A stretch of 64,000 bases of DNA, from the IMG/VR virus record IMGVR_UViG_3300042309_001504, positions 58,443 to 122,442 of that record; one strand, written 5' to 3'. The notes beneath the pieces were generated by a model. It was not told where the DNA came from and made no database searches. It worked only from the letters and a program-made list of their open reading frames with translations. This stretch comes from a virus. Below are positions 1 through 64,000 of the stretch, one piece after another. How positions within the stretch are numbered: position 1 is the first letter of the stretch; each line of letters starts with the position of its first letter. Both the position numbers and the translations under genes were made by a program.

Positions 1-389
1 CTTTGTTTGGCATATTTTTTGATCTTATTAAGAGCATTTGCTTTATCATTATGCTTTATAGCCTGACTAGATTTTTCTATGTATCCATAGCCTTTATAAT
101 TATTGATATCATCGGCTATAGCTTCTTTAATATTTTCTTCTGACCAATTATATCTAGCTATTTCTCTATTAATAGATCTTTGTACATGAAAAGAAAACTG
201 TCCAAGTCTATATGCGATTATGGAACAATCTTCTGGTGTTAACTTTTCAAGCTCATCTCTAGACATATACAAATATTTATTTAATTCTGATTCATCAAAT
301 TGATTTGGTACATAGGTACCCAAACCTAATTGATTCTCATATTCGTCTAGAACTTTATCCCATTCACTAACTTGATCTTTGGTGTTCAT
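1..389 (-). CDS. Hypothetical helical protein (partial; possible recombination mediator downstream of recA)
   Basis: Not in the ORF track. ATG at 389 overlaps the TGA of the upstream ORF (ATGA). Reads MNTKDQVSEWDKVLDEYENQLGLG... and stays open to the window edge. Confidence 0.7.
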   Translation of the reverse strand, partial: MNTKDQVSEWDKVLDEYENQLGLGTYVPNQFDESELNKYLYMSRDELEKLTPEDCSIIAYRLGQFSFHVQRSINREIARYNWSEENIKEAIADDINNYKGYGYIEKSSQAIKHNDKANALNKIKKYAKQ

Positions 390-787
390 GTTTTAATAAT
401 TTCTTCCCAAGAGTCGATGTTATCATACGATAAAACTATATATTTAATATTATTATTTTCGCACCATTCTTTTTTATTCTCATCTCTTTTTTTATGTTTC
501 ATAAATCCTAATACGGAATTATGAAAAAATTTATTAAACTTAAAATGTTGTTCACCATGAACTTCTACGCAAGTTTTTGTAAGAGGTAAATAAAAATCCA
601 TATATAGAGTTTCTGCTTTTCTTAATGGTATGGCTACTTCTTCTAAAATTTGTAGTGTAGGAAAACATTTATGTAATAGATCTCTTGCTTTAAGATGTAA
701 TGATGATTTATTTTGCATAGAACCATGGGAAATATTACCGATCAATTGCCAATGAACAGTATTATTATCTAAATCTTTTACTTGCAT
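386..787 (-). CDS. PD-(D/E)XK / DUF559-like endonuclease
   Basis: LYMDFYLP...VEVHGEQHF...RDENKKEWC motif pattern. Confidence 0.7.
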   Translation of the reverse strand: MQVKDLDNNTVHWQLIGNISHGSMQNKSSLHLKARDLLHKCFPTLQILEEVAIPLRKAETLYMDFYLPLTKTCVEVHGEQHFKFNKFFHNSVLGFMKHKKRDENKKEWCENNNIKYIVLSYDNIDSWEEIIKT

Positions 788-1797
788 TTTAATCCCATAG
801 TAGTTTTTATCTCATTCCATAAATCTTCGTACACTTTATTGTTATCTACTAAAAATTGTCTAGTTTTTTCTAAACCTTGAAATTTTGGTTTGTCTGGAGC
901 ACTTGTAAGAGTATACCATGCTCCGCCCTTGGATACAAGTCCCATATCAACAGCAAGAGTCAGTAATTCCATATATTTATCTATTCCTTGTCCATATCTT
1001 AAATAAGATGTTATTTTTCCTCCGGGTGGACCTAATGCTGAACATAATACTTGCCATTCGATTTCTTGTCCAATTTGAGGAGAATCGTCGGATAGATTCC
1101 ATGCTTTGAAATAAGTTGCTTTTAATTTAATATCCGTTTGATATGCTATAGCCTGTCCACTTTTTTCTTTCCATTCTACATATCCATTACCGGGATTACC
1201 CATCAAATGAGTTATACCTATAACAATATTTCTGTTCACAGGAATAACATTCGCAACTTTCCTACAAAATTTAGCTAATAATTTTGCCCCATCTGCTCTT
1301 TGCATTTTATTCATATCGCTTGTTATTTCTGCTTCTGTACACAATGCAGAATATGAGTCAATAATTAAAAGAGATCCTGGAATCTCATTAATAATTCTTT
1401 CTGCAATTTGTAAGTATTCTTCAGCATGTAATATTTTACCTGTTTGAGATCCAATCACATGAAATTTATCTAGATTTAATCCTGGTATTCCTTCCAAATC
1501 TCGTTTTTTCAATCGACCTTCAATATTTAGGTAGTACACATCCCTGCCATCTTTAAAAGAGCCGTAAGCATATTCTGGTTTTTGAGCATTTGCACAGAAT
1601 GCTAAAGAAGTCGTGGTTTTTCCACACTTTGGTTGTCCGGTTAGAATTACGAATGATCCTTCCGGAATACCACCATTTAATACAACATCAAGAGATGGAC
1701 TAATTGGTATAGTAATTAGATCTTTATCAACAACAGCATTTCCTGTTAGAATAACCTCAGAACCGAATGTTTTAGAAACATCTTCTTTAAGTCCCAT
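778..1797 (-). CDS. recA: RecA/UvsX-like recombinase
   Basis: SLDVVLNGGIPEG, Walker A GQPKCGKTT, Walker B LLIIDS, C-terminal GGAWY and KFQG. Confidence 0.9.
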   Translation of the reverse strand: MGLKEDVSKTFGSEVILTGNAVVDKDLITIPISPSLDVVLNGGIPEGSFVILTGQPKCGKTTTSLAFCANAQKPEYAYGSFKDGRDVYYLNIEGRLKKRDLEGIPGLNLDKFHVIGSQTGKILHAEEYLQIAERIINEIPGSLLIIDSYSALCTEAEITSDMNKMQRADGAKLLAKFCRKVANVIPVNRNIVIGITHLMGNPGNGYVEWKEKSGQAIAYQTDIKLKATYFKAWNLSDDSPQIGQEIEWQVLCSALGPPGGKITSYLRYGQGIDKYMELLTLAVDMGLVSKGGAWYTLTSAPDKPKFQGLEKTRQFLVDNNKVYEDLWNEIKTTMGLKCK

Positions 1798-2206
1798 TAT
1801 CTAAGTCCCTTATTTTAGAAATAATATTTTTTGAAGTAGTAGATTGTCTAAAGTTAGTTTTTGGATTTCTGTCGATAGTTTTTGATAATTGAGTATTTTC
1901 TGATTCCAATTGCAACTTTTCGTATTCTATAATAGGCTTCAGATGGGGCGCTCTCAATGAGTATATATTTTTAGATTTTGGATTAGATAAAGCTCTTACA
2001 ACAGCTTTGTCTCCATATTGCTTAATCAACTTATTAGCCGATGCTATTTGATTTCTAAAAAATTTAGACCATTCATTATTCAGCCAAAATCTATAATGTA
2101 AATCCTTTTTTTCTATCAGAGCCTTTTTTTCACAGATTAACTCGGTAACATATTGAGCAGCAGAGACGGTTGTTTGAGAATACTTGGATGGATATTTATT
2201 TGCCAT
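1787..2206 (-). CDS. Hypothetical protein
   Basis: ORF; likely start MANKYPS at 2206, overlapping the upstream stop. Confidence 0.6.
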   Translation of the reverse strand: MANKYPSKYSQTTVSAAQYVTELICEKKALIEKKDLHYRFWLNNEWSKFFRNQIASANKLIKQYGDKAVVRALSNPKSKNIYSLRAPHLKPIIEYEKLQLESENTQLSKTIDRNPKTNFRQSTTSKNIISKIRDLDNGT

Positions 2207-2537
2207 TTGGTCTATGAATAGAATTTTTTGCTGTACGGGAAACTGTTGGTGGTAAATTTTTCTTAAACTCATCATTAACCTGAGACGCTTCTTTTGTCAT
2301 AATAGAAACAGACTTATTTCCTTTGACAGAAGTTTGTGATATCATCAAATCTTTAGATGTAACCTTTGAGCTTTTAACATTGATATCCTTACTAGTATCT
2401 ATTGATTGATTTTTTTCAACGAATCTTTTTACTGATTCAAAATCTAATTTAAGATCATGTGATATTTCTTGTTCTGTTTTATTTTTTTCTAGCATATGCA
2501 AAATAGCATACTGTTCGATCTTGGATAATTTTTTCAT
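2196..2537 (-). CDS. Hypothetical protein with HTH-like N-terminus
   Basis: KTEQEISHDLKLDFESVKRFV resembles a helix-turn-helix; coupled to neighbours. Confidence 0.5.
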   Translation of the reverse strand: MKKLSKIEQYAILHMLEKNKTEQEISHDLKLDFESVKRFVEKNQSIDTSKDINVKSSKVTSKDLMISQTSVKGNKSVSIMTKEASQVNDEFKKNLPPTVSRTAKNSIHRPNGK

Positions 2538-2917
2538 GTCATTTCCCTTTCTGCATTATTTAACCATGCAATATTTTTAGATCTTAAAAAGTTTATATAC
2601 ATATCAAATACCTTTTGGGGTACTTGCTTAAAATCGTATTCTTTTTTTCCTGTTTTTGTTAAAAATTTTGTGTGTCTTCCTTCGCTGTATGCTCCTATGG
2701 GATTATAAATTCTCCCATAAAGACCTATCTTAATAAAATATTTAGTAGTATTTCCTATAATCTTTTTAGCAAATACATCAGCTGTCTCTTTTTTTAGAAT
2801 AGGATTACCTTCGTTATCAATAAGTTTATGTTTACCAAATATGGTATAATAAACATGAGTATCTTCAGAAACTTCATCGTTAGATACTTCTTGTTTTGGT
2901 TGATGTAAAAAAGTCAT
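2534..2917 (-). CDS. Hypothetical protein
   Basis: 127-aa ORF, ATGA overlap with the downstream gene. Confidence 0.6.
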   Translation of the reverse strand: MTFLHQPKQEVSNDEVSEDTHVYYTIFGKHKLIDNEGNPILKKETADVFAKKIIGNTTKYFIKIGLYGRIYNPIGAYSEGRHTKFLTKTGKKEYDFKQVPQKVFDMYINFLRSKNIAWLNNAEREMT

Positions 2918-2918
2918 A

Positions 2919-3263
2919 TCATCTCCATTTTATTTTTTTAGGCTTGTTGATTCTCGACATTCCTTTAGGCAAAGGCTTTTGCGACTGCTCGTCCTTATAG
3001 TCATTATGTTTTTTACTTAGTTCATTTTTTTGATCGTCACTCATTCTATCTCTATTCCTATTTGCTAAATCTCCTATTGTTTTCAACTCTGAGTCGTGTT
3101 TAACAATAGATGAATTGATAGTAAGTAAATCATTTTCATAGTCTCTATCTGTCTTAGATTTATTACATGATGGACATTTTGGATGAGCATTATAGTCTTT
3201 TATATAAGAAAATAGCTCAAAAGAATGATTACAAGAATTACAAATATATGAATATGTTGGCAT
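2919..3263 (-). CDS. FmdB-family zinc-ribbon protein
   Basis: MPTYSYICNSCNHSFE...CPSC signature; start moved to 3263. Confidence 0.85.
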   Translation of the reverse strand: MPTYSYICNSCNHSFELFSYIKDYNAHPKCPSCNKSKTDRDYENDLLTINSSIVKHDSELKTIGDLANRNRDRMSDDQKNELSKKHNDYKDEQSQKPLPKGMSRINKPKKIKWR

Positions 3264-3267
3264 AAAT

Positions 3268-3828
3268 TTAAAAAATATAATTAATCCATTCCTCGGGCAG
3301 ATCATTCTTTATGATATCTAGTCTCCTAGTCACAGACAAGTATTTTTTGTGTTTAGATGGGCTTGTTGGAATATTCATTAATTTCATATTGGCTTGTTCT
3401 GGTGTTCTATTTCCTTTTCTTCTGTTACATTCTGTACAGGCCAAAACTATATTTGTCCATGTTGTAGGAGAATAATCATATGACCATTGAGATTTTGGTA
3501 TAATATGATCATATGTCATTTGATTTTTATCTGATTTTTGACCACAATATTGACATTTATAATTATCTCTTACAAATAAATTAGCACGAGAAAATTTAAC
3601 AATACAATTATGTAAATTTAAATAATGTTTTACTCTTATTACAGCAGGAATATAAACCTTATAGTCTATACCAATTAAATAATCATCTTTATAATAGTTA
3701 ACAATTTCTAGTGTTTGAGATAAATCATCTTTATATAGAAAACTAATAGCTTTTCTATAATCTATAATTGACAAAGGAGTATAATCCGCATTCAATACTA
3801 GACACTGTTTATGTTTGGTTTGACTCAT
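3268..3828 (-). CDS. HNH endonuclease
   Basis: LVLNADYTPL, RDNYKCQYCG, TYDHIIPKS, WTNIVLACTECNRRKG. Confidence 0.9.
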   Translation of the reverse strand: MSQTKHKQCLVLNADYTPLSIIDYRKAISFLYKDDLSQTLEIVNYYKDDYLIGIDYKVYIPAVIRVKHYLNLHNCIVKFSRANLFVRDNYKCQYCGQKSDKNQMTYDHIIPKSQWSYDYSPTTWTNIVLACTECNRRKGNRTPEQANMKLMNIPTSPSKHKKYLSVTRRLDIIKNDLPEEWINYIF

Positions 3829-4537
3829 AAGATTCTATTTTCGACATTATATCTGCAATTATAGGATTCCTAATAATATCGGAAGATTCTAAATAACTAA
3901 AACCTATATTATTTATATCTTGTAAAACCTGTGATATAATCTTATATCCACCTTGTAAATTTCTAGCCAAGTCAGATTGTCTAATATCTCCAGTGATGAC
4001 CATTTTACTGTTTTGTCCAATACGTGTCAACAACATTTTTAATTGATCATAGGTAGCATTTTGACACTCGTCCGCAACAATAAATGAATCATGAAAACTT
4101 CTACCGCGCATTAATCCTAATGGCACAATTTCTATTTGATTATTAAGCTTTAATTTATTGTAGTGTTGAATATGAATAAAATGATTTATTTCATCTAAAA
4201 TAGGTAATAAATAAGGATGAATTTTTTCTTCTGCTGTACCCGGTAAATAACCAATTTTTTCACCAGCTTCTATAACTGGTCTAGTAATAATAATTTTTTT
4301 AATTTTTTGATCAGACAAATATTCTAATGCCATACCAATAGCAATATGTGTTTTACCAGTACCAGCAACACCTTGACAAAATGTAATCACATTTTCTGCA
4401 ATAGTTCTTATATAATCCTTTTGATTACTTGTTTTAGGTTTTAAACGATTTTTAAAATTAAAAGTAGTGTCGGGAGTTAATGCAACATTAGTTAAATCAA
4501 TAGGTTTCTTATTCGATTTGTTATTTTTTTTTCTCAA
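3809..4537 (-). CDS. phoH: PhoH-family ATPase
   Basis: GVAGTGKT, ITRPVIEAGEKIGYLPG, MRGRSF, DECQN, GDIRQSD. Confidence 0.95.
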   Translation of the reverse strand: MRKKNNKSNKKPIDLTNVALTPDTTFNFKNRLKPKTSNQKDYIRTIAENVITFCQGVAGTGKTHIAIGMALEYLSDQKIKKIIITRPVIEAGEKIGYLPGTAEEKIHPYLLPILDEINHFIHIQHYNKLKLNNQIEIVPLGLMRGRSFHDSFIVADECQNATYDQLKMLLTRIGQNSKMVITGDIRQSDLARNLQGGYKIISQVLQDINNIGFSYLESSDIIRNPIIADIMSKIESYESNQT

Positions 4538-4561
4538 TGATATATCCCCATAAGGATGTGA

Positions 4562-6772
4562 TTAAATTAGACACGCGCCACCAGCACAACTAATTTCCTC
4601 AATCCCTACAGTATTGTCCTCTGTCTCCAACAACTGAGTATAGTCAACTTTCTTAAAACTATGAAATAAATCACAGTATACTTTCCAATTATAAACATCT
4701 TTCATGCAGTATGTTAGTCTTTTAACATCTCCATCAAAATATTTACCAGCAAAATTTTTCATTTTGGTGATAAACATAAGTTTGGATTCGTGATCATCTT
4801 TGTTAGCTTGATTTAAGGTAACATAATCACATGCGGCCCATAAGTTTTTATTAAATGTATTAAGAGCCAACTCTATAAGACCAGAACACCATAATGAAGC
4901 GTCTCCATATTCTTTTACTATTTCTCTGCTTGTATAAACAGTAGTAAATGGTGCTTGTGGATAGTCCTTATCTCCGCTTTGTGGAATTAGACTAATACCA
5001 GCAAAATATTTACGATTATTATAAATATATTCAGTAACCTCTTCCCATTCATCTGGTTTAACCGTTACAGTATTGCTAACATTATGACACAAATAGTCTT
5101 GCGTACATAAAGACCTGTTTTTACCAGAATGTACCCAATTTTTTTGAGTATCTTTTACTATTGATAACATTTCCACAGCCGGTAATTGATTTTTTAATTT
5201 TGCACCATCTGGAACTTCTATTGGAAATTTGACCACTTCGTCTGTATTGTTTGCTGACCAAACCGAACGCTCACAGGCTTGAGGGTTATAAGACTTAAAG
5301 TGTTGGTATGGTGCCTCTAAAACATTAGCCTGTACATGTCTTATATAGCGTTTAGCATGATGTGGATGTATGCCAGATGATGTACCAAGCATACTACTAC
5401 TGGTGCCTTCTGGTTTTAAGCAAGTTACTCTGGCGGCTTGATTAATACCAATTTTTTGAGATAATTCTTTATTGGTTTCTACAGCAATTTTGGCACCAGT
5501 TTTTAATACTTGCTCCGTTAATAATAAATCATGCTTTTCCATTATTCCTGTCATGGAAACGCCTAATAGGGCTTCTCTTTCAAAGATTTGCTCACTGTTT
5601 TCACCAAGATATTCTAATTTGGTAAAACCAGCCTGTAATGTTCCTATGATTGCAGCGGCTTTGCATCGTTCATAAAAATCATTCTCATCGGTAATAGATG
5701 AACAATTAATTGTTGATAGATTGCATCCTTGCCAGCCAGACTCACCAGTTATTTCATTAACAGGCCACAAAGAAATTTCTACACATGGATTAAAAACCAT
5801 TTCTGTAGAATCGCCCCAAATAAATCCTGGTTCGCCATATTCTTTAACCGATTGCATCAATTGAGAGAATTGTTCTAATGATGTTGAGTCTCTTAATAGT
5901 AGAGCAGAATTATTGCTTCGTGCTCTTTGTGGATTTTCAATATACCAATTACCTGTTTTGGCTTTTGTCATTTCATCATCATCTGGGCTAAATAATGCTA
6001 AACTAGCTGATCTTCTTACTCCACCACTTAGAACAGCATCGCTGCTGTGCATAACAATATCATAAGCATCAATTGGTTTTAATTTTTTTTGTCCATTAGC
6101 AACGCATCTATCTAATAGTGCTCTAACTTTTTCCAAGCCCTTTTGTAGTGGTTCAAATCCTGGAGCCTTACCAACTCCAGAACTTAATTCTGATCCTTTG
6201 GGTCTGATATTCGAATAATCAAAAATAATATATTCATCTTGATATTTTTTAAATCTTGATTCTGATGGTTTTGTAAAATACGAACTCAACAAAACACCAA
6301 GAGCATCAGCCCATCCCTCTATACTATCTTCTATTACATACTTGAGTCCTCTATTTGAATCTTTTTGTTTTTGCGATAGCGCTGGTAGTTTTGCAACATG
6401 ATGTTTTTGAACACTAAATCCTGTTCCGCTACCGCAAAGAAGCAACCAAAAACATTCTTGAAAGAATCTTAATCTGTCACAATAAGAAGCTGTACAATTG
6501 TATATTTTAGCATTACGTTTTAGAATTGGTTCGCCACCAAATTGTAAAGCCCTTTGTGATCCAAGAACCTTTTTCTTATACATTATATCATAAGCCCAAT
6601 CGATTTCTGCTTTGATATCTTTATCAGCATACTGTGTATGCATCATATTCTTAACTCTTTCAACCGCTTCTTTCCAAGTTTCTCTACGGTTTTCTTTTTC
6701 TAACCATCTAGCATATTTACTAACAAATGTATAAGATTGTAGTTCTTGTAGGGCTGACATTATTTTCTCCAT
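4562..6772 (-). CDS. nrdJ: Class II (adenosylcobalamin-dependent) ribonucleotide reductase
   Basis: YNC, GGVRRSA, NPCVEI, CNL, KPEGT, C-terminal SCAGGAC; no adjacent small subunit. Confidence 0.9.
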   Translation of the reverse strand: MEKIMSALQELQSYTFVSKYARWLEKENRRETWKEAVERVKNMMHTQYADKDIKAEIDWAYDIMYKKKVLGSQRALQFGGEPILKRNAKIYNCTASYCDRLRFFQECFWLLLCGSGTGFSVQKHHVAKLPALSQKQKDSNRGLKYVIEDSIEGWADALGVLLSSYFTKPSESRFKKYQDEYIIFDYSNIRPKGSELSSGVGKAPGFEPLQKGLEKVRALLDRCVANGQKKLKPIDAYDIVMHSSDAVLSGGVRRSASLALFSPDDDEMTKAKTGNWYIENPQRARSNNSALLLRDSTSLEQFSQLMQSVKEYGEPGFIWGDSTEMVFNPCVEISLWPVNEITGESGWQGCNLSTINCSSITDENDFYERCKAAAIIGTLQAGFTKLEYLGENSEQIFEREALLGVSMTGIMEKHDLLLTEQVLKTGAKIAVETNKELSQKIGINQAARVTCLKPEGTSSSMLGTSSGIHPHHAKRYIRHVQANVLEAPYQHFKSYNPQACERSVWSANNTDEVVKFPIEVPDGAKLKNQLPAVEMLSIVKDTQKNWVHSGKNRSLCTQDYLCHNVSNTVTVKPDEWEEVTEYIYNNRKYFAGISLIPQSGDKDYPQAPFTTVYTSREIVKEYGDASLWCSGLIELALNTFNKNLWAACDYVTLNQANKDDHESKLMFITKMKNFAGKYFDGDVKRLTYCMKDVYNWKVYCDLFHSFKKVDYTQLLETEDNTVGIEEISCAGGACLI

Positions 6773-7248
6773 TAATTTTGAATATTTTCTATTACACTAT
6801 TTAGCCACTGTAAATTAGGTGTTACATAATATGTTTCCATTTTTGTGAGTTGAATAAATTTGTTAAATATTAGTTTCTGGGTTTCATCTATTAGATATGA
6901 TCCGTGTTTATTATGCATATAAACTGTCGATACTCCTTCTTGCCACAACGCCATTATACAATCATTACAACATTGACCAGTAACATATGCTATACCATTT
7001 TCTGGTCTAATTAAACAATTCGACAAAGCATTTCGTTCAGCATGAATCATCCACGGATATTTTTCTGGTCTTGTGTTTGGTAAAATACTATCGTCAATAC
7101 CTCTGGGAAATCCATTGTATCCTATACTAATAACTCTATTTTTTCTATCTGTTATTATGCATCCGTGCTGCGTTTGAGTATCGTGACTTTTTTTAGATAC
7201 AATGTGAGCTAGACCTATATAATAGGATATCCAATCGTCTGGTTTCAT
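6772..7248 (-). CDS. dCMP deaminase
   Basis: GYNGFPRG, IHAERNA, CCNDC; start moved to MKPDDW (AAGGAG RBS, upstream promoter). Confidence 0.9.
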   Translation of the reverse strand: MKPDDWISYYIGLAHIVSKKSHDTQTQHGCIITDRKNRVISIGYNGFPRGIDDSILPNTRPEKYPWMIHAERNALSNCLIRPENGIAYVTGQCCNDCIMALWQEGVSTVYMHNKHGSYLIDETQKLIFNKFIQLTKMETYYVTPNLQWLNSVIENIQN

Positions 7249-7279
7249 TCTGTAAATCAACTCCTTGTGCGTATAGACT

Positions 7280-7308
7280 ATATTACCACAATCGGTATTT
7301 ACTGTCAA
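7280..7308 (-). promoter_or_regulatory. Sigma70-type promoter for the dCMP deaminase-nrdJ operon
   Basis: TTGACA-GTAAATACCGATTGTGG(17)-TAATAT. Confidence 0.75.
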
Positions 7309-7317
7309 CACAACAAG

Positions 7318-7503
7318 TTATTCTTTACGAATTTTTGGTATACCGCCATTAGAAACATATATTCTGTATTGGTTAGACCCGTATCCTATTTTAAAGGCTG
7401 GGGTATTTTGAATATTAAAGTTTTGTGCCGATATAGTTTCATTCTCTAAATCTTGTAGTCTCTGTTCCCAAATTTCTTTGTTACTCATCATCTCTCCTTC
7501 CAT
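7318..7503 (-). CDS. Small hypothetical protein
   Basis: 61-aa ORF filling the gap between coupled genes. Confidence 0.45.
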   Translation of the reverse strand: MEGEMMSNKEIWEQRLQDLENETISAQNFNIQNTPAFKIGYGSNQYRIYVSNGGIPKIRKE

Positions 7504-8365
7504 AAAAATAGTTATAGATCTCTGTATGTAATTTAGGTTTATACGTTTGCCATTTATATATATTATTATTGTCTAATGTAATATCTGCTGTAGCATCAAA
7601 ATTATATTTTTTAGAAATTTCATTTCTTTGAACATATTTCCTATTAGAAAATGTACCATGATATAAATGTTCTAGTGTTCCATTTATATATCCAATATCT
7701 CCCTTTACAAGCTCATAATCTTTGTATCTTGTTAATAAAAAATCTTTGCATGTTGATTTATTCATAGTTTCTAATATTGGATGATACCAATGGCCCATCC
7801 ATGCTATTAATTGATAAAGATCGTTATTGCCAACAATGCATTTATCATATAATCCATTTGGTAAACAATCTCTTCTGAAGCCCCAACATAATCCGGGTTT
7901 GGGCCACAATCCTTTTCTAACTTCCATGTTATCAACATGATATTTTGCAAAACCTATTCCTAATCCATCCCTAGCATAAGTCGCTTCTTCGGGACGTACA
8001 TGGTCTGGTGTTTTTTCATAAATGTATTCAAATAGTTGACAAACAGGTTTAGAATCTAACATTTTTTCGGTTTCTTTATACCAATTTGAATTGTGAAATA
8101 TAATGTCAGCATCAAGCCAAGCAATTTTATCAACATTATTTGGTAAATTTTCTATAGCAATATTTAGTAATCTTTCTTTTTGCCATAAAACATTATTTTT
8201 ATTACCTCTAATATGTATAGCATCATCAATAAAAAAAGGTTGATTATCAAATGATAGTTCTACTGTAATTAATGGATATTGTAGATGCTTTCTAAATTGA
8301 GTATAGTTATCTCTAAATTTTTGATAACCTATTGGATTAAAATAGGAAGTTATACAATACAACAT
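7481..8365 (-). CDS. GT-A fold glycosyltransferase-like protein
   Basis: WQKERLLNIA, IAWLDADII (DxD), HLYHG. Confidence 0.7.
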   Translation of the reverse strand: MLYCITSYFNPIGYQKFRDNYTQFRKHLQYPLITVELSFDNQPFFIDDAIHIRGNKNNVLWQKERLLNIAIENLPNNVDKIAWLDADIIFHNSNWYKETEKMLDSKPVCQLFEYIYEKTPDHVRPEEATYARDGLGIGFAKYHVDNMEVRKGLWPKPGLCWGFRRDCLPNGLYDKCIVGNNDLYQLIAWMGHWYHPILETMNKSTCKDFLLTRYKDYELVKGDIGYINGTLEHLYHGTFSNRKYVQRNEISKKYNFDATADITLDNNNIYKWQTYKPKLHTEIYNYFYGRRDDE

Positions 8366-8613
8366 TATTTTTCTGTTAATTTGCTATAAACCAACATAGA
8401 AATTACACTACCAACAATACCCATAAAAATACCTGTTGGTGATATTGCAGAATATGATCCTAGCATATAGAGAATTGCTCCACCAACATAAGATCCGGCT
8501 ACCCCCAATGCTATGGTTTGAAAAAATCCCATATTTTGTTCACCGGGTATAACTGCTTTTGCTATACTTCCAACAAAAATACCATACACAGCCCATACTA
8601 ATAAACTAAACAT
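8365..8613 (-). CDS. GlsB/YeaQ/YmgE (transglycosylase-associated) membrane protein
   Basis: GIFVGSIAKAVIPG...TIALGVAGSYVGG, three TM helices. Confidence 0.85.
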   Translation of the reverse strand: MFSLLVWAVYGIFVGSIAKAVIPGEQNMGFFQTIALGVAGSYVGGAILYMLGSYSAISPTGIFMGIVGSVISMLVYSKLTEK

Positions 8614-9022
8614 TGGTTGCCTCCAGAAGTGTTAAAGATTCGCTATCGGTTAATGTTTTTCCAACTTCCATGATGGCATTTTTTAAACTAACTCCGTATT
8701 GTTGATATTGTTTTTTGCTTAGGTGTTGTCTCAATATTCTGTTAAGTCTATAATTATTTAACCAATTATCTTTAACAGTCAAATTAACAATTGTGTGTCT
8801 AAGATCAAGAGCTTCTGTCATCTTATCATTTTTTCTTCTTTTACTTCTACACTCTTGAATAACTCTTATAAGACTGAGGATAACACCTATTACAATAATA
8901 ATAGTTATAGGATCAAAACCATGATTTTCATTTTTGATATTGGCTTTATTTATTACCTTTTGGGCAATAAGTTCAAGATTAGGATCTACTTGCATATTAT
9001 ATCTCTCTATTAGGGTACACAA
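8606..9022 (-). CDS. Single-pass membrane protein
   Basis: FDPITIIIVIGVILSLIRVIQEC TM segment followed by a basic patch. Confidence 0.65.
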   Translation of the reverse strand: MCTLIERYNMQVDPNLELIAQKVINKANIKNENHGFDPITIIIVIGVILSLIRVIQECRSKRRKNDKMTEALDLRHTIVNLTVKDNWLNNYRLNRILRQHLSKKQYQQYGVSLKNAIMEVGKTLTDSESLTLLEATNV

Positions 9023-9240
9023 TAACCACAGTCAACCATTTTAATACCATCACCACTCAGATATTTACCACTTCCTTTACATACTGGGCATTCTTTTCTT
9101 TTATACTTTTTATTTGCTTCATTACCTATATTTTTTACAATAGAACCAGCAAGAATAACGGTTGCTGTTGAACCGCCATCATATTTACTAGATGAAAAAA
9201 TTATAGATGCTATTAGGATCGATAAAATTATCTTATTCAT
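9010..9240 (-). CDS. Small exported/membrane protein with CxxCxGxG Zn motif
   Basis: Hydrophobic N-terminus; CPVCKGSG...CGYC. Confidence 0.65.
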   Translation of the reverse strand: MNKIILSILIASIIFSSSKYDGGSTATVILAGSIVKNIGNEANKKYKRKECPVCKGSGKYLSGDGIKMVDCGYCVP

Positions 9241-9410
9241 TTTTTACCTCTTGGGAACCATCTTTTTCTTTTATTTGGTGGCAAAGGTATGATTGGTGGT
9301 GGATTATCTATATCAATATTTGATGGTTTAAAAAGTTTAACCATGGATAAGATAAAATTTAAAATAATAGAAATTAATCTATTCAGTGCTAATTTATCTA
9401 ATAGTCTCAT
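9237..9410 (-). CDS. Small membrane protein with Pro-rich/basic tail
   Basis: Not in the ORF track: 57 aa, MRLLDKLALNRLISIILNFILSMVKLF...PPPIIPLPPNKRKRWFPRGKK; AGGT RBS and ATGA coupling. Confidence 0.7.
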   Translation of the reverse strand: MRLLDKLALNRLISIILNFILSMVKLFKPSNIDIDNPPPIIPLPPNKRKRWFPRGKK

Positions 9411-9419
9411 TAGTATACC

Positions 9420-10349
9420 TCATTGATCTAGATAATCAAAACCATAATTTGGTAATTTTTGCAATGGAAATCCATCAAAATCACTGAAGGCATAAGCCCC
9501 ATTACCATCTAACATTCCTTGTGCAACATCTGATGTTATCAAAAATGATCCATCAGGAATTGGACCCCAATCCGGATGACCACCATCATTCCATTTACCC
9601 CAACTATTTTGTACTAAAAATAATGGTTCATTTCCTGTATCATCACACGCTATCCATGCCATAGCATGAGCCCATGATCCTTGGGGCTTTGCGATTCCTT
9701 TCTTATCTCGTTTGCTGCTAAATCCATAACTACTACAAACACTAATACCATAGCCATTCGCTAAAGCATCTCTTGCTTCGTCTATCGTTTGAATTAAACT
9801 AACTGTTTTTACTTGGTGATCATTTGCTAGATCTATCACTTTATCTGGTAGACTACGACCACCCCAACCGGCTCCTAATGATCCTTGATATTTACTAAGA
9901 TCAACAACTCCTGGATAATTTTTTCTAACTAAAATACCACCATATTGACTAACAAATTGTGCTGCTCTGGAGCAACTCATACCTTGTCCACCATGACCTC
10001 TTGCTCCGTATATCGCTTCAGTGGCCCCTCTTGCTATCCAGCTTTCCCTATGTTTTTTTAAATCAATTTCAACAGCACGACTAACATCAACCGCATTACG
10101 TGTAGAGTGGCTTACACAATCTCCAGTAGTTTGTCTTTCATTATATGGATTCTTATCAAACTTTAATACGCTTTTATATGGTGTAGATAATTTACCTTTA
10201 CCAGTACCACTTATTCTTTTTGCTCCATCACTAAAGTAAGCATATTTAGAATTCTCTAAAAGATTTTCAAATATGTGCTCTTCCCAAAGACATCCCTGAA
10301 AACCATCCTTATAAAGTTTTAATAATTGTTCAGGAGAATATTTTGCCAT
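9420..10349 (-). CDS. Papain-like (C1) cysteine peptidase
   Basis: QTTGDCVSH (Gln/Cys), WAHAMAW (His), VQNSWG (Asn). Confidence 0.85.
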   Translation of the reverse strand: MAKYSPEQLLKLYKDGFQGCLWEEHIFENLLENSKYAYFSDGAKRISGTGKGKLSTPYKSVLKFDKNPYNERQTTGDCVSHSTRNAVDVSRAVEIDLKKHRESWIARGATEAIYGARGHGGQGMSCSRAAQFVSQYGGILVRKNYPGVVDLSKYQGSLGAGWGGRSLPDKVIDLANDHQVKTVSLIQTIDEARDALANGYGISVCSSYGFSSKRDKKGIAKPQGSWAHAMAWIACDDTGNEPLFLVQNSWGKWNDGGHPDWGPIPDGSFLITSDVAQGMLDGNGAYAFSDFDGFPLQKLPNYGFDYLDQ

Positions 10350-10873
10350 TATTTGCTACCCTCATAACAGGCCCAGGCCAAACCATTAAAAGCTTCTACA
10401 GCCTTTTTTCTAAGTTCTGGATCTAGAGCAACATTATCGTCCCCTATATGTTGTACAACAACATTTGTTGCTGCTTGGGTCAAATTAGTATATTTACCTT
10501 TAAGATCTAGATTATAAAAAGCACCAGCTATTCTATTAGCTTCTCTAATCTCATCGGTATTTTTAATTACTTCATTATCACCGTCTAGTTCTATTAGTCT
10601 AGCCAAGTCAGAGAATAGACTACTTAATTTAACGCCATCAACAGTCCTATCCGAACTGCCAGACTTTAAAATTTCAGTAACCTTTTCACAATTATCTTTT
10701 AATGATGGATCCAATGGAACTAACACTGATGGAGTATGATTTATAGGATTTGTATTAGTATTATTTTTAATAAACGGTACTAGTAAACCATAACATAATA
10801 ATAGTGCTCCTATAATTAAGACTACTATATTAGTATTGATATTTTTCGTATTCATTTTGACTCCTGTCCACAA
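10349..10873 (-). CDS. Membrane-anchored hypothetical protein
   Basis: IVVLIIGALLLCYGLLVPF TM segment followed by a helical domain. Confidence 0.65.
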   Translation of the reverse strand: MWTGVKMNTKNINTNIVVLIIGALLLCYGLLVPFIKNNTNTNPINHTPSVLVPLDPSLKDNCEKVTEILKSGSSDRTVDGVKLSSLFSDLARLIELDGDNEVIKNTDEIREANRIAGAFYNLDLKGKYTNLTQAATNVVVQHIGDDNVALDPELRKKAVEAFNGLAWACYEGSK

Positions 10874-11202
10874 GCATTAGGACTAAGATGTGGAAAAGCA
10901 CTATCTAAAACTTCAACCGCTTTTGGACATCCCATTTTATCTGCTAAATCTCTAGTGTTTTTCCAACTACTAATAAGATCCAAAAAATGATTATCATTGG
11001 TTTTACTAATAGTGGCAACAGTTGATGATTCTCTTTTTACTTTATTCAGGACTCCTCCTAACAAACCGGATACATAATTTTGTACAGGAGAAAGCTTGTC
11101 TTTAAATAGAACAAATAATATTAGTGCAGCACCACCATAAACCATAAGATCTGTTCCTGACAATCTACTACTAAATTCTTGAAAACTTTCAGTAAAATTC
11201 AT
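10852..11202 (-). CDS. Single-pass membrane protein
   Basis: LMVYGGAALILFVLF TM segment; GAGG RBS. Confidence 0.65.
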   Translation of the reverse strand: MNFTESFQEFSSRLSGTDLMVYGGAALILFVLFKDKLSPVQNYVSGLLGGVLNKVKRESSTVATISKTNDNHFLDLISSWKNTRDLADKMGCPKAVEVLDSAFPHLSPNACGQESK

Positions 11203-11212
11203 AACTTATACC

Positions 11213-11641
11213 TCATATTGGAAACATTCCTTGATATTGTAATTTTTGTTTAAAAACGCCCACATCCTTGAATACCTTGACCATACTATCTATAGTAGAA
11301 CCAACCAAAATCATGATAAAGGTTTTGATATACTTATGTAGATACGATTCTAGAATTTGTGGTATAAATGGAACATCCACAACTACAAAAATATTATCAT
11401 AAAAATCAGATATTATATTCATTGCTATTTGTTTTTTTTCTGGTCCAGAAAGATCATTACCTATTATTTCAATTATTTGAATAGTTGTTGCTATTAGAAT
11501 TTGCAATATTTTCCATACTTGCTCTAATGTGAATCTTTTGATTTCTTGATAAGAATTTTTAGTTGCGTTTAGTAGTTTTTCTACTTCTTTTAGAATTAGT
11601 TCTTGGCTTGTTGGTTTTACTAGATTTTCTTGATTTATCAT
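11213..11641 (-). CDS. Hypothetical protein (holin-like)
   Basis: Amphipathic helices around LSGPEKKQIA, resembling phage holin-like proteins. Confidence 0.45.
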   Translation of the reverse strand: MINQENLVKPTSQELILKEVEKLLNATKNSYQEIKRFTLEQVWKILQILIATTIQIIEIIGNDLSGPEKKQIAMNIISDFYDNIFVVVDVPFIPQILESYLHKYIKTFIMILVGSTIDSMVKVFKDVGVFKQKLQYQGMFPI

Positions 11642-11897
11642 CTTTTGCCTCTTCTTTTACAGTTGTTACATTTTCTACTACTTCTGTTTTAATATTTTTT
11701 CTGCTATTAATATATTTATATAATATTACAAATTGACCACCAATTAGAATACAACTTTCTACAGCATGACTAACAACACTAATAAGTTCTTCTTTATTAG
11801 TATGATCATTAATAATACCAGTTAGATATAATCCACTAAAAATAAAACTAACTAATGTAAACCAAAATTCACTTGTACGATATCCAGGTTTGATCAT
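11559..11897 (-). CDS. Two-TM holin-like membrane protein
   Basis: KPGYRTSEFW start, two TM segments, highly basic C-terminus; GGAGG RBS. Confidence 0.55.
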   Translation of the reverse strand: MIKPGYRTSEFWFTLVSFIFSGLYLTGIINDHTNKEELISVVSHAVESCILIGGQFVILYKYINSRKNIKTEVVENVTTVKEEAKDDKSRKSSKTNKPRTNSKRSRKTTKRN

Positions 11898-11923
11898 AAT
11901 TTACCTCCAAAGGTTATTTTAAT

Positions 11924-11929
11924 ATACAC
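11924..11929 (-). promoter_or_regulatory. GTGTAT putative phage late-promoter motif
   Basis: About 27 nt upstream of ATG 11897; recurs at 12953, 13647 and 38304. Confidence 0.5.
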
Positions 11930-11943
11930 CAAAATAGTTTTCA

Positions 11944-12411
11944 CTAATAATATCGATCCTGATTAGCCACACACCATTTTATACCATCAAAAGGACTTGT
12001 CCATGATGCATCCCATGGATAATGAGGACCATCAGATGATTGTGCTATTACTGTTGATAAATTTTTATATTTCCAAACATTGTCTTCGTATATAACAACC
12101 TCATCACCATAAAAATATGTTTGATACGGAGGACCGAATCCTGTAGGATCTCCGCCACAACCTGTGCCACTAGCATCCAAACATCTAGTACCATATTCCC
12201 AACCTATCATGATAATACCAGCATGAGAATGAGAGCATGTTACAGAAAAGTAGTATACTCTATCGTCAAATCGATTTTCATATAAATCTATATCTTCTAT
12301 TTGTACTATATCAGATTGATCGCTATTATAGGCTATAATGTTATGAGAATATATTACAATATTACCATTATTAATTTCATTAGATGAAATAGCTTTTGAA
12401 ATATCCGACAT
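11944..12411 (-). CDS. Hypothetical protein (possible virion component)
   Basis: N-terminal half is paralogous to the 12411..12605 protein. Confidence 0.55.
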   Translation of the reverse strand: MSDISKAISSNEINNGNIVIYSHNIIAYNSDQSDIVQIEDIDLYENRFDDRVYYFSVTCSHSHAGIIMIGWEYGTRCLDASGTGCGGDPTGFGPPYQTYFYGDEVVIYEDNVWKYKNLSTVIAQSSDGPHYPWDASWTSPFDGIKWCVANQDRYY

Positions 12412-12605
12412 TACGCACCATAATAGTAGCTTGGATCATCAAACCTATTATCATATTTGTCTTCAATATCTCCAATAGCTGGAGTATTAATAACATAAGT
12501 ATTTAATTTATCTTTATCTGTTGGACCGGTAACTTTTGTATAAACAACTAGTGTGCCATTTTTAATTGGTTCGGCATCATCTGCTAATTTAATATCGTTT
12601 GCCAT
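12411..12605 (-). CDS. Small hypothetical protein
   Basis: 64 aa, shares an NRFDD-x2-YY motif with the downstream ORF. Confidence 0.55.
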   Translation of the reverse strand: MANDIKLADDAEPIKNGTLVVYTKVTGPTDKDKLNTYVINTPAIGDIEDKYDNRFDDPSYYYGA

Positions 12606-12606
12606 A

Positions 12607-12927
12607 TTATGCCCTTTCTATTCTTTCTTCTAAGGCTTCTAATGTTTTGCCAAGTGTGACTAATTGAATTTTTAATTCGTTCATAACTTCGGTATTTCGT
12701 TGTAATGCGCTAGCAAATGCCGCTTGACTTTCTTTGTTTGCTGCTAATCTTTCCATAATAAATTGACGATCTTGAGAATACGGACTTTGAGTTTCTATCA
12801 TGTGTAAAACATCACTTTTTGTTGCCATATTTTTTCCTACAGTCACCCAAAATCCTATAAGAGTAACAACTATTCCAAAACTTGTGGTGGCTAATACTTG
12901 CCAAAAGTTTATTATGTTTTCGCTCAT
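12607..12927 (-). CDS. TM plus coiled-coil protein
   Basis: N-terminal TM helix, C-terminal heptad repeat; AAGGAG RBS. Confidence 0.7.
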   Translation of the reverse strand: MSENIINFWQVLATTSFGIVVTLIGFWVTVGKNMATKSDVLHMIETQSPYSQDRQFIMERLAANKESQAAFASALQRNTEVMNELKIQLVTLGKTLEALEERIERA

Positions 12928-12952
12928 ATTATTCTCCTTTACAAAATATAAT

Positions 12953-12958
12953 ATACAC
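12953..12958 (-). promoter_or_regulatory. GTGTAT putative late-promoter motif
   Basis: About 26 nt upstream of ATG 12927. Confidence 0.5.
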
Positions 12959-12960
12959 TA

Positions 12961-12999
12961 AATAAAAAACCAACTATGAAAACATAGCTGGTTTTTATT
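12961..12999 (-). terminator. Intrinsic terminator
   Basis: Minus strand AAAAACCAGCTATG-TTTT-CATAGTTGGTTTTTT hairpin with T-run, after the 13032 ORF. Confidence 0.8.
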
Positions 13000-13031
13000 G
13001 GATAGAAAACATAGATTTAAAAATTTAATTA

Positions 13032-13607
13032 TCAGCCGGTTTTTGGCTTATAATCATTGTTTGTAACAGGTAGTAAAGCCCCGCCTTTGTAAGTTAATTG
13101 ACCGGGTGCTGAACGTGTTGGATTAGCAGCATTATCTGTTGCTAAAGTATCAACAGCGACAACAGGAAAGCCAGCATCAAATTCACCAGTATACTCATTG
13201 TATTTGCCTGCTCTAATAGCAGCAGTATATCTGCGTGTTCTTAATGTTTCAAGTTTATGAATACTACGAACATTAGCTGGAACAGCAGCACCACTGAGTA
13301 ACACAGTATTACTAACGCCAGATAAACTATCTGTTAGTCTTTTTGCAACGGGCGATTGATTGTTGTATGCAAAAGTACCAGCAGATAATGCTTCGTCTGC
13401 CCAATCATTATCTAATACTGTTGATCCAAAAACTGTTTCGTTGGTTCTGTACACATCAACATTGTCTAATAAATTTGATGCTACTGTGCCACCTCTTGTA
13501 ACAGCACCGCCGTTACCACCAGCACCACTACCAGTTGCATTTGGCGGAACTGTATCGTAATCGGTGCCATCGGATGCTTTAGCAGCTACTATTTGTGAAA
13601 TAGCCAT
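13032..13607 (-). CDS. Ala/Gly/Thr-rich putative virion protein
   Basis: Own GGAG RBS, upstream GTGTAT motif, downstream terminator; composition typical of structural proteins. Confidence 0.55.
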   Translation of the reverse strand: MAISQIVAAKASDGTDYDTVPPNATGSGAGGNGGAVTRGGTVASNLLDNVDVYRTNETVFGSTVLDNDWADEALSAGTFAYNNQSPVAKRLTDSLSGVSNTVLLSGAAVPANVRSIHKLETLRTRRYTAAIRAGKYNEYTGEFDAGFPVVAVDTLATDNAANPTRSAPGQLTYKGGALLPVTNNDYKPKTG

Positions 13608-13646
13608 TTTTATCTCCACATAAGGTTATAAGGAAGTTATATTAGC

Positions 13647-13652
13647 ATACAC
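13647..13652 (-). promoter_or_regulatory. GTGTAT putative late-promoter motif
   Basis: Intergenic, about 40 nt upstream of ATG 13607. Confidence 0.45.
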
Positions 13653-13676
13653 AATTTTGTAATAAAAAACAAAAAT

Positions 13677-14126
13677 TTACCCAAAAACAGTTTCCCAGGC
13701 TGTTTTTAAAGAGGAGATTTGGTTATTACTATCATTATATTTTAATATATCACACCATATTTGATTATTTTTGATGGGTATAGCTTTATTGATTTTTAGC
13801 GCATCGTCTGCGTATAAAATCATTAATAGTGGATTTATATTGATAATCTTTGATTGATTAATAGATCCTAGGTCATTAACAAATGATTGATCATATGTTT
13901 CATGAGATATAAATAATCTATGATATGATAGATTTTTAACATAATCTAAAATACAATATAAATTTAAAAACATATGGTCATATAATGATCCATTTGGTTG
14001 TTCTAAGATATGATCAATAATTCTGAGATCCACTAACTCTGTCTTAATACATGATATATGAATTATATTTTTATATGTGTTATTATATCCAGAGGTTAGA
14101 ATTATTCTATAATCACTTTGATTCAT
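13677..14126 (-). CDS. Hypothetical protein
   Basis: 149-aa ORF overlapping its upstream neighbour. Confidence 0.55.
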   Translation of the reverse strand: MNQSDYRIILTSGYNNTYKNIIHISCIKTELVDLRIIDHILEQPNGSLYDHMFLNLYCILDYVKNLSYHRLFISHETYDQSFVNDLGSINQSKIININPLLMILYADDALKINKAIPIKNNQIWCDILKYNDSNNQISSLKTAWETVFG

Positions 14127-14925
14127 ATTTTATATTAGTAAATATTTGATTATCTGCTAATTCATAAACATATTCTTTATATGAATTATTTAGAAACCAA
14201 TTGATAATTAGTTCTTTGTCTGTAATTTGATTTACAATTCCATGAGTATTATTACTAATATTAAAAACTTTATTATATTTTTTATATATGAAGATATATG
14301 AACTCTGTAAAGAACCACCAGATGTTTCTTCTATCCAAACTAAATTAAAATCTTTGGTAAAGATACTATATTTATTATCTTGTGTGCTTCTTGTATTATA
14401 TGTAATCAAATGATTATTAGTATAAAAGGTGTTATTCGTAATAGATTCTATTAAAGATTTTTTTGTTAAGAATATTTGTTTAATTTTTGAATTTTGAATA
14501 AAATTATTATTAATATCTATCTCATATATTGGTTTAACATTAACATAATCTATAGATTGATTGACTAAATGGTCTATTGTGTTTTTAGCATATAGCGGAA
14601 GATATATGTTATTGCCGCTAATAGGGGCATAAAAATTAAAATTAATTAACTTATATTCTTTTACTAATTCAATGTGATCTGATAAAACTGATGTATTGAT
14701 TATAAACAATTTTTTATTATTGATATAGTCTATAAAATAGTTTTCTAATAAAAATAATAGTTTTTGATGAATATTATTATGTTCGGTATGATTTTCTAAA
14801 TTAAAAAACACAACACAGTAAGGATCAATATCTTTTTGAGCAAAAATTGAGAATATAGTTTTTATAAATAAATTTGGTTGCTCTCCATTATTTTTTAATA
14901 TAAACAATACTTTATTTGCTGTCAT
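14113..14925 (-). CDS. Hypothetical protein (possibly degenerate GT-A fold)
   Basis: KTIFSIFAQ...NNIYLPLY resembles a GT2 layout without the DxD motif. Confidence 0.45.
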   Translation of the reverse strand: MTANKVLFILKNNGEQPNLFIKTIFSIFAQKDIDPYCVVFFNLENHTEHNNIHQKLLFLLENYFIDYINNKKLFIINTSVLSDHIELVKEYKLINFNFYAPISGNNIYLPLYAKNTIDHLVNQSIDYVNVKPIYEIDINNNFIQNSKIKQIFLTKKSLIESITNNTFYTNNHLITYNTRSTQDNKYSIFTKDFNLVWIEETSGGSLQSSYIFIYKKYNKVFNISNNTHGIVNQITDKELIINWFLNNSYKEYVYELADNQIFTNIKYESK

Positions 14926-16225
14926 AATAATCTATGGAATCTATATTAATTTTTTGTCCATATCCTTGATTTTTATAGTATGGTATAATTACACAATGAT
15001 GAGGTAATTTTTCTATTCCAATATTTTTTGTCCATACCAAATTATTTTTAATAATATATACAATATCATCATTTTTAAGATCGGCTCTATATAACAGTTT
15101 ATTCATATTATCTTCTATACACAAAGTAATAAATTCAATATTAGGATTTATATATGATAGGAATGATTGATCAAATTGAATATTTATTCTTTTTTTTAGT
15201 AATAGATTCGATTTGAATTCTTCTTCGGACATTATGTATGCAAAAGGACTGTCATTTCTAGAATTAAAAGTATACTTATGAATATCTTTTGTTGCAAAAT
15301 TAACCCCACTATATAGCTCATATTCATGTAAACTTCTTTTTGAACCCAATCCATATTGGCCAAAATTGATATTATTTTTTTCCATACCCAAAAGTTTTCT
15401 AACTCTTTCTTTAGCTTTAGATCCTCTTTGTTCCGCACTAATAACGAATCCATTACCGTTTTGATGATTATCCCAGTGTTTATGCTCTTGTGGTCTTAAA
15501 TAAAAATGCCAAACTATAGGAAATAGAGGATGGAAAAAATCATAACCATGAGTATATGCCCTAGCACTTAAAGATATTTCCTCTCCCCTAAAATAAAGAT
15601 TAGGATCATATATACATTCTTTACAAAATTTTCCTAATGTAAATATAAAATGCCCAGATAAAAATCTAGCTGGAATTGTTGTTTGACCAATAGATTGTAG
15701 CATTGACGATTGTCTAACTACTAAGGGTCTAAAAATTAGATCTCCATCTTCTGTAAAAGTATCAAAAGAATTAATCTGAATACATCCAGGATCACAAGTA
15801 TTATCTAGTCTATATCCCGGACCATATCCACCAATAATTGGTTTATCAAATCCTTCGCTATGCTTTTTTTCCATCATATCTATTAAGATAGAATCCCATT
15901 GCTCAACAAACCTATGATGAGAATCTAGTTGTAAATAATAGCATTGATCATTAAATAATTTTTGCTGTATGTTGTATCTTGCCCAACATGTACCTTGACT
16001 ATCTCTCCAATCATGGAAATCAATAGATAAATTGATATTATATTCTTTTTTAAGATGTTTTAATTTATATAGCTGTTCTTTAGTGTCCTGTAAACATATA
16101 CCAAAATGTAATTTAGACTTTTTATCACTTTTTTTATAACAGTCTATAATTGATGGTATAAGTTCTGGATCTCTGTATGATGCTATACTAATAAAAATAG
16201 TATTATTGGATTTTGTCTGTTTCAT
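14912..16225 (-). CDS. GlcNAc transferase, Gnt1/GT60-like
   Basis: IFISIASYRDPEL, GTCWAR, YLQLDSHHRF, YDPNLYFRGEEI, RAYTHGYD. Confidence 0.85.
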   Translation of the reverse strand: MKQTKSNNTIFISIASYRDPELIPSIIDCYKKSDKKSKLHFGICLQDTKEQLYKLKHLKKEYNINLSIDFHDWRDSQGTCWARYNIQQKLFNDQCYYLQLDSHHRFVEQWDSILIDMMEKKHSEGFDKPIIGGYGPGYRLDNTCDPGCIQINSFDTFTEDGDLIFRPLVVRQSSMLQSIGQTTIPARFLSGHFIFTLGKFCKECIYDPNLYFRGEEISLSARAYTHGYDFFHPLFPIVWHFYLRPQEHKHWDNHQNGNGFVISAEQRGSKAKERVRKLLGMEKNNINFGQYGLGSKRSLHEYELYSGVNFATKDIHKYTFNSRNDSPFAYIMSEEEFKSNLLLKKRINIQFDQSFLSYINPNIEFITLCIEDNMNKLLYRADLKNDDIVYIIKNNLVWTKNIGIEKLPHHCVIIPYYKNQGYGQKINIDSIDYYDSK

Positions 16226-16859
16226 AAAACATTTTTAATGCATTTAAATTTTTAAATCTTATACCATGAATTTTATTTTTTAATAAATCTATTATATGTG
16301 TTTTTAACCAGATATCAGCAGTAGAAATACATTTTATATTGGTTTTATTATTTAGATAAACACAAGCAATCATATTATCGCTAATATTATCTAACATATA
16401 GCCAGTTGAAGGATAAACCCTTTTAATATTTAAGTTAAATAATATTTCAGCAATTTTACTTAAAAAGATATAATCAAACTTTCTATATTCCAAAATATAA
16501 TTTATTTCTACATTATTAGATAAGCATAAATCATAATTCATTCGTATATCTTCTCTAAACTTATCATATTTTTTATTTATTAATAAGAGTGTTGGCAGCA
16601 CCATATCTATTTTTTGTGCTCCATTTTTTATAGCATTTTCTATCTCGTTCCTACGACTAGAATAATCCAAAATTCCTAATGGGTAATCTATTGGACAGCA
16701 TATTTTAGTATTACTTTCACCTATAATTTTTTTAGCTAATTTAGTATAGTATGGCAATACTGATATATAATCTAAGTTATATTCTTTGATAAGATTTAAT
16801 ATATTTTTAATATCTATATCTTTAGTATCTACATCATGAAGTGCGAATTCTAGTAGCAT
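16203..16859 (-). CDS. DeoC (deoxyribose-phosphate aldolase)-like protein, degenerate
   Basis: IDYPLG, AIKNGAQKIDMV, ILE; KTSTG replaced by YPSTG. Confidence 0.75.
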   Translation of the reverse strand: MLLEFALHDVDTKDIDIKNILNLIKEYNLDYISVLPYYTKLAKKIIGESNTKICCPIDYPLGILDYSSRRNEIENAIKNGAQKIDMVLPTLLLINKKYDKFREDIRMNYDLCLSNNVEINYILEYRKFDYIFLSKIAEILFNLNIKRVYPSTGYMLDNISDNMIACVYLNNKTNIKCISTADIWLKTHIIDLLKNKIHGIRFKNLNALKMFYETDKIQ

Positions 16860-17529
16860 TTTTTTTACGCTTATGTTTTAGGCTATCTACAGTAGGATAT
16901 TCTTTTGAACCCAAAACACCATCAGCAAAACCATAATATATCGCTTCTGCTGCATCAAGTATCCAATCGGACTTATTTGCTAATTGAGATAGAATATGTT
17001 TTTTTATCATCATTTTTTTCCAATTCTTTTCTTCTGCTATGGGACTATCCAAGCATTTTTCCGTAAAAATATCTATCATTTTATCTGTTTCTTTTGCACT
17101 CCATTCAAGACTACTCATTGCTGCTTTATGTTCATTATCTATACTAAGAGATCCATAATGAATTAGAACATGCGTATTAGGCATAAGAATTCTTTTATGA
17201 GCAGCTTGTAATAATACGCTACTAGCTGACTCTACTTTAGAGTATGCTAATATTGTTATAGGACTTTGGCTAAATCGAATAGTATCGAACATTCCCAAAC
17301 AATCCTCCCATACTCCACCAGGTAAATGCATATGTATTAATATTGGATCGTTTGATATAAGATTTAAATATCTAATATTTTTTTCCAATCTACAGGCTGC
17401 TCTAAAATCTGTACCAGACTCCTCATCGCTATCTAATGAAGAATGTAAATATATTTCTCTATTCATAACATCAATATTAAAATCATGTAATATCTGTATA
17501 TAGTTTTCGTTATTTATATTTGTATTCAT
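16834..17529 (-). CDS. clpP: ClpP-like protease
   Basis: REIYL, LPGG, ESASS (Ser), VLIHYG (His), DWILDAAEAIYYGFADGV. Confidence 0.85.
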   Translation of the reverse strand: MNTNINNENYIQILHDFNIDVMNREIYLHSSLDSDEESGTDFRAACRLEKNIRYLNLISNDPILIHMHLPGGVWEDCLGMFDTIRFSQSPITILAYSKVESASSVLLQAAHKRILMPNTHVLIHYGSLSIDNEHKAAMSSLEWSAKETDKMIDIFTEKCLDSPIAEEKNWKKMMIKKHILSQLANKSDWILDAAEAIYYGFADGVLGSKEYPTVDSLKHKRKKNATRIRTS

Positions 17530-17923
17530 TTATATAATCATATAATTTATTATTGATTAGACGCATAACACTAGAATCAGAAAATACTTTACCAATACCT
17601 ATTCTGAACCTATATCTTGTAAAAACATCCAAAGTTTCTACTCCGTCTGTAGACTCTATAATATTTGCTATTGATGCAGAAATTGAGAAGTTGGTGTGGC
17701 CTATCCAAAGATTAAAATTTTTCAAACATATATTTGCTGAATTATATGGTAGTATCCCCATAGGAGTAAGCATAACCAATTGTTTAGATATATCATTAGT
17801 AGAAGTATGATTATCATCATCCGATAAATCATCCTCAAATGTATCATCATTATCTTCTTGACTATCTAATTCATCAATAATTTCATCCTGCCATTTTTGC
17901 CATATTATCGCTGGATCTTCCAT
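17510..17923 (-). CDS. Hypothetical phage protein
   Basis: Acidic N-terminus; WIGHTNF...GVETLDVFTRYRFRIGIGKVF. Confidence 0.6.
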   Translation of the reverse strand: MEDPAIIWQKWQDEIIDELDSQEDNDDTFEDDLSDDDNHTSTNDISKQLVMLTPMGILPYNSANICLKNFNLWIGHTNFSISASIANIIESTDGVETLDVFTRYRFRIGIGKVFSDSSVMRLINNKLYDYINEYKYK

Positions 17924-17938
17924 AATTAAATTTACCTT

Positions 17939-18358
17939 TTATTTAGTATTATAATACTTGGAAAACACTTCTATGGGTCTTATTAATGGCGCATTAAGAT
18001 GTTTTTCTTTTGCTTGATTTTCTTTTTCTTTTTCTAAGATTGTCCAATATTTAATAATATCATTACTAAATTGAGTATATTCTTTATTAGATCCAATATC
18101 TTCTATAATAAGCTTTGCTATATTGTATGTCACATGTTCGGAATTAATAGTATTTAAAAAATATGCAATTTTTTCAGTATATAAATTATATTTTTCAATA
18201 GAATTTATTTCTAAATTATCAAATTCAATAAAAACATCCATATCAAAATCATTAGATAAAGATAATTCTATTTTACAAATTTTATTGTTGATTGTTTTTT
18301 GTGGTATAGTATTATTTTTATTAAAAAATTTATTATACCAATGTTTTATTGATAACAT
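17939..18358 (-). CDS. Hypothetical protein
   Basis: 139-aa ORF within the operon. Confidence 0.55.
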   Translation of the reverse strand: MLSIKHWYNKFFNKNNTIPQKTINNKICKIELSLSNDFDMDVFIEFDNLEINSIEKYNLYTEKIAYFLNTINSEHVTYNIAKLIIEDIGSNKEYTQFSNDIIKYWTILEKEKENQAKEKHLNAPLIRPIEVFSKYYNTK

Positions 18359-18761
18359 GATCTATTAATAAATTAAGATTTTTATCTCTAGTAAATCCAA
18401 CAATATCAGAATCATAAATTAGTTTTATCCAATGTGTATTTTTTGTATTATTTTTTTCCATAATACCACCACAAGTAATCAATAATATATTATTTTTATC
18501 ATAATTATTAATGATAGATTCCAAATAATTAATCGAAAAACTATTTTGCAAGCATATTACATCTATATCGCATTCTTCATTAAATTGAAACGATGATGTA
18601 TCAAAAAAATGACGAACATGATATCTAATTTCATCGTCTAAATATGCGATATTATCTATTTTCAGAAACGGAAGTTTAATTTGTGAGGGATCTGTTGATA
18701 AACAGTATGTATTATTTCCATCTGAAGTTAATATAATAAATAGACTATAAATCGAAGTCAT
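18333..18761 (-). CDS. Hypothetical protein
   Basis: 142-aa ORF, ATGA-coupled to the sigma gene. Confidence 0.55.
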   Translation of the reverse strand: MTSIYSLFIILTSDGNNTYCLSTDPSQIKLPFLKIDNIAYLDDEIRYHVRHFFDTSSFQFNEECDIDVICLQNSFSINYLESIINNYDKNNILLITCGGIMEKNNTKNTHWIKLIYDSDIVGFTRDKNLNLLIDHVINKTLV

Positions 18762-19336
18762 GTTAATATTTCTCTTAATTTTTTAATACTGTTTTTTATG
18801 GTTTGCCTAACGGCCTCCCTTGTTATATTAAAATGATCTCCAATTTCTTGTAATGTATAATCTTCTATATAATACATTCTTAATTGTTGTTTTTGTCTAT
18901 CGTTTAGTATGTTAGAATTAAAGATCATTTCAACTAATTCATTAGTTAGTTCAAGATTTTCATCATTAATAATATTATCTAATGGCTGAATTTCTGATTC
19001 ATCAATAATTAGCTTATCGTAAGTATTATCGTCTTCTTTTATATAATTATCTATAGATAATAATGATCTACCTTTTCCTTTTTTAGTTAAATATGTTTGT
19101 ATCGCCCATATAGCACACTGATTACGATAAGAATAACGCGTTTTTTTCTTTCCTGTTATTTTTCCAACTCTATCATTATCATATTTCCAATCGGCTACCA
19201 TAATAGCATGAGCAACATCAGCAACAACATCTTCGTTCTTTAACATATTTTTTGCCGATGCTTTTCCGAACTTGCTAATAATTTTTTTAGCCAAATTAAG
19301 ATATGAAGACAGATTATCATACTGAACTGTTTGCAT
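18758..19336 (-). CDS. Phage sigma-70 family factor (regions 2 and 4)
   Basis: DVAHAIMVADWKYD...YSYRNQCAIWAI; HTH YTLQEIGDHFNITREAVRQTIKNSIKKLR. Confidence 0.85.
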   Translation of the reverse strand: MQTVQYDNLSSYLNLAKKIISKFGKASAKNMLKNEDVVADVAHAIMVADWKYDNDRVGKITGKKKTRYSYRNQCAIWAIQTYLTKKGKGRSLLSIDNYIKEDDNTYDKLIIDESEIQPLDNIINDENLELTNELVEMIFNSNILNDRQKQQLRMYYIEDYTLQEIGDHFNITREAVRQTIKNSIKKLREILT

Positions 19337-19369
19337 TATTGTCCTTTCAAAAAATCCTAGGTAATTATT

Positions 19370-19861
19370 TTATTTAGTCAATTTTTTCCATTGTTTTGGA
19401 TCTGGACGATCAGGATCTCCGGGTTTAGCTGGTTTATATTTTTTGCCTTCTCTTTCTTTTTTTCTACGAATATTTTCCCATAATCCCGGAAGATTCTTGG
19501 ACGCCTCTGCTCCTTCTGTATCGGTTTCACTCTCTCCAAACATGAGAAAATTGTGAATAGTCAATACATAATCCTCTGTGACAGCAATTTTACCCTGTAA
19601 CCAGCTTTCTGTCAATCTATCTTTTACATCGCCTCGTTCTACTGCATCAACAACCGCTTGAGCATGTTGTGCTATAGATTTTAATGAGCCAAGACTCATT
19701 TGATAATAATCATATTTATATTCCATCAGTTCCATTTCTGGGCTTTCTTTTTCCATCTCTTCTACTTCAGTAAAATCCATATCTTCTGCTTTATTATTTT
19801 TGATACCAAGTTTATCTATTATTTGATCTTGAATACTATTAAGTAATTTTTTATAATTCAT
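19370..19861 (-). CDS. Hypothetical modular phage protein
   Basis: ESWLQGKIAVTEDY segment plus C-terminal GLWENIRRKK...PAKPGDPDRP; start moved to MNYKKL. Confidence 0.6.
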   Translation of the reverse strand: MNYKKLLNSIQDQIIDKLGIKNNKAEDMDFTEVEEMEKESPEMELMEYKYDYYQMSLGSLKSIAQHAQAVVDAVERGDVKDRLTESWLQGKIAVTEDYVLTIHNFLMFGESETDTEGAEASKNLPGLWENIRRKKEREGKKYKPAKPGDPDRPDPKQWKKLTK

Positions 19862-19874
19862 ATTACATTCCTTT

Positions 19875-20543
19875 TTATAATTTTTGAAAATATGCGTGAT
19901 ATACATTACTAAACGTAGGCTTGATACAAAAAGTATTAAGTTTTTCTTTTTTATCTGCTAAAAATTCATTTGTCGCTTGTTTTGCTCCAGGAAACTGATT
20001 ATAATCATAATCATCTATAACACATATCGCCCCGCTAACTAATCTTGGATATATATGTTCTAAAGGAATTTTTATAGAATCATAAAGATCCCCATCTAGA
20101 TGAGCATAACAAATTTTATTTGGTAAATTAGTTGGAATAGTTTCATTAAACCATCCAGCAAATATTTGCTTCTTAATATTAAAAATAGATAAATTATTAA
20201 TTAAGATATCTTGTGTGGTCGCAAAATCTCCACGTTTATGAACTGTTGTGTGAGGCTGGTCGTTTTCATGAAATTCTGGTAGTCCACTAAAAGAGTCATA
20301 TAAATATAGTGTTTTATCTACACCACAGTCTTCTAAAACAGCAGCCAATATTTGTGTTGAATTACCAACAAAACATCCACATTCTACTATATCTCCATCA
20401 ATATTCTTATCTAAAACACGAGATAGTAAATGATAGTGATTTAATTTTCTAATAGGACACATTATACCAGTATTTTTAGCTAAAATGTTTGTAATTTTAT
20501 TATTCATTCTTTTGTATCCGATAATGGTCCACCAGTTATCCAA
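19875..20543 (-). CDS. TylF/MycF-family O-methyltransferase
   Basis: GDIVECG, YDSFSGLP, GWFNETIP, AHLDGDLYDS, IDDY. Confidence 0.9.
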   Translation of the reverse strand: MDNWWTIIGYKRMNNKITNILAKNTGIMCPIRKLNHYHLLSRVLDKNIDGDIVECGCFVGNSTQILAAVLEDCGVDKTLYLYDSFSGLPEFHENDQPHTTVHKRGDFATTQDILINNLSIFNIKKQIFAGWFNETIPTNLPNKICYAHLDGDLYDSIKIPLEHIYPRLVSGAICVIDDYDYNQFPGAKQATNEFLADKKEKLNTFCIKPTFSNVYHAYFQKL

Positions 20544-20683
20544 GCATCACACGTTCTGTCTTTTGCGCACTTAAAATCAAACGATTCTTTTAGAAGTTCT
20601 ATTACTTGATTAGTAGAATATCCTTCAACTTGTTGAGCTTGAGCCTTTATTTGATTTTCAATTAATTCTTTGATCGTTTTCAT
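20504..20683 (-). CDS. Short hypothetical protein, possibly a deletion-fusion remnant
   Basis: MKTIKELIE... joined to FDFKCAKDRTCDAWITGGP. Confidence 0.4.
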   Translation of the reverse strand: MKTIKELIENQIKAQAQQVEGYSTNQVIELLKESFDFKCAKDRTCDAWITGGPLSDTKE

Positions 20684-20699
20684 AATATCTCCATTTAAT

Positions 20700-21224
20700 T
20701 TACCAGCTTTTACAAGCCCAATATCTTGCTTTCCATTTTGGCCCAGGATTATCACAATTATGTCTTGCTCTAAAACTTTTACGACGCTCAGGAATGTTCT
20801 TTTTAATTTTCATATTAGGATCACCGAAATTTACTTTTACAACATTACCTTTATCGTTTTTAACATAAACACTAAATTTTTTAGGACCATCTGGTGTTCG
20901 GAATGGTTTGTTTAGTGTTACTTTTCTTCCTCCTTTTTCAGCAGCGATAGCTATTCCATCTTCTGAATATATAGTAATATCTGCTGCTAGATCAACCTCG
21001 AATACAAATTCATCCCAATCATCATCCCAAGAACAATTAGATGCTAAAAGATTATATTGAACTTCTTCTAAAATATTAAAATCACCTTTTGTTCTTGTTT
21101 GACCCAAACATATTGCTACTCTTTGTTTTGTGTCAGGATATTCCTTTTTCATGGTTTCGTTACCCATGCAACGAGAAACGAAGGTGTCTTTTGGTTCTCC
21201 TTGTTTGCGATTAGGAATTGGCAT
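20700..21224 (-). CDS. Phage protein with DUF6321-like C-terminal domain
   Basis: LNKPFRTPDGPKKFSVYV...FGDPNM...RRKSFRARHNC...ARYWACKSW. Confidence 0.7.
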   Translation of the reverse strand: MPIPNRKQGEPKDTFVSRCMGNETMKKEYPDTKQRVAICLGQTRTKGDFNILEEVQYNLLASNCSWDDDWDEFVFEVDLAADITIYSEDGIAIAAEKGGRKVTLNKPFRTPDGPKKFSVYVKNDKGNVVKVNFGDPNMKIKKNIPERRKSFRARHNCDNPGPKWKARYWACKSW

Positions 21225-22293
21225 ATAAACTATCTCCTATAATTTTGGCAGTATTTTGCCAAGTATACGATTTTGAGGTTTCTAATCCTTTGGGATTATT
21301 TCTAATATCTTTGGAATACACCAATCTCATGTACTCGACCATTTGTTCAATTTGTTTTTTACCTAAAAATGCCCATTCTCCATTTCCAGTAAAAAATTTA
21401 TCGTCTTTAGCAGCACATAATTGATCGATATCTATTAGATAACTATTTTCTGCGGTACAGTATTCTGTATGGGCGGAATAGTTTGTAGTTATAATTGGCT
21501 TATTCATAGCCATAACTTCTAATATTTCATTATTCCATCCTTCTGCTCTTGCTGGAAAAATACCACAATCTGATAAATTAATAATTTGAGCTAAATCTTG
21601 ATGTGTTTTTTGTCTAGGCAATATTTTTATTTTTGAACCAAGTTTACTCTGAGTATATAAATTTTCCCAAATTTTTATTTCTGCACTAGATAGAAAAAAA
21701 TTATGATTTAACATCCATAGTTCAACATTATCTGTTTCATTAAATGCTGCATTAAACGCTTCTACTAAAATATCATGTCCTTTTCTTATTTCCCATTTAC
21801 CAATATTAATAAATACATATTTATTTGGGTCTTTGTTTGTTGATAGTGTGCTTTTAAAAATTTCACTATTTACGGCTAATGGACTCACAACTATAGGAAT
21901 AGTAATATTATTATTTTCTAATACTGTTTTTCCCCATTTACTAGCCACAAACACAACATCCAGATTATTAATCATATTGATTTCTTGTTTATTTAATTTA
22001 TTTAATTCAAAAAATATTAATGATCCATATTTACCGCTTCCAATTCTATGAGCTAGATCATATTGGTGCCATATTTTTAAACATGGATTATTTTTATCCC
22101 AATTAGTGGATGTGTCCTGTAGCATTCTAATTATTTCTTGTCTATCATTTTCTGAATCTACATCAGCATTACCTATTGGAAATAAATGAATATTGTATCC
22201 GTTTTGTTGTAGTCCGCGAAAAATATTATATGAAGATATGCCATATCCTGTACTACTAGTGATTGGACAGTGCAAATTTATTGTTTTATTCAT
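21211..22293 (-). CDS. GT4-family glycosyltransferase
   Basis: TGYG, IGKWEIRKGHD, PARAEGWNNEILEVMA (Ex7E). Confidence 0.9.
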   Translation of the reverse strand: MNKTINLHCPITSSTGYGISSYNIFRGLQQNGYNIHLFPIGNADVDSENDRQEIIRMLQDTSTNWDKNNPCLKIWHQYDLAHRIGSGKYGSLIFFELNKLNKQEINMINNLDVVFVASKWGKTVLENNNITIPIVVSPLAVNSEIFKSTLSTNKDPNKYVFINIGKWEIRKGHDILVEAFNAAFNETDNVELWMLNHNFFLSSAEIKIWENLYTQSKLGSKIKILPRQKTHQDLAQIINLSDCGIFPARAEGWNNEILEVMAMNKPIITTNYSAHTEYCTAENSYLIDIDQLCAAKDDKFFTGNGEWAFLGKKQIEQMVEYMRLVYSKDIRNNPKGLETSKSYTWQNTAKIIGDSLYANS

Positions 22294-23426
22294 TTTTCGT
22301 ATATCCTATTATGAGTATTATTAACCAGTATAAATGTTGTTTTCTTGCCAAAATCTTTTATAGATTCGGCTCCGATATAAGTACATGCACTTCGTAATCC
22401 TCCTAAAATATCTTTTATTGTATCTTCTGTGCTACCTTTATATGGAATTGTGACACATCTGCCTTCGCTGGTTCGATAGTCTGCTACGCCACCATTATGT
22501 TTATTCATAGCCTCTTTACTGCTCATACCGTAAAACTTCAAAGATTTTTTCCTTTTTTCTGGTGGATGATAGCCAGGATCATTTGCTTGCCACCATTCCT
22601 GAATCACTTTTCTATTATTCCCTATTATAGCACAACGATATTCATATTCCCATTCTCCTTCGCAACAGTCTGTACCAGCAAGCATACTGCCAAGCATAAC
22701 AAAATCGCTGTTGGCACCAAATGCTTTACAAATATCTCCAACAATTTTACATCCTCCATCACTACACACATGACCTCCCAATCCATGAGCAGCATCGGCA
22801 CATTCCATGATAGCGCTCAGTTGAGGATATCCTACACCGGTTTTTAATCTGGTGGTACACACACTACCCGAACCTATACCAACCTTCACTATATCTGCAC
22901 CACCATGTAATAATAATTCCTCTACCATTTCTGGCGTTACGACATTACCGGCCATAATAATTGATTCTGGATATTGATTCCTGATATGATGTACGGCTTT
23001 CACAAACTTTTCGCTATATCCATTAGCAACATCAATACAAAAATTTGGTGGTTTAAAACCTAAATTTTGCAAACCAAAACAGACTTGATTTAATTTGTCA
23101 AGATCAACTTTATTAATGCCTGTGGAGTAAAATATATAATCTCGATTGGATAAACTAATAAAATATTTTATAAATTCTTCTACAGAATAATGTTTATGTA
23201 AACATGTGATACACTGTGATTCATTTAGTTTATTTGCCATATCAAATGAACCAGTTGTATCCATATTGGCTGCACATATTGGAATACATGATAATGATCT
23301 TGTAGAATGTAAAAATTTAAAAGATCTAATTAATGATACATCTGATCGACTTCCAAGTTTTGATCTTTTGGGCCTAATTAGCACATCATCAAAATCTAAT
23401 TTGGTGTCATTGATAATTTTTTGCAT
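22290..23426 (-). CDS. guaC: GMP reductase
   Basis: LDFDDVLIRPKRS, AANMDTTG, DVANGYSE, KVGIGSGSVCTTR, FYGMSS, YRTSEG. Confidence 0.95.
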   Translation of the reverse strand: MQKIINDTKLDFDDVLIRPKRSKLGSRSDVSLIRSFKFLHSTRSLSCIPICAANMDTTGSFDMANKLNESQCITCLHKHYSVEEFIKYFISLSNRDYIFYSTGINKVDLDKLNQVCFGLQNLGFKPPNFCIDVANGYSEKFVKAVHHIRNQYPESIIMAGNVVTPEMVEELLLHGGADIVKVGIGSGSVCTTRLKTGVGYPQLSAIMECADAAHGLGGHVCSDGGCKIVGDICKAFGANSDFVMLGSMLAGTDCCEGEWEYEYRCAIIGNNRKVIQEWWQANDPGYHPPEKRKKSLKFYGMSSKEAMNKHNGGVADYRTSEGRCVTIPYKGSTEDTIKDILGGLRSACTYIGAESIKDFGKKTTFILVNNTHNRIYEK

Positions 23427-23428
23427 AT

Positions 23429-23959
23429 CTAAATTATACCGAGATCCTTTCTAATATTTTTAATTTTCGAAACATTGAAATTAATATAAATTGACGTTAA
23501 TGATGTTTGATTTATTGGATAGGATATATCTTGATATTGTTGATTTAATAGTATAAACTGTCCATAATCTATATTAACTGGTTTGAAACCATCTTGATTA
23601 AACCAAAATGTATTAGTGTCAAACATTGGTGTTATTGGTAATATAACAGTCAACTGATCATTATCTATGTTCTGATTAGAATATATATTTTTTATTCGAT
23701 TTTTAGGAGTATTGATATAAATTTTTGGTATAATAGTAAAATATATTCTACGAACAGTAATAATTGGTTTTATAATATTTTTAATAAATTGTTTATAAAG
23801 ATACGCAAAAGATGAACAGTAATAACTATTTAATAGATCAATATTTTGAGTCATATGTATATATGGTAAAATATTTTCTTGTATACCAATATTATTAGAT
23901 AAGGTTGTTGCAAAAGGGAAAGTGTCTGTACTATAGTGGAAAATATTATTCGCTATCAT
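23429..23959 (-). CDS. Hypothetical protein, degenerate 2OG-Fe(II)/double-stranded beta-helix-like
   Basis: LPITPMFDTNTFW...YGQF resembles a phage oxygenase family; His ligands absent. Confidence 0.4.
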   Translation of the reverse strand: MIANNIFHYSTDTFPFATTLSNNIGIQENILPYIHMTQNIDLLNSYYCSSFAYLYKQFIKNIIKPIITVRRIYFTIIPKIYINTPKNRIKNIYSNQNIDNDQLTVILPITPMFDTNTFWFNQDGFKPVNIDYGQFILLNQQYQDISYPINQTSLTSIYINFNVSKIKNIRKDLGII

Positions 23960-25037
23960 TAATAAAATTTAATCCAATAATTTTCTTGATTGCTGTGAGC
24001 CACATATATTCATATAAGATATTATCAGATATGTTATGTATATTTGAGTTTACCTTATGAAAAAATCCAGAAATAGTTTCGGCATGGAATAGATGCTCAC
24101 TTCCTAAATACATAACCTTTTTATTGTTTGAGATATATCTTAAACATAAGTCAATATCTTGCATTGTATGAGACATACTAATATTTAGACCACCAACATC
24201 AATAAAATCTTTAATATTTGTAATATGTATAGCACCAGTTACTGAATGTGTTGCCGTATCCTGAGATGCTAAAAATGTATTATTTTCATCAAATCTATAT
24301 GCGTGAAAAGGTTTCAAACAATGAGATTTAGGTTTTATATAGGATTGATGCGGTAGAAAAACCATTCCTCCATGCTGAATAGTTAAAAAATATTTACTAA
24401 TTTGTCCTATGATATGATTATAGTTACCACACGCCATAGAATAGTCTTGTTCACTTGGATAAATTAATTTTGACCCAGATAAATTAGAATTATATTTTGA
24501 ATGCTTTTCTAATAAATTATTCAAAGTATCTGGTGTAGACGGCCATAAATCATTATTCCAAAAAATAACATTATTTTTTTGATACTTAATAGCATAAGTA
24601 ACTGCAAAATTATTCAGATTTGAATAATGAAAAATATTTTGATTATTATTAATTTTTAAATATGATGTATTATATTTTTGAGCTAGTTCTAAAATAGAAT
24701 CATCTTTTGATCTATCATCAACAATTAGAACATCTGCTAATTCAAATACATTGTTAATTAATAATTTATTCAGAGTATAATTTAATAAATCTCCCAAATC
24801 TTTTGTACATATAACTACGATATTCTTTTTATGTGTAGTAAAACAAGAATTTTTTAATTCTATATTATAGACTATATTTAGTGGATTAATATTTATTTGA
24901 TTATTTGTTATGGATGCAAATGCTGAAGAAATTTCAATAGAATTTTTTTTATATGTATCAAAATTAAAATGGTTTAGACACAAATCAAATGGAAAATTTA
25001 TATATTTAGTAGGAATCATATTTGAAAAAAATACCAT
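23946..25037 (-). CDS. GT2-family glycosyltransferase
   Basis: LIVDDRS, FWNNDL, SVTGA, QDIDLCLR, FHAE. Confidence 0.85.
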   Translation of the reverse strand: MVFFSNMIPTKYINFPFDLCLNHFNFDTYKKNSIEISSAFASITNNQININPLNIVYNIELKNSCFTTHKKNIVVICTKDLGDLLNYTLNKLLINNVFELADVLIVDDRSKDDSILELAQKYNTSYLKINNNQNIFHYSNLNNFAVTYAIKYQKNNVIFWNNDLWPSTPDTLNNLLEKHSKYNSNLSGSKLIYPSEQDYSMACGNYNHIIGQISKYFLTIQHGGMVFLPHQSYIKPKSHCLKPFHAYRFDENNTFLASQDTATHSVTGAIHITNIKDFIDVGGLNISMSHTMQDIDLCLRYISNNKKVMYLGSEHLFHAETISGFFHKVNSNIHNISDNILYEYMWLTAIKKIIGLNFINDSE

Positions 25038-25546
25038 CTGTTATAGGAATCAAAACTATCACTAATGTTTACGTGTTCCAAATAGTTTATTACTTCATGC
25101 CATTCAGAAAAAATCATTTGATGAGGAATGGTTCCAAATAACCAATCTGGCGTTTCACTTTTACCTTGTGCTATTCTCATAACTATTGGTTTTTTTTGAC
25201 GATTGGCTAAAAAGATTTCTTCCATAGTACCACAAGGATATATGTCTAGATCTAAATTCACAATTAAAAAATCACTAATATCAACCATTCTTAAATCGAC
25301 ATTTCTGATTTCTTTCATGACTGCCGTTAAGGCATCATAATTTTTTAGAGATTTTAATTTTTGTTTATATTTTCTCGAATCCTCATCTTCTTTTGCTATA
25401 TTTATTGGCTTAGAAATAGGATTTAATACACTAACGCCCATTTTTGTAAGTATAGGAGTTAATTGTGTTCTCCATGTTTGACCATTGTTCGGACAACGAT
25501 CCATTGGACCAGCAAGATATACTCTCTGATTTAATAGTCTATTCAT
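25016..25546 (-). CDS. Nucleoside 2-deoxyribosyltransferase-like protein
   Basis: VYLAGPM, WR, LNP, DLRMVDISD, GTMEEI. Confidence 0.8.
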   Translation of the reverse strand: MNRLLNQRVYLAGPMDRCPNNGQTWRTQLTPILTKMGVSVLNPISKPINIAKEDEDSRKYKQKLKSLKNYDALTAVMKEIRNVDLRMVDISDFLIVNLDLDIYPCGTMEEIFLANRQKKPIVMRIAQGKSETPDWLFGTIPHQMIFSEWHEVINYLEHVNISDSFDSYNRWYFFQI

Positions 25547-25549
25547 ATT

Positions 25550-25624
25550 TTAATTTAATAATGATTTATATATTTGATAAAGTACTGTAACTATTATGAT
25601 AAGACCAAAATTAATTTCTTCCAT
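25550..25624 (-). CDS. Putative 24-aa membrane peptide
   Basis: MEEINFGLIIIVTVLYQIYKSLLN exactly fills the intergenic gap. Confidence 0.35.
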   Translation of the reverse strand: MEEINFGLIIIVTVLYQIYKSLLN

Positions 25625-25625
25625 T

Positions 25626-26324
25626 TTAATTTATATTTAAGCATCCTTCTTTGCTTTGAGTCGTTGAACCAAATGCATGATTATGATTTACTATATCATC
25701 TTTAAGGGCTAAGATATTTATCTTGTCTTGATTTCTAGAAATAGTACTATCTATTTGTATTGATAATGGAAAAACATAATCTAAAATTTTTTGTGCTCCT
25801 TCTGGAGTAACTATCATTCCAAATGTACCAAACATAAAACCTCCTGGCTTGCATAATCTATTAGTTATTAGGTTTGATTTGTTAAGAGAAGAGAGTTTAT
25901 GTAATCCCAGATACAGGATATCATATGGTATATTATTAATTAGTATTTCGTCAAGAACTAATTTTAGCATATCATCGAAGTTATTATTTATGGTAATGTC
26001 GTCTTCAAAAATTAAAAATGGTTTGTCAGCTAAACTACATTCTTTATAAATCAAATAATGAGACAATGCACAACCTAATGAGCCATAGGTTAATGAAACA
26101 CCATAATGTTTTTGTGTTTTTTGAGATACGTCTTCTTTTCCTATGGATGTTATAATCTTTGGATTAATTAATCTAATATCTATATTTTGACCAACAACTG
26201 CTTCAAATTTTTCTAAACAATTTTTTAGATTAGACCTCTTAAATATTTTTAATATATGAGACTGCCTGCCAATACTATTTGGCATAGAAATATAATAAAC
26301 TTTGTCAAAATAAGAACACAACAT
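25626..26324 (-). CDS. GT25-family glycosyltransferase
   Basis: YYISM...R, FEAV, GCALSH, IFEDD, QID. Confidence 0.9.
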   Translation of the reverse strand: MLCSYFDKVYYISMPNSIGRQSHILKIFKRSNLKNCLEKFEAVVGQNIDIRLINPKIITSIGKEDVSQKTQKHYGVSLTYGSLGCALSHYLIYKECSLADKPFLIFEDDITINNNFDDMLKLVLDEILINNIPYDILYLGLHKLSSLNKSNLITNRLCKPGGFMFGTFGMIVTPEGAQKILDYVFPLSIQIDSTISRNQDKINILALKDDIVNHNHAFGSTTQSKEGCLNIN

Positions 26325-26325
26325 T

Positions 26326-26655
26326 TTATGTTAATGCGTTATACTCAGATATAATATCAAAAACATTTTTACGAATATTAATTCTTTCTTCTGTCGTATA
26401 TCCTATATCGAACATAGAAGATTTGTCTTTATCTATATTAAATCCGTAATATATCTTTTCGCATATAGTATCTATTGTTTTAGCATCTATTTTTTTCTTT
26501 GTAAAAGAAGACATTAATTGTGTTAAAAGTTGAGACGCTGTTTTATCATTATAAATATTACAGCATCTTAGTCTTAACCAATTTAAATGTCTTAATATTT
26601 TAGTATTATCAATGCGATCCATAATAAACTTGAACGTTATAGTTAGCCCACGCAT
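26326..26655 (-). CDS. Hypothetical protein
   Basis: ORF within the operon; likely start MDRIDN. Confidence 0.5.
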   Translation of the reverse strand: MRGLTITFKFIMDRIDNTKILRHLNWLRLRCCNIYNDKTASQLLTQLMSSFTKKKIDAKTIDTICEKIYYGFNIDKDKSSMFDIGYTTEERINIRKNVFDIISEYNALT

Positions 26656-27169
26656 CCTCTATGAGTTTTTCTATAAAATTCCATTCTCCTCCAGATTTGC
26701 CACAACCAAATTTAGTAGTAATAATATTTATATCATCCAACTCATTTTTTCTATTCTTATTTAAGTATGAGCATACTGATTCCATAGTTTTTGACAAAGC
26801 TATATAGTCTAACGATCTATAATTTTTAGAATGTTTTTTACATATCATATTTGCAAAAATAATTTTACCAAAATTTTTACCATTAACATTTGGTATTTCT
26901 ACAAACTGAACTGTTCCATAATTTTTAGGACCACTAAGACAATACATATCTAGATTTATTTTGAGCTGTGGTAATAGGTCAAAAATAGTATGAGCAAATT
27001 TAGAATCATCTCTGGAATCTAGACTATAGCATTCTGGAATTAAAAAATTAGAAGTAACAGATGATCTATTATTAATTGTAGTATCAATAACTGATACTAT
27101 ATCTCCCTTAATATAAGATATATTTTTGGGTTTTGATAGATGATATTTTTTATACAATGGCGTTGTCAT
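26609..27169 (-). CDS. Macrodomain-like protein (divergent)
   Basis: YIKGDI, FANM, DYIAL, KFGCGKSGGEWNFIEKLI. Confidence 0.75.
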   Translation of the reverse strand: MTTPLYKKYHLSKPKNISYIKGDIVSVIDTTINNRSSVTSNFLIPECYSLDSRDDSKFAHTIFDLLPQLKINLDMYCLSGPKNYGTVQFVEIPNVNGKNFGKIIFANMICKKHSKNYRSLDYIALSKTMESVCSYLNKNRKNELDDINIITTKFGCGKSGGEWNFIEKLIEDAWANYNVQVYYGSH

Positions 27170-27186
27170 GTGTCCTCCATGAAACT

Positions 27187-27214
27187 ATTGTATAGCCTAA
27201 TCGTCTCAGGTCAA
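27187..27214 (-). promoter_or_regulatory. Sigma70-type promoter
   Basis: TTGACC-TGAGACGATTAGGCTA(16)-TACAAT, then GGAGG RBS. Confidence 0.7.
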
Positions 27215-27868
27215 TACCGAATATGCTTGTAGGAATTCTTCATAACTGTTGAATGGTTGATATCCTAATAGATTTTCGGTAGTCCAATCTATATTATCAT
27301 TAATAGTATTGAACACATCTTCATTGATAGACAAAAAATGATTTTTAGGTCTTTTAAACATTATCTTGTGTGGATAAGATACTATATGAAATTGTGATGA
27401 TATATTATGTTTGATATAAATTGTATTTTTGAGACTTAAAAAATTTTCAAATTGTAGTAGATATTTTTGATAAAATCTTAAATCATATAAATATTTTAGT
27501 TTATTGGATCTTAGTTCAAAAATATTTTTGTATCTTTGTCCATTATTCCAATTTCTGTCTTCATAAATTTCATTATTTGTAAATTCTATTTTTGACCACC
27601 ACTCATGTAATAAAAATTGTTTTAAATCTTTGTATGCAAAACCACAATGATGAGGTCTTTTGAATATTGCTACAAGCCAATCGTAAGGATTTCTTGTTAT
27701 ACAAAAAAATATTGTATCGTCTATGCTCTGATCTTCTAGATGTAATGGCGTAAAAAAATGTTTATGTCCAAACTGTTCAGTATATGGTAAATTAAAACTT
27801 TGAGTAATAAAATTCTGTAAAAAGTTTGTTCCAGTATGTCTTTCGCCATATATAGTAAATTGATTCAT
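27206..27868 (-). CDS. Sulfotransferase-like protein
   Basis: YGERHTGTNFL (5'-PSB), RNPYDWL (3'-PB). Confidence 0.75.
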   Translation of the reverse strand: MNQFTIYGERHTGTNFLQNFITQSFNLPYTEQFGHKHFFTPLHLEDQSIDDTIFFCITRNPYDWLVAIFKRPHHCGFAYKDLKQFLLHEWWSKIEFTNNEIYEDRNWNNGQRYKNIFELRSNKLKYLYDLRFYQKYLLQFENFLSLKNTIYIKHNISSQFHIVSYPHKIMFKRPKNHFLSINEDVFNTINDNIDWTTENLLGYQPFNSYEEFLQAYSVLT

Positions 27869-27887
27869 AATATAACTTAATATTATT

Positions 27888-28124
27888 TTACCATTTATTT
27901 AAAGGACATTTTTGATCAAGCCAAGCTAATTTATTCATAAATATTTTTTTATTATTAATATTACACCCACATTCTAAACATTGATTATTATGATATTTTG
28001 GACATTCTATACAAATATTATATCTAATATTAATTTGTTCTTGATTGGCTTTGGGCATACCGTATCCGATATGAAAAATTAAAGCTTTAATAAAATTAAT
28101 TATTTGTTTCATTTTTAATTTCAA
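27888..28124 (-). CDS. Small Cys-rich protein (DUF6171-like)
   Basis: RYNICIEC...QCLECGC...K...CPLNKW. Confidence 0.7.
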   Translation of the reverse strand: MKLKMKQIINFIKALIFHIGYGMPKANQEQINIRYNICIECPKYHNNQCLECGCNINNKKIFMNKLAWLDQKCPLNKW

Positions 28125-28341
28125 CTAATAGATTTTGTTCATTTTGATAAAAAATAAAAATTTGATCTACCATAGTATCATTATCTAACCATATAATATG
28201 TCCATTATTTAAATTAATACATAGTCTTTTGATATCATCTTTAGATTTTTTATAATCACTAGAAATTATATAACATAATTTATTATATAAAAATTTATTT
28301 CCATTTTGTAATTCTTCTAAATATTTCATTTTATTCCCCAT
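28096..28341 (-). CDS. Hypothetical protein
   Basis: 81-aa ORF within the operon. Confidence 0.5.
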   Translation of the reverse strand: MGNKMKYLEELQNGNKFLYNKLCYIISSDYKKSKDDIKRLCINLNNGHIIWLDNDTMVDQIFIFYQNEQNLLVEIKNETNN

Positions 28342-29078
28342 TTTTTATATCCCAATAAATCCCATTTGTTTAATAAATACTTTTCCGGTAATACTAGGTC
28401 GTATCTGTATCTATTGTATATAGAAGATTCTTTATAGTCTTTTTTAATAGATTCTATCATTAATTTTTTATATGATGCAATAGAAACATTTTCCTGTTTA
28501 CAGGATAAAAAAAAATCAACATGTTCGTGTCCGATTTTAATATTATTATCCCATTTGGGTATTTTATTTTTTTTAGCTAAAAAATGATTTAGGACAGCAT
28601 CGCAACCAAATATATCTCCATATGTATAATTTGACTGATAGCACGAAAGTATTCCGTTTGATATAGATATTTCATACGGTGGATTTGGACCAATAATATC
28701 GTAGTCAGACCTGCATAGTATATTATACATTTGTTTTAATATATTTGGATTTGGTGGCATATTGTCATCATCTGCTAAAAAAATATATTCAGTATTAGCT
28801 TCTAATATCGCAATATTTCTACCATAACTAAGTCCAACTATTTTATCTAAATATATATATTTAATGTTTTCTGTTAGTGATAGATTTGAATTTTTATGTT
28901 TTATTGGAGTATCATCAACCAAAATAATATTAATATTTGGATAATAAAGATTCCAAGTATTGATAATCTTTTGACAACATTCATATCTAATAAATGTTTT
29001 TAATAATATTGTAATATTACTATACCAAAATGGATATTCATTAAAAATTTCATCCCATGAATTTTGCATATTGTTCAT
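28326..29078 (-). CDS. GT2-family glycosyltransferase
   Basis: KTFIR, ILVDD, GLSYGRN, FLADDD, EHVDFF. Confidence 0.85.
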   Translation of the reverse strand: MNNMQNSWDEIFNEYPFWYSNITILLKTFIRYECCQKIINTWNLYYPNINIILVDDTPIKHKNSNLSLTENIKYIYLDKIVGLSYGRNIAILEANTEYIFLADDDNMPPNPNILKQMYNILCRSDYDIIGPNPPYEISISNGILSCYQSNYTYGDIFGCDAVLNHFLAKKNKIPKWDNNIKIGHEHVDFFLSCKQENVSIASYKKLMIESIKKDYKESSIYNRYRYDLVLPEKYLLNKWDLLGYKKWGIK

Positions 29079-29744
29079 TTATAAGAATAGTCCTAAGGAT
29101 AATGTTTGCATTTTAGTATTAATATATAAATCATAATCTTGTTTATATAATGTTTTAATTTTATCTATATTATTTTTATATAAATCTTTTTTAGAAAAAA
29201 TATATTTTGATGATCCGCTTTTATAGCTGTTATTTAACATAAAATTTAAATTATATTTATCGAATAGTTTATTAGATTGTTCAATAAAATTATCAAAACA
29301 TAATATATGAATATTATTTACATATTTTTTATTTATATAGTGATGTTGGTGTCCATATTGTCCAATAAATTTTGGTTTAATTTTATCTAATAAAATTGAT
29401 ATATTTTTATTAAAAGATTCTATATTATCATTATATCTATTATTGATTCCGTCATAATTGGCAAATGGCATATAGTATGTGCTTATAAATCTATCTAGTG
29501 GATTTCTAATAATTAAAAAAAAATTATAAGAATTCCATAAATTTGGATCATCTTTTAATAATAGATGCCATCTTGCTAGTTTGCTATTCTCACCATATAA
29601 ACATGAATATTTTGGATTTATATTTTTATGATACCATTTATCAAATCTGCCCCAATATATATTATTTTTTTGAGCAATATCTTCTATTGTTGTGCCGCCT
29701 GTTCTTGGAATATGAATAAATTTTAATTTTTTATCGTAAAGCAT
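29079..29744 (-). CDS. Sulfotransferase family 2 protein
   Basis: FIHIPRTGGTTI, RNPLDRFIS, YKQDYDL. Confidence 0.85.
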   Translation of the reverse strand: MLYDKKLKFIHIPRTGGTTIEDIAQKNNIYWGRFDKWYHKNINPKYSCLYGENSKLARWHLLLKDDPNLWNSYNFFLIIRNPLDRFISTYYMPFANYDGINNRYNDNIESFNKNISILLDKIKPKFIGQYGHQHHYINKKYVNNIHILCFDNFIEQSNKLFDKYNLNFMLNNSYKSGSSKYIFSKKDLYKNNIDKIKTLYKQDYDLYINTKMQTLSLGLFL

Positions 29745-30303
29745 TATATGTGGATAATATTTTAGGAATATATATAGGATTACTACTTAATGCATAACAG
29801 TTGGTAGCAAAATATCCATCAGCATTATATTTGTCTATATCAAATTTTATATTTTTACAAATATTTTGTTTAACTATAAAGTTATGACTATCTATATAGT
29901 TAACTTGAATATTAGATCCAACCAATCGTAATGTATTATCTTTATTTGCTTGGTCAAATGATATAAAATCATGTTCTGATGACAGCAGTATATCTGCTAT
30001 ATTTTCCCATAAATTTGGATGTATGATAGTATCATCATCGTTGAAATATATATATCCAGTATCTATAATATCAAGTGCAAAATTTCTTTGTGCATGGCCT
30101 ACTACGCTACCATTTTGGGTATATGCATATGTTTTACATTTTTTAGGAATACAATAATCTGTAGGAATTTTTTCTCTATCAAAAACTACAATCCATTCAT
30201 AATATTTGTCTGGAATATTTATTGATTGTTCAATTAATTTTAGATTTTGTGGCCTATTACAAGGAGTAATAATATTTAATAATGTCATTGTACTATTAAC
30301 CAA
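29731..30303 (-). CDS. GT2-like glycosyltransferase
   Basis: IITPCNRP, GHAQRN, YFNDDD, ADG. Confidence 0.8.
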   Translation of the reverse strand: MVNSTMTLLNIITPCNRPQNLKLIEQSINIPDKYYEWIVVFDREKIPTDYCIPKKCKTYAYTQNGSVVGHAQRNFALDIIDTGYIYFNDDDTIIHPNLWENIADILLSSEHDFISFDQANKDNTLRLVGSNIQVNYIDSHNFIVKQNICKNIKFDIDKYNADGYFATNCYALSSNPIYIPKILSTYNALR

Positions 30304-30836
30304 CTAGAGTCAGTAAAAACCTTATCTGGCTTTTTATATTCATCGACAGCTTTTATCACATCCGGATGATGGTTATCATAATCATGTCCACATAAAAAAT
30401 AATTATTATTTAATAATTGCTTATAATTATTTATATCCTTTTTAACCTGTTCATATGTATGAAGACCGTCTATATAAACCATTAATATTGGAGGTGCATT
30501 TAACATTAAATTATATATTTTATCAATAGCATTATCAGACGTATCTCTAATATGTATTATATTATTAAAAGATTGTATATTTTCTATAAATTTAGTATAT
30601 ACATAATCTAAAGAAGCAAAACCACAAGTAGGATCTTTTGGATCATAGTCATTTATAAATGGATCTATAGAGAATACTGTGTGAAAATATTGTGCAAAGA
30701 ATGTGGTAGATTGGCCTGTGTATGATCCTATCTCTATCATAGAAAAATTATTTAAGTCGAAATTTTTAGATATATAATCTATTAAATCTGATAGACCATT
30801 ATAATTTGGTCTCATATCGTATAAATTTTTATTCAT
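30285..30836 (-). CDS. Class I SAM methyltransferase (Methyltransf_24-like)
   Basis: IEIGSYTGQS, YIDGLHTYEQV, GHDY. Confidence 0.85.
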   Translation of the reverse strand: MNKNLYDMRPNYNGLSDLIDYISKNFDLNNFSMIEIGSYTGQSTTFFAQYFHTVFSIDPFINDYDPKDPTCGFASLDYVYTKFIENIQSFNNIIHIRDTSDNAIDKIYNLMLNAPPILMVYIDGLHTYEQVKKDINNYKQLLNNNYFLCGHDYDNHHPDVIKAVDEYKKPDKVFTDSSWLIVQ

Positions 30837-31380
30837 ATTTTTGAAAAATTCCTATACTATCTTGCCAATTATCATCGGGCGGATAATAAGATTTATCTAT
30901 ATAGCTTTCTATAAGATTAATTTTATATCCATTAATGTTTGCCCAATTACATAAAGATCTCCATGAATCTGGATAAAATCTCCAACTATCACTAGGACAC
31001 TTTTGTGGATGATAAGGACCAGAACTTGGGGCACATATATAGATATATCCTTGAGGTTTAATTACTCTACAAATTTCTAAAAAGGTTACCCAAAAAAACT
31101 CATCGTGTTCAAAACAAGAGGATGATACAACCACATCGAAAGAATTATTGTCAACTGGTATTTTATGAGATGTTCCAACAATATCAACATTTGGTCCATG
31201 CTGAACGTCCAATCCTATGTAATTATGATAAGCAAATATAGATTTAAGAGATCCATTTCCTCCGTCCCAAGATCCTATATCTAATATTTTTTTTATAACA
31301 TCAGATTTACAATATTTATCATAAAATAACTTAGCGTTGATATATGCAGATTTATGCATGATTATCTGATTCCCAATCAT
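30829..31380 (-). CDS. Class I SAM methyltransferase (Methyltransf_11-like)
   Basis: ILDIGS, GPNVD, FDVVVSSSCFEHD, DSWRFYPD. Confidence 0.85.
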   Translation of the reverse strand: MIGNQIIMHKSAYINAKLFYDKYCKSDVIKKILDIGSWDGGNGSLKSIFAYHNYIGLDVQHGPNVDIVGTSHKIPVDNNSFDVVVSSSCFEHDEFFWVTFLEICRVIKPQGYIYICAPSSGPYHPQKCPSDSWRFYPDSWRSLCNWANINGYKINLIESYIDKSYYPPDDNWQDSIGIFQKYE

Positions 31381-31546
31381 CCCACAATTCTTCTTCTCTC
31401 ATTCTACTCTTTTTTTGTTTAAACTCTTTAGAATAAAATTTTCTAGCTTCAATATTATCATCAACATCTTTTCTATCTCTGGATTTATTTTGCAAATTTT
31501 TGCGTCTCAAATTCTTTTTATCATTATCAGGTGCAAAGTCCGACAT
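31352..31546 (-). CDS. Small charged protein
   Basis: Start moved to MSDFAP (AGGAG RBS, promoter at 31575-31602). Confidence 0.6.
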   Translation of the reverse strand: MSDFAPDNDKKNLRRKNLQNKSRDRKDVDDNIEARKFYSKEFKQKKSRMREEELWDDWESDNHA

Positions 31547-31574
31547 ATTTTCTCCTATTAGGCTGGTTTCATTT

Positions 31575-31602
31575 ATGATAACATCTGATACAAAATGGTC
31601 AA
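31575..31602 (-). promoter_or_regulatory. Sigma70-type promoter
   Basis: TTGACC-ATTTTGTATCAGATGT(16)-TATCAT. Confidence 0.55.
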
Positions 31603-31680
31603 GATGACATATAAAAATTTTTAAACTTGACAAATGTCATAATTAAGATTATGTATTATGCATGGGGTATGTTAATATTT

Positions 31681-32685
31681 TTAAAGCACTAAAGCTGCTA
31701 TTAAGCATCCTTTGGATACAGCGTGTAAAGGATCATCTGATTGCTTTACTTCTTTTACTGACAATGGAAATCCATTCTCTACTAGTTTTTTAGCAAATAC
31801 TTCTTTGAATCCTTTTGCTTGCGAGGTTCCACCCGCTATGACTATTGTTAGTGGTGTTTTAAATTTAGGTAAACTTTTACTTTCTTTTAAAGCTACTGTT
31901 AATTGTTTTGTAGTATAATCTATTAGTCTTTCATAATAGGAAGATACTGCTGCTAAAATTGGATTATCATTATTTTTTCCAACAGTAAAATCACCATTTT
32001 CTTTTTCTGTTTGAACTACACCATCTGTTTCATTAACAGCAATAGCAGACATATGATCTATCCAATCTCCAGACTTGGTGGTTGAAAATGTTAAAACGGG
32101 TTCTCCATTCAACATAATACAAACATTTACCATTCCAGCACCCCAAGATAAACCAATGCCCGTATAATTATCATTTTCTAATTCTGCATAACATAATGCT
32201 TGGGCTTCATTAATAGATCTTGGATTATAACCACAATCTTTTAAAACTGTTTTTATAACATCCTCATGATAACTAACATCAAAATCTTCATCTTCTTGAT
32301 CTATAGGTTGAGATGGAACACAAAAAACTATTTTTTCATTTTCTGCTTCTGGTTTTCCAACAACCTCTTTTAATATAAACGATAATATTCTTTTTGAATC
32401 TTTTTCTTTTGGAGATACTATACCTCTATACATTGGTCTTTTGGCGCTTTCATTTTTTTCTAATGCTTTATCAATAGCATCTTGTCCTAAAACAATAAAA
32501 GATCCATCTTTATCTTTAACAAAAATTTTACCAGATAATCCTTTTTCTATCATCTTATTGGCAATAATATTTGTTGGCTCAATAATATAAAAAGCGTCTC
32601 TAAAATCTTTATAAGCTATAGAATCATGAGCTACTTTTTTTGATAAGACTATAAAACTTGTACCAACATCTAAACCTTTAGCCAT
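31681..32685 (-). CDS. Actin-superfamily ATPase (volactin-like)
   Basis: Phosphate-1 GLDVGT, connect INEAQA, phosphate-2 SWGAG, adenosine IAGGTS, C-terminal AVSKG. Confidence 0.85.
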   Translation of the reverse strand: MAKGLDVGTSFIVLSKKVAHDSIAYKDFRDAFYIIEPTNIIANKMIEKGLSGKIFVKDKDGSFIVLGQDAIDKALEKNESAKRPMYRGIVSPKEKDSKRILSFILKEVVGKPEAENEKIVFCVPSQPIDQEDEDFDVSYHEDVIKTVLKDCGYNPRSINEAQALCYAELENDNYTGIGLSWGAGMVNVCIMLNGEPVLTFSTTKSGDWIDHMSAIAVNETDGVVQTEKENGDFTVGKNNDNPILAAVSSYYERLIDYTTKQLTVALKESKSLPKFKTPLTIVIAGGTSQAKGFKEVFAKKLVENGFPLSVKEVKQSDDPLHAVSKGCLIAALVL

Positions 32686-32686
32686 T

Positions 32687-33034
32687 TTATTTTCCTTTAA
32701 TTAAAGAGGATAACTTATCTACTGATTGATCAATATTATCATTAATCTCGATACTATTTGCTATATTGTCGTATTTTTTCTCCATATCCGAAGTATCAAT
32801 ATTTGCAATAAATTTACTATCATCAATAGTAACCTTTTGCATTTTTTCAATAATATTCTGATGATTTTTTATATTTTTTGAACCAACAGAATCATTAGAT
32901 AACAATATATTATTATATTTTACACCACTTTTTTTGCCTATTATCCAACCCAATAAAAATATGCTAATGTAGCACGTTAGTAATAAAAAAGATAATAGGA
33001 CATCTGGATCGATATATGTTGATATGTTCGGCAT
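32687..33034 (-). CDS. Membrane-anchored protein upstream of the actin gene
   Basis: TM VLLSFLLLTCYISIFLLGWII followed by KK; stop is 1 nt from the actin ATG. Confidence 0.7.
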   Translation of the reverse strand: MPNISTYIDPDVLLSFLLLTCYISIFLLGWIIGKKSGVKYNNILLSNDSVGSKNIKNHQNIIEKMQKVTIDDSKFIANIDTSDMEKKYDNIANSIEINDNIDQSVDKLSSLIKGK

Positions 33035-33075
33035 GTTTTTTACTATAATCTGTAGTAATCAAATAGGAATAACTT

Positions 33076-33417
33076 ATGAAATACGGTAAAGTATGGGGTA
33101 TCACCCAACAATTATTTAATAAGAATAATGTTGCTATACACAGAATAACTATTAATAAAGGATCATCTTGTTCAGAACATTATCATGATTATAAATATAA
33201 TATGTTCTATATTGAAAAAGGCAAATTACTTATTAAGCATTGGCAAACTGACTATGATCTTGTTGATGAAACCATTTTGGAAGATGGAGAAAGTTCCACT
33301 ATTCCTCCAAAACATTTTCATCAATTTATTGCTCTTGAAGACACTATAGCATACGAAATATATTATGTTGAATTATCGGATAATGATATTAATAGAAAAA
33401 CATGTGGTAAAAAATGA
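33076..33417 (+). CDS. Cupin domain protein (sugar isomerase-like)
   Basis: KVWG, CSEHYHDYKYNMF, IPPKHFHQF. Confidence 0.85.
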   Translation: MKYGKVWGITQQLFNKNNVAIHRITINKGSSCSEHYHDYKYNMFYIEKGKLLIKHWQTDYDLVDETILEDGESSTIPPKHFHQFIALEDTIAYEIYYVELSDNDINRKTCGKK

Positions 33418-34514
33418 GATACGTATTAATTGCTAATAATAAAAAATTAAATAGCGAATTTATCAATAAAATTCAACTAGATGCTAAAAATGATATATTA
33501 ATATTTTTTAATTATATGTGGCCATATTTTACTTTTGAAAAATTAAGAAATCATCCTAGAAAATTTTATATAGGAAGACAAAGACCAGTAAAAGAAGAAA
33601 CAAAACATATTCCATATGCTGGAATAGATTTGGTGAAAGAACACGAAAATGAATTTGAGAAAATTTTTTTTCATACTTGTCCGGATCATATGAAAAAATC
33701 AGAAAATTATGATATGCTAAAAAATGCTGTAGATAGTTTTAATTTTGATCCTAATAAATTAGATTGTTTAGAACCTATCTCTAATGGTATTAGAAAAGAT
33801 ATAGGATATCCAAAAGGTAAAAATATGAGTTCTGGTATTATAGCATATGAATATGTAAAGAGAATAAAAGAACCACATGATGATATTTTATTAGTTGGTT
33901 TTACATCGGAATTAGCAAAAAAATTTCATAATGATGATTGGGAATCTAATTATTTTAGATCTCAAATAAAAAGAAACATTTGTAAAAGTATAGGATGTTA
34001 TGATACTGAACAAAAAAAATATATGTATATATATGATAAATTAAAATGGGGATCCTATCTAAAAGGAAATCATGGAGATAAGGCAATAGATATTGTTAAA
34101 TCTTTTAATCCTAAATCTATTATTGATATTGGTTGTGGACCAAATTTATTTTGTAAACAAACTATAGGCGACTACTGTGAATGTGTTGGGGTTGATTTTG
34201 CTGGTAATTTTTTTGATTTATATAGTGATATTTGTGTTGGTCTTGATACTATTAGTGATAAACAATTTGATCTAGTAACAGCATTTGATGTTATGGAACA
34301 TCTACTACCATCGTGCATACATCATGCTTTAAGAGAAATGAAAAGAATATCTAATAGTTTTATTTTTAAAATAGACTATCATCAAAGTATAAAAATCGTT
34401 ATGGGTTCTACATTACATCCAACAGTTAAACCTAAAAAATGGTGGAAAGAAGAAATATCAGAATATTGTTCTAGTATTGATGAATCCAAAGGCTATCTGT
34501 ATGGCAAATGGTAG
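33414..34514 (+). CDS. Two-domain protein: GT29/sialyltransferase-like N-terminus plus class I SAM methyltransferase
   Basis: N: MSSGIIAY, LVGFT, HNDDWE; C: IIDIGCG, FDLVTAFDVMEHL. Confidence 0.65.
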   Translation: MRYVLIANNKKLNSEFINKIQLDAKNDILIFFNYMWPYFTFEKLRNHPRKFYIGRQRPVKEETKHIPYAGIDLVKEHENEFEKIFFHTCPDHMKKSENYDMLKNAVDSFNFDPNKLDCLEPISNGIRKDIGYPKGKNMSSGIIAYEYVKRIKEPHDDILLVGFTSELAKKFHNDDWESNYFRSQIKRNICKSIGCYDTEQKKYMYIYDKLKWGSYLKGNHGDKAIDIVKSFNPKSIIDIGCGPNLFCKQTIGDYCECVGVDFAGNFFDLYSDICVGLDTISDKQFDLVTAFDVMEHLLPSCIHHALREMKRISNSFIFKIDYHQSIKIVMGSTLHPTVKPKKWWKEEISEYCSSIDESKGYLYGKW

Positions 34515-35508
34515 AAAAAAAACGGCCGTTTTATCAAGATACAAAGAAAAAAACAAAAGTTGGCATCATCTTTTACAACAATATGGTTATGAAACCATTG
34601 TTTTTAATAAATTTGATGGCGATAATTTATTGCCTAATGTTGGAAGAGAAGGCCATACATATTTATATTATATAGTAAACAATTATCATCATCTTCCTCA
34701 TGAAATACTATTTACTCAATATGATCCAAGAGATCACTTTAAAAATAACACTGTAACTAATAATGTTAAATATAATGTTAATATACAAGAATTTTTAAAT
34801 CAATTTTTATATAATTTTATATCTATAAGACCAATCGATTTTGATTCGATTGTAAGAGATAGAAATATCGATTGGATTCAATATTGTAAAACAATTTTTG
34901 AGTTATTTGATGATAAACAAATTAATCGTTTGTTATGTTGTGGGGCAAATCTCAATGGAGTATTTCGTGTTAGTAGAAGAGCAATTTTAAATAGACCACT
35001 ATCTTTTTATACTAGATGTTTAGAATTATTAAGCAACGAAGTTGATCCCGAGGCCGGATATTTTTTTGAAAGAATATGGAAGTTTATTTTTACATCCTAT
35101 GGTTGCAATAATAATAAATATATTTATTTTAATAATGAATATTTTTTATTTGGCACTGACTATGGATTAGATAATCATTGGCATCCAAATTCAAATCCAA
35201 TATCTAGTAATTTTTCTGGCAATATTATTTCTGATAGAAAATGGAAAGACAATGCATATGGACATATCTTTTTACATGAATCTGGACTAATCATGTCTAA
35301 TTATTTAAGCACCAATTTATATAGTAGCCCTCATGAGGCATATTGGAGTATAGATGATGATGATCGTCTTAGATTTTATAATTTATATGGTGGCATAACA
35401 TCTATTTTTGATTTAAAGGATATATCTTGGCCTTTGAAAGGTAATATGTATCAAGGAACTAAAAAAATAATAAATTTTCACTGGCTTAAAAAGAAAATGT
35501 TCATGTAA
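34501..35508 (+). CDS. DUF3431-family protein
   Basis: SRYKE, LPNVGREGHTYLYYIVNNY, FTQYDPRDH, FFERIW. Confidence 0.8.
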   Translation: MANGRKKTAVLSRYKEKNKSWHHLLQQYGYETIVFNKFDGDNLLPNVGREGHTYLYYIVNNYHHLPHEILFTQYDPRDHFKNNTVTNNVKYNVNIQEFLNQFLYNFISIRPIDFDSIVRDRNIDWIQYCKTIFELFDDKQINRLLCCGANLNGVFRVSRRAILNRPLSFYTRCLELLSNEVDPEAGYFFERIWKFIFTSYGCNNNKYIYFNNEYFLFGTDYGLDNHWHPNSNPISSNFSGNIISDRKWKDNAYGHIFLHESGLIMSNYLSTNLYSSPHEAYWSIDDDDRLRFYNLYGGITSIFDLKDISWPLKGNMYQGTKKIINFHWLKKKMFM

Positions 35509-36592
35509 ATATTTTTTCAATTTTATTTAGTGCGGAACCTATTACTTGATGCATATCATAATACCTATATTCTGCTAATCTACCACCAAAAATATATTTA
35601 GTATTTTGACTACTTAATTTATAATATTTATCGTATATTACATTATTTTGTTGAGTATTAATTGGATAGTATGGAATTTTGTTATGATTCCATTCATCTG
35701 GATATTCTTTTGTTATTATCGTTTGATCCTGATTACCAAATTCAAAATGTTTATGTTCTATGATTCTAGTATATGGAATATTAATATCGGTATAATTAAT
35801 AAGAGCATTACCTTGATAATCTTTAATATCTAGTACTTCATGTTCAAATTTTAATGTTCTATAGTTAAGAATACCATGATAGTAATCATAAAACTCGTCT
35901 ATTTTACCAGTATAAACTATATATTTTGCTTTATTGTCCCAATAATCCCTATTATCGAAATAATCCACACCAAGTTCAATATCTGCTCCGTTTAACATAT
36001 TTTGAATCATGATTGTATAACCATTAACTGGTATTCCTTGATATTTATCATTAAAATAATTATCATCAAATGTTAATCTTATAGGTAGTCTTTTAATAAT
36101 ATCAGAAGGTAATTCTTTTGGATGTAATTTCCATTGTTTAGTCGTATATCCTTTAATAAAAATGTTATATATTTCTTCACCAACTTGAGATAGTATCCAT
36201 TCTTCTAAATTTTTTGGATTATCATTTACAATTCTTTTGTGTTTTAATATATCTTCTGCCTCTATAGGATCTTTAACTCCCCACAATTGATATAATGTAA
36301 ATAAATTAATAGGAAAAGAAAATAATTTATTTTTATAATTAACTTTTGGTCTATTCACATAATGATTAAATTCTGTAAATTGATTGACATAATCCCAGAT
36401 TTTTTTACTATTAGTATGAAATATATGTGGTCCATAAACATGAATATTGATATCATTTCTTTTTTCAGTATAGCAGTTACCACCGATATGATTTCTTTTA
36501 TCAATAATCAATACTTTTTTATTTCTTTTTATACATTCATGTGCAAATACAGAACTATATATTCCACAACCAACCATTAAATAATCATACAT
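35501..36592 (-). CDS. glf: UDP-galactopyranose mutase
   Basis: HIGGNCY, YGPHIFHT, YTTKQW, YQGIP, TRIIEHKHF, GRLAEYRYYDMHQV. Confidence 0.97.
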   Translation of the reverse strand: MYDYLMVGCGIYSSVFAHECIKRNKKVLIIDKRNHIGGNCYTEKRNDINIHVYGPHIFHTNSKKIWDYVNQFTEFNHYVNRPKVNYKNKLFSFPINLFTLYQLWGVKDPIEAEDILKHKRIVNDNPKNLEEWILSQVGEEIYNIFIKGYTTKQWKLHPKELPSDIIKRLPIRLTFDDNYFNDKYQGIPVNGYTIMIQNMLNGADIELGVDYFDNRDYWDNKAKYIVYTGKIDEFYDYYHGILNYRTLKFEHEVLDIKDYQGNALINYTDINIPYTRIIEHKHFEFGNQDQTIITKEYPDEWNHNKIPYYPINTQQNNVIYDKYYKLSSQNTKYIFGGRLAEYRYYDMHQVIGSALNKIEKIFT

Positions 36593-36603
36593 TTTAATAT
36601 CCT

Positions 36604-37548
36604 ATGACAAAAGTTGCTATATTATCACGCTATAAAGAGACAGATACCACATGGTATAATATACTAAAAAATGAGTATGACAATGTTATTATTTTTAATA
36701 AATTTAATGGAAAAAATTTACTACCAAATGTTGGACGAGAAGGACACACATATTTATATTATATAGTAAATAATTATGATAATTTGCCTGATGAAATGTT
36801 ATTTAGCCAATACGATCCTACAGATCATTTTCATCGAAAAAATATTCATGAATATAGAGATATAAATCATATGAATTTTTTCTTAAAAAGTTCAATTTTA
36901 GATTTTATTTGTATTAATGCAAAAGATTATGATGTTTTTGTAAGAAAACGACCTGTAGATTGGATTAAATATTATAACTTATTATACAATAATAATATAG
37001 ACTTTAATCATGTGGTTTCAATTGGTGCTTGTTTGAATGGAGTATTTAGAGTAACAAAACAATCTGTACTTAGACATAGTAAAGATTTCTATGATAGAGC
37101 ATTGTCTATGCTATCGAAAGATAGACATCCAACAGAAGGATATTTTTTTGAAAGAGCATGGAAATATATTTTTACTAATTATGGTAATTGTCCAGAAAAA
37201 TATTCTTATTTATTAGATAGTGTGTGGTTATTTGGAAATGATATTATACAGAGTGTTCATAAAACAAGAAGAGATGAAGCTTATGGTCATTTAAAATTAT
37301 ATAGTGATGGTTTAATTGGTGGAAAAAACTTTAGTAGTTTATATGGAAATAGTAATGAACATTACTGGACAGTATATGAGGATAAATTCTATATTTTATC
37401 TGCTGAATCAGCCATAACATCTTGTTTTGTATTACCAGAGAATATAGATAATGTATCGCAGATTTTAGGAGACTATTACAGTCAGGATGGTATCTTAAAT
37501 AATTTTTTCTTTTTAAGAAAACCCATGTGGTCATACTATTTTAAATAG
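36604..37548 (+). CDS. DUF3431-family protein (paralog of 34501..35508)
   Basis: SRYKE, LPNVGREGHTYLYYIVNNY, FFERAW. Confidence 0.8.
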   Translation: MTKVAILSRYKETDTTWYNILKNEYDNVIIFNKFNGKNLLPNVGREGHTYLYYIVNNYDNLPDEMLFSQYDPTDHFHRKNIHEYRDINHMNFFLKSSILDFICINAKDYDVFVRKRPVDWIKYYNLLYNNNIDFNHVVSIGACLNGVFRVTKQSVLRHSKDFYDRALSMLSKDRHPTEGYFFERAWKYIFTNYGNCPEKYSYLLDSVWLFGNDIIQSVHKTRRDEAYGHLKLYSDGLIGGKNFSSLYGNSNEHYWTVYEDKFYILSAESAITSCFVLPENIDNVSQILGDYYSQDGILNNFFFLRKPMWSYYFK

Positions 37549-38279
37549 TCATCAATCCATTCAACATGATCACTTATTCTAGTATGAAAACTTTCTGTTT
37601 CATACTCATGAGTATTTTTATCATTTCTTGATACAAAAGAATGTATTCCTGCTAATTCATTACCAATAAATAATCCGCCTCCACTGTCACCATGAAATAT
37701 TAAAAACTCTAATTGTGTTTTATCCGATTTAAGAGATGGACTACAGACTAGAGTATTATTTTCTACTTTATCTATTTTATTTGATCCGGCTCTTCTTTTT
37801 CCGTCTGAAAATGTTTTACCAGATAAAAAATTACCTGTAGCACCATAACCGGCTAAAGAACATATTTTTCCAGATTCGTTTTTTTCTGTATACAAAGATG
37901 GATACCATTTTAATCCTATTGATTCATTTATATTTATTATAGCTATATCATTAAAGCCCTGTTTAGATATATCAAAATCTTTATGAGGAATAAAACTATC
38001 TATCAATATAATTTTATTATTTATACTAACTATATATTTATCATTTTTATCAATAAATACATGAGCAGCAGTCAGCAATACCCTATCACTAATTGCAACA
38101 CATGATCCAAAATATTTTTCCTTATTAGTTTGTGGATCTAAACAGATTATTTTACCCACATATACAAAATTCTCTGCATACGATATATGTTGTTTATCAG
38201 AGTTTGATGGATCTATTAAGCCACTATATGATATTGAAGATAATAAAGATAAAATTATTACTATTAGTAAGTTTTTCAT
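37536..38279 (-). CDS. Secreted trypsin-like serine protease
   Basis: Signal peptide; LTAAH, DIA, GDSGGG catalytic triad. Confidence 0.92.
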   Translation of the reverse strand: MKNLLIVIILSLLSSISYSGLIDPSNSDKQHISYAENFVYVGKIICLDPQTNKEKYFGSCVAISDRVLLTAAHVFIDKNDKYIVSINNKIILIDSFIPHKDFDISKQGFNDIAIININESIGLKWYPSLYTEKNESGKICSLAGYGATGNFLSGKTFSDGKRRAGSNKIDKVENNTLVCSPSLKSDKTQLEFLIFHGDSGGGLFIGNELAGIHSFVSRNDKNTHEYETESFHTRISDHVEWIDDYLK

Positions 38280-38303
38280 ATACTACTCCTATCGGGTATA
38301 GTA

Positions 38304-38309
38304 ATACAC
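38304..38309 (-). promoter_or_regulatory. GTGTAT putative late-promoter motif
   Basis: About 25 nt upstream of the protease ATG, with AGGAG RBS between. Confidence 0.5.
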
Positions 38310-38326
38310 GATAGTAAATAGTATAA

Positions 38327-39220
38327 TTATATTTTACCAATTATTCTACCCTTTTGTGTTCTAATAGCATAGCCCATTCTGATCAAATATGGTTCGATAC
38401 TATTTTCTATAGTCTCAATAGCAATACCAGTTAAAGATGAAATGCTTTTTAATCCAACCGGATTTCCCTTTTGCTTTGACAAAATATCTAGATACATACG
38501 ATCATAGATATCTAATCCCATATTATCTATTCCTTGCACATTAAAAATCTCATCAACACTAAGATTTTTTTCTGGATTACAAATCTTATAATTTTTATAC
38601 CATTGAAGTCTACCATTTAGAATTCTAGGAGTACCTTTGCTGCGTTTAGCAATTTCTAGTAGATCCTCATCAGAAATAACAATATTCAACTTATCAGCAT
38701 TCGATCTTGCTAGTTTAGCTAAATCATTTGTAGTATAAAATGTAAGATGTTCTTTAATAATAAATCGATCATAAAATGGCTGACTTAAACTGCCTCCACT
38801 AGTTGTAGCACCAATCAGTGTGAATGATGGAAGATCAATAGTTTCTGGCGTTCCATTAACTGTTAAAGATAAACAAAAATCCTCCATGACAGGATATAAA
38901 AATTCTTCTACCAATTTTGGCAATCTATGAATCTCATCAATAAATAAAACAGACCTTGGTGCCATACCCATGATATATGGCATAATATTTTTAACACTTC
39001 TGATGTTAGCCGCATTGACGGTATATAGATTAACATTCAATTCGTTGGCTATTGCACTCGCTATGGTGGTTTTACCTAGCCCCGGAGGACCATCTATTAA
39101 AGTATGTGGCATCACAGTCGATGAACTTAAACAGCCAACCACAGATACCTTTAAACGATCAATCGGGCCACTCTGACCAATAATCTCATCAAATCTAGTA
39201 GGACGAATTCCTTTAGACAT
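38327..39220 (-). CDS. ruvB: Holliday junction branch-migration ATPase RuvB
   Basis: IRPTRFDEIIGQ, GPPGLGKTT, LFIDEIHRL, GATT, DRF, GTPRI, EPYLI...RTQKGR. Confidence 0.93.
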   Translation of the reverse strand: MSKGIRPTRFDEIIGQSGPIDRLKVSVVGCLSSSTVMPHTLIDGPPGLGKTTIASAIANELNVNLYTVNAANIRSVKNIMPYIMGMAPRSVLFIDEIHRLPKLVEEFLYPVMEDFCLSLTVNGTPETIDLPSFTLIGATTSGGSLSQPFYDRFIIKEHLTFYTTNDLAKLARSNADKLNIVISDEDLLEIAKRSKGTPRILNGRLQWYKNYKICNPEKNLSVDEIFNVQGIDNMGLDIYDRMYLDILSKQKGNPVGLKSISSLTGIAIETIENSIEPYLIRMGYAIRTQKGRIIGKI

Positions 39221-39605
39221 TTTTTATCTCCAATGATTGTAATGATAGTTTAACCAAATCTATAGTGCTAGTAAGAAAAGGATTGTTTTTGTAGGTCTTA
39301 CTCAGAATATTATCTGCTTCTGCTTTTGTAAAACCATATTGTTGCAATAAGGGGCTTGCTTGATTTAATAGTTCTTTTGGAATATTAATTTCTTTTGTTT
39401 CTGTTTTTGGTTCTATTTTTTCTTCATAAACAACATCTAGACTTTTGATTTGTTTAGGCTTAAAAATAAACCCACATTCACAAACAACTTTGAAATTTTT
39501 TGTTTGAGTTTCTTTGAGTGAAAGCCAATGAGTATAATAACACTCATTATTTGGACATCTATATTCTAGATGACAATTTAGATTAATCGGTTTCTGGAGT
39601 TTCAT
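39213..39605 (-). CDS. Zn-ribbon plus RuvA C-terminal (domain III)-like protein
   Basis: CPNNEC...CEC; C-terminal QASPLLQQYGFTKAEADNIL...TIDLVKLSLQSL; overlaps the ruvB start. Confidence 0.6.
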   Translation of the reverse strand: MKLQKPINLNCHLEYRCPNNECYYTHWLSLKETQTKNFKVVCECGFIFKPKQIKSLDVVYEEKIEPKTETKEINIPKELLNQASPLLQQYGFTKAEADNILSKTYKNNPFLTSTIDLVKLSLQSLEIKNV

Positions 39606-39996
39606 CTTCTTTGCACCAAAATACAAAATCATTTATTTCATGATCATAGGCTGACTCTATCAATCCCTTACTAACCAATGATGATAGTAAATTACTAACC
39701 AAACGTGTGTTCAATGCTTCTACTATTTTAAGAAATATTTCTTCATCAAGAACATATCTAATTTGATTTGTGTGTTTATTAGTTTGCTTTTTAAGAAGAT
39801 TTTTAACTATTACCATAGATTCTTGTTGAGTTAAAACTTTATTAAGTTCTTCCAATGATACATTATCTAGTTTTGCAAACATTTGATCTATAGCATCATC
39901 TTCTGATTCTGCATTTTTTCCAAAACTGTTATAGACCACTTTTCTAGTGGACTCAGTAAACTCATCTAAGTTATCGACTATGTATAATTCTGACAT
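39583..39996 (-). CDS. Hypothetical protein (paralogous C-terminus with 55186..55542)
   Basis: LSSLVSKGLIESAYDHEINDFVF. Confidence 0.6.
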   Translation of the reverse strand: MSELYIVDNLDEFTESTRKVVYNSFGKNAESEDDAIDQMFAKLDNVSLEELNKVLTQQESMVIVKNLLKKQTNKHTNQIRYVLDEEIFLKIVEALNTRLVSNLLSSLVSKGLIESAYDHEINDFVFWCKEDETPETD

Positions 39997-40005
39997 AATT
40001 TTCCT

Positions 40006-40398
40006 TTAGTTTAGAATATCAAACAATCCCTTATAATAATGAGGCTGTAATATAAAATGTACAGCATGACTTTGAATGTGGTTTAAGTATTCTCTGGCTA
40101 ATCTAGCATTGGCAAAATACTCTTTTTTCCATATTGGTTGTTTCTGATAATTACTCCCCAAATACTGGAAGGTTTTATCCTTACCAGTATTGGAGAAGTA
40201 ACTATTCACAGGAAACGATTTTTTGGGAAAATTTATATACCATACATTTGGTGATCCTTCGACTACATCGTTTAGGGCATCATATAGCATTTTACCCCAA
40301 GCATCCCATGCAGCAGGATCAAACTTAAAATAGTGCTTATATTTGTCTTGAGCATCATCATAATCATGATCGTCATCATAGTCATAATCTTCATTCAT
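40006..40398 (-). CDS. Hypothetical protein with acidic N-terminus
   Basis: Start moved to MNEDYDY because the 5' extension overlaps a structured RNA. Confidence 0.6.
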   Translation of the reverse strand: MNEDYDYDDDHDYDDAQDKYKHYFKFDPAAWDAWGKMLYDALNDVVEGSPNVWYINFPKKSFPVNSYFSNTGKDKTFQYLGSNYQKQPIWKKEYFANARLAREYLNHIQSHAVHFILQPHYYKGLFDILN

Positions 40399-40420
40399 TT
40401 TATTTAATCTCTGGTAGAAA

Positions 40421-40507
40421 ATAGTGGGAGGGAATCGAACCCTCTCATATAGCGTATGTTTAAAATTTAAACCAGAGGCTATCATCTTAGTCGCCAGACC
40501 CACCTAT
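40421..40507 (-). ncRNA. tRNA-like structured RNA (non-canonical)
   Basis: Perfect T-arm GAGGG-TTCGATT-CCCTC; terminal stem ATAG(G)TGG/CCACTAT; no canonical anticodon arm. Confidence 0.55.
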
Positions 40508-40514
40508 AATTAAA

Positions 40515-41366
40515 TCAATAGTTTTGATCTAAATCATCTTCGTATTCATCTTCATCTTCATACTGATCCCAGTAATCATCATCATACTCATCATACAACT
40601 GCTCTTCATCCTCATCATAAGAATCTTCGCTAAACTCAGCCTTATAAAGAGGCTTTAGTAGTTCGCCTTGATATTCGCCAACAACTTCATATCTACAAGT
40701 ACGAAGTTTCTCATGATTACAATCACTAGGAACGCTGACCACATCCTTCGGATTAATCTTAACAATCATAATATGATCACCATTATCAGCACTACCATAA
40801 TTAGCCACATAGTTTAAAGCACCAGCATGAAGTCCCTGAGAACAACCAACGCTACGATTGTCATCGACTTTAGCCCTATTCATTTGGCAAACTTTACCAA
40901 CATGATTGTCAAATGTGCCAGCATACTTATCCATATAATCACTACGAACAGCCTTGTATGCTAGAAAATGACCATCCTCAGTAATTGGTAGATGTTCATG
41001 CTCCAAGAAATCATACAGTTCCTTTTGACTTTGCATACTGGGATTTTCCATAAGATTATTCAAAAAGTTTACAAGAGGCTGAAATGGCAGTCCCTTACTC
41101 ATAAACTCTAGAATACGTTTACTAATGCTACCATGAACTTCTTCACCATCAAAAAGCACCTTGCCGTTCTTGACTTCAACAAGACCATCACTAAATGACG
41201 ATACTGCCTTTTCAATATCCACCAGTTCTAGCAACTCATCATTTGTTGCTGTTGGTAGAGCCTCAAGAATCAACTTGTAATTGATATGATCAGGAATAAC
41301 TTGATAAGCCTTATTATTCAAGATCAACGTCAAATTACCATCAACCCACATAAACGGAACGCTCAT
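40515..41366 (-). CDS. rIIB: rIIB-like protein
   Basis: LPITEDGHFLAYKAV, CSQGLHAG, KINPKDVVSVPSD, KLRTCRYEVV. Confidence 0.9.
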   Translation of the reverse strand: MSVPFMWVDGNLTLILNNKAYQVIPDHINYKLILEALPTATNDELLELVDIEKAVSSFSDGLVEVKNGKVLFDGEEVHGSISKRILEFMSKGLPFQPLVNFLNNLMENPSMQSQKELYDFLEHEHLPITEDGHFLAYKAVRSDYMDKYAGTFDNHVGKVCQMNRAKVDDNRSVGCSQGLHAGALNYVANYGSADNGDHIMIVKINPKDVVSVPSDCNHEKLRTCRYEVVGEYQGELLKPLYKAEFSEDSYDEDEEQLYDEYDDDYWDQYEDEDEYEDDLDQNY

Positions 41367-41392
41367 TTTAATTCTCCTCTTTTCCTGTGAAA

Positions 41393-44047
41393 TTATTTGA
41401 TCAAAACACTTAGACTATTTCTTAACTGTTCAATACCGTTTTCATCAATAGTTACAAACCATGCTGGCGGATTATAGTAACGATTATGATGTACTCTAAG
41501 TGGATTGGAGGAACCTATTCCGGTCAATCCAGCATCAGAACCATTTACTTCCAACGCACTGCTCATAATATACTTGAGCATCGGCACCTTGTCAACCTCC
41601 GCTTTAAACCTTTTTCTAAGATCACTACTTTTCGTTATTGACTCACAAAAATCTTTGGATTCTTGAGAAATCGATACCATCTTAGATGTATAATCTACAC
41701 TATACATAGTATTGATCTCGCTCTTTAAGATATTAAACTCTTGAGTTTGTTTACGAATCTTCTCAGGATCAATACCATTCATATTATGCTTTGCTAATAT
41801 TTTTGCCATAACAGCAAAGTATTCTGACTTCTTACAAAACTTCATATCAAAACTATTATGAATAACATGAGCAAAAAAGTAATGAATCATCCATTGATCG
41901 ACCAGATTACAAAGTTCCGATCCACCAATATACTTATCATAATCAATACCAAAAATGCTTAGAATAGTAACCGCTATGTGCCTATCTGCACGAATCCTAT
42001 AATAACCATAAGTCTCATTCTTCTCGTCTGCATTATACTGTTCAGTACAGTAGTCCACAATATTCTTATATGATCCAACTTCTCCACAGAGTTTACTCAT
42101 CATACTCTTTAATTGAGGCTTGATCCAAGCATTGAAATCAACAAGATTCAAATCTTTGATCTTACTAACAGCACTCTGCTTGATAGCAAGAATATTCTTG
42201 TCTTTCAATAGATTGTGAAGAGTATGATTTTTATCTTTAATGATTTTATTAAGATAAGAGATAGATGGAAACCCTTCTACCGAAGCATACCTAATAATAG
42301 GAATATAAATTGTCTCGTCTTGATCTTCAATAGTTTCATAGGTATCTTCGTCTACTTCTCTTAGAAGATCAGAATCATTTATTCCATTACCAGATAGTAC
42401 TAGTTTATCATTAGCGTCTGGACAACCACCAATAATAAAAACCTCACCAGCACTAATCTGACCAAAAGAAACGCTACTCTTGCGTGGTCCCTTGCTAAGT
42501 AGACTACGATAATCAGAAACATTAACTACATTAGTTTCTCCGCCGATATCACTGATGATATCATCAAAACCTTCCGTAGAATCTTCTGGATGACTACTAT
42601 CCACCATAAGATAAGCAAAGCAATCATTTTGATTACAATACTTTGTCACAATCTTTTTGGCAGTTTCTTCACCCTTAATATCACAGCGGAAAAAGATCAT
42701 TTTACCACTCTTTTTGGTTCCGCTCCAATAGTATTGAGGAACCCCCTTGAGTGTTTCGTTATGAATTTTATCTGTTAGATAAACCATACGACGAGAGCGA
42801 TAGCCGGATGTTCTAAAATTAAAAACATACAACTGCTTATTTTTCTTGAACTTATATTCAAGATCTTTACCACTAGTTAATTCGTGGGTCTTGCCAGACT
42901 GGTCTATCCATGATGCACCAGCGGTCCATCCGCCAGCAAGATCGCTCAGATTATAATAGGTCTGATAAGCATCTACCAGATTAGTACACTGAGTAATCTT
43001 TTGAGTCATATCTTCTTTGAGTTGAAGATAAATATCTTGAGTTCTTTCACGCAAAACTTTAATAACATTTTTTGTATACTGTAAGCCTTCACGACTCACA
43101 TCCATTTCCAATTCACCAATATCAAAATTGATTTCAAGATATAGGCCGGACCCTAGAACCTCCTTGACTAGATTCTTCCAGTTATCAACATCTACCTTTT
43201 TAAAGGTACGATTCCATTTCTGGATAGCGTCATTGGATGTATCTTTTTCTGCTTCTCCAATAATCTTTGAACTATCAACAGGATAAGCAATATTACCCAT
43301 GATAGCAACAATACCACTATCAGCATTGTTATATGCTGAAGGATATTGATCATTATTATTTGCTAGTCTACCAATCCTCCAGCCCTTACCATCAATAACA
43401 AAATTAGTATAAGAATACGAATGATCTGACAGATTCTCTCCAAAACCGCCCTCAATAATGGGCTTCATTTTGAAGTAATGGAAAATTCTTTTTGCTTTGG
43501 TAGTAAACTCGCCAAAATCACACTGTTTAACAGCAAAACTAATTTCAAGACCGTTAGGCTCTTTAGTTGCACTAATATCAAACAGATTAAGACTAGGAAC
43601 ACCATTCTCATCCATAGCCGCAATATAAGAATACTTAGTTCCGTTGTAATAAGATACTGTGCTAAAACTCTTGGTATAAGCAAATGGACTCTTGCTACCT
43701 AATCCAAGACAACCAACAAAATCATTACTATCATTCTTGTTGCTTGCACCATAAGTGGTATATAGTTCCTCCATATCTTGCTGACTAAGACCAGTGCCAT
43801 AATCACGCACAGTAAAAGATGGAACCGCTTGTGTTGGCAGAATAACCTTAAAAGGATTCTTGTTGCCGGCAGCAACGTGAGCATCATAAGCATTAGTGCT
43901 TAGTTCACGAATAACCGCCATAACCTTATCAGAATACAGAGAATCCGAAAGGATTTTAAACATTTTGCTCGTTTGAGCAATAGTAAATTGGTTGCTACTT
44001 TCCAAACCCCTACTATGAATTTCAACTGTTCGATCCGCGAGTTTCAT
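41393..44047 (-). CDS. rIIA: rIIA-like protein (GHKL ATPase N-terminus)
   Basis: LSDSLYSDK, IRELSTNAYDAH, VRDYGTG, GCLGLGSKSPFAY, SREGLQY; start moved to MKLADR. Confidence 0.9.
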   Translation of the reverse strand: MKLADRTVEIHSRGLESSNQFTIAQTSKMFKILSDSLYSDKVMAVIRELSTNAYDAHVAAGNKNPFKVILPTQAVPSFTVRDYGTGLSQQDMEELYTTYGASNKNDSNDFVGCLGLGSKSPFAYTKSFSTVSYYNGTKYSYIAAMDENGVPSLNLFDISATKEPNGLEISFAVKQCDFGEFTTKAKRIFHYFKMKPIIEGGFGENLSDHSYSYTNFVIDGKGWRIGRLANNNDQYPSAYNNADSGIVAIMGNIAYPVDSSKIIGEAEKDTSNDAIQKWNRTFKKVDVDNWKNLVKEVLGSGLYLEINFDIGELEMDVSREGLQYTKNVIKVLRERTQDIYLQLKEDMTQKITQCTNLVDAYQTYYNLSDLAGGWTAGASWIDQSGKTHELTSGKDLEYKFKKNKQLYVFNFRTSGYRSRRMVYLTDKIHNETLKGVPQYYWSGTKKSGKMIFFRCDIKGEETAKKIVTKYCNQNDCFAYLMVDSSHPEDSTEGFDDIISDIGGETNVVNVSDYRSLLSKGPRKSSVSFGQISAGEVFIIGGCPDANDKLVLSGNGINDSDLLREVDEDTYETIEDQDETIYIPIIRYASVEGFPSISYLNKIIKDKNHTLHNLLKDKNILAIKQSAVSKIKDLNLVDFNAWIKPQLKSMMSKLCGEVGSYKNIVDYCTEQYNADEKNETYGYYRIRADRHIAVTILSIFGIDYDKYIGGSELCNLVDQWMIHYFFAHVIHNSFDMKFCKKSEYFAVMAKILAKHNMNGIDPEKIRKQTQEFNILKSEINTMYSVDYTSKMVSISQESKDFCESITKSSDLRKRFKAEVDKVPMLKYIMSSALEVNGSDAGLTGIGSSNPLRVHHNRYYNPPAWFVTIDENGIEQLRNSLSVLIK

Positions 44048-44081
44048 AAAAGTCTCCAAAAGTGTTTCCTGTGATGCGTCC

Positions 44082-44110
44082 ATTATAGCATCGTCATCGT
44101 AGCGTGTCAA
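44082..44110 (-). promoter_or_regulatory. Consensus sigma70 promoter for rIIA-rIIB
   Basis: TTGACA-CGCTACGATGACGATGC(17)-TATAAT. Confidence 0.9.
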
Positions 44111-44145
44111 CTACAATCTTTTTTAAGAACCAAATGCTATCTTAA

Positions 44146-44439
44146 TTACAAGTCCTTATTATCAGACCAATTTTCATCTTCTATCTGATCCCCATATGTC
44201 TCATAGTCCTCTGCTTCATATTCATTATACGGATTCCATTCATCATTATCGTCTGGATCCTGATTTATTAGTTCATTAAAATCTTGAATTTGTTCTAGAG
44301 TATCTTCAATATTTTGATTAATGCTAATAATTAAATTTTTTATCTCTAATATCTCTTTAGAATATTTTTTATCTAGAATTAGTATTTGTTTATTTAAACT
44401 ATGTATTTCTTTAAATAATTGATCTAATTCTTTAGACAT
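44146..44439 (-). CDS. Coiled-coil/acidic hypothetical protein
   Basis: AGGAG RBS; 97 aa. Confidence 0.6.
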   Translation of the reverse strand: MSKELDQLFKEIHSLNKQILILDKKYSKEILEIKNLIISINQNIEDTLEQIQDFNELINQDPDDNDEWNPYNEYEAEDYETYGDQIEDENWSDNKDL

Positions 44440-44448
44440 AAATACTCC

Positions 44449-44751
44449 TTATAGTTTTTTATATTCTGGAATATCTCCATGACTAACAATTTTTTGATCT
44501 TCGTACTTGCTTGCTAATCGCCTATAAAACTCTTGTTTAATATTTTCTAATACACCAGTTATCATCGCTATTTTAGCATATGATGGTTTGCCCATTGTTT
44601 GACACAAAATTCTTGTGAACATATAATTTATTTTACCCAAAATTGATATGTATTCCTCGTCAGATAAGCATTTATTTTCTGTTAAAAAATTTACTATATT
44701 TTTTATTTCGATATCTATTTCTAGTCTTGCTTTTTCATTAATATATGGCAT
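44449..44751 (-). CDS. Hypothetical phage protein
   Basis: MPYI...GKINY...GVLENIKQEFYRR...YEDQKI...GDI pattern; start moved to MPYINE. Confidence 0.7.
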   Translation of the reverse strand: MPYINEKARLEIDIEIKNIVNFLTENKCLSDEEYISILGKINYMFTRILCQTMGKPSYAKIAMITGVLENIKQEFYRRLASKYEDQKIVSHGDIPEYKKL

Positions 44752-45271
44752 TAGGTTCCTCACATTTACAAAAATATTCGTAACAATAGTAACATTGTGG
44801 ACCCGGTTTTCCCAATCCCCAAGCATCACTAGAAGGATCAAAACTTTCTAGTCCAGTATCAATACAAACTAATTTATTATTAATTAATCCAATATTATAT
44901 TGATGACAATCCCAAAAGTCTAAATTAGTGTGATGCTTGATATCATCAACCAAGTCTTGTATCTTTTCTAGTAAATGAGTATATTTTTTACTCCACTTCT
45001 TAATTGGTTTTGTCGTTAGATACTCAGCAATTTCTGTGACAAAACCATATGAACTATATAAGGATATATCTTTGATTGGTAATTTAACCACATCGGTATA
45101 TACTATTGGAGATAGTCCATGTTTACTGAGTAGTTGCTGAAAAAATAATGCGGCCTTAGCATCTTTTTCAGATTTAAACTCTTTGAATCCTTTATTAGTT
45201 TCGTCAACTAAAGGATAAAAGTTGCAGTATCCTCCCTCATCAAAATATTCGATATCAATAGTGTAATTCAT
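44738..45271 (-). CDS. Protein-kinase-like protein
   Basis: EGGYC, GFKEF (Lys), DCHQYNIG catalytic loop, CIDTG. Confidence 0.7.
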   Translation of the reverse strand: MNYTIDIEYFDEGGYCNFYPLVDETNKGFKEFKSEKDAKAALFFQQLLSKHGLSPIVYTDVVKLPIKDISLYSSYGFVTEIAEYLTTKPIKKWSKKYTHLLEKIQDLVDDIKHHTNLDFWDCHQYNIGLINNKLVCIDTGLESFDPSSDAWGLGKPGPQCYYCYEYFCKCEEPNAIY

Positions 45272-45272
45272 T

Positions 45273-45587
45273 TTAGTAAGAAATTACTATGGGATATTCT
45301 CCAGTAATATTATACAAAAAATCTTTTGCTTCTTTAAGATCAAAAAACTCTGCAATAAATACTAGAGAAGGACTAGGATTATTTTCTCTTTTTTCACCAT
45401 ATATTCTATAAAATGGATCATCTATTGCCTTGTATGAATTTTCTAGAAAATCAGCAACATTTCTTATTTCATCAATATATGTTCCACCATCATAATCGTT
45501 ATATTCTCGTACTGTCATTAATATAAAATGACTAATAGGAGACTTAGGATTATAATTAGGAACTCTTCCGTTACATAATCTATTCAT
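45273..45587 (-). CDS. Hypothetical protein
   Basis: Start moved to MNRLCN; the track's 5' extension is the tRNA. Confidence 0.55.
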   Translation of the reverse strand: MNRLCNGRVPNYNPKSPISHFILMTVREYNDYDGGTYIDEIRNVADFLENSYKAIDDPFYRIYGEKRENNPSPSLVFIAEFFDLKEAKDFLYNITGEYPIVISY

Positions 45588-45590
45588 AAA

Positions 45591-45675
45591 TGGGATAGGT
45601 GGGAGTCGAACCCACACTCCTATAATTGGAAATGGATTTTGAGTCCATCGCGTCTGCCAATTCCGCCACAATCCC
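45591..45675 (-). tRNA. tRNA-Leu(CAA)
   Basis: GGGATTGTGGCGGAATTGGCAGACGCG; anticodon arm ATGGA-CTCAAAA-TCCAT; long variable arm; GTGGG-TTCGACT-CCCAC; CCA not encoded. Confidence 0.95.
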
Positions 45676-45706
45676 TTTACCAGCAATTTTATTTGCTGGC
45701 GTTTTA

Positions 45707-45988
45707 TCAGTTAACACCACAAGCCTTTAGTCTACGAGCGGTTTCGACCATAACATCTATATTATCAATATGACGTTGTGGCTTTGCTCTTTGCATCTCG
45801 GGTAATTCAACTCCTCTTTCTGCAAGAGCCTTCTTTGTGCGAGAAAATCTTGCCATAGTTGTTGCAACCTTTTGGCCTGTCTTTTCAGCAATTTCGGCAT
45901 AAGTTTTGCTGGAAAAAACTGCTTCAAGAAACCTTTCATCACTACAACGAACTCTTGTTTGAACAACACCAGTAGTAACATCTGCCAT
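45707..45988 (-). CDS. Small HTH-like protein
   Basis: KTYAEIAEKTGQKVATTMARF; own promoter and GGAG RBS. Confidence 0.65.
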   Translation of the reverse strand: MADVTTGVVQTRVRCSDERFLEAVFSSKTYAEIAEKTGQKVATTMARFSRTKKALAERGVELPEMQRAKPQRHIDNIDVMVETARRLKACGVN

Positions 45989-46041
45989 AATTTATTCTCC
46001 AAAAAAGGTTAGGTAATCTCAATCGTTCATCGACTACGTTC

Positions 46042-46069
46042 TTTATATCCTATGAATCGTCTATGTCAA
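46042..46069 (-). promoter_or_regulatory. Sigma70-type promoter
   Basis: TTGACA-TAGACGATTCATAGGA(16)-TATAAA. Confidence 0.65.
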
Positions 46070-46090
46070 CACCGTTCTTTACTTTTTTTC

Positions 46091-46915
46091 TTATTTCACA
46101 AAAATCCCATCAAACTCATCAATTAAAAACTGTCTAATTTTTTCAGCATCTTTATGGGTCCGCAAATCATTTAATAGTTTTAATTGTGTTGCTGTTACAA
46201 AGTTTTTTATTTTCATGCCTTCATTAAAAGTTTTTTCTGCTTGTATTAGTAAAAATTTTACTGATTCTTTAAATTCTCCATAATTTTTCCAATATTCTTT
46301 ATCATGATCTTTTACTGCCATAGCAAAACAAATGGCATAAATACTAAAATCTAAACATCCGCTAACAGCATCAACATTTTCTGTTATAAGGCCATTATTA
46401 AAATCTTGTACCGCACACTTGCTTCCTAAAATATAAGAATTCCATTCATCTATAATATAGGAAGGCATATCGTTCCAATTTTTTGTTTGTTCTATAAAAT
46501 ATAGATTATATCTGTATGATCGTAGTATTGGAGGTATATATTCTATAACATGAGACATTGTTATGTTAGACTCATTTAATATAATACATTTACCATCTAA
46601 AACATAAAACACATTAAGTTTTTGTTTCCATAATCTTTCGTAATGATTTCTAAGTTCAGAAGTTATGCCATGAGATGTTTCATGAACATTGATACGTCTA
46701 TTAGATTTAGTATAAGGCTCTTGTTTAGAATGATTAAAAACATCGCCATAAATAGTATTTTCTTCAATATTTCTATATTGTATAACAGGATATAAAAATA
46801 CTGGTTTATTATTTGGAACAACTACTGGAATTGGATCAGGAATATTATTCTGTTTTGATGCTGAATTATAACCTAGTAATAAAATTATTATTAATAATCC
46901 TAGCATTTTTTTCAT
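46091..46915 (-). CDS. Exported zincin-like metallopeptidase
   Basis: Signal peptide, Pro-rich linker, HETSH (HExxH), downstream DEWNSY. Confidence 0.55.
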   Translation of the reverse strand: MKKMLGLLIIILLLGYNSASKQNNIPDPIPVVVPNNKPVFLYPVIQYRNIEENTIYGDVFNHSKQEPYTKSNRRINVHETSHGITSELRNHYERLWKQKLNVFYVLDGKCIILNESNITMSHVIEYIPPILRSYRYNLYFIEQTKNWNDMPSYIIDEWNSYILGSKCAVQDFNNGLITENVDAVSGCLDFSIYAICFAMAVKDHDKEYWKNYGEFKESVKFLLIQAEKTFNEGMKIKNFVTATQLKLLNDLRTHKDAEKIRQFLIDEFDGIFVK

Positions 46916-46922
46916 TTTCTAT

Positions 46923-47741
46923 TCACAGTAATTTTTGATATTCGTTAAGTATACTAGTATTATCTAAATAATCTCTTTGTGTAAAAAAGGCAAAATGAGA
47001 ACACAGTGCCGATCCACAAATAACATTAAATTTATTTAGAGCCTGTGTTTTATTAACAGTAATATCATGCTCTTCATCATGCACAATACCACCAAAATTA
47101 TTATAGATAGTTTGCATATCTGTGCCAAACCAGCATATAGCATTAATTGAGAATCTGGATCGTTCATATATAATATATCTATCAAACATATATTTATTGA
47201 TAGTATTATTACTAAGATTAATTAAAAACTGTTTATGTATTTCTTCTGCTAATTTTGTATCTTGCCAAGCATTAGCAGCACAACCATACGGAATATGAGT
47301 ATTCCAAGTAAATGCACCAATTCTATGATGCAAGTGGTTGCAAATGTCGTTATTGATAATATTTCCAAAAACTAGAAAAAAGTCTGGATTATTAGTTCTA
47401 AAATTAAGTATATTACTTATAAAAGAATTATCTAAATAAACAATATCATCATCAAGTCTAATATAGATTGTGTCTGGATCGCAACATTTATCAAAATATT
47501 GGGCTATATTTTTATTGCCTCCAACACTTGATCTGGTATCTATGGTAACCCAAGGATATTGTGATGCTATTTCGTTAAAAAATACTAAATCTTCTTGATT
47601 ATTAGTATTTTGCCATATACGATACTCATCAATAATATTTGATGATTTTTTTAAGTATTCAAATAATATTTGTTGATATCTTTTTCTGCCAGATGGTGTT
47701 ACCACTACTATTTTATAGTTATTATACATTTTAATATCCAA
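46923..47741 (-). CDS. GT-A fold glycosyltransferase-like protein
   Basis: VVTPSGRKRY, YIRLDDDIVY, SINAICW, DEE, HFAFFTQ. Confidence 0.7.
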   Translation of the reverse strand: MDIKMYNNYKIVVVTPSGRKRYQQILFEYLKKSSNIIDEYRIWQNTNNQEDLVFFNEIASQYPWVTIDTRSSVGGNKNIAQYFDKCCDPDTIYIRLDDDIVYLDNSFISNILNFRTNNPDFFLVFGNIINNDICNHLHHRIGAFTWNTHIPYGCAANAWQDTKLAEEIHKQFLINLSNNTINKYMFDRYIIYERSRFSINAICWFGTDMQTIYNNFGGIVHDEEHDITVNKTQALNKFNVICGSALCSHFAFFTQRDYLDNTSILNEYQKLL

Positions 47742-48369
47742 AATAATTAAAATCTTTTTTAAATAATTGATATATTTTATCTAACATACTATCGTTATAG
47801 TAATGTCTATATTTACACTCGTACTCACTATTATAGAAATTTTCTAGAATTAATTCAGATAGTTCGTACTTATCTATGATCTCTTTAAATTCTGTTTTTA
47901 GGTTTTCATACTTAATTATATGATCTATAGCAAATTCATTATTATTATTTATACAATGATCATATTGAGAAATATAAGAATGCCAAATAAAATCTTGATA
48001 CGAACTTCTTTGTAAAACGGGATGATCGTAAAATCCAGAAGGCATAGTTTGTAATAATACATGATTAACAAACGCATCAAATGGTATATTACTACACATC
48101 ATTCTGTATGATGATACTAATTTATCAAAAGGATTTCTAATTACAGCAATTTTAATATAATCTTTAATATTAGTATTTGGATATAATAATCTCAAATAAG
48201 ATTCATGTATTTTAACCGTACCATCAAAAATTCTATAGTTATAACTTGAAGCATCAATGGGGAAAAAGGATGGATCATTTTTCATTATACTATCACTGAT
48301 AGTGATACCACCAGTTTTAGGTATATGAAAAAAAATAATTTGTTTTTCTTTAGAAAAAATAGTAGACAT
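47731..48369 (-). CDS. Sulfotransferase family 2 protein
   Basis: FFHIPKTGG, RNPFDKLVS, KYENL, DFNYFGY. Confidence 0.88.
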   Translation of the reverse strand: MSTIFSKEKQIIFFHIPKTGGITISDSIMKNDPSFFPIDASSYNYRIFDGTVKIHESYLRLLYPNTNIKDYIKIAVIRNPFDKLVSSYRMMCSNIPFDAFVNHVLLQTMPSGFYDHPVLQRSSYQDFIWHSYISQYDHCINNNNEFAIDHIIKYENLKTEFKEIIDKYELSELILENFYNSEYECKYRHYYNDSMLDKIYQLFKKDFNYFGY

Positions 48370-48389
48370 TACATTTTACTATAATAGTA

Positions 48390-48938
48390 TCACTTCTTTC
48401 TAATTAGCCAACTGCCATCCCTGAATAAATTCAAATCTTGGATAGAATAATGGTGTGTTAATAAAAAATTATTGACACTGCTCATTACATCGGGCCATTT
48501 ATTATTGTAATCATGACCAGTTAAAAATCCACCACTCTTAATTTTAGGATAATAGTTTTTAATATCTTGACTAATATGATCCATCTGATGATTACCATCT
48601 ATATAAACAACATCAAATGTTTCATCACTAAAATAGCCTTTACTATTATCTGATAATGAATTTATAATATTATATCTACAAGTTTTTATTTCCTGAGAAA
48701 ATTTTTGTTCTAAAATATTACAGGCATCCAATGAACACTCTACACAATATATCTTTTTAATTTGATGAAAACCTAACAATAGTGTTGATGATTCTCCCAA
48801 ATGAGATCCTATTTCTAGCCAAGATTCGATCTTAGGCTGAATAGTCAATATAAAATTAACTAGATCTAAAAATCCTATAACCTGATATATATTATTCTCT
48901 TCCCAGTGAGGAAAAAATCTAACAGACTTGAGATTCAT
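48390..48938 (-). CDS. Class I SAM methyltransferase (Methyltransf_24-like)
   Basis: LEIGSHLGES, FDVVYIDGNH, GGFLTGHDY. Confidence 0.85.
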   Translation of the reverse strand: MNLKSVRFFPHWEENNIYQVIGFLDLVNFILTIQPKIESWLEIGSHLGESSTLLLGFHQIKKIYCVECSLDACNILEQKFSQEIKTCRYNIINSLSDNSKGYFSDETFDVVYIDGNHQMDHISQDIKNYYPKIKSGGFLTGHDYNNKWPDVMSSVNNFLLTHHYSIQDLNLFRDGSWLIRKK

Positions 48939-49626
48939 TATTTTCTAAAACCCATGACCAGTATCTACTATCTTCCTTTTCTTGTAAAGCGTCCCAATAA
49001 ATTGATCGTGCAATATACGATGGAACATTCAACTTACCACAATTCACACTCCAATGCTGTTCCATACGCTTATATTTATCTGCACCGTTCCTACTTTTAT
49101 TATAGGTCAAATGCTCCATTCCATATAAACGCAATTGATGAACATCGCCACACAATACTCTACACTCATTAGGATGAATCATCTCCAGTGCAAAACTAAC
49201 TTTAGCCATACCAAGACCCATAATACGATTCACAATGGAATCACGCTTTTTAACATGATACTTTTTGGTAGTAAGATAAAAATCTTTCGGATTCTGCCAA
49301 AACTGTTGACTAAAGTTCCAAATATACTTGGTGCGATTATTATGCAATCCTACACCAGAGTTGGCAAGTTTATCTCTTAATTTTTCTTGATCATCAATCC
49401 ATTCATCAAAATTCTTAATGGCTTGATAACCAGAGCAATTACCTTTCCAAGTTGTATGAACAGAGCAGTAAGCAAATAAATAACGCCTAAAAATATCAGA
49501 GGTATTCTGTGGGCGTACACTTTCCCAGTATTCCTTATATGATACAGTCTTTTCTCTAGGAAAGTTTGCAAAAAATTCATCAGCCTTACTCCTACAATAT
49601 GTTGTTTTCTTTTCTGTAGTTTCCAT
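48919..49626 (-). CDS. HhH-family DNA glycosylase-like protein (OGG-type)
   Basis: HNNRTKYI, GLGMAKVSFAL (HhH), CGDVHQLR. Confidence 0.65.
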   Translation of the reverse strand: METTEKKTTYCRSKADEFFANFPREKTVSYKEYWESVRPQNTSDIFRRYLFAYCSVHTTWKGNCSGYQAIKNFDEWIDDQEKLRDKLANSGVGLHNNRTKYIWNFSQQFWQNPKDFYLTTKKYHVKKRDSIVNRIMGLGMAKVSFALEMIHPNECRVLCGDVHQLRLYGMEHLTYNKSRNGADKYKRMEQHWSVNCGKLNVPSYIARSIYWDALQEKEDSRYWSWVLENNESQVC

Positions 49627-49658
49627 GTTTGCTCCAATAGTGCTATGCCAATGTTTGA

Positions 49659-49687
49659 ATTATACGTTATCTAACTATCGTTGTCAA
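49659..49687 (-). promoter_or_regulatory. Consensus sigma70 promoter
   Basis: TTGACA-ACGATAGTTAGATAACG(17)-TATAAT. Confidence 0.9.
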
Positions 49688-49692
49688 GACCA

Positions 49693-49998
49693 TCATCTGT
49701 ATATCGGTTGGTAAACCCACTCTATTGAGGGCTGATAAATTATATAACTATATCTACAAAACAAACACCTTTTTTCTATTACAATTGGCTTGTTAATAGT
49801 ATAAGGAACCCAACCATAAGTTATGCTAACGGGTCTTAACATAGTAGAATAAGTTACAGATGGTATTAATGGAACCTCTACTACAGGTTGGGTTAAAACT
49901 GGTACGGGTGCTGGTATATAAGGAACCCATACATCATTAGCAAATGAAATATTTGTTAAAAAACATAATAGCAATCCTAGTGATAATTTACTTTTCAT
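49693..49998 (-). CDS. Secreted Pro/Val/Tyr-rich small protein
   Basis: Signal peptide ending SFA; two WVPY repeats. Confidence 0.6.
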   Translation of the reverse strand: MKSKLSLGLLLCFLTNISFANDVWVPYIPAPVPVLTQPVVEVPLIPSVTYSTMLRPVSITYGWVPYTINKPIVIEKRCLFCRYSYIIYQPSIEWVYQPIYR

Positions 49999-50015
49999 TT
50001 TTTAAATCTCCTTAT

Positions 50016-51323
50016 TTATATTGTTCGAGACAATCCATGTAAAACTTTAAAAGTTGGAAAACGCAAACTCAAACCACCATCTTGGTTCTTGCTTTCTTCA
50101 AAATACTGTACAGTTATAACTTTACCAAGAATTTTGTTAGGATTCTTGTAAAAATCTTGTCTTTGTTCAATACTAAAACCAGATCCTACACGAACATTGT
50201 AACCCTTATGTTTAATAGTAACACAACTAAGCATATTTTCTTCAGTTTCCTTACTATCTTTTACATATCGAAATGGTCCCATTTCTACATCTACCACTTC
50301 GTATTCATCGTCAAAAAAACTTTTAAACTTGAGAAGGTCTTTGCTTCGCTTGCCTTTATATGGTTCATCAGCACGAAGCATTAAACCCTCCCAACCATAT
50401 TCTTTTGCTTTTTCTATCCATTCAGCAAAATGCTCATCATCCGCAATAAATTCTTGATCCAGAACAGAGAGACATGGACATTCATTGTCTCTCATTTGAT
50501 AACATAAGCTTTTATAGCGATAAGAGTATGTATTGCTGGGATTTCCCTTCTTACTATAGAATTCATCATGACTAATCATATCAAAAATCTTATACGAAGG
50601 ATTTGAAATAGTATGATCCTTCTTTTTAAGTTGCTTCATAATTCCTTGAAAATCTTCATTACCATTATCATCAACAAGACACAACTCTCCATCAAAAACT
50701 ACATTAGTAATACCCAAAGCCTTAATCCCACCAGCAACAACACCAAGAGTATCAAATTCTTTTCCTGTACGGGAATAGAAAGTAGTGTCGCCATTACTAT
50801 CAACAATAGCGATACATCTAGCCCCGTCAATTTTGCGACTAACATACCATCCATCCTTCCAATCTACAATATTTGGATCATATTTATCTGCCAAAGCAAC
50901 ACTAAACTCTGGAATATGGTCAGGAATAGCCTTATTAATAATCTTATCACCAGCACGGGTTTTCAAATCTTTATCAATGATACAATGAATGAGTTCATCA
51001 AAATATGGATAACTATCAATAAAGGTATTTACTGCACCAATAGCATCGTGACCAGTAATCTTACGACTCTTTAGATCATCAAGCAAAACGAAGAAATTCT
51101 TATATTCTTTTCCGCGAAGTTTAGATTTCTTCTTGAGATTATCACTTGTGACATTATACTGCCAAAGAGGATGATAGGTGTAAAGAAGAATCTTCTTGGC
51201 AAAATTTGCAGCCTCAGAACTATGATTACAATAGTCCTCAATAATACCCACCTTATCAATAGTACTACTTGTGGCCCTAAGATCACGAACCATTCCCAAA
51301 ACATAATTAAAATCGTGAGTCAT
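50016..51323 (-). CDS. ATP-dependent DNA ligase
   Basis: KIDGARC, FDGEL, IFD, WEGLMLR, LLKFK, VGSGFS, LRFPTF. Confidence 0.95.
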   Translation of the reverse strand: MTHDFNYVLGMVRDLRATSSTIDKVGIIEDYCNHSSEAANFAKKILLYTYHPLWQYNVTSDNLKKKSKLRGKEYKNFFVLLDDLKSRKITGHDAIGAVNTFIDSYPYFDELIHCIIDKDLKTRAGDKIINKAIPDHIPEFSVALADKYDPNIVDWKDGWYVSRKIDGARCIAIVDSNGDTTFYSRTGKEFDTLGVVAGGIKALGITNVVFDGELCLVDDNGNEDFQGIMKQLKKKDHTISNPSYKIFDMISHDEFYSKKGNPSNTYSYRYKSLCYQMRDNECPCLSVLDQEFIADDEHFAEWIEKAKEYGWEGLMLRADEPYKGKRSKDLLKFKSFFDDEYEVVDVEMGPFRYVKDSKETEENMLSCVTIKHKGYNVRVGSGFSIEQRQDFYKNPNKILGKVITVQYFEESKNQDGGLSLRFPTFKVLHGLSRTI

Positions 51324-51347
51324 TTAAAAAATCTCCTGTGTCCTACT

Positions 51348-51376
51348 ACTATACCACAGTATCGGCATCCTGTCAA
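51348..51376 (-). promoter_or_regulatory. Sigma70 promoter with extended -10
   Basis: TTGACA-GGATGCCGATACTGTGG(17)-TATAGT. Confidence 0.85.
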
Positions 51377-51383
51377 CGAGTCT

Positions 51384-52205
51384 TTAAAGATTGTACTCGT
51401 AATCAATTAATTTTATATCATTTAAATAATCGTCTAAATTAGAGATACTTTTAATGTGAGCGTCAGGATCGAAAGTTTGTTTTAAAAAAGTTTCTGTATC
51501 TTTAAGAATAAAATTTGGTAATATTTTTTGTATGTATTGTTTTTTATCTAATAAATTTAATGAATGTAAATCTTCATAACATATTTTAATATAGTCTTTA
51601 TTTTTTCTGTTAAGAATATTTATTGTTTTTTCTAAATTAGAAACTATATTATATTTATATTGTAAAAATTCTATTTTATTCCAGATTACTTGAGTATCCA
51701 AAAGTTTAAAATTATTATCTAATGTATTTGACCACTGATCGTCTATGATTGCTTTTTTTAAGCTTATATAAGAATGTACTAGATTTTTTCTATAATTAAC
51801 AATAATAATATCACAAGAATCTATTATCTTTTCCAAAGGAATATCTGTAGTTTCATGCTCAAAAAAAAATTTAAATATAAAGTTTTTGTTTAATTTATAG
51901 GCTTGTCTTTTAAAAGCGTCTAGCAAATCCATACTATAGATTTTTTTATTCCTATAAAATATAGATAAATTATTATGTATTTCTCTATTTATCCAAAAAT
52001 TATTCCTATCATATATTTGATTGAAAGTTTTAATAATATCATCTTCTATATTTGAAACTACTAATAGATCAGAAATTTTTCTAAAAAATTCTAAATAATC
52101 ACGACAAAATAATTCCGCCATGTATAAAGAATTATTGCCATATAATATATCTCCGAGCCAATTAGATCCAGTTCTAGGATATGTGATTATACCAAGGGTT
52201 TTCAT
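51384..52205 (-). CDS. Sulfotransferase (Stf0-like)
   Basis: PRTGSNWL, ELF, YRKNLVHSYIS, YEDL. Confidence 0.75.
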   Translation of the reverse strand: MKTLGIITYPRTGSNWLGDILYGNNSLYMAELFCRDYLEFFRKISDLLVVSNIEDDIIKTFNQIYDRNNFWINREIHNNLSIFYRNKKIYSMDLLDAFKRQAYKLNKNFIFKFFFEHETTDIPLEKIIDSCDIIIVNYRKNLVHSYISLKKAIIDDQWSNTLDNNFKLLDTQVIWNKIEFLQYKYNIVSNLEKTINILNRKNKDYIKICYEDLHSLNLLDKKQYIQKILPNFILKDTETFLKQTFDPDAHIKSISNLDDYLNDIKLIDYEYNL

Positions 52206-52402
52206 TTTGAAAAAACTTTATTAAGTTTTTTAATAAGATTAGATCCTGTATCCTGAAAAAAACATGGTAGTATAGCATGTACTAATAGATATAATCCAGA
52301 TAATAGTGCAATAAAACCATATGTTGATGCAAAAAACATATGCTCAAAATATGTCATATTATTTTCTTTTAAATGTCTATTCCATTTTTTTATTAATTGC
52401 AT
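52202..52402 (-). CDS. Small membrane protein (DUF6356-like)
   Basis: HLKENNMTYFEHM...LVHAILPCFF. Confidence 0.7.
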   Translation of the reverse strand: MQLIKKWNRHLKENNMTYFEHMFFASTYGFIALLSGLYLLVHAILPCFFQDTGSNLIKKLNKVFSK

Positions 52403-52751
52403 CTTGTTTTCTTCTATTTTTAGACATTATCAAATAGTTGGCAGCCTTAATAATACCTTCTAAGTTATCTCCTAGTTTTCCTATCCCGGTATTACACCTA
52501 TCGCATGTCCAGCCCCTAAAACTATGATCATCATGATCGTGGTCTAATCTCCATTCCGATGGAATCTTACCACAACATTCGCAATGTAATGGCTTTGGCG
52601 GTGCTAATTTATGTAATTTATGTCTAATCTTAGCGTGTTTTTTAACACAAGATCGACATCTCTTATCTAGATTATCTTTAAAATGACAATGCTTAGGAAA
52701 AGATTTTCTATTTTTCCTTTTGCCACAATATGTGCAAATTTTTCTAAGCAT
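52377..52751 (-). CDS. Endonuclease VII domain protein
   Basis: CECCG, LDHDH, RGWTCDRCNTGIG. Confidence 0.88.
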   Translation of the reverse strand: MLRKICTYCGKRKNRKSFPKHCHFKDNLDKRCRSCVKKHAKIRHKLHKLAPPKPLHCECCGKIPSEWRLDHDHDDHSFRGWTCDRCNTGIGKLGDNLEGIIKAANYLIMSKNRRKQDAINKKME

Positions 52752-53983
52752 TATACTAATTCTCTAATAATTTTACCATTATTAGCAATTTTTATTGGTC
52801 GTCCGTTCTTTGAAGTAAATGTGGTTTCCAAAGATATATCTAAACTTTTTAATATTGTTGCCATTAAATCTTCGGATGAATACGGTTCTGTGATAATCTT
52901 TTTTCCATCCTCATCTGTTTCTCCTACTATTATTCCTTTTGTTAATTTACCTCCACCAACAACAGCACTCCAACTTCTTGCCCAATGATCTCTGCCAGCA
53001 TTTTTATTAATATCTGGAGTTCTACCAAACTCTCCCATCCATATTATGGATGTAGTATCTAATAGACCTCTAGTATCTAGATCCTCTATTAAGGCACTCA
53101 TGCTTGTATCCATTTGAGATAATTTTTCTGGTAGAGTTTTGAAAATATCCATATGATTATCCCATCCACCAAAATCAACTTCAATAAATGGAACCCCTAT
53201 TTCGGCTAATCTTCTAGCCATCAAGCATCCTCTACCAAATGAAGTATTACCATATCGTTCACGAATATTTTGTGGTTCTTTATTTATATTAAAGACTTGA
53301 GTATGTGGACCAAACATTAAATCAACAGTTTTATTTAGCATTTTAGCATGATCGCCTGCTAATTCTCCACGTTTTTCCTGAATGAATTTATTCTCTACTA
53401 CAGATAGAAACTCTAATCTTTTTTGTATGGTTTGATAGTCTGCAACTGATTGTAAATTTCTAATCGTTCCATTGTAATCAACAACCAGTGGTGAATATGT
53501 AGCACCTAAAAAGCCGGGACCAATACTTGCTCCACCTATACTAATAAAAGGAGGTATTCCTATCTGATTAGTAGTATCCTTTAATAGTTCATGAGATATA
53601 ACAGATCCATAACTTGGATAATCTATGTTTGGATTTGGCACAAATCCAGTGTGCATATAATATCTACCTCTACCATGATCTGCTTCTCTAGTACTCATAC
53701 TACGAATAATACTAAGATTATTCATTTGTTTAGACAACAATGGTAGATGTTCACATATTTGTATTCCATCAGCATTAGTATTGATTGGCTTAAATGGTCC
53801 ACCAGTACTACTATTTGGTTTTAAATCCCAAATATCTATTGTGCTAGGTCCACCACTCATCCACAATAGTATTGTGCTTTTATTTTCTTTTTTAATTTTT
53901 TGTGCATTTGCTAATATAGCACTCTGTAAAAATAAAGATGATGGTACACTTACTGCATGACGTATAAAATGTCTTCTATTCAT
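52751..53983 (-). CDS. DUF1501 protein with Tat-like signal (planctomycete-type)
   Basis: MNRRHFI, LWMSGGPSTIDIWDLKP, GCLMARRL, GWDNH, GEFGRTP, GRDHW. Confidence 0.92.
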   Translation of the reverse strand: MNRRHFIRHAVSVPSSLFLQSAILANAQKIKKENKSTILLWMSGGPSTIDIWDLKPNSSTGGPFKPINTNADGIQICEHLPLLSKQMNNLSIIRSMSTREADHGRGRYYMHTGFVPNPNIDYPSYGSVISHELLKDTTNQIGIPPFISIGGASIGPGFLGATYSPLVVDYNGTIRNLQSVADYQTIQKRLEFLSVVENKFIQEKRGELAGDHAKMLNKTVDLMFGPHTQVFNINKEPQNIRERYGNTSFGRGCLMARRLAEIGVPFIEVDFGGWDNHMDIFKTLPEKLSQMDTSMSALIEDLDTRGLLDTTSIIWMGEFGRTPDINKNAGRDHWARSWSAVVGGGKLTKGIIVGETDEDGKKIITEPYSSEDLMATILKSLDISLETTFTSKNGRPIKIANNGKIIRELV

Positions 53984-54001
53984 AGTAGTACTTTCTATTA
54001 G

Positions 54002-54351
54002 TGGACATGGCGGGAATCGAACCCGCGTCCTAGCATTACTTTATTATACCTTCTACAAGTTTATTTTGTTCATAAATTTTCAGAAAGACTAAAGAACAAA
54101 CAACATTCATCTTTCCGTACCAACTAGTCTCAGGCTAGAACCCGTTGGCTATTCTAGCAGCCGAAGGATTTTACGACAGTTTTTTGGACGCTACCTTCAT
54201 CGCTTCCTAAAACTGTTGCCGCTTAATTAAGCAGCAAGGGCTAACTGATTTGTGCCAGTTAAAGCATTTAATCGACTTTTAAAGTGGCCTGTCGATCAAC
54301 CACTACTTGCTTATATAACTCCATAAATGTAGTCGAAACCTTTACATGCCC
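54002..54351 (-). ncRNA. ssrA: tmRNA; tag peptide (A)GTNQLALAA
   Basis: 5' GGGCATGTAAAGGTTTCGAC; 3' GACGCGGGTTCGATTCCCGCCATGTCCA with G3-U70 pair; tag frame 54256-54227 follows TAACT. Confidence 0.93.
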
Positions 54352-54515
54352 GTAATTTTTAATGACTCACTTTCTTTATCTGGATAAACAAATATTATAA
54401 TGGGTTTTTTTCTACATGATTCCAACTCTATATTTCTTTTTATCACTAATATATTAAATCCAATAGATGCAATTAATAATCCAATCAAAATAACATTTAT
54501 TGGATGAATTTTCAT
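54342..54515 (-). CDS. Small membrane protein whose stop lies inside the tmRNA 5' end
   Basis: Not in the ORF track: 57 aa, MKIHPINVILIGLLIASIGFNILVI...; ATGA-coupled to the upstream gene. Confidence 0.55.
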   Translation of the reverse strand: MKIHPINVILIGLLIASIGFNILVIKRNIELESCRKKPIIIFVYPDKESESLKITGM

Positions 54516-55048
54516 TGATATATTTCAATTAAATTTCTGTAATAACTCATTATTATTCCGCTGGTAGTTCCAACATTTAATGATCTAACACTACCATAGC
54601 ATGGTAATGTTATGATAGTATCGCAATTATTCAATACAAAATTTGATAATCCATTATTTTCTGAACCAAAAACAAAAATAGGATTTTCAAAAGGATTACG
54701 AATAGTATATAGGTCAAAAGTTTTATATTGATATTCAGGAATATTATTTTCTACACCAATGATAGTATGAGAATATTTATATTTCTCTATAAATTGCATT
54801 TCAGATGGAATATGTTCAATATTTGTATATTTATATGTGCCAACTGCTGATCTTTTATCCCATTTTTTTGTTGCAGAAACATGGAGGCACTTTTTATATC
54901 CGAAAAAATTAGCATTTCTTACAAGAGTACCGAAATTAAAATCGCCCTCGATATTAATCATCGCAATTGAACTATCAATAGAACTATTATCACAATAGTT
55001 TTTTATATCATCAACAGATAAATCTTTAAGTTTGTCTATTACATTCAT
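54512..55048 (-). CDS. SpoU/TrmH-family RNA methyltransferase
   Basis: NFGTLVRNA, FVFGSENNGL, GSVRSLNV. Confidence 0.9.
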   Translation of the reverse strand: MNVIDKLKDLSVDDIKNYCDNSSIDSSIAMINIEGDFNFGTLVRNANFFGYKKCLHVSATKKWDKRSAVGTYKYTNIEHIPSEMQFIEKYKYSHTIIGVENNIPEYQYKTFDLYTIRNPFENPIFVFGSENNGLSNFVLNNCDTIITLPCYGSVRSLNVGTTSGIIMSYYRNLIEIYQ

Positions 55049-55253
55049 TATTAATATAGTTTTCTATTAGTTTTTGACATTCTTCTAAACGAATATACAT
55101 TTCTTGACACTTTTTGCATATCTCGGAATCAACATACTCTTTTATAGAATCTAGTTCTTGTTTTAATTCAACAATTATCGAATAGTTATTCATATTTGTT
55201 CTCGCTATTAGGAACAGAAAAAACCATACGATTTTCTTCGCTATCCCAAGCAC
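55026..55253 (-). CDS. Small hypothetical protein
   Basis: Likely start MNNYSI; CKKC motif. Confidence 0.45.
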   Translation of the reverse strand: MLGIAKKIVWFFLFLIARTNMNNYSIIVELKQELDSIKEYVDSEICKKCQEMYIRLEECQKLIENYINNECNRQT

Positions 55254-55542
55254 AGTCTATTTGATTATCTGATGCTAATTTTGCTAGTCCAATACCAAAT
55301 ATCCAATTACAAATACTATCAAATGCAGACTCATGACCATCTTTATCTAGAATAAGATTATTCTCATCATCGTAGCCATTACAATTTTCTATAATTAGAC
55401 TTTTGGTTTCATTTAAGGAGATATAAGTATCCAAATTTTCATTGGAATAATTCTCATTAATATGACAAGCCGCCAGTTGTCTCATCTCATGGGCGTAACC
55501 ATCAAGATTATTAATAGTATAAACTTCCATTTTATGCTCCAA
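55186..55542 (-). CDS. Hypothetical protein
   Basis: LAKLASDNQIDCAWDSEENRMVF, similar to the C-terminus of 39583..39996. Confidence 0.6.
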   Translation of the reverse strand: MEHKMEVYTINNLDGYAHEMRQLAACHINENYSNENLDTYISLNETKSLIIENCNGYDDENNLILDKDGHESAFDSICNWIFGIGLAKLASDNQIDCAWDSEENRMVFSVPNSENKYE

Positions 55543-55548
55543 TTTAAA

Positions 55549-55824
55549 TTAATATATATATTTCTTTATGCTGTTAGATGATTTATTATCCAATATTTTA
55601 TCATTTAAATTATCTATAGTATTTTGTAAGGTGTACTGTCCTCTTGGTAACCAATTTGAATCGTTAATAAGAGCCGTAACAATCTGAGGAACATAATGAG
55701 AATGTGCCAGATAATATTCTTTTTCGCACTCTTTGTTTTGTTGTAAAATGCTCTCAATAGATTCTAAGCATTTAAGAATTTGATTTCTATAATCACACAA
55801 TTCTTGTATAGTATTTTGATTCAT
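55549..55824 (-). CDS. Hypothetical protein
   Basis: 91 aa, ATGA-coupled. Confidence 0.55.
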   Translation of the reverse strand: MNQNTIQELCDYRNQILKCLESIESILQQNKECEKEYYLAHSHYVPQIVTALINDSNWLPRGQYTLQNTIDNLNDKILDNKSSNSIKKYIY

Positions 55825-56225
55825 ACTTCTTCTTTCTTTTTAATTTTAAGTAGAGTATGTGGAGTTTTTCTTAAACCAGTATTTTTATCATGATAAGTTG
55901 GTCCCATATAAATGTGACAATAACCACCATCTTTTTCCGTACTCCATGCTAGGATACCCTTATCATCAACTCCCTGTACACTAAATCTTCCACGGTAGCC
56001 CATAGGAACATATTCACCGTCATTATTCATAAAGTATGGACCGCCATTAACCTTAATTAAATCGCCACGAACCAGTTGGTGCCAATCAAAATCTCGTATT
56101 ACTCTATTTTTTCTACCCTTGTTTTTGATTTTTAATACAAATGGAGTATTACACTTTGGGCAAATATACGCACGGGGACCAGTGCAAAAACCGCACGATG
56201 AGCATGACTTACAGCCTTTTGGCAT
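55821..56225 (-). CDS. Zn-ribbon protein
   Basis: MPKGCKSCSSCG...GPRAYICPKC; start moved using the AAGGAG RBS and promoter. Confidence 0.7.
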   Translation of the reverse strand: MPKGCKSCSSCGFCTGPRAYICPKCNTPFVLKIKNKGRKNRVIRDFDWHQLVRGDLIKVNGGPYFMNNDGEYVPMGYRGRFSVQGVDDKGILAWSTEKDGGYCHIYMGPTYHDKNTGLRKTPHTLLKIKKKEEV

Positions 56226-56259
56226 AACAAATTCTCCTTTGGTTACCGAATCATCTTCA

Positions 56260-56287
56260 AGTATATCACACTTATCGGCTTTGTCAA
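56260..56287 (-). promoter_or_regulatory. Sigma70-type promoter
   Basis: TTGACA-AAGCCGATAAGTGTGA(16)-TATACT. Confidence 0.8.
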
Positions 56288-56290
56288 CCA

Positions 56291-56539
56291 CTAGCCTTTA
56301 GTTTTTTGTTTTGCGTTGTTTTGACTAGAGAAATCTATATATTTTCTATTATCTGTAGTAAATAAACTATAATGATCACTGTTTATGGTGAGTTCTAGTT
56401 CTTCGCACAATATTCGATAGTCGCTAAAACTTTTGTCTTTATTATAAACTCTGAATACAAAATCTTGAGCTTTAGTATTCCATATTAAAAAACCTTTTGT
56501 TCCACTAGCATTTTTTTCATTAATCATTTTATTTTCCAT
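56291..56539 (-). CDS. Hypothetical phage protein
   Basis: KGFLIW...FVFRVY...FSDY. Confidence 0.6.
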   Translation of the reverse strand: MENKMINEKNASGTKGFLIWNTKAQDFVFRVYNKDKSFSDYRILCEELELTINSDHYSLFTTDNRKYIDFSSQNNAKQKTKG

Positions 56540-56646
56540 CTAAAGGATAATAACTATTTAAATTAGCATCACAATTTAAGAATGAATATCTTCTTTCTTT
56601 CAGATACTTTATAGTACTTTTAAAGCATGATTCACATAAATGTATT

Positions 56647-57372
56647 TCATATCCATAAATGACTCCTAATATTAATTAGTTCAATTAACTTATCAGTATC
56701 TTCTCTATCATAACTTCTTTCCATCTCATCTATCAAACGATAGTAATGTTTACCATGAGTTGTTTTTGTGATAATATCATAAGGATCATCTCGATTGGGT
56801 CTAGTTTTAGTCCACCACTCATACAATGCTCGTATCTTAATTGATGCTTCTGCTTGTGGAGTCAATTTATTATAATCTGGATCATTAGGATCGCATCCAT
56901 AGTCTTCTTCATTAAATCTTAAATTACTTGCCCACTCAAAATAATCGTATGCTGCCTCAACAGATCGGCCATTTTTAAAAGTATACTTTTTATTTCGATC
57001 CCATTTGCTTAGGTGAGACAGTTCTTTCTCTACAAATTCTACTAATTCATTAAATAAGCCGTGAAGAATTCGGGTATCAAGATCGTACCATTGTCCTTTT
57101 TTTAGATCTGTTTTTAGATTGTGTGTTTGTGTTATATATCTATTACGAACATAGCATTTTATACTATAACAAAGATCAGATGGATAACAAACTAGATTTT
57201 GTAATTTGTGTAGTAATGTGTCGCTCATCCAATATCTCCACGGTCTTTCTCTTTTTTGTTTGTTTCTCCAACTTTCCCAATCCTCTAAAGGTAGAGCAAA
57301 TGGTTTCCTTTCTCCCCTAATCCAATCTGCAATTTTAGAGCAACTCCAGTATTTGATTCGGCTTCTTATCAT
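56647..57372 (-). CDS. Hypothetical phage protein
   Basis: YWSCSKIADWIRG...GQWYDLDTRILHGLFNEL...IRSHLW. Confidence 0.7.
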   Translation of the reverse strand: MIRSRIKYWSCSKIADWIRGERKPFALPLEDWESWRNKQKRERPWRYWMSDTLLHKLQNLVCYPSDLCYSIKCYVRNRYITQTHNLKTDLKKGQWYDLDTRILHGLFNELVEFVEKELSHLSKWDRNKKYTFKNGRSVEAAYDYFEWASNLRFNEEDYGCDPNDPDYNKLTPQAEASIKIRALYEWWTKTRPNRDDPYDIITKTTHGKHYYRLIDEMERSYDREDTDKLIELINIRSHLWI

Positions 57373-57376
57373 TATT

Positions 57377-57640
57377 TCATTCCTTCTCTGCTTCCATTAT
57401 AATATCTATATTCCATCCTATTGGAGCAAAATATTCTGAACCGGAAACTCTAAGATTACCACTAGTATTAGGATATATTTTTGGTTTTTGATGTAAACTT
57501 GTGATACTTATAATTTGTTCATGGCCGTCTGGTCTAGTAACTTTAATCTTGTGATTATAAGTTTCACAACCAACCAAGCATACTAATAAACAAATTATTG
57601 ATAATAGTTTATTTTTGAATCTTATTACTGATATATCCAT
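57377..57640 (-). CDS. Putative lipoprotein
   Basis: Hydrophobic stretch ending in an LVGC lipobox. Confidence 0.5.
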   Translation of the reverse strand: MDISVIRFKNKLLSIICLLVCLVGCETYNHKIKVTRPDGHEQIISITSLHQKPKIYPNTSGNLRVSGSEYFAPIGWNIDIIMEAEKE

Positions 57641-57764
57641 AAACTTCTTCCACAGTTTTATTTTGTATTTTCATATTGGTTGTGTTCCATATAGTTTTTC
57701 AACTAGCCAAACAGACTTATCTCCACTAAAATTCATATCAACACTTTTTCGTTCATCATAATTT

Positions 57765-57977
57765 TCAAAGATTTTGTTCATTTAGATTTCTCAAAGTATC
57801 AGTAATAGTAAATAAAGTATCAGATGAGAACTCAGTTTCTATTGGCACAAAAACCCATTCGTCTTTTAAAATAAAATATCCGTATTCACATTTGTAAACT
57901 TTGTCGCTCAAAGTAAAAACATGGGGGCCATTACATTTATATGGATTAATACAATTAGGACAAACTGTTTCTTTCAT
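57765..57977 (-). CDS. Small hypothetical protein
   Basis: CPNC...CNGPH; ATGA-coupled. Confidence 0.55.
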   Translation of the reverse strand: MKETVCPNCINPYKCNGPHVFTLSDKVYKCEYGYFILKDEWVFVPIETEFSSDTLFTITDTLRNLNEQNL

Positions 57978-58642
57978 TCTAAAAACTCTAATTCTATTTC
58001 TCCATCTTTAATTATTAAATACGAACAATCTTTTTCTGTCCAGCACCCACTATTAGCATACCACACAGAATGGCTTTTGTCAATCATTGGATGATGAGTA
58101 TGTCCTAAACATATAACGTCAATACCTTTTGATACTGCATATTTACGAGAACTATTAACCATATTTTCTGTGCATCTTAAATATATTTTGGATCTATTCT
58201 TAATAAATTTAGGTAGGAATCTTTTATCGAATCTTTGGATTGTTCTATATAAATAATCTGCTACCTTTGTGGTTTTAGGATACTTATATATAAAATCATC
58301 AAATTTATCACCATGTAAACATAATACTATTTTATTTCCACTCACAAAAGAGTATTCGTCTTTAAAATCTACTCCTATTAAGTGAGAAATAATCTCAGCA
58401 TCGCCGTCATGGTTTCCTCTTATCCAAACTATTTCAGTATCTTTACTTAATGTTCTAAGCAAAGATAGTATATTCCAATGATTCTTTTTTAGTCTGCGAA
58501 AATCTAAATTATCAAACAGATCGCCATTGATAATCAATCTATTTGTTTTAGAATCTATCAACTCTAAAAAATCATATAGTTTTTTACTTTCGCAAACATC
58601 ACTACCCAAGTGAATGTCGCTAATTATGATAGCATCATTCAT
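57974..58642 (-). CDS. Metallophosphoesterase, LpxH-like
   Basis: ISDIHLG, NGDLFD, RGNHD, LHGDKFD, GHTH, NSGCW. Confidence 0.88.
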   Translation of the reverse strand: MNDAIIISDIHLGSDVCESKKLYDFLELIDSKTNRLIINGDLFDNLDFRRLKKNHWNILSLLRTLSKDTEIVWIRGNHDGDAEIISHLIGVDFKDEYSFVSGNKIVLCLHGDKFDDFIYKYPKTTKVADYLYRTIQRFDKRFLPKFIKNRSKIYLRCTENMVNSSRKYAVSKGIDVICLGHTHHPMIDKSHSVWYANSGCWTEKDCSYLIIKDGEIELEFLE

Positions 58643-59567
58643 ATTGAATAACGTCGTTATTATTCCTGCTTATAAAGGCAGCGAAAGTTGAGGCGGATAC
58701 ATTTTCATTAATAAATCTTGATGATCCATCTGCCATTACAACAACCATGCCACCAGCATGAAAACTATTTGGTTCACTATCATTATTACAATTCATAATA
58801 CAGGTTCCGGTACTTCCGGTAATATTTAAATTACCAGTGGTTTTATCTGATCCATCAAGAGAACCAGCACCACCGTCTGGATCAATCCAACCATAACCTT
58901 CCGGCCTTGGTAAAACTATGCTTCTACTTTTGCCAAGCACAAACCATTCTGGCCTTCCAGCACTTTCCATTGTTAGTATTGTTTTAGACATACCATCAAC
59001 CATTTCTGATTCTCTAGTTGGTCCCGTTCTATTTAAAGAACCCTCAATATCAGCACCGGGATCGGGCAATCCATTAGCAGTATAAAATGCTCGACGTATT
59101 CTGTGCATAACAATATAATCAGAAGGCCCAAGTGATTTACCAATTATATTTGTTGGGGCTGTAGCATCGGCCACTATTCGTGGATAACCTTTACTACTAG
59201 GACATATAAATAATGGTATGGTTTTTTGCCCATTAGTAATATTAACTAATGAATCCCATCTTTGGTTGATATCATATAATTCTGCTAATGATCCTTCTTC
59301 AAAAAATGGTAGTAAAGAAATGCACCAACTTGTTGGACTATTTGTGCCATCTAATGGTCTTGATCGTGGAAAAGATTTGCGAATAGACATATGATTATGG
59401 AACGCTAATCCTTGTTGTCTAGCATTATTTAGGCACGAACTTCGTCTGGCTGCTTCTCTAGCACTTTGTACTGCTGGTAAAAGTAATCCGATTAGAACCG
59501 CTATGATTGCAATAACAACCAATAATTCAACAAGTGTAAATCCTTTTTTCTTCATTATATTTCTCAC
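58635..59567 (-). CDS. DUF1559 prepilin-type protein with H-X9-DG motif (planctomycete-type)
   Basis: GFTLVELLVVIAIIAVLIGLLLPAVQSAREAARR...C.NN; FHAGGMVVVMADGS. Confidence 0.95.
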   Translation of the reverse strand: MRNIMKKKGFTLVELLVVIAIIAVLIGLLLPAVQSAREAARRSSCLNNARQQGLAFHNHMSIRKSFPRSRPLDGTNSPTSWCISLLPFFEEGSLAELYDINQRWDSLVNITNGQKTIPLFICPSSKGYPRIVADATAPTNIIGKSLGPSDYIVMHRIRRAFYTANGLPDPGADIEGSLNRTGPTRESEMVDGMSKTILTMESAGRPEWFVLGKSRSIVLPRPEGYGWIDPDGGAGSLDGSDKTTGNLNITGSTGTCIMNCNNDSEPNSFHAGGMVVVMADGSSRFINENVSASTFAAFISRNNNDVIQYE

Positions 59568-59670
59568 ATAGGAAGGATATATGGCGGGATTGGTTTACAA
59601 TAAACCAATGGTATAATATAATATTTTCAAAAACACTCTTTGTGTGTTAGAATTGTGTTAGAATCTAATT

Positions 59671-60114
59671 TTATACACAATCTTTATTCTTACAACTGTT
59701 ACATAGAGTAATTATCCATCCTCCTTTATTTGGTTTGCCGCTATTGCCACAAACTTCACAGATTTTATAACTCATTTCTTCCGCCATGCTTACAATACCT
59801 TCTACATAATCATCGCCACCACTAAAGTATATGCGAAGTCCACCAAACTTTTCTTTTATTTGATCAAACTTAACAGGGACATAATCTAAGTCTGATTGAT
59901 CATTTGGTGTACCACATTTATTCCTTACCGCTATTCTTTCAGAGATATTTTGTTCGTGCTGAAATATTCTCCAACAAATAGAGGATAATATTTCATACCA
60001 CCCATCGTTACACTCGATACCCCAATACATACATGATTCCATGCGAGATTTAGTTCTATTAGAGAATAGTTGTGGATATTTTTCAATTAAAATATTTTGT
60101 AATTCTTGATTCAT
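59671..60114 (-). CDS. Hypothetical phage protein
   Basis: GIECNDGW, QIKEKFGGLRIY, ICEVCG...GWIITLC. Confidence 0.75.
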   Translation of the reverse strand: MNQELQNILIEKYPQLFSNRTKSRMESCMYWGIECNDGWYEILSSICWRIFQHEQNISERIAVRNKCGTPNDQSDLDYVPVKFDQIKEKFGGLRIYFSGGDDYVEGIVSMAEEMSYKICEVCGNSGKPNKGGWIITLCNSCKNKDCV

Positions 60115-60116
60115 AA

Positions 60117-60347
60117 TTATATCTCATCTATATTTATCATTAATACTAATTTCTTATTTGTATCATCATCAATATAAAATGTGTCACAACCATATTCATC
60201 ACCAGTTTCAGCATTATGTATTGTCACTGTTTTATTCCAATCAAACTGACCAATATTATGTATACTATTTGCTTGCTCATTCAAAAAGTTATATAATTCA
60301 AGCCAAGTCATTATTATCTCCAATTGGCAAAGGATTACCATGAACAA
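60117..60347 (-). CDS. Hypothetical protein
   Basis: Likely start MTWLEL. Confidence 0.5.
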   Translation of the reverse strand: MFMVILCQLEIIMTWLELYNFLNEQANSIHNIGQFDWNKTVTIHNAETGDEYGCDTFYIDDDTNKKLVLMINIDEI

Positions 60348-60555
60348 TATCTAGTTTCTTGTCTGATGATAAGACACAGAAATAACTAGCACAAATCTTT
60401 CTTTTTACTAAGGAGTCAATTTCATCTTCACAATAAATATTGATTCTATATCTATTAGAATATACATTATTAATTTTTGTTAAAAAATAATTTTTTGGCT
60501 TGTTGACCTGTTGAAATAGTAAATATTCAATATTGTCTACAGTGTTCTGATCCAT
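60298..60555 (-). CDS. Hypothetical protein
   Basis: NVYSNRYRINIY...SYF. Confidence 0.55.
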   Translation of the reverse strand: MDQNTVDNIEYLLFQQVNKPKNYFLTKINNVYSNRYRINIYCEDEIDSLVKRKICASYFCVLSSDKKLDIVHGNPLPIGDNNDLA

Positions 60556-60557
60556 AA

Positions 60558-61139
60558 TTATATTGATCCTATCTTTGTATAACCTAGTGAAAAATCATTA
60601 TTATAGTAGTCATTAACAGTATCTAGAGTTTGTTGATCGAAATATTCCATAATATCTTTTTCGTATACAGATTGATTTATGATTGGTAATGGTTTGTATT
60701 CACAATTAATACGCTTACATATTTGCTCAAAATCTTTTTCTAAATTTTCAAAACGACCAACAAACTTTGCAAGATGTAAACAATTAAATGGATGGGTTTG
60801 TGGTAATGTATGATGTCTAACGCTAACGTTATAATTTTTAAAAGTATTTCCGCCCCTAAAACCTATAGATTCATCAGTAACTATAGTTAGAAAATCTTTT
60901 AAGGATAATTGAGGCAGATTTTGCCAATCTCTTGTTAACATTTTCCAAGCAGAAATCAATCTATTGTAAGGATTTCTGATAAAAGCAAAAGAAAAACAAT
61001 GAGCATATCTTTGTGGAATTTTACCTTTAAATGGACCATTATACTGTCTATTGAAAAATCCTTTACGAATAGATAATCCTCCAGTTTTAGGAATATGTAT
61101 AAAAACACAATCGTATTCTGGTATATAAAAATTAGACAT
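60558..61139 (-). CDS. Sulfotransferase family 2 protein
   Basis: FIHIPKTGG, RNPYNRLIS, GRFENL, DFSLGY. Confidence 0.88.
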   Translation of the reverse strand: MSNFYIPEYDCVFIHIPKTGGLSIRKGFFNRQYNGPFKGKIPQRYAHCFSFAFIRNPYNRLISAWKMLTRDWQNLPQLSLKDFLTIVTDESIGFRGGNTFKNYNVSVRHHTLPQTHPFNCLHLAKFVGRFENLEKDFEQICKRINCEYKPLPIINQSVYEKDIMEYFDQQTLDTVNDYYNNDFSLGYTKIGSI

Positions 61140-61357
61140 TATCTTGCTCTTTTGTTTGCCCTATGTAGTTTACGAATAGTTTCAGTAGCATTAGCCGGAA
61201 CCATAACCAAACTAGGTGCTGTTTTATGTCCCCAATCCATAAATCCTACCGCTCTACTTTCAACACTACATTCTTTGCATATAATTTTACGACCAGTTTC
61301 TAATAGAAACTCATAACGATCAATTCCAACATCAGTTTTACAATAAATACAGTTCAT
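61139..61357 (-). CDS. DksA/TraR-like C4 zinc-finger protein
   Basis: CIYC...RYEFL...CKEC. Confidence 0.6.
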   Translation of the reverse strand: MNCIYCKTDVGIDRYEFLLETGRKIICKECSVESRAVGFMDWGHKTAPSLVMVPANATETIRKLHRANKRAR

Positions 61358-61367
61358 AAGTACCTCA

Positions 61368-61395
61368 ATTATACCAAGATTGTTGAACGTGTCAA
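61368..61395 (-). promoter_or_regulatory. Sigma70 promoter
   Basis: TTGACA-CGTTCAACAATCTTGG(16)-TATAAT. Confidence 0.8.
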
Positions 61396-61824
61396 GTCAG
61401 AATAAAAAATATCATTAGAATTATTGGTAAAATAATCTTCGTTTGTGCTATAAAAAACATTATACAATTCAAGAGCATCAAGAATTTTTTGACAATTCTT
61501 ACATGGTTTGCTCAATAGTATTCTTCCTTCTCTATTAATCCTAACAACAACAATCTTCCAATTAGTATCAATGGTATCATAGCGATCCAGCAATTTAGAA
61601 ACAAGATGACTTTCAGCATGAACAAATGGGAATTCCTTATAAGTAGAAATATTAAATCGTTCACCCATCTTAAATGCTTTGGCACTAAATCGGATGGGAT
61701 TATTACCAGCAAATGCTATCATCTTATTATTATCAAAAGCAGCAGCATAGTGATAACAACGAATAAGAGGATGGGGCTTCCAACTCTTATACGATCTTTT
61801 AATCGTCTTATCCAAAATCTTCAT
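61369..61824 (-). CDS. Zn-dependent deaminase-fold protein
   Basis: VHAESH and SKPCKNC; start moved to MKILDK. Confidence 0.75.
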   Translation of the reverse strand: MKILDKTIKRSYKSWKPHPLIRCYHYAAAFDNNKMIAFAGNNPIRFSAKAFKMGERFNISTYKEFPFVHAESHLVSKLLDRYDTIDTNWKIVVVRINREGRILLSKPCKNCQKILDALELYNVFYSTNEDYFTNNSNDIFYSDLTRSTILV

Positions 61825-61858
61825 GAGTGTTTCCAAAAGATTAGCGGTCCATGCCACC

Positions 61859-61887
61859 ATTGTAGCACAGACTGCTTATCGGGTCAA
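61859..61887 (-). promoter_or_regulatory. Sigma70 promoter with extended -10
   Basis: TTGACC-CGATAAGCAGTCTGTGC(17)-TACAAT. Confidence 0.75.
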
Positions 61888-61901
61888 TAGGTAATTGACC
61901 T

Positions 61902-62099
61902 TTAATCTTTTTTTGTTATGGGTCTATAGATAGAATCGTTATCTGGTCTTATATGAAAATCATCTTTACTATTAGTTAGTTCATTTTCATAAAGATCAAT
62001 ATCTGTTGGACAAATAGAAGGCATAGGTATTTGTGCCACACTTTTTTGTGTTGGTGCCTCTGGATTTAGTCTTATTCTTTTAGGTTCTGGAGTTTTCAT
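61902..62099 (-). CDS. Small hypothetical protein
   Basis: 65 aa, abuts the upstream small ORF. Confidence 0.5.
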   Translation of the reverse strand: MKTPEPKRIRLNPEAPTQKSVAQIPMPSICPTDIDLYENELTNSKDDFHIRPDNDSIYRPITKKD

Positions 62100-62100
62100 C

Positions 62101-62247
62101 TTATTTACTCGCCAACAAATACAGTCCTATATTACTAAATGAATACCCCAAATATGCTATAAACATACCAGTATTACCTTTATATAATTGTTCCAAAGAT
62201 ACATAAAAATATAAGCAACCAGTAAAAGCGATTAACCACGCACTCAT
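62101..62247 (-). CDS. Small two-TM membrane protein
   Basis: Not in the ORF track: MSAWLIAFTGCLYFYVSLEQLYKGNTGMFIAYLGYSFSNIGLYLLASK; ATGA-coupled to uvsE. Confidence 0.7.
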   Translation of the reverse strand: MSAWLIAFTGCLYFYVSLEQLYKGNTGMFIAYLGYSFSNIGLYLLASK

Positions 62248-63158
62248 ACTAATATTCCTTTATATATTTGTTGATATTTTTCTATTGCTAGGTCTTTTGC
62301 TTTCAATTCCATATCCACATCAAAATCCAATCCATAAGTTTCAAATGGAATCTCAGCGTAATCAGCATGAGCCCTTGGATTATTTCCGGGCCTACTTTCA
62401 CTATAATGAAAAAGCGGACGGGTTTGCCAAGTATCATAACACATATTGATTGCTTCAACTTCTGTGGTATTATTTGGATGACATTTATGATGCAGATAGT
62501 CGAAACAAATTGGTATACGGGTTATTGGATGAAAAATATCTACTAATTCACGAACACTCCAACAATTAAGTTTATCATCATTTTCGATAGTCATTCGTTT
62601 TTGACAATTTTCATCAAGACGTTTGAAATTTTCATAAAATCTATGACTAATTTCTTCGCGTGTTCCATTATTATTATGAACATGAAGATTCATAGCGGCA
62701 TTTGTATTTGCTGGCAAACCAATCCTATCAAAAAAACTACTATAAAAGTTTAGTTCAACAATAGTTTTCTCAATAACTTTAGGAGTTAAACTAGATAAAC
62801 TATTAAATTCGCTGGGATGACAAGTTACGCGAACAGTAGAACTGGATATTGTTGATTGTATATTATCAAATTCATCTTGAATTTCATCATGATTAGGCAA
62901 ATCTTCCAAACTAACATTAGCCTCATCATAAGTTATAAGAGGAAAAATATCACTACTAACACGATAAGTATAATTATGTCTGGAACAAAATCTAATAGTT
63001 TCATTCGTTACTTTCAAATTATTAAGAATTCTTTCGCCAAGAATATTTAACGCTTCTTCTCTTGGCAAAGATGAAAAGCGTTTGTATGTCATAGTCTGAT
63101 GACTAAGACCTTGTTCTTTAAGTTTGAGACTAATGCAGCATAGGCCGAATCTAATCAT
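62244..63158 (-). CDS. uvsE: UV damage endonuclease
   Basis: GLCCIS, YRVSSDIFP, HP, TIENDDK, FDYLHH, HYSES, AHADY, ELKAKD. Confidence 0.93.
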   Translation of the reverse strand: MIRFGLCCISLKLKEQGLSHQTMTYKRFSSLPREEALNILGERILNNLKVTNETIRFCSRHNYTYRVSSDIFPLITYDEANVSLEDLPNHDEIQDEFDNIQSTISSSTVRVTCHPSEFNSLSSLTPKVIEKTIVELNFYSSFFDRIGLPANTNAAMNLHVHNNNGTREEISHRFYENFKRLDENCQKRMTIENDDKLNCWSVRELVDIFHPITRIPICFDYLHHKCHPNNTTEVEAINMCYDTWQTRPLFHYSESRPGNNPRAHADYAEIPFETYGLDFDVDMELKAKDLAIEKYQQIYKGILV

Positions 63159-63176
63159 ATATGTTCCTTTGTTCGT

Positions 63177-63204
63177 ATCTTACCATAGTATCGGCGTTTG
63201 TCAA
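63177..63204 (-). promoter_or_regulatory. Sigma70-type promoter
   Basis: TTGACA-AACGCCGATACTATGG(16)-TAAGAT. Confidence 0.75.
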
Positions 63205-63212
63205 GAAAAACT

Positions 63213-63821
63213 TTAATTCTTACTACTATGATAGTTATACAGTTGGTTGATTTGATCAATAATATTTTGTGGAGTATGCTTTTTCAAAAACTCATTATCA
63301 TTATCAGTAATATATGCTTGTAGTTCATCATTTATCACACTCTCGTCATATCCTTTATTCAGGATATATTCTATAGATTTTTTAAGTTCTTTTTTGTATT
63401 TTTGACATATAAGATCTATATCTATTTTATACTTAACAGAATATGCAAATAAAGCATGAGATAGTTCGTGTCTTAATGCGGATTGATCTTGTGCTCCTAT
63501 AATATAAAAATTATCATATCTATATTTTAGTAAATCTAATAAAGTAATTTCTTCTTTAGTTAACGGATCAAATAATCCTTCACGAAATGGTTTCAATACA
63601 CTGCTCGGAAAATTAAAACCAGACCAATCCCTAACATAAGTATCTGCTCCATATGTTATAGAATACCATGACTTTAATTGACCTAAAGTAAAAATTTGTG
63701 ATTTAAATTTTGGATTCTCATAGTATTCTTGAAAACGTAAAAAAGTATTACTTAATTCTTCTTGAGAATCAGCGGAAATCCATATACTATTGAAAGGTTG
63801 TTTTTTAATTGTAAGAGACAT
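63213..63821 (-). CDS. Zincin-motif hypothetical protein
   Basis: FLRFQEYYE, WSGFNFP, HELSH, DELQAY. Confidence 0.6.
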   Translation of the reverse strand: MSLTIKKQPFNSIWISADSQEELSNTFLRFQEYYENPKFKSQIFTLGQLKSWYSITYGADTYVRDWSGFNFPSSVLKPFREGLFDPLTKEEITLLDLLKYRYDNFYIIGAQDQSALRHELSHALFAYSVKYKIDIDLICQKYKKELKKSIEYILNKGYDESVINDELQAYITDNDNEFLKKHTPQNIIDQINQLYNYHSSKN

Positions 63822-63830
63822 TTGATCAAA

Positions 63831-64000
63831 TTATTTCCAGCCTAATGCTTCACTAATTATAGGAAATTGTTCCACAAAGATTTTTTTACAATCATTTGCT
63901 ATATCCATATGTTCTTTTTGTGTTCCATGTCCTGTTCTTAATTGTATATAATGAATCCAACTTCTAACCGTACCATTCATATATAATTTTGTTGGAGTTG
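63831..64000 (-). CDS. thyX: Flavin-dependent thymidylate synthase, C-terminal part
   Basis: [34 protein letters not shown]...; truncated by the window edge. Confidence 0.88.

Follow-up and report, generated by a model that had tools for sequence, protein, structure and literature searches.

What does a virus do with a RuvB when the gene beside it is not a full ruvA? Textbook accounts of branch migration in bacteria centre on RuvAB, in which domains I and II of RuvA read the junction and domain III holds and drives RuvB. At the locus described here, the first-pass annotation had noted an intact ruvB overlapped by a 130-aa gene whose product was read as a zinc ribbon joined to RuvA domain III. 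The window, a stretch of 64,000 nucleotides, is part of a 122 kb viral record that is rated 88% complete, and the source of the gene pair is a large uncultured phage lineage. The relevant features are:

38327..39220, minus strand: ruvB, 297 aa (RuvB_N 3.6e-42, AAA_lid_4 7.2e-09, RuvB_C 2.1e-18)
39213..39605, minus strand: zinc-ribbon/RuvA-domain-III-like adaptor, 130 aa (ORF; Met at 39605)
39432..39599, minus strand: zinc ribbon of the adaptor, residues 12-67 (Cys4 of C26, C31, C51 and C53, plus H35 and W36)
39381..39431, minus strand: variable charged linker of the adaptor, residues 68-84 (length variation, lower pLDDT)
39216..39380, minus strand: C-terminal three-helix bundle of the adaptor, residues 85-139 (likeness to RuvA domain III)
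39213..39220, minus strand: overlap of adaptor stop codon and ruvB start codon, 8 nt (from the sequence)
39583..40503, minus strand: two conserved genes in the interval from rIIB to the adaptor, encoding 137 aa and 165 aa (synteny)
52377..52751, minus strand: Endonuclease VII-type candidate junction resolvase (PF02945 at 1.5e-10), unlinked to ruvB
778..1797, minus strand: RecA-like recombinase (PF00154 at 2.1e-19, above cut-off)

The two genes share 8 nt (ATGTCTAA), as the first-pass annotation had it, and both strings that it quoted, CPNNEC...CEC and QASPLLQQYGFTKAEADNIL...TIDLVKLSLQSL, are present in the adaptor translation. GGAG lies 7 nt ahead of the ruvB ATG, and the overlap suggests that translation of adaptor and ruvB is coupled. 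An in-frame upstream ATG at 39632 offers an alternative adaptor start, giving 139 aa (39213-39632); most homologues use a start equivalent to Met 39605. Adaptor residues are numbered in the 139-aa frame throughout.

The pairing is constant. The adaptor gene is directly followed by ruvB in all 75 viral loci long enough to tell (76 loci in total), and the distance from adaptor stop to ruvB start ranges from -29 to +3 nt (57 distinct pairs from the 75 loci; start calls are approximate). The order rIIB-up2-up1-adaptor-ruvB holds across the loci compared. The 137-aa and 165-aa genes are syntenic throughout and at most candidate members of the module; neither protein matched a Pfam or PHROG family. 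As a hidden junction-binding subunit, the 137-aa protein has no family match in its favour, and its weak winged-helix/RepA_N-like neighbours in the Atlas (TM 0.41-0.47) rest on a poor model (pLDDT 0.56).

The 297-aa ORF encodes an intact RuvB, as had been claimed. Its three Pfam domains, RuvB_N, AAA_lid_4 and RuvB_C, scored 144.3 bits (cut-off 27), 35.7 bits (cut-off 27) and 66.4 bits (cut-off 24.7), respectively, and the protein aligns with residues 21-319 of E. coli RuvB at 2.3e-61. The segments GPPGLGKT and DEIH and the residues E113-D114, R152 and R199, which we take to be the Walker A and B motifs, the trans-acting acidic pair, the arginine finger and the sensor-2 arginine, are invariant in 38 RuvBs of the clade and align with E. 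coli. Identity to cellular RuvBs is about 40%. The presensor-1 beta-hairpin is present (residues ~115-130) and is four residues shorter than in E. coli RuvB, from which the region of helix 75-86 also differs. The phage protein is thus predicted to be a complete hexameric AAA+ translocase of double-stranded DNA.

The identity of the adaptor's C-terminus had been proposed from the known domain III pattern. On this adaptor, the Pfam RuvA_C model scored 16.5 bits, below its cut-off of 24. Across the family, RuvA_C was the commonest Pfam match, reaching E 0.1 or better in 20 of the 141 members (best 1.5e-5), also below cut-off. Profile and fold comparisons placed RuvA domain III first. A family profile searched against the PDB returned it at the top with E 0.0018, and a second family profile matched 1ixs_A best (E 2.6e-4), with RuvA chains in all six top positions. 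In a fold search of 48,161 chains with VIA-align, RuvA domain III took the top four places (Z 7.7, 7.0, 6.5 and 6.3; rmsd 1.6-2.0 over 48-51 residues), with UBA domains and other three-helix bundles at Z 4-5. It was also the top Foldseek match of the bundle, with a probability of 0.98 but a weak E of 0.43. In one Atlas cluster, RuvA_C is assigned to 50% of members, and residues 84-139 have RuvA families among their structural neighbours. These results support a relation of the bundle to RuvA domain III, which we read as probable remote homology, not a curated family hit. Within the bundle, G100 does not vary; E105 is constant in the set of 53 members and conserved to at least 90% in the 141, and conservation extends to L96, Y99, F101, K128 and L131.

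RuvA domain III binds a composite site on RuvB made of helix alpha3 and the presensor-1 hairpin, according to the available part of Wald et al. (2022, PMC9477746). A complex of adaptor and phage RuvB, modelled from alignments built in this analysis, bore out the predicted contact with the RuvB beta-hairpin. The model passed its controls, with an ipSAE of 0.64 in 3/3 runs compared to 0.22 for the best of three controls; of 80 solved complexes, 58 reach the ipSAE mark applied, and of 110 mismatched pairs, 2 do. The runs had 90% or more of their contacts in common, and partner pLDDT was 85-86. RuvB residues 75-77, 80-82, 84-86 and 117-128 contact adaptor residues 99-101, 105, 127-128 and 131-137 in the model, where hairpin residues 117, 119, 121-122, 126 and 128 touch the adaptor. 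Six of the modelled contact residues, Y99, G100, F101, E105, K128 and L131, are conserved in the adaptor family. The modelling supports placement of the bundle on the canonical RuvB site, that is, helix 75-86 (alpha3) and the presensor-1 hairpin; the score may, at least partly, reflect model memory of solved complexes of RuvA domain III with RuvB (1IXS, 7PBL).

The N-terminal part of the adaptor is a Cys4 ribbon, as had been seen from the letters alone. In 141 diverse members the pattern is C-x2/4-C ... C-x-C, with C26, C31 and C51 invariant and C53 at least 90% conserved; given this conservation, the four cysteines are not a chance pattern. Conservation in the adaptor peaks in the ribbon, where mean column identity is 68% compared to 45% over the whole protein; the median net charge of the ribbon is +5 (53 members). 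AlphaFold2 models of the adaptor had a mean pLDDT of 85.1, and the ribbon domain was modelled at 93.6, with beta strands at residues 21-25 and 34-38, in keeping with a zinc ribbon whose two Cys pairs sit on beta-hairpin knuckles. The linker to the bundle varies from 15 to 40 residues (median 26; 53 members) and has a lower pLDDT (block mean 71). Fold matches of the ribbon by VIA-align were generic zinc ribbons only (Z 3.7 or less), Foldseek returned nothing at E <1, and a ribbon profile searched against the PDB gave only insignificant matches to the L31 CxC knuckle. As the ribbon has no specific match, DNA binding is suggested by its charge and conservation only.

Asking what else of the Ruv system the phage encodes, we searched its own record and five relatives rated 100% complete (six clade records in all). 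RuvA_N (PF01330) matched neither the adaptor nor the own record nor any of the 5/5 complete relatives; as a control, it matched in 10 of 14 reference genomes. The expectation that no canonical ruvA lies elsewhere was therefore upheld in a record that is 88% complete and in all five relatives. RuvA domain II (HHH_5) had no match in the adaptor at E 1 or better, and the record's sole weak HHH_5 match, of 14.2 bits, falls in another frame, one of 3,897 aa. Since the tetrameric core of RuvA is absent, nothing identified here would recognise a four-way junction. RuvC (PF02075) likewise had no match in the own record. The ORF at 52377-52751 does match Endonuclease_7, as noted earlier. This protein could act in place of RuvC, a reading that fits the data, and presumably works in the same pathway as RuvB.

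Superfamily 2 helicases were also sought, with T4 (uvsW) and HTVC008M as controls. Helicase_C matched in 0/6 clade records versus 2/2 controls, as did ResIII above cut-off, and the HTVC008M helicase protein used as a query found nothing in the six clade records. RuvB_N shows the reverse distribution (6/6 versus 0/2). The RecA-like recombinase, which among isolated phages best matches RecA-like genes of mycobacteriophages (28.7% identity), is the likely source of strand-exchange intermediates. The phage carries rIIA and rIIB, but its recombinase is RecA-like, and the label 'T4-like' was dropped.

The adaptor belongs to a large family of small proteins. One set comprised 53 proteins, and a wider search gave at least 369 clusters at 50% identity, with representatives of 80-184 aa among the 150 listed of 369. 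A search for longer or fused zinc-ribbon architectures found 716 proteins, and the 120 listed were all 110-161 aa long. Searched by tblastn against isolated phages, the adaptor had no relatives. RuvB matched 80 records, all below 60% identity (best 40.1%); full-length matches were mostly unannotated metagenomic or prophage-type records, suspected to be bacterial ruvB, and partial matches were clamp loaders or RarA. PHROGs held no RuvB-specific family for the phage RuvB, the best matches being clamp-loader families. A pattern scan for the adaptor in 185,579 cellular species genomes gave nine pattern matches, none of them confirmed. The literature searched nowhere describes a phage RuvB whose partner is a zinc-ribbon/domain-III protein, and 'phage-encoded RuvB', 'viral RuvB' and 'phage RuvB' do not occur in the papers listed; subscription papers and supplements lay outside this search, and an earlier mention is possible.

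Taken together, we consider it probable that the pair forms a RuvAB-type motor acting on branched DNA, in which the adaptor is a cut-down RuvA with the zinc ribbon as its anchor. Of RuvA, the adaptor would keep domain III alone, the RuvB-binding part on its flexible tether, with a basic Cys4 ribbon in place of the OB-fold and helix-hairpin-helix domains that bind the junction. Docked at the hairpin site, the bundle would, like RuvA domain III, recruit RuvB and drive its nucleotide cycle. The ribbon could serve as a fixed anchor, through DNA or a DNA-bound phage protein, letting RuvB pull DNA. The pair would migrate or remodel branched DNA arising from the RecA-like recombinase, the junctions then being cut by the Endonuclease VII-type nuclease, and would fill the place of an SF2 helicase such as UvsW in T4-type phages. 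Saying that it replaces UvsW draws a functional analogy, not a traced displacement, because this phage, with its RecA-like recombinase, is not a close T4 relative.

The absence of RuvA domains I and II, which read the junction, would also suit an adaptor that retargets RuvB away from Holliday junctions. The ribbon would then dock on a phage or host protein (a replisome component, SSB, recombinase, nuclease, packaging or defence-related factor) or on RNA or R-loops, and RuvB would be a general dsDNA pump or remodeller there. The stronger conservation of the ribbon (68% versus 45%) fits a constrained, specific partner, and its fold neighbours include the protein-binding IBR, LysW and ZitP (Z 3.7 or less). 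However, no such partner was identified, a basic ribbon fits direct binding of nucleic acid equally well, and alongside its recombinase and junction nuclease the phage encodes no second motor for branch migration; we regard retargeting as unlikely. A broader version, to which we give some limited credence, is that the protein represents a new AAA+ adaptor class and frees RuvB from its tie to Holliday-junction recognition. Anchored instead on another nucleic-acid structure or on a phage replisome or recombination protein, RuvB would be a general remodelling motor (fork reversal, clearance of R-loops or proteins), covering the jobs of UvsW. If so, domain III alone would be a portable 'RuvB handle' re-used by evolution.

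Decoys of host interaction modules are common in phages, and a domain-III mimic might block host RuvAB or capture host RuvB, leaving the phage RuvB to act alone or with host RuvA. An isolated domain III does suffice to occupy the RuvB site, judging from the entry titles of the solved structures 1ixs and 7x7p. Yet the adaptor gene overlaps or abuts the phage ruvB in 75/75 loci, the complex modelled with the phage RuvB passes its controls, and the divergence of RuvB helix 75-86 together with the shorter hairpin suggests a cognate, co-diverged pair, all of which makes an anti-host role quite improbable. We consider it more improbable still that the bundle is merely UBA-like and the adaptor an unrelated zinc-finger regulator placed upstream of ruvB by chance. 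The sequence scores are marginal, UBA, CUE and other bundles reach Z 4-5, and automatic labels on family members include Tex/SPT6 (one source, one member) and YbcC (other sources). Against this, three separate methods put RuvA domain III first, the adaptor sits in the ruvA position and is coupled to ruvB at every locus, and the positions conserved in its family fall where the model has it touching RuvB. The cut-down RuvA thus remains our preferred reading; with it, a function can be offered for a widespread 'hypothetical protein' family, and the stray labels Tex/SPT6 and YbcC are corrected.

Compared with bacterial RuvA-RuvB (T. thermophilus 1IXS/1IXR; the S. thermophilus/S. typhimurium 7PBL series; available part of PMC9477746), the phage pair has the same order, with a ruvA-like gene directly upstream and coupled. 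The full RuvB domain set and the catalytic residues are common to both, and the C-terminus of the partner, domain III in RuvA and a domain-III-like bundle in the adaptor, is carried by a flexible linker, the contact site of the phage pair being modelled. Bacterial RuvA, in contrast, has an OB-fold domain I and a (HhH)2 domain II that form a tetrameric junction-binding core; the phage adaptor lacks these and carries a Cys4 ribbon instead. The phage hairpin is also four residues shorter, and the module is virus-encoded. A precedent for RuvB homologues that depart from classical RuvA-dependent branch migration is described for Mycoplasma in the available part of PMC3364216. There, a RuvA homologue is still encoded and no zinc ribbon is involved, whereas the phage pair has a ribbon and no RuvA_N match.

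T4 UvsW (with UvsW.1), an SF2 helicase for branch migration and fork remodelling, likely does the equivalent job in recombination-dependent phage replication. The distributions are complementary, with the UvsW marker in T4 and HTVC008M and RuvB in the clade records. UvsW is a monomeric SF2 helicase and the phage RuvB a predicted hexameric AAA+ ring; these are unrelated motor classes, and no common ancestry is implied. The recombinases differ as well, that of the phage being RecA-like and not close to T4 UvsX. UvsX, UvsY and UvsW are a T4-type set according to the available part of a survey of 224 jumbo phage genomes (PMC7824862). That part also notes phage RuvC without a RuvB-like ATPase, and a virus-encoded RuvB is not reported there beside phage RuvC. 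Our results suggest a solution to branch migration in this phage group that does not involve an SF2 helicase.

The pair would be a natural system, conserved across hundreds of clusters, that keeps only the hold-and-drive job of RuvA, joined to a zinc ribbon. As such it provides a minimal setting, made by nature, for asking whether RuvB can be run by domain III together with any anchor. A free RuvA domain III fragment is known to modulate the RuvB ATPase. A close parallel is a RuvA domain III fragment on RuvB (1IXS; 7X7P, 'dsDNA-RuvB-RuvA domain3 complex', by entry titles), in which a domain-III-sized module can occupy its RuvB site in the absence of domains I and II. Those fragments are laboratory truncations, whereas the phage version is natural, fused to a zinc ribbon and conserved in at least 369 clusters.

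The first-pass annotation had described an intact ruvB overlapped by a 130-aa gene, and the open reading frames, the overlap and every string it quoted are present in the translation. The phage ruvB (window 38327-39220, minus strand) encodes 297 aa. The gene of its small partner, here called the adaptor, is an open frame of 139 aa (39213-39632, minus strand), in which a Met codon at 39605, the equivalent of the start used by most homologues, yields the 130-aa form. The two coupled genes share an 8-nt overlap, with a GGAG just 5' of the ruvB ATG. Linkage was evaluated in 76 viral loci including duplicates, representing 57 distinct protein pairs. Excluding one locus that is a 395-nt fragment, the adaptor is directly followed by ruvB in 75/75 loci, with a spacing of -29 to +3 nt (start calls are approximate). 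The gene order rIIB, 165-aa gene, 137-aa gene, adaptor, ruvB recurs throughout these loci. The surroundings of the pair in the window are:

37536-38279 (-), trypsin-family protease (1.5e-15) with a hydrophobic N-terminus, directly 3' of ruvB
39583-39996 (-), 137-aa gene with no assigned function, always between rIIB and the adaptor gene
40006-40503 (-), 165-aa gene with no assigned function, always between rIIB and the adaptor gene
40515-41366, rIIB
41393-44110, rIIA
near the pair, DUF3431 protein (Pfam)

In a minority of related loci, a homologue of the protease is also encoded 3' of ruvB, at a spacing that varies. The 137-aa protein is acidic and, from a poor model, has weak structural neighbours of the winged-helix/RepA_N-like type.

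The larger protein of the pair belongs to the RuvB family. It matches Pfam RuvB_N (3.6e-42), the RuvB lid (7.2e-09) and RuvB_C (2.1e-18); E. coli RuvB residues 21-319 align to it at 2.3e-61, as do all other solved RuvBs. The Walker A and Walker B motifs, the ED pair and the residues R152 and R199 show no variation across 38 clade RuvBs, and that the phage enzyme is intact is well supported. No RuvB in the isolated-phage collection exceeds 40.1% identity to it.

For the C-terminal bundle of the adaptor, remote homology to RuvA domain III is supported, with stronger evidence at the level of the family than from the Pfam score of the single protein (RuvA_C, 16.5 bits, under the cut-off of 24). 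Searched against the PDB, a 53-sequence profile returned domain III of T. thermophilus RuvA (1ixs_A) first, at E = 0.0018; with 141 sequences this match improved to 2.6e-4, and RuvA chains took all six top places, each aligned over precisely domain III. RuvA_C is also the commonest Pfam match among adaptor members (20/141, best 1.5e-5). An AlphaFold2 model (mean pLDDT 85.1) places C-terminal helices at residues 86-97, 103-116 and 123-138. With this model as query, the top four matches of a fold search over 48,161 representative chains were all RuvA domain III (Z = 7.7, 7.0, 6.5 and 6.3; r.m.s.d. 1.6-2.0 over 48-51 residues), as was the top Foldseek match (probability 0.98, E = 0.43).

The complex of RuvB (38-row alignment) with adaptor residues 80-139 (53-row alignment) was modelled with an ipSAE of 0.64 in 3/3 runs, versus at most 0.22 among three controls; the mark used is reached by 58/80 solved complexes and 2/110 mismatched pairs. 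At least 90% of contacts were common to the runs, with a partner pLDDT of 85-86. The predicted interface involves a helix and the hairpin of RuvB (residues 66, 68, 75-77, 80-82, 84-86, 107, 117, 119, 121-122, 126 and 128) and adaptor residues 99-101, 105, 127-128 and 131-137, which coincide with the family-conserved Y99, G100, F101, E105, K128 and L131. The model thereby places the adaptor C-terminus on the canonical RuvB site. Because similar complexes have already been solved, the score may partly reflect memory of them, and the model demonstrates likeness, not binding.

Within the adaptor, conservation is highest in the N-terminal Cys4 zinc ribbon (mean column identity 68%, against 45% across the entire protein). 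The ribbon is basic (median charge +5) and the bundle approximately neutral, and the linker varies between 15 and 40 residues. Folded alone, the ribbon gave a confident model (pLDDT 93.6), whose fold neighbours were only generic zinc ribbons (ZitP, LysW, S27e and IBR; Z of 3.7 or less), with no Foldseek match at E < 1 and no significant match of its profile to the PDB.

The adaptor belongs to a family that is real and widespread, with 53 relatives from a word-indexed search, 369 clusters at 50% identity from an exhaustive profile search (E of 0.001 or better; 233 at 1e-10 or better) and, from a domain search, 716 proteins when clustered at 90%. All members listed have 80-184 aa and one layout. 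Across 141 diverse members, the residues C26, C31, C51 and G100 never vary, with H35, W36, C53 and E105 at least 90% conserved; the first cysteine pair is C-x4-C or C-x2-C, the second always C-x-C. The family looks viral: 73 loci lie in IMG/VR, none was confirmed among 185,579 species genomes of cellular organisms, and Atlas neighbour clusters are 94-100% viral. Two of the members carry the automatic annotation 'Holliday junction resolvasome RuvABC DNA-binding subunit'.

That the phage has no RuvA other than the adaptor is well supported. No canonical ruvA was found: RuvA_N gave no match, neither in the phage's own record nor in five relatives of 149.5-223 kb whose completeness is rated at 100%. 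In the own record, RuvA_C matched the adaptor only, HHH_5 matched only weakly, in an unrelated giant ORF, and RuvC was not found. The clade records also gave no SF2 helicase: Helicase_C was absent from all six (0/6) in a search that detected uvsW in T4 and the HTVC008M helicase; ResIII exceeded its cut-off in 0/6, versus 2/2 of these controls, and the HTVC008M helicase as query found 0/6. RuvB_N showed the reverse distribution (6/6 versus 0/2).

The record comprises 122,442 bp (CheckV completeness 88%), of which the window covers bases 58443-122442, at about 30% GC and with nearly all genes on the minus strand. An Endonuclease VII protein is encoded in the window, farther from the adaptor/ruvB pair than rIIA and rIIB. 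Further features of the window are:

778-1797 (-), RecA-like recombinase
45591-45675 (-), tRNA-Leu(CAA) (ARAGORN)
48919-49626 (-), Ogg-type 8-oxoguanine glycosylase, near the Endonuclease VII gene
50016-51323 (-), ATP-dependent DNA ligase, near the Endonuclease VII gene
52751-53983 (-), full-length DUF1501 protein (1.3e-99), near the Endonuclease VII gene
54001-54351 (-), tmRNA (ARAGORN) with tag peptide GTNQLALAA

Elsewhere the record encodes a DnaB-like helicase, a primase and a DNA polymerase in two ORFs, at 49418-51016 (-) and 51872-53710 (-) of the whole record (G000:C1; 7419-9017 and 9873-11711 of L087, another stretch of it). These match consecutive halves of the PHROG profile phrog_405 (positions 56-613 and 622-1065), and the gap of about 850 nt between them may contain an intron or homing element. 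Outside the window, G000:C1:17421-29105 (+) is one open frame of about 3,894-3,897 aa, with the weak HHH_5 match (14.2 bits), and two ORFs, of 1,148 and 1,332 aa, come after it; all three probably encode giant structural or fibre proteins.

We propose that the domain III-like bundle serves to recruit RuvB and to drive its nucleotide cycle, while the zinc ribbon, on DNA or a DNA-bound protein, would provide the anchor, the role of the RuvA core in bacteria. Substrates would be branched molecules from the RecA-like recombinase, resolved by the Endonuclease VII-type nuclease, a candidate because the record is without RuvC. Alternatively, RuvB might be retargeted to a non-junction substrate or partner, or the adaptor might act as an anti-host decoy. 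The resemblance to domain III could also be due to chance: the fold alone is not decisive, because UBA-type bundles come next in the fold search (Z = 4-5). Our claim of likeness is made because sequence, fold and gene position agree.

A literature search, with subscription papers and supplements outside its scope, found no paper on a phage RuvB with a zinc-ribbon/domain-III partner. UvsX, UvsY and UvsW are described as the T4-type recombination set by Iyer et al. (2021; PMC7824862), who also note phage RuvC lacking a RuvB-like ATPase. The source of the pair is a large uncultured tailed phage and no close relative of T4, since the closest isolated-phage matches of its recombinase are mycobacteriophage RecA-like genes (28.7% identity), not T4-type UvsX; the recombinase is RecA-like despite the presence of rIIA and rIIB. 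Compared with E. coli RuvB, the phage enzyme differs in the sequence of the helix before the presensor-1 hairpin, and the hairpin is four residues shorter. According to Wald et al. (2022; PMC9477746), whose composite RuvB site of helix alpha3 and presensor-1 hairpin matches the modelled one, RuvA domain III serves as nucleotide-exchange factor and ATPase activator. RuvA domains I and II were both searched for in the adaptor and neither was found, and the adaptor is therefore not a member of the RuvA family; it is predicted to work as domain III of RuvA does.
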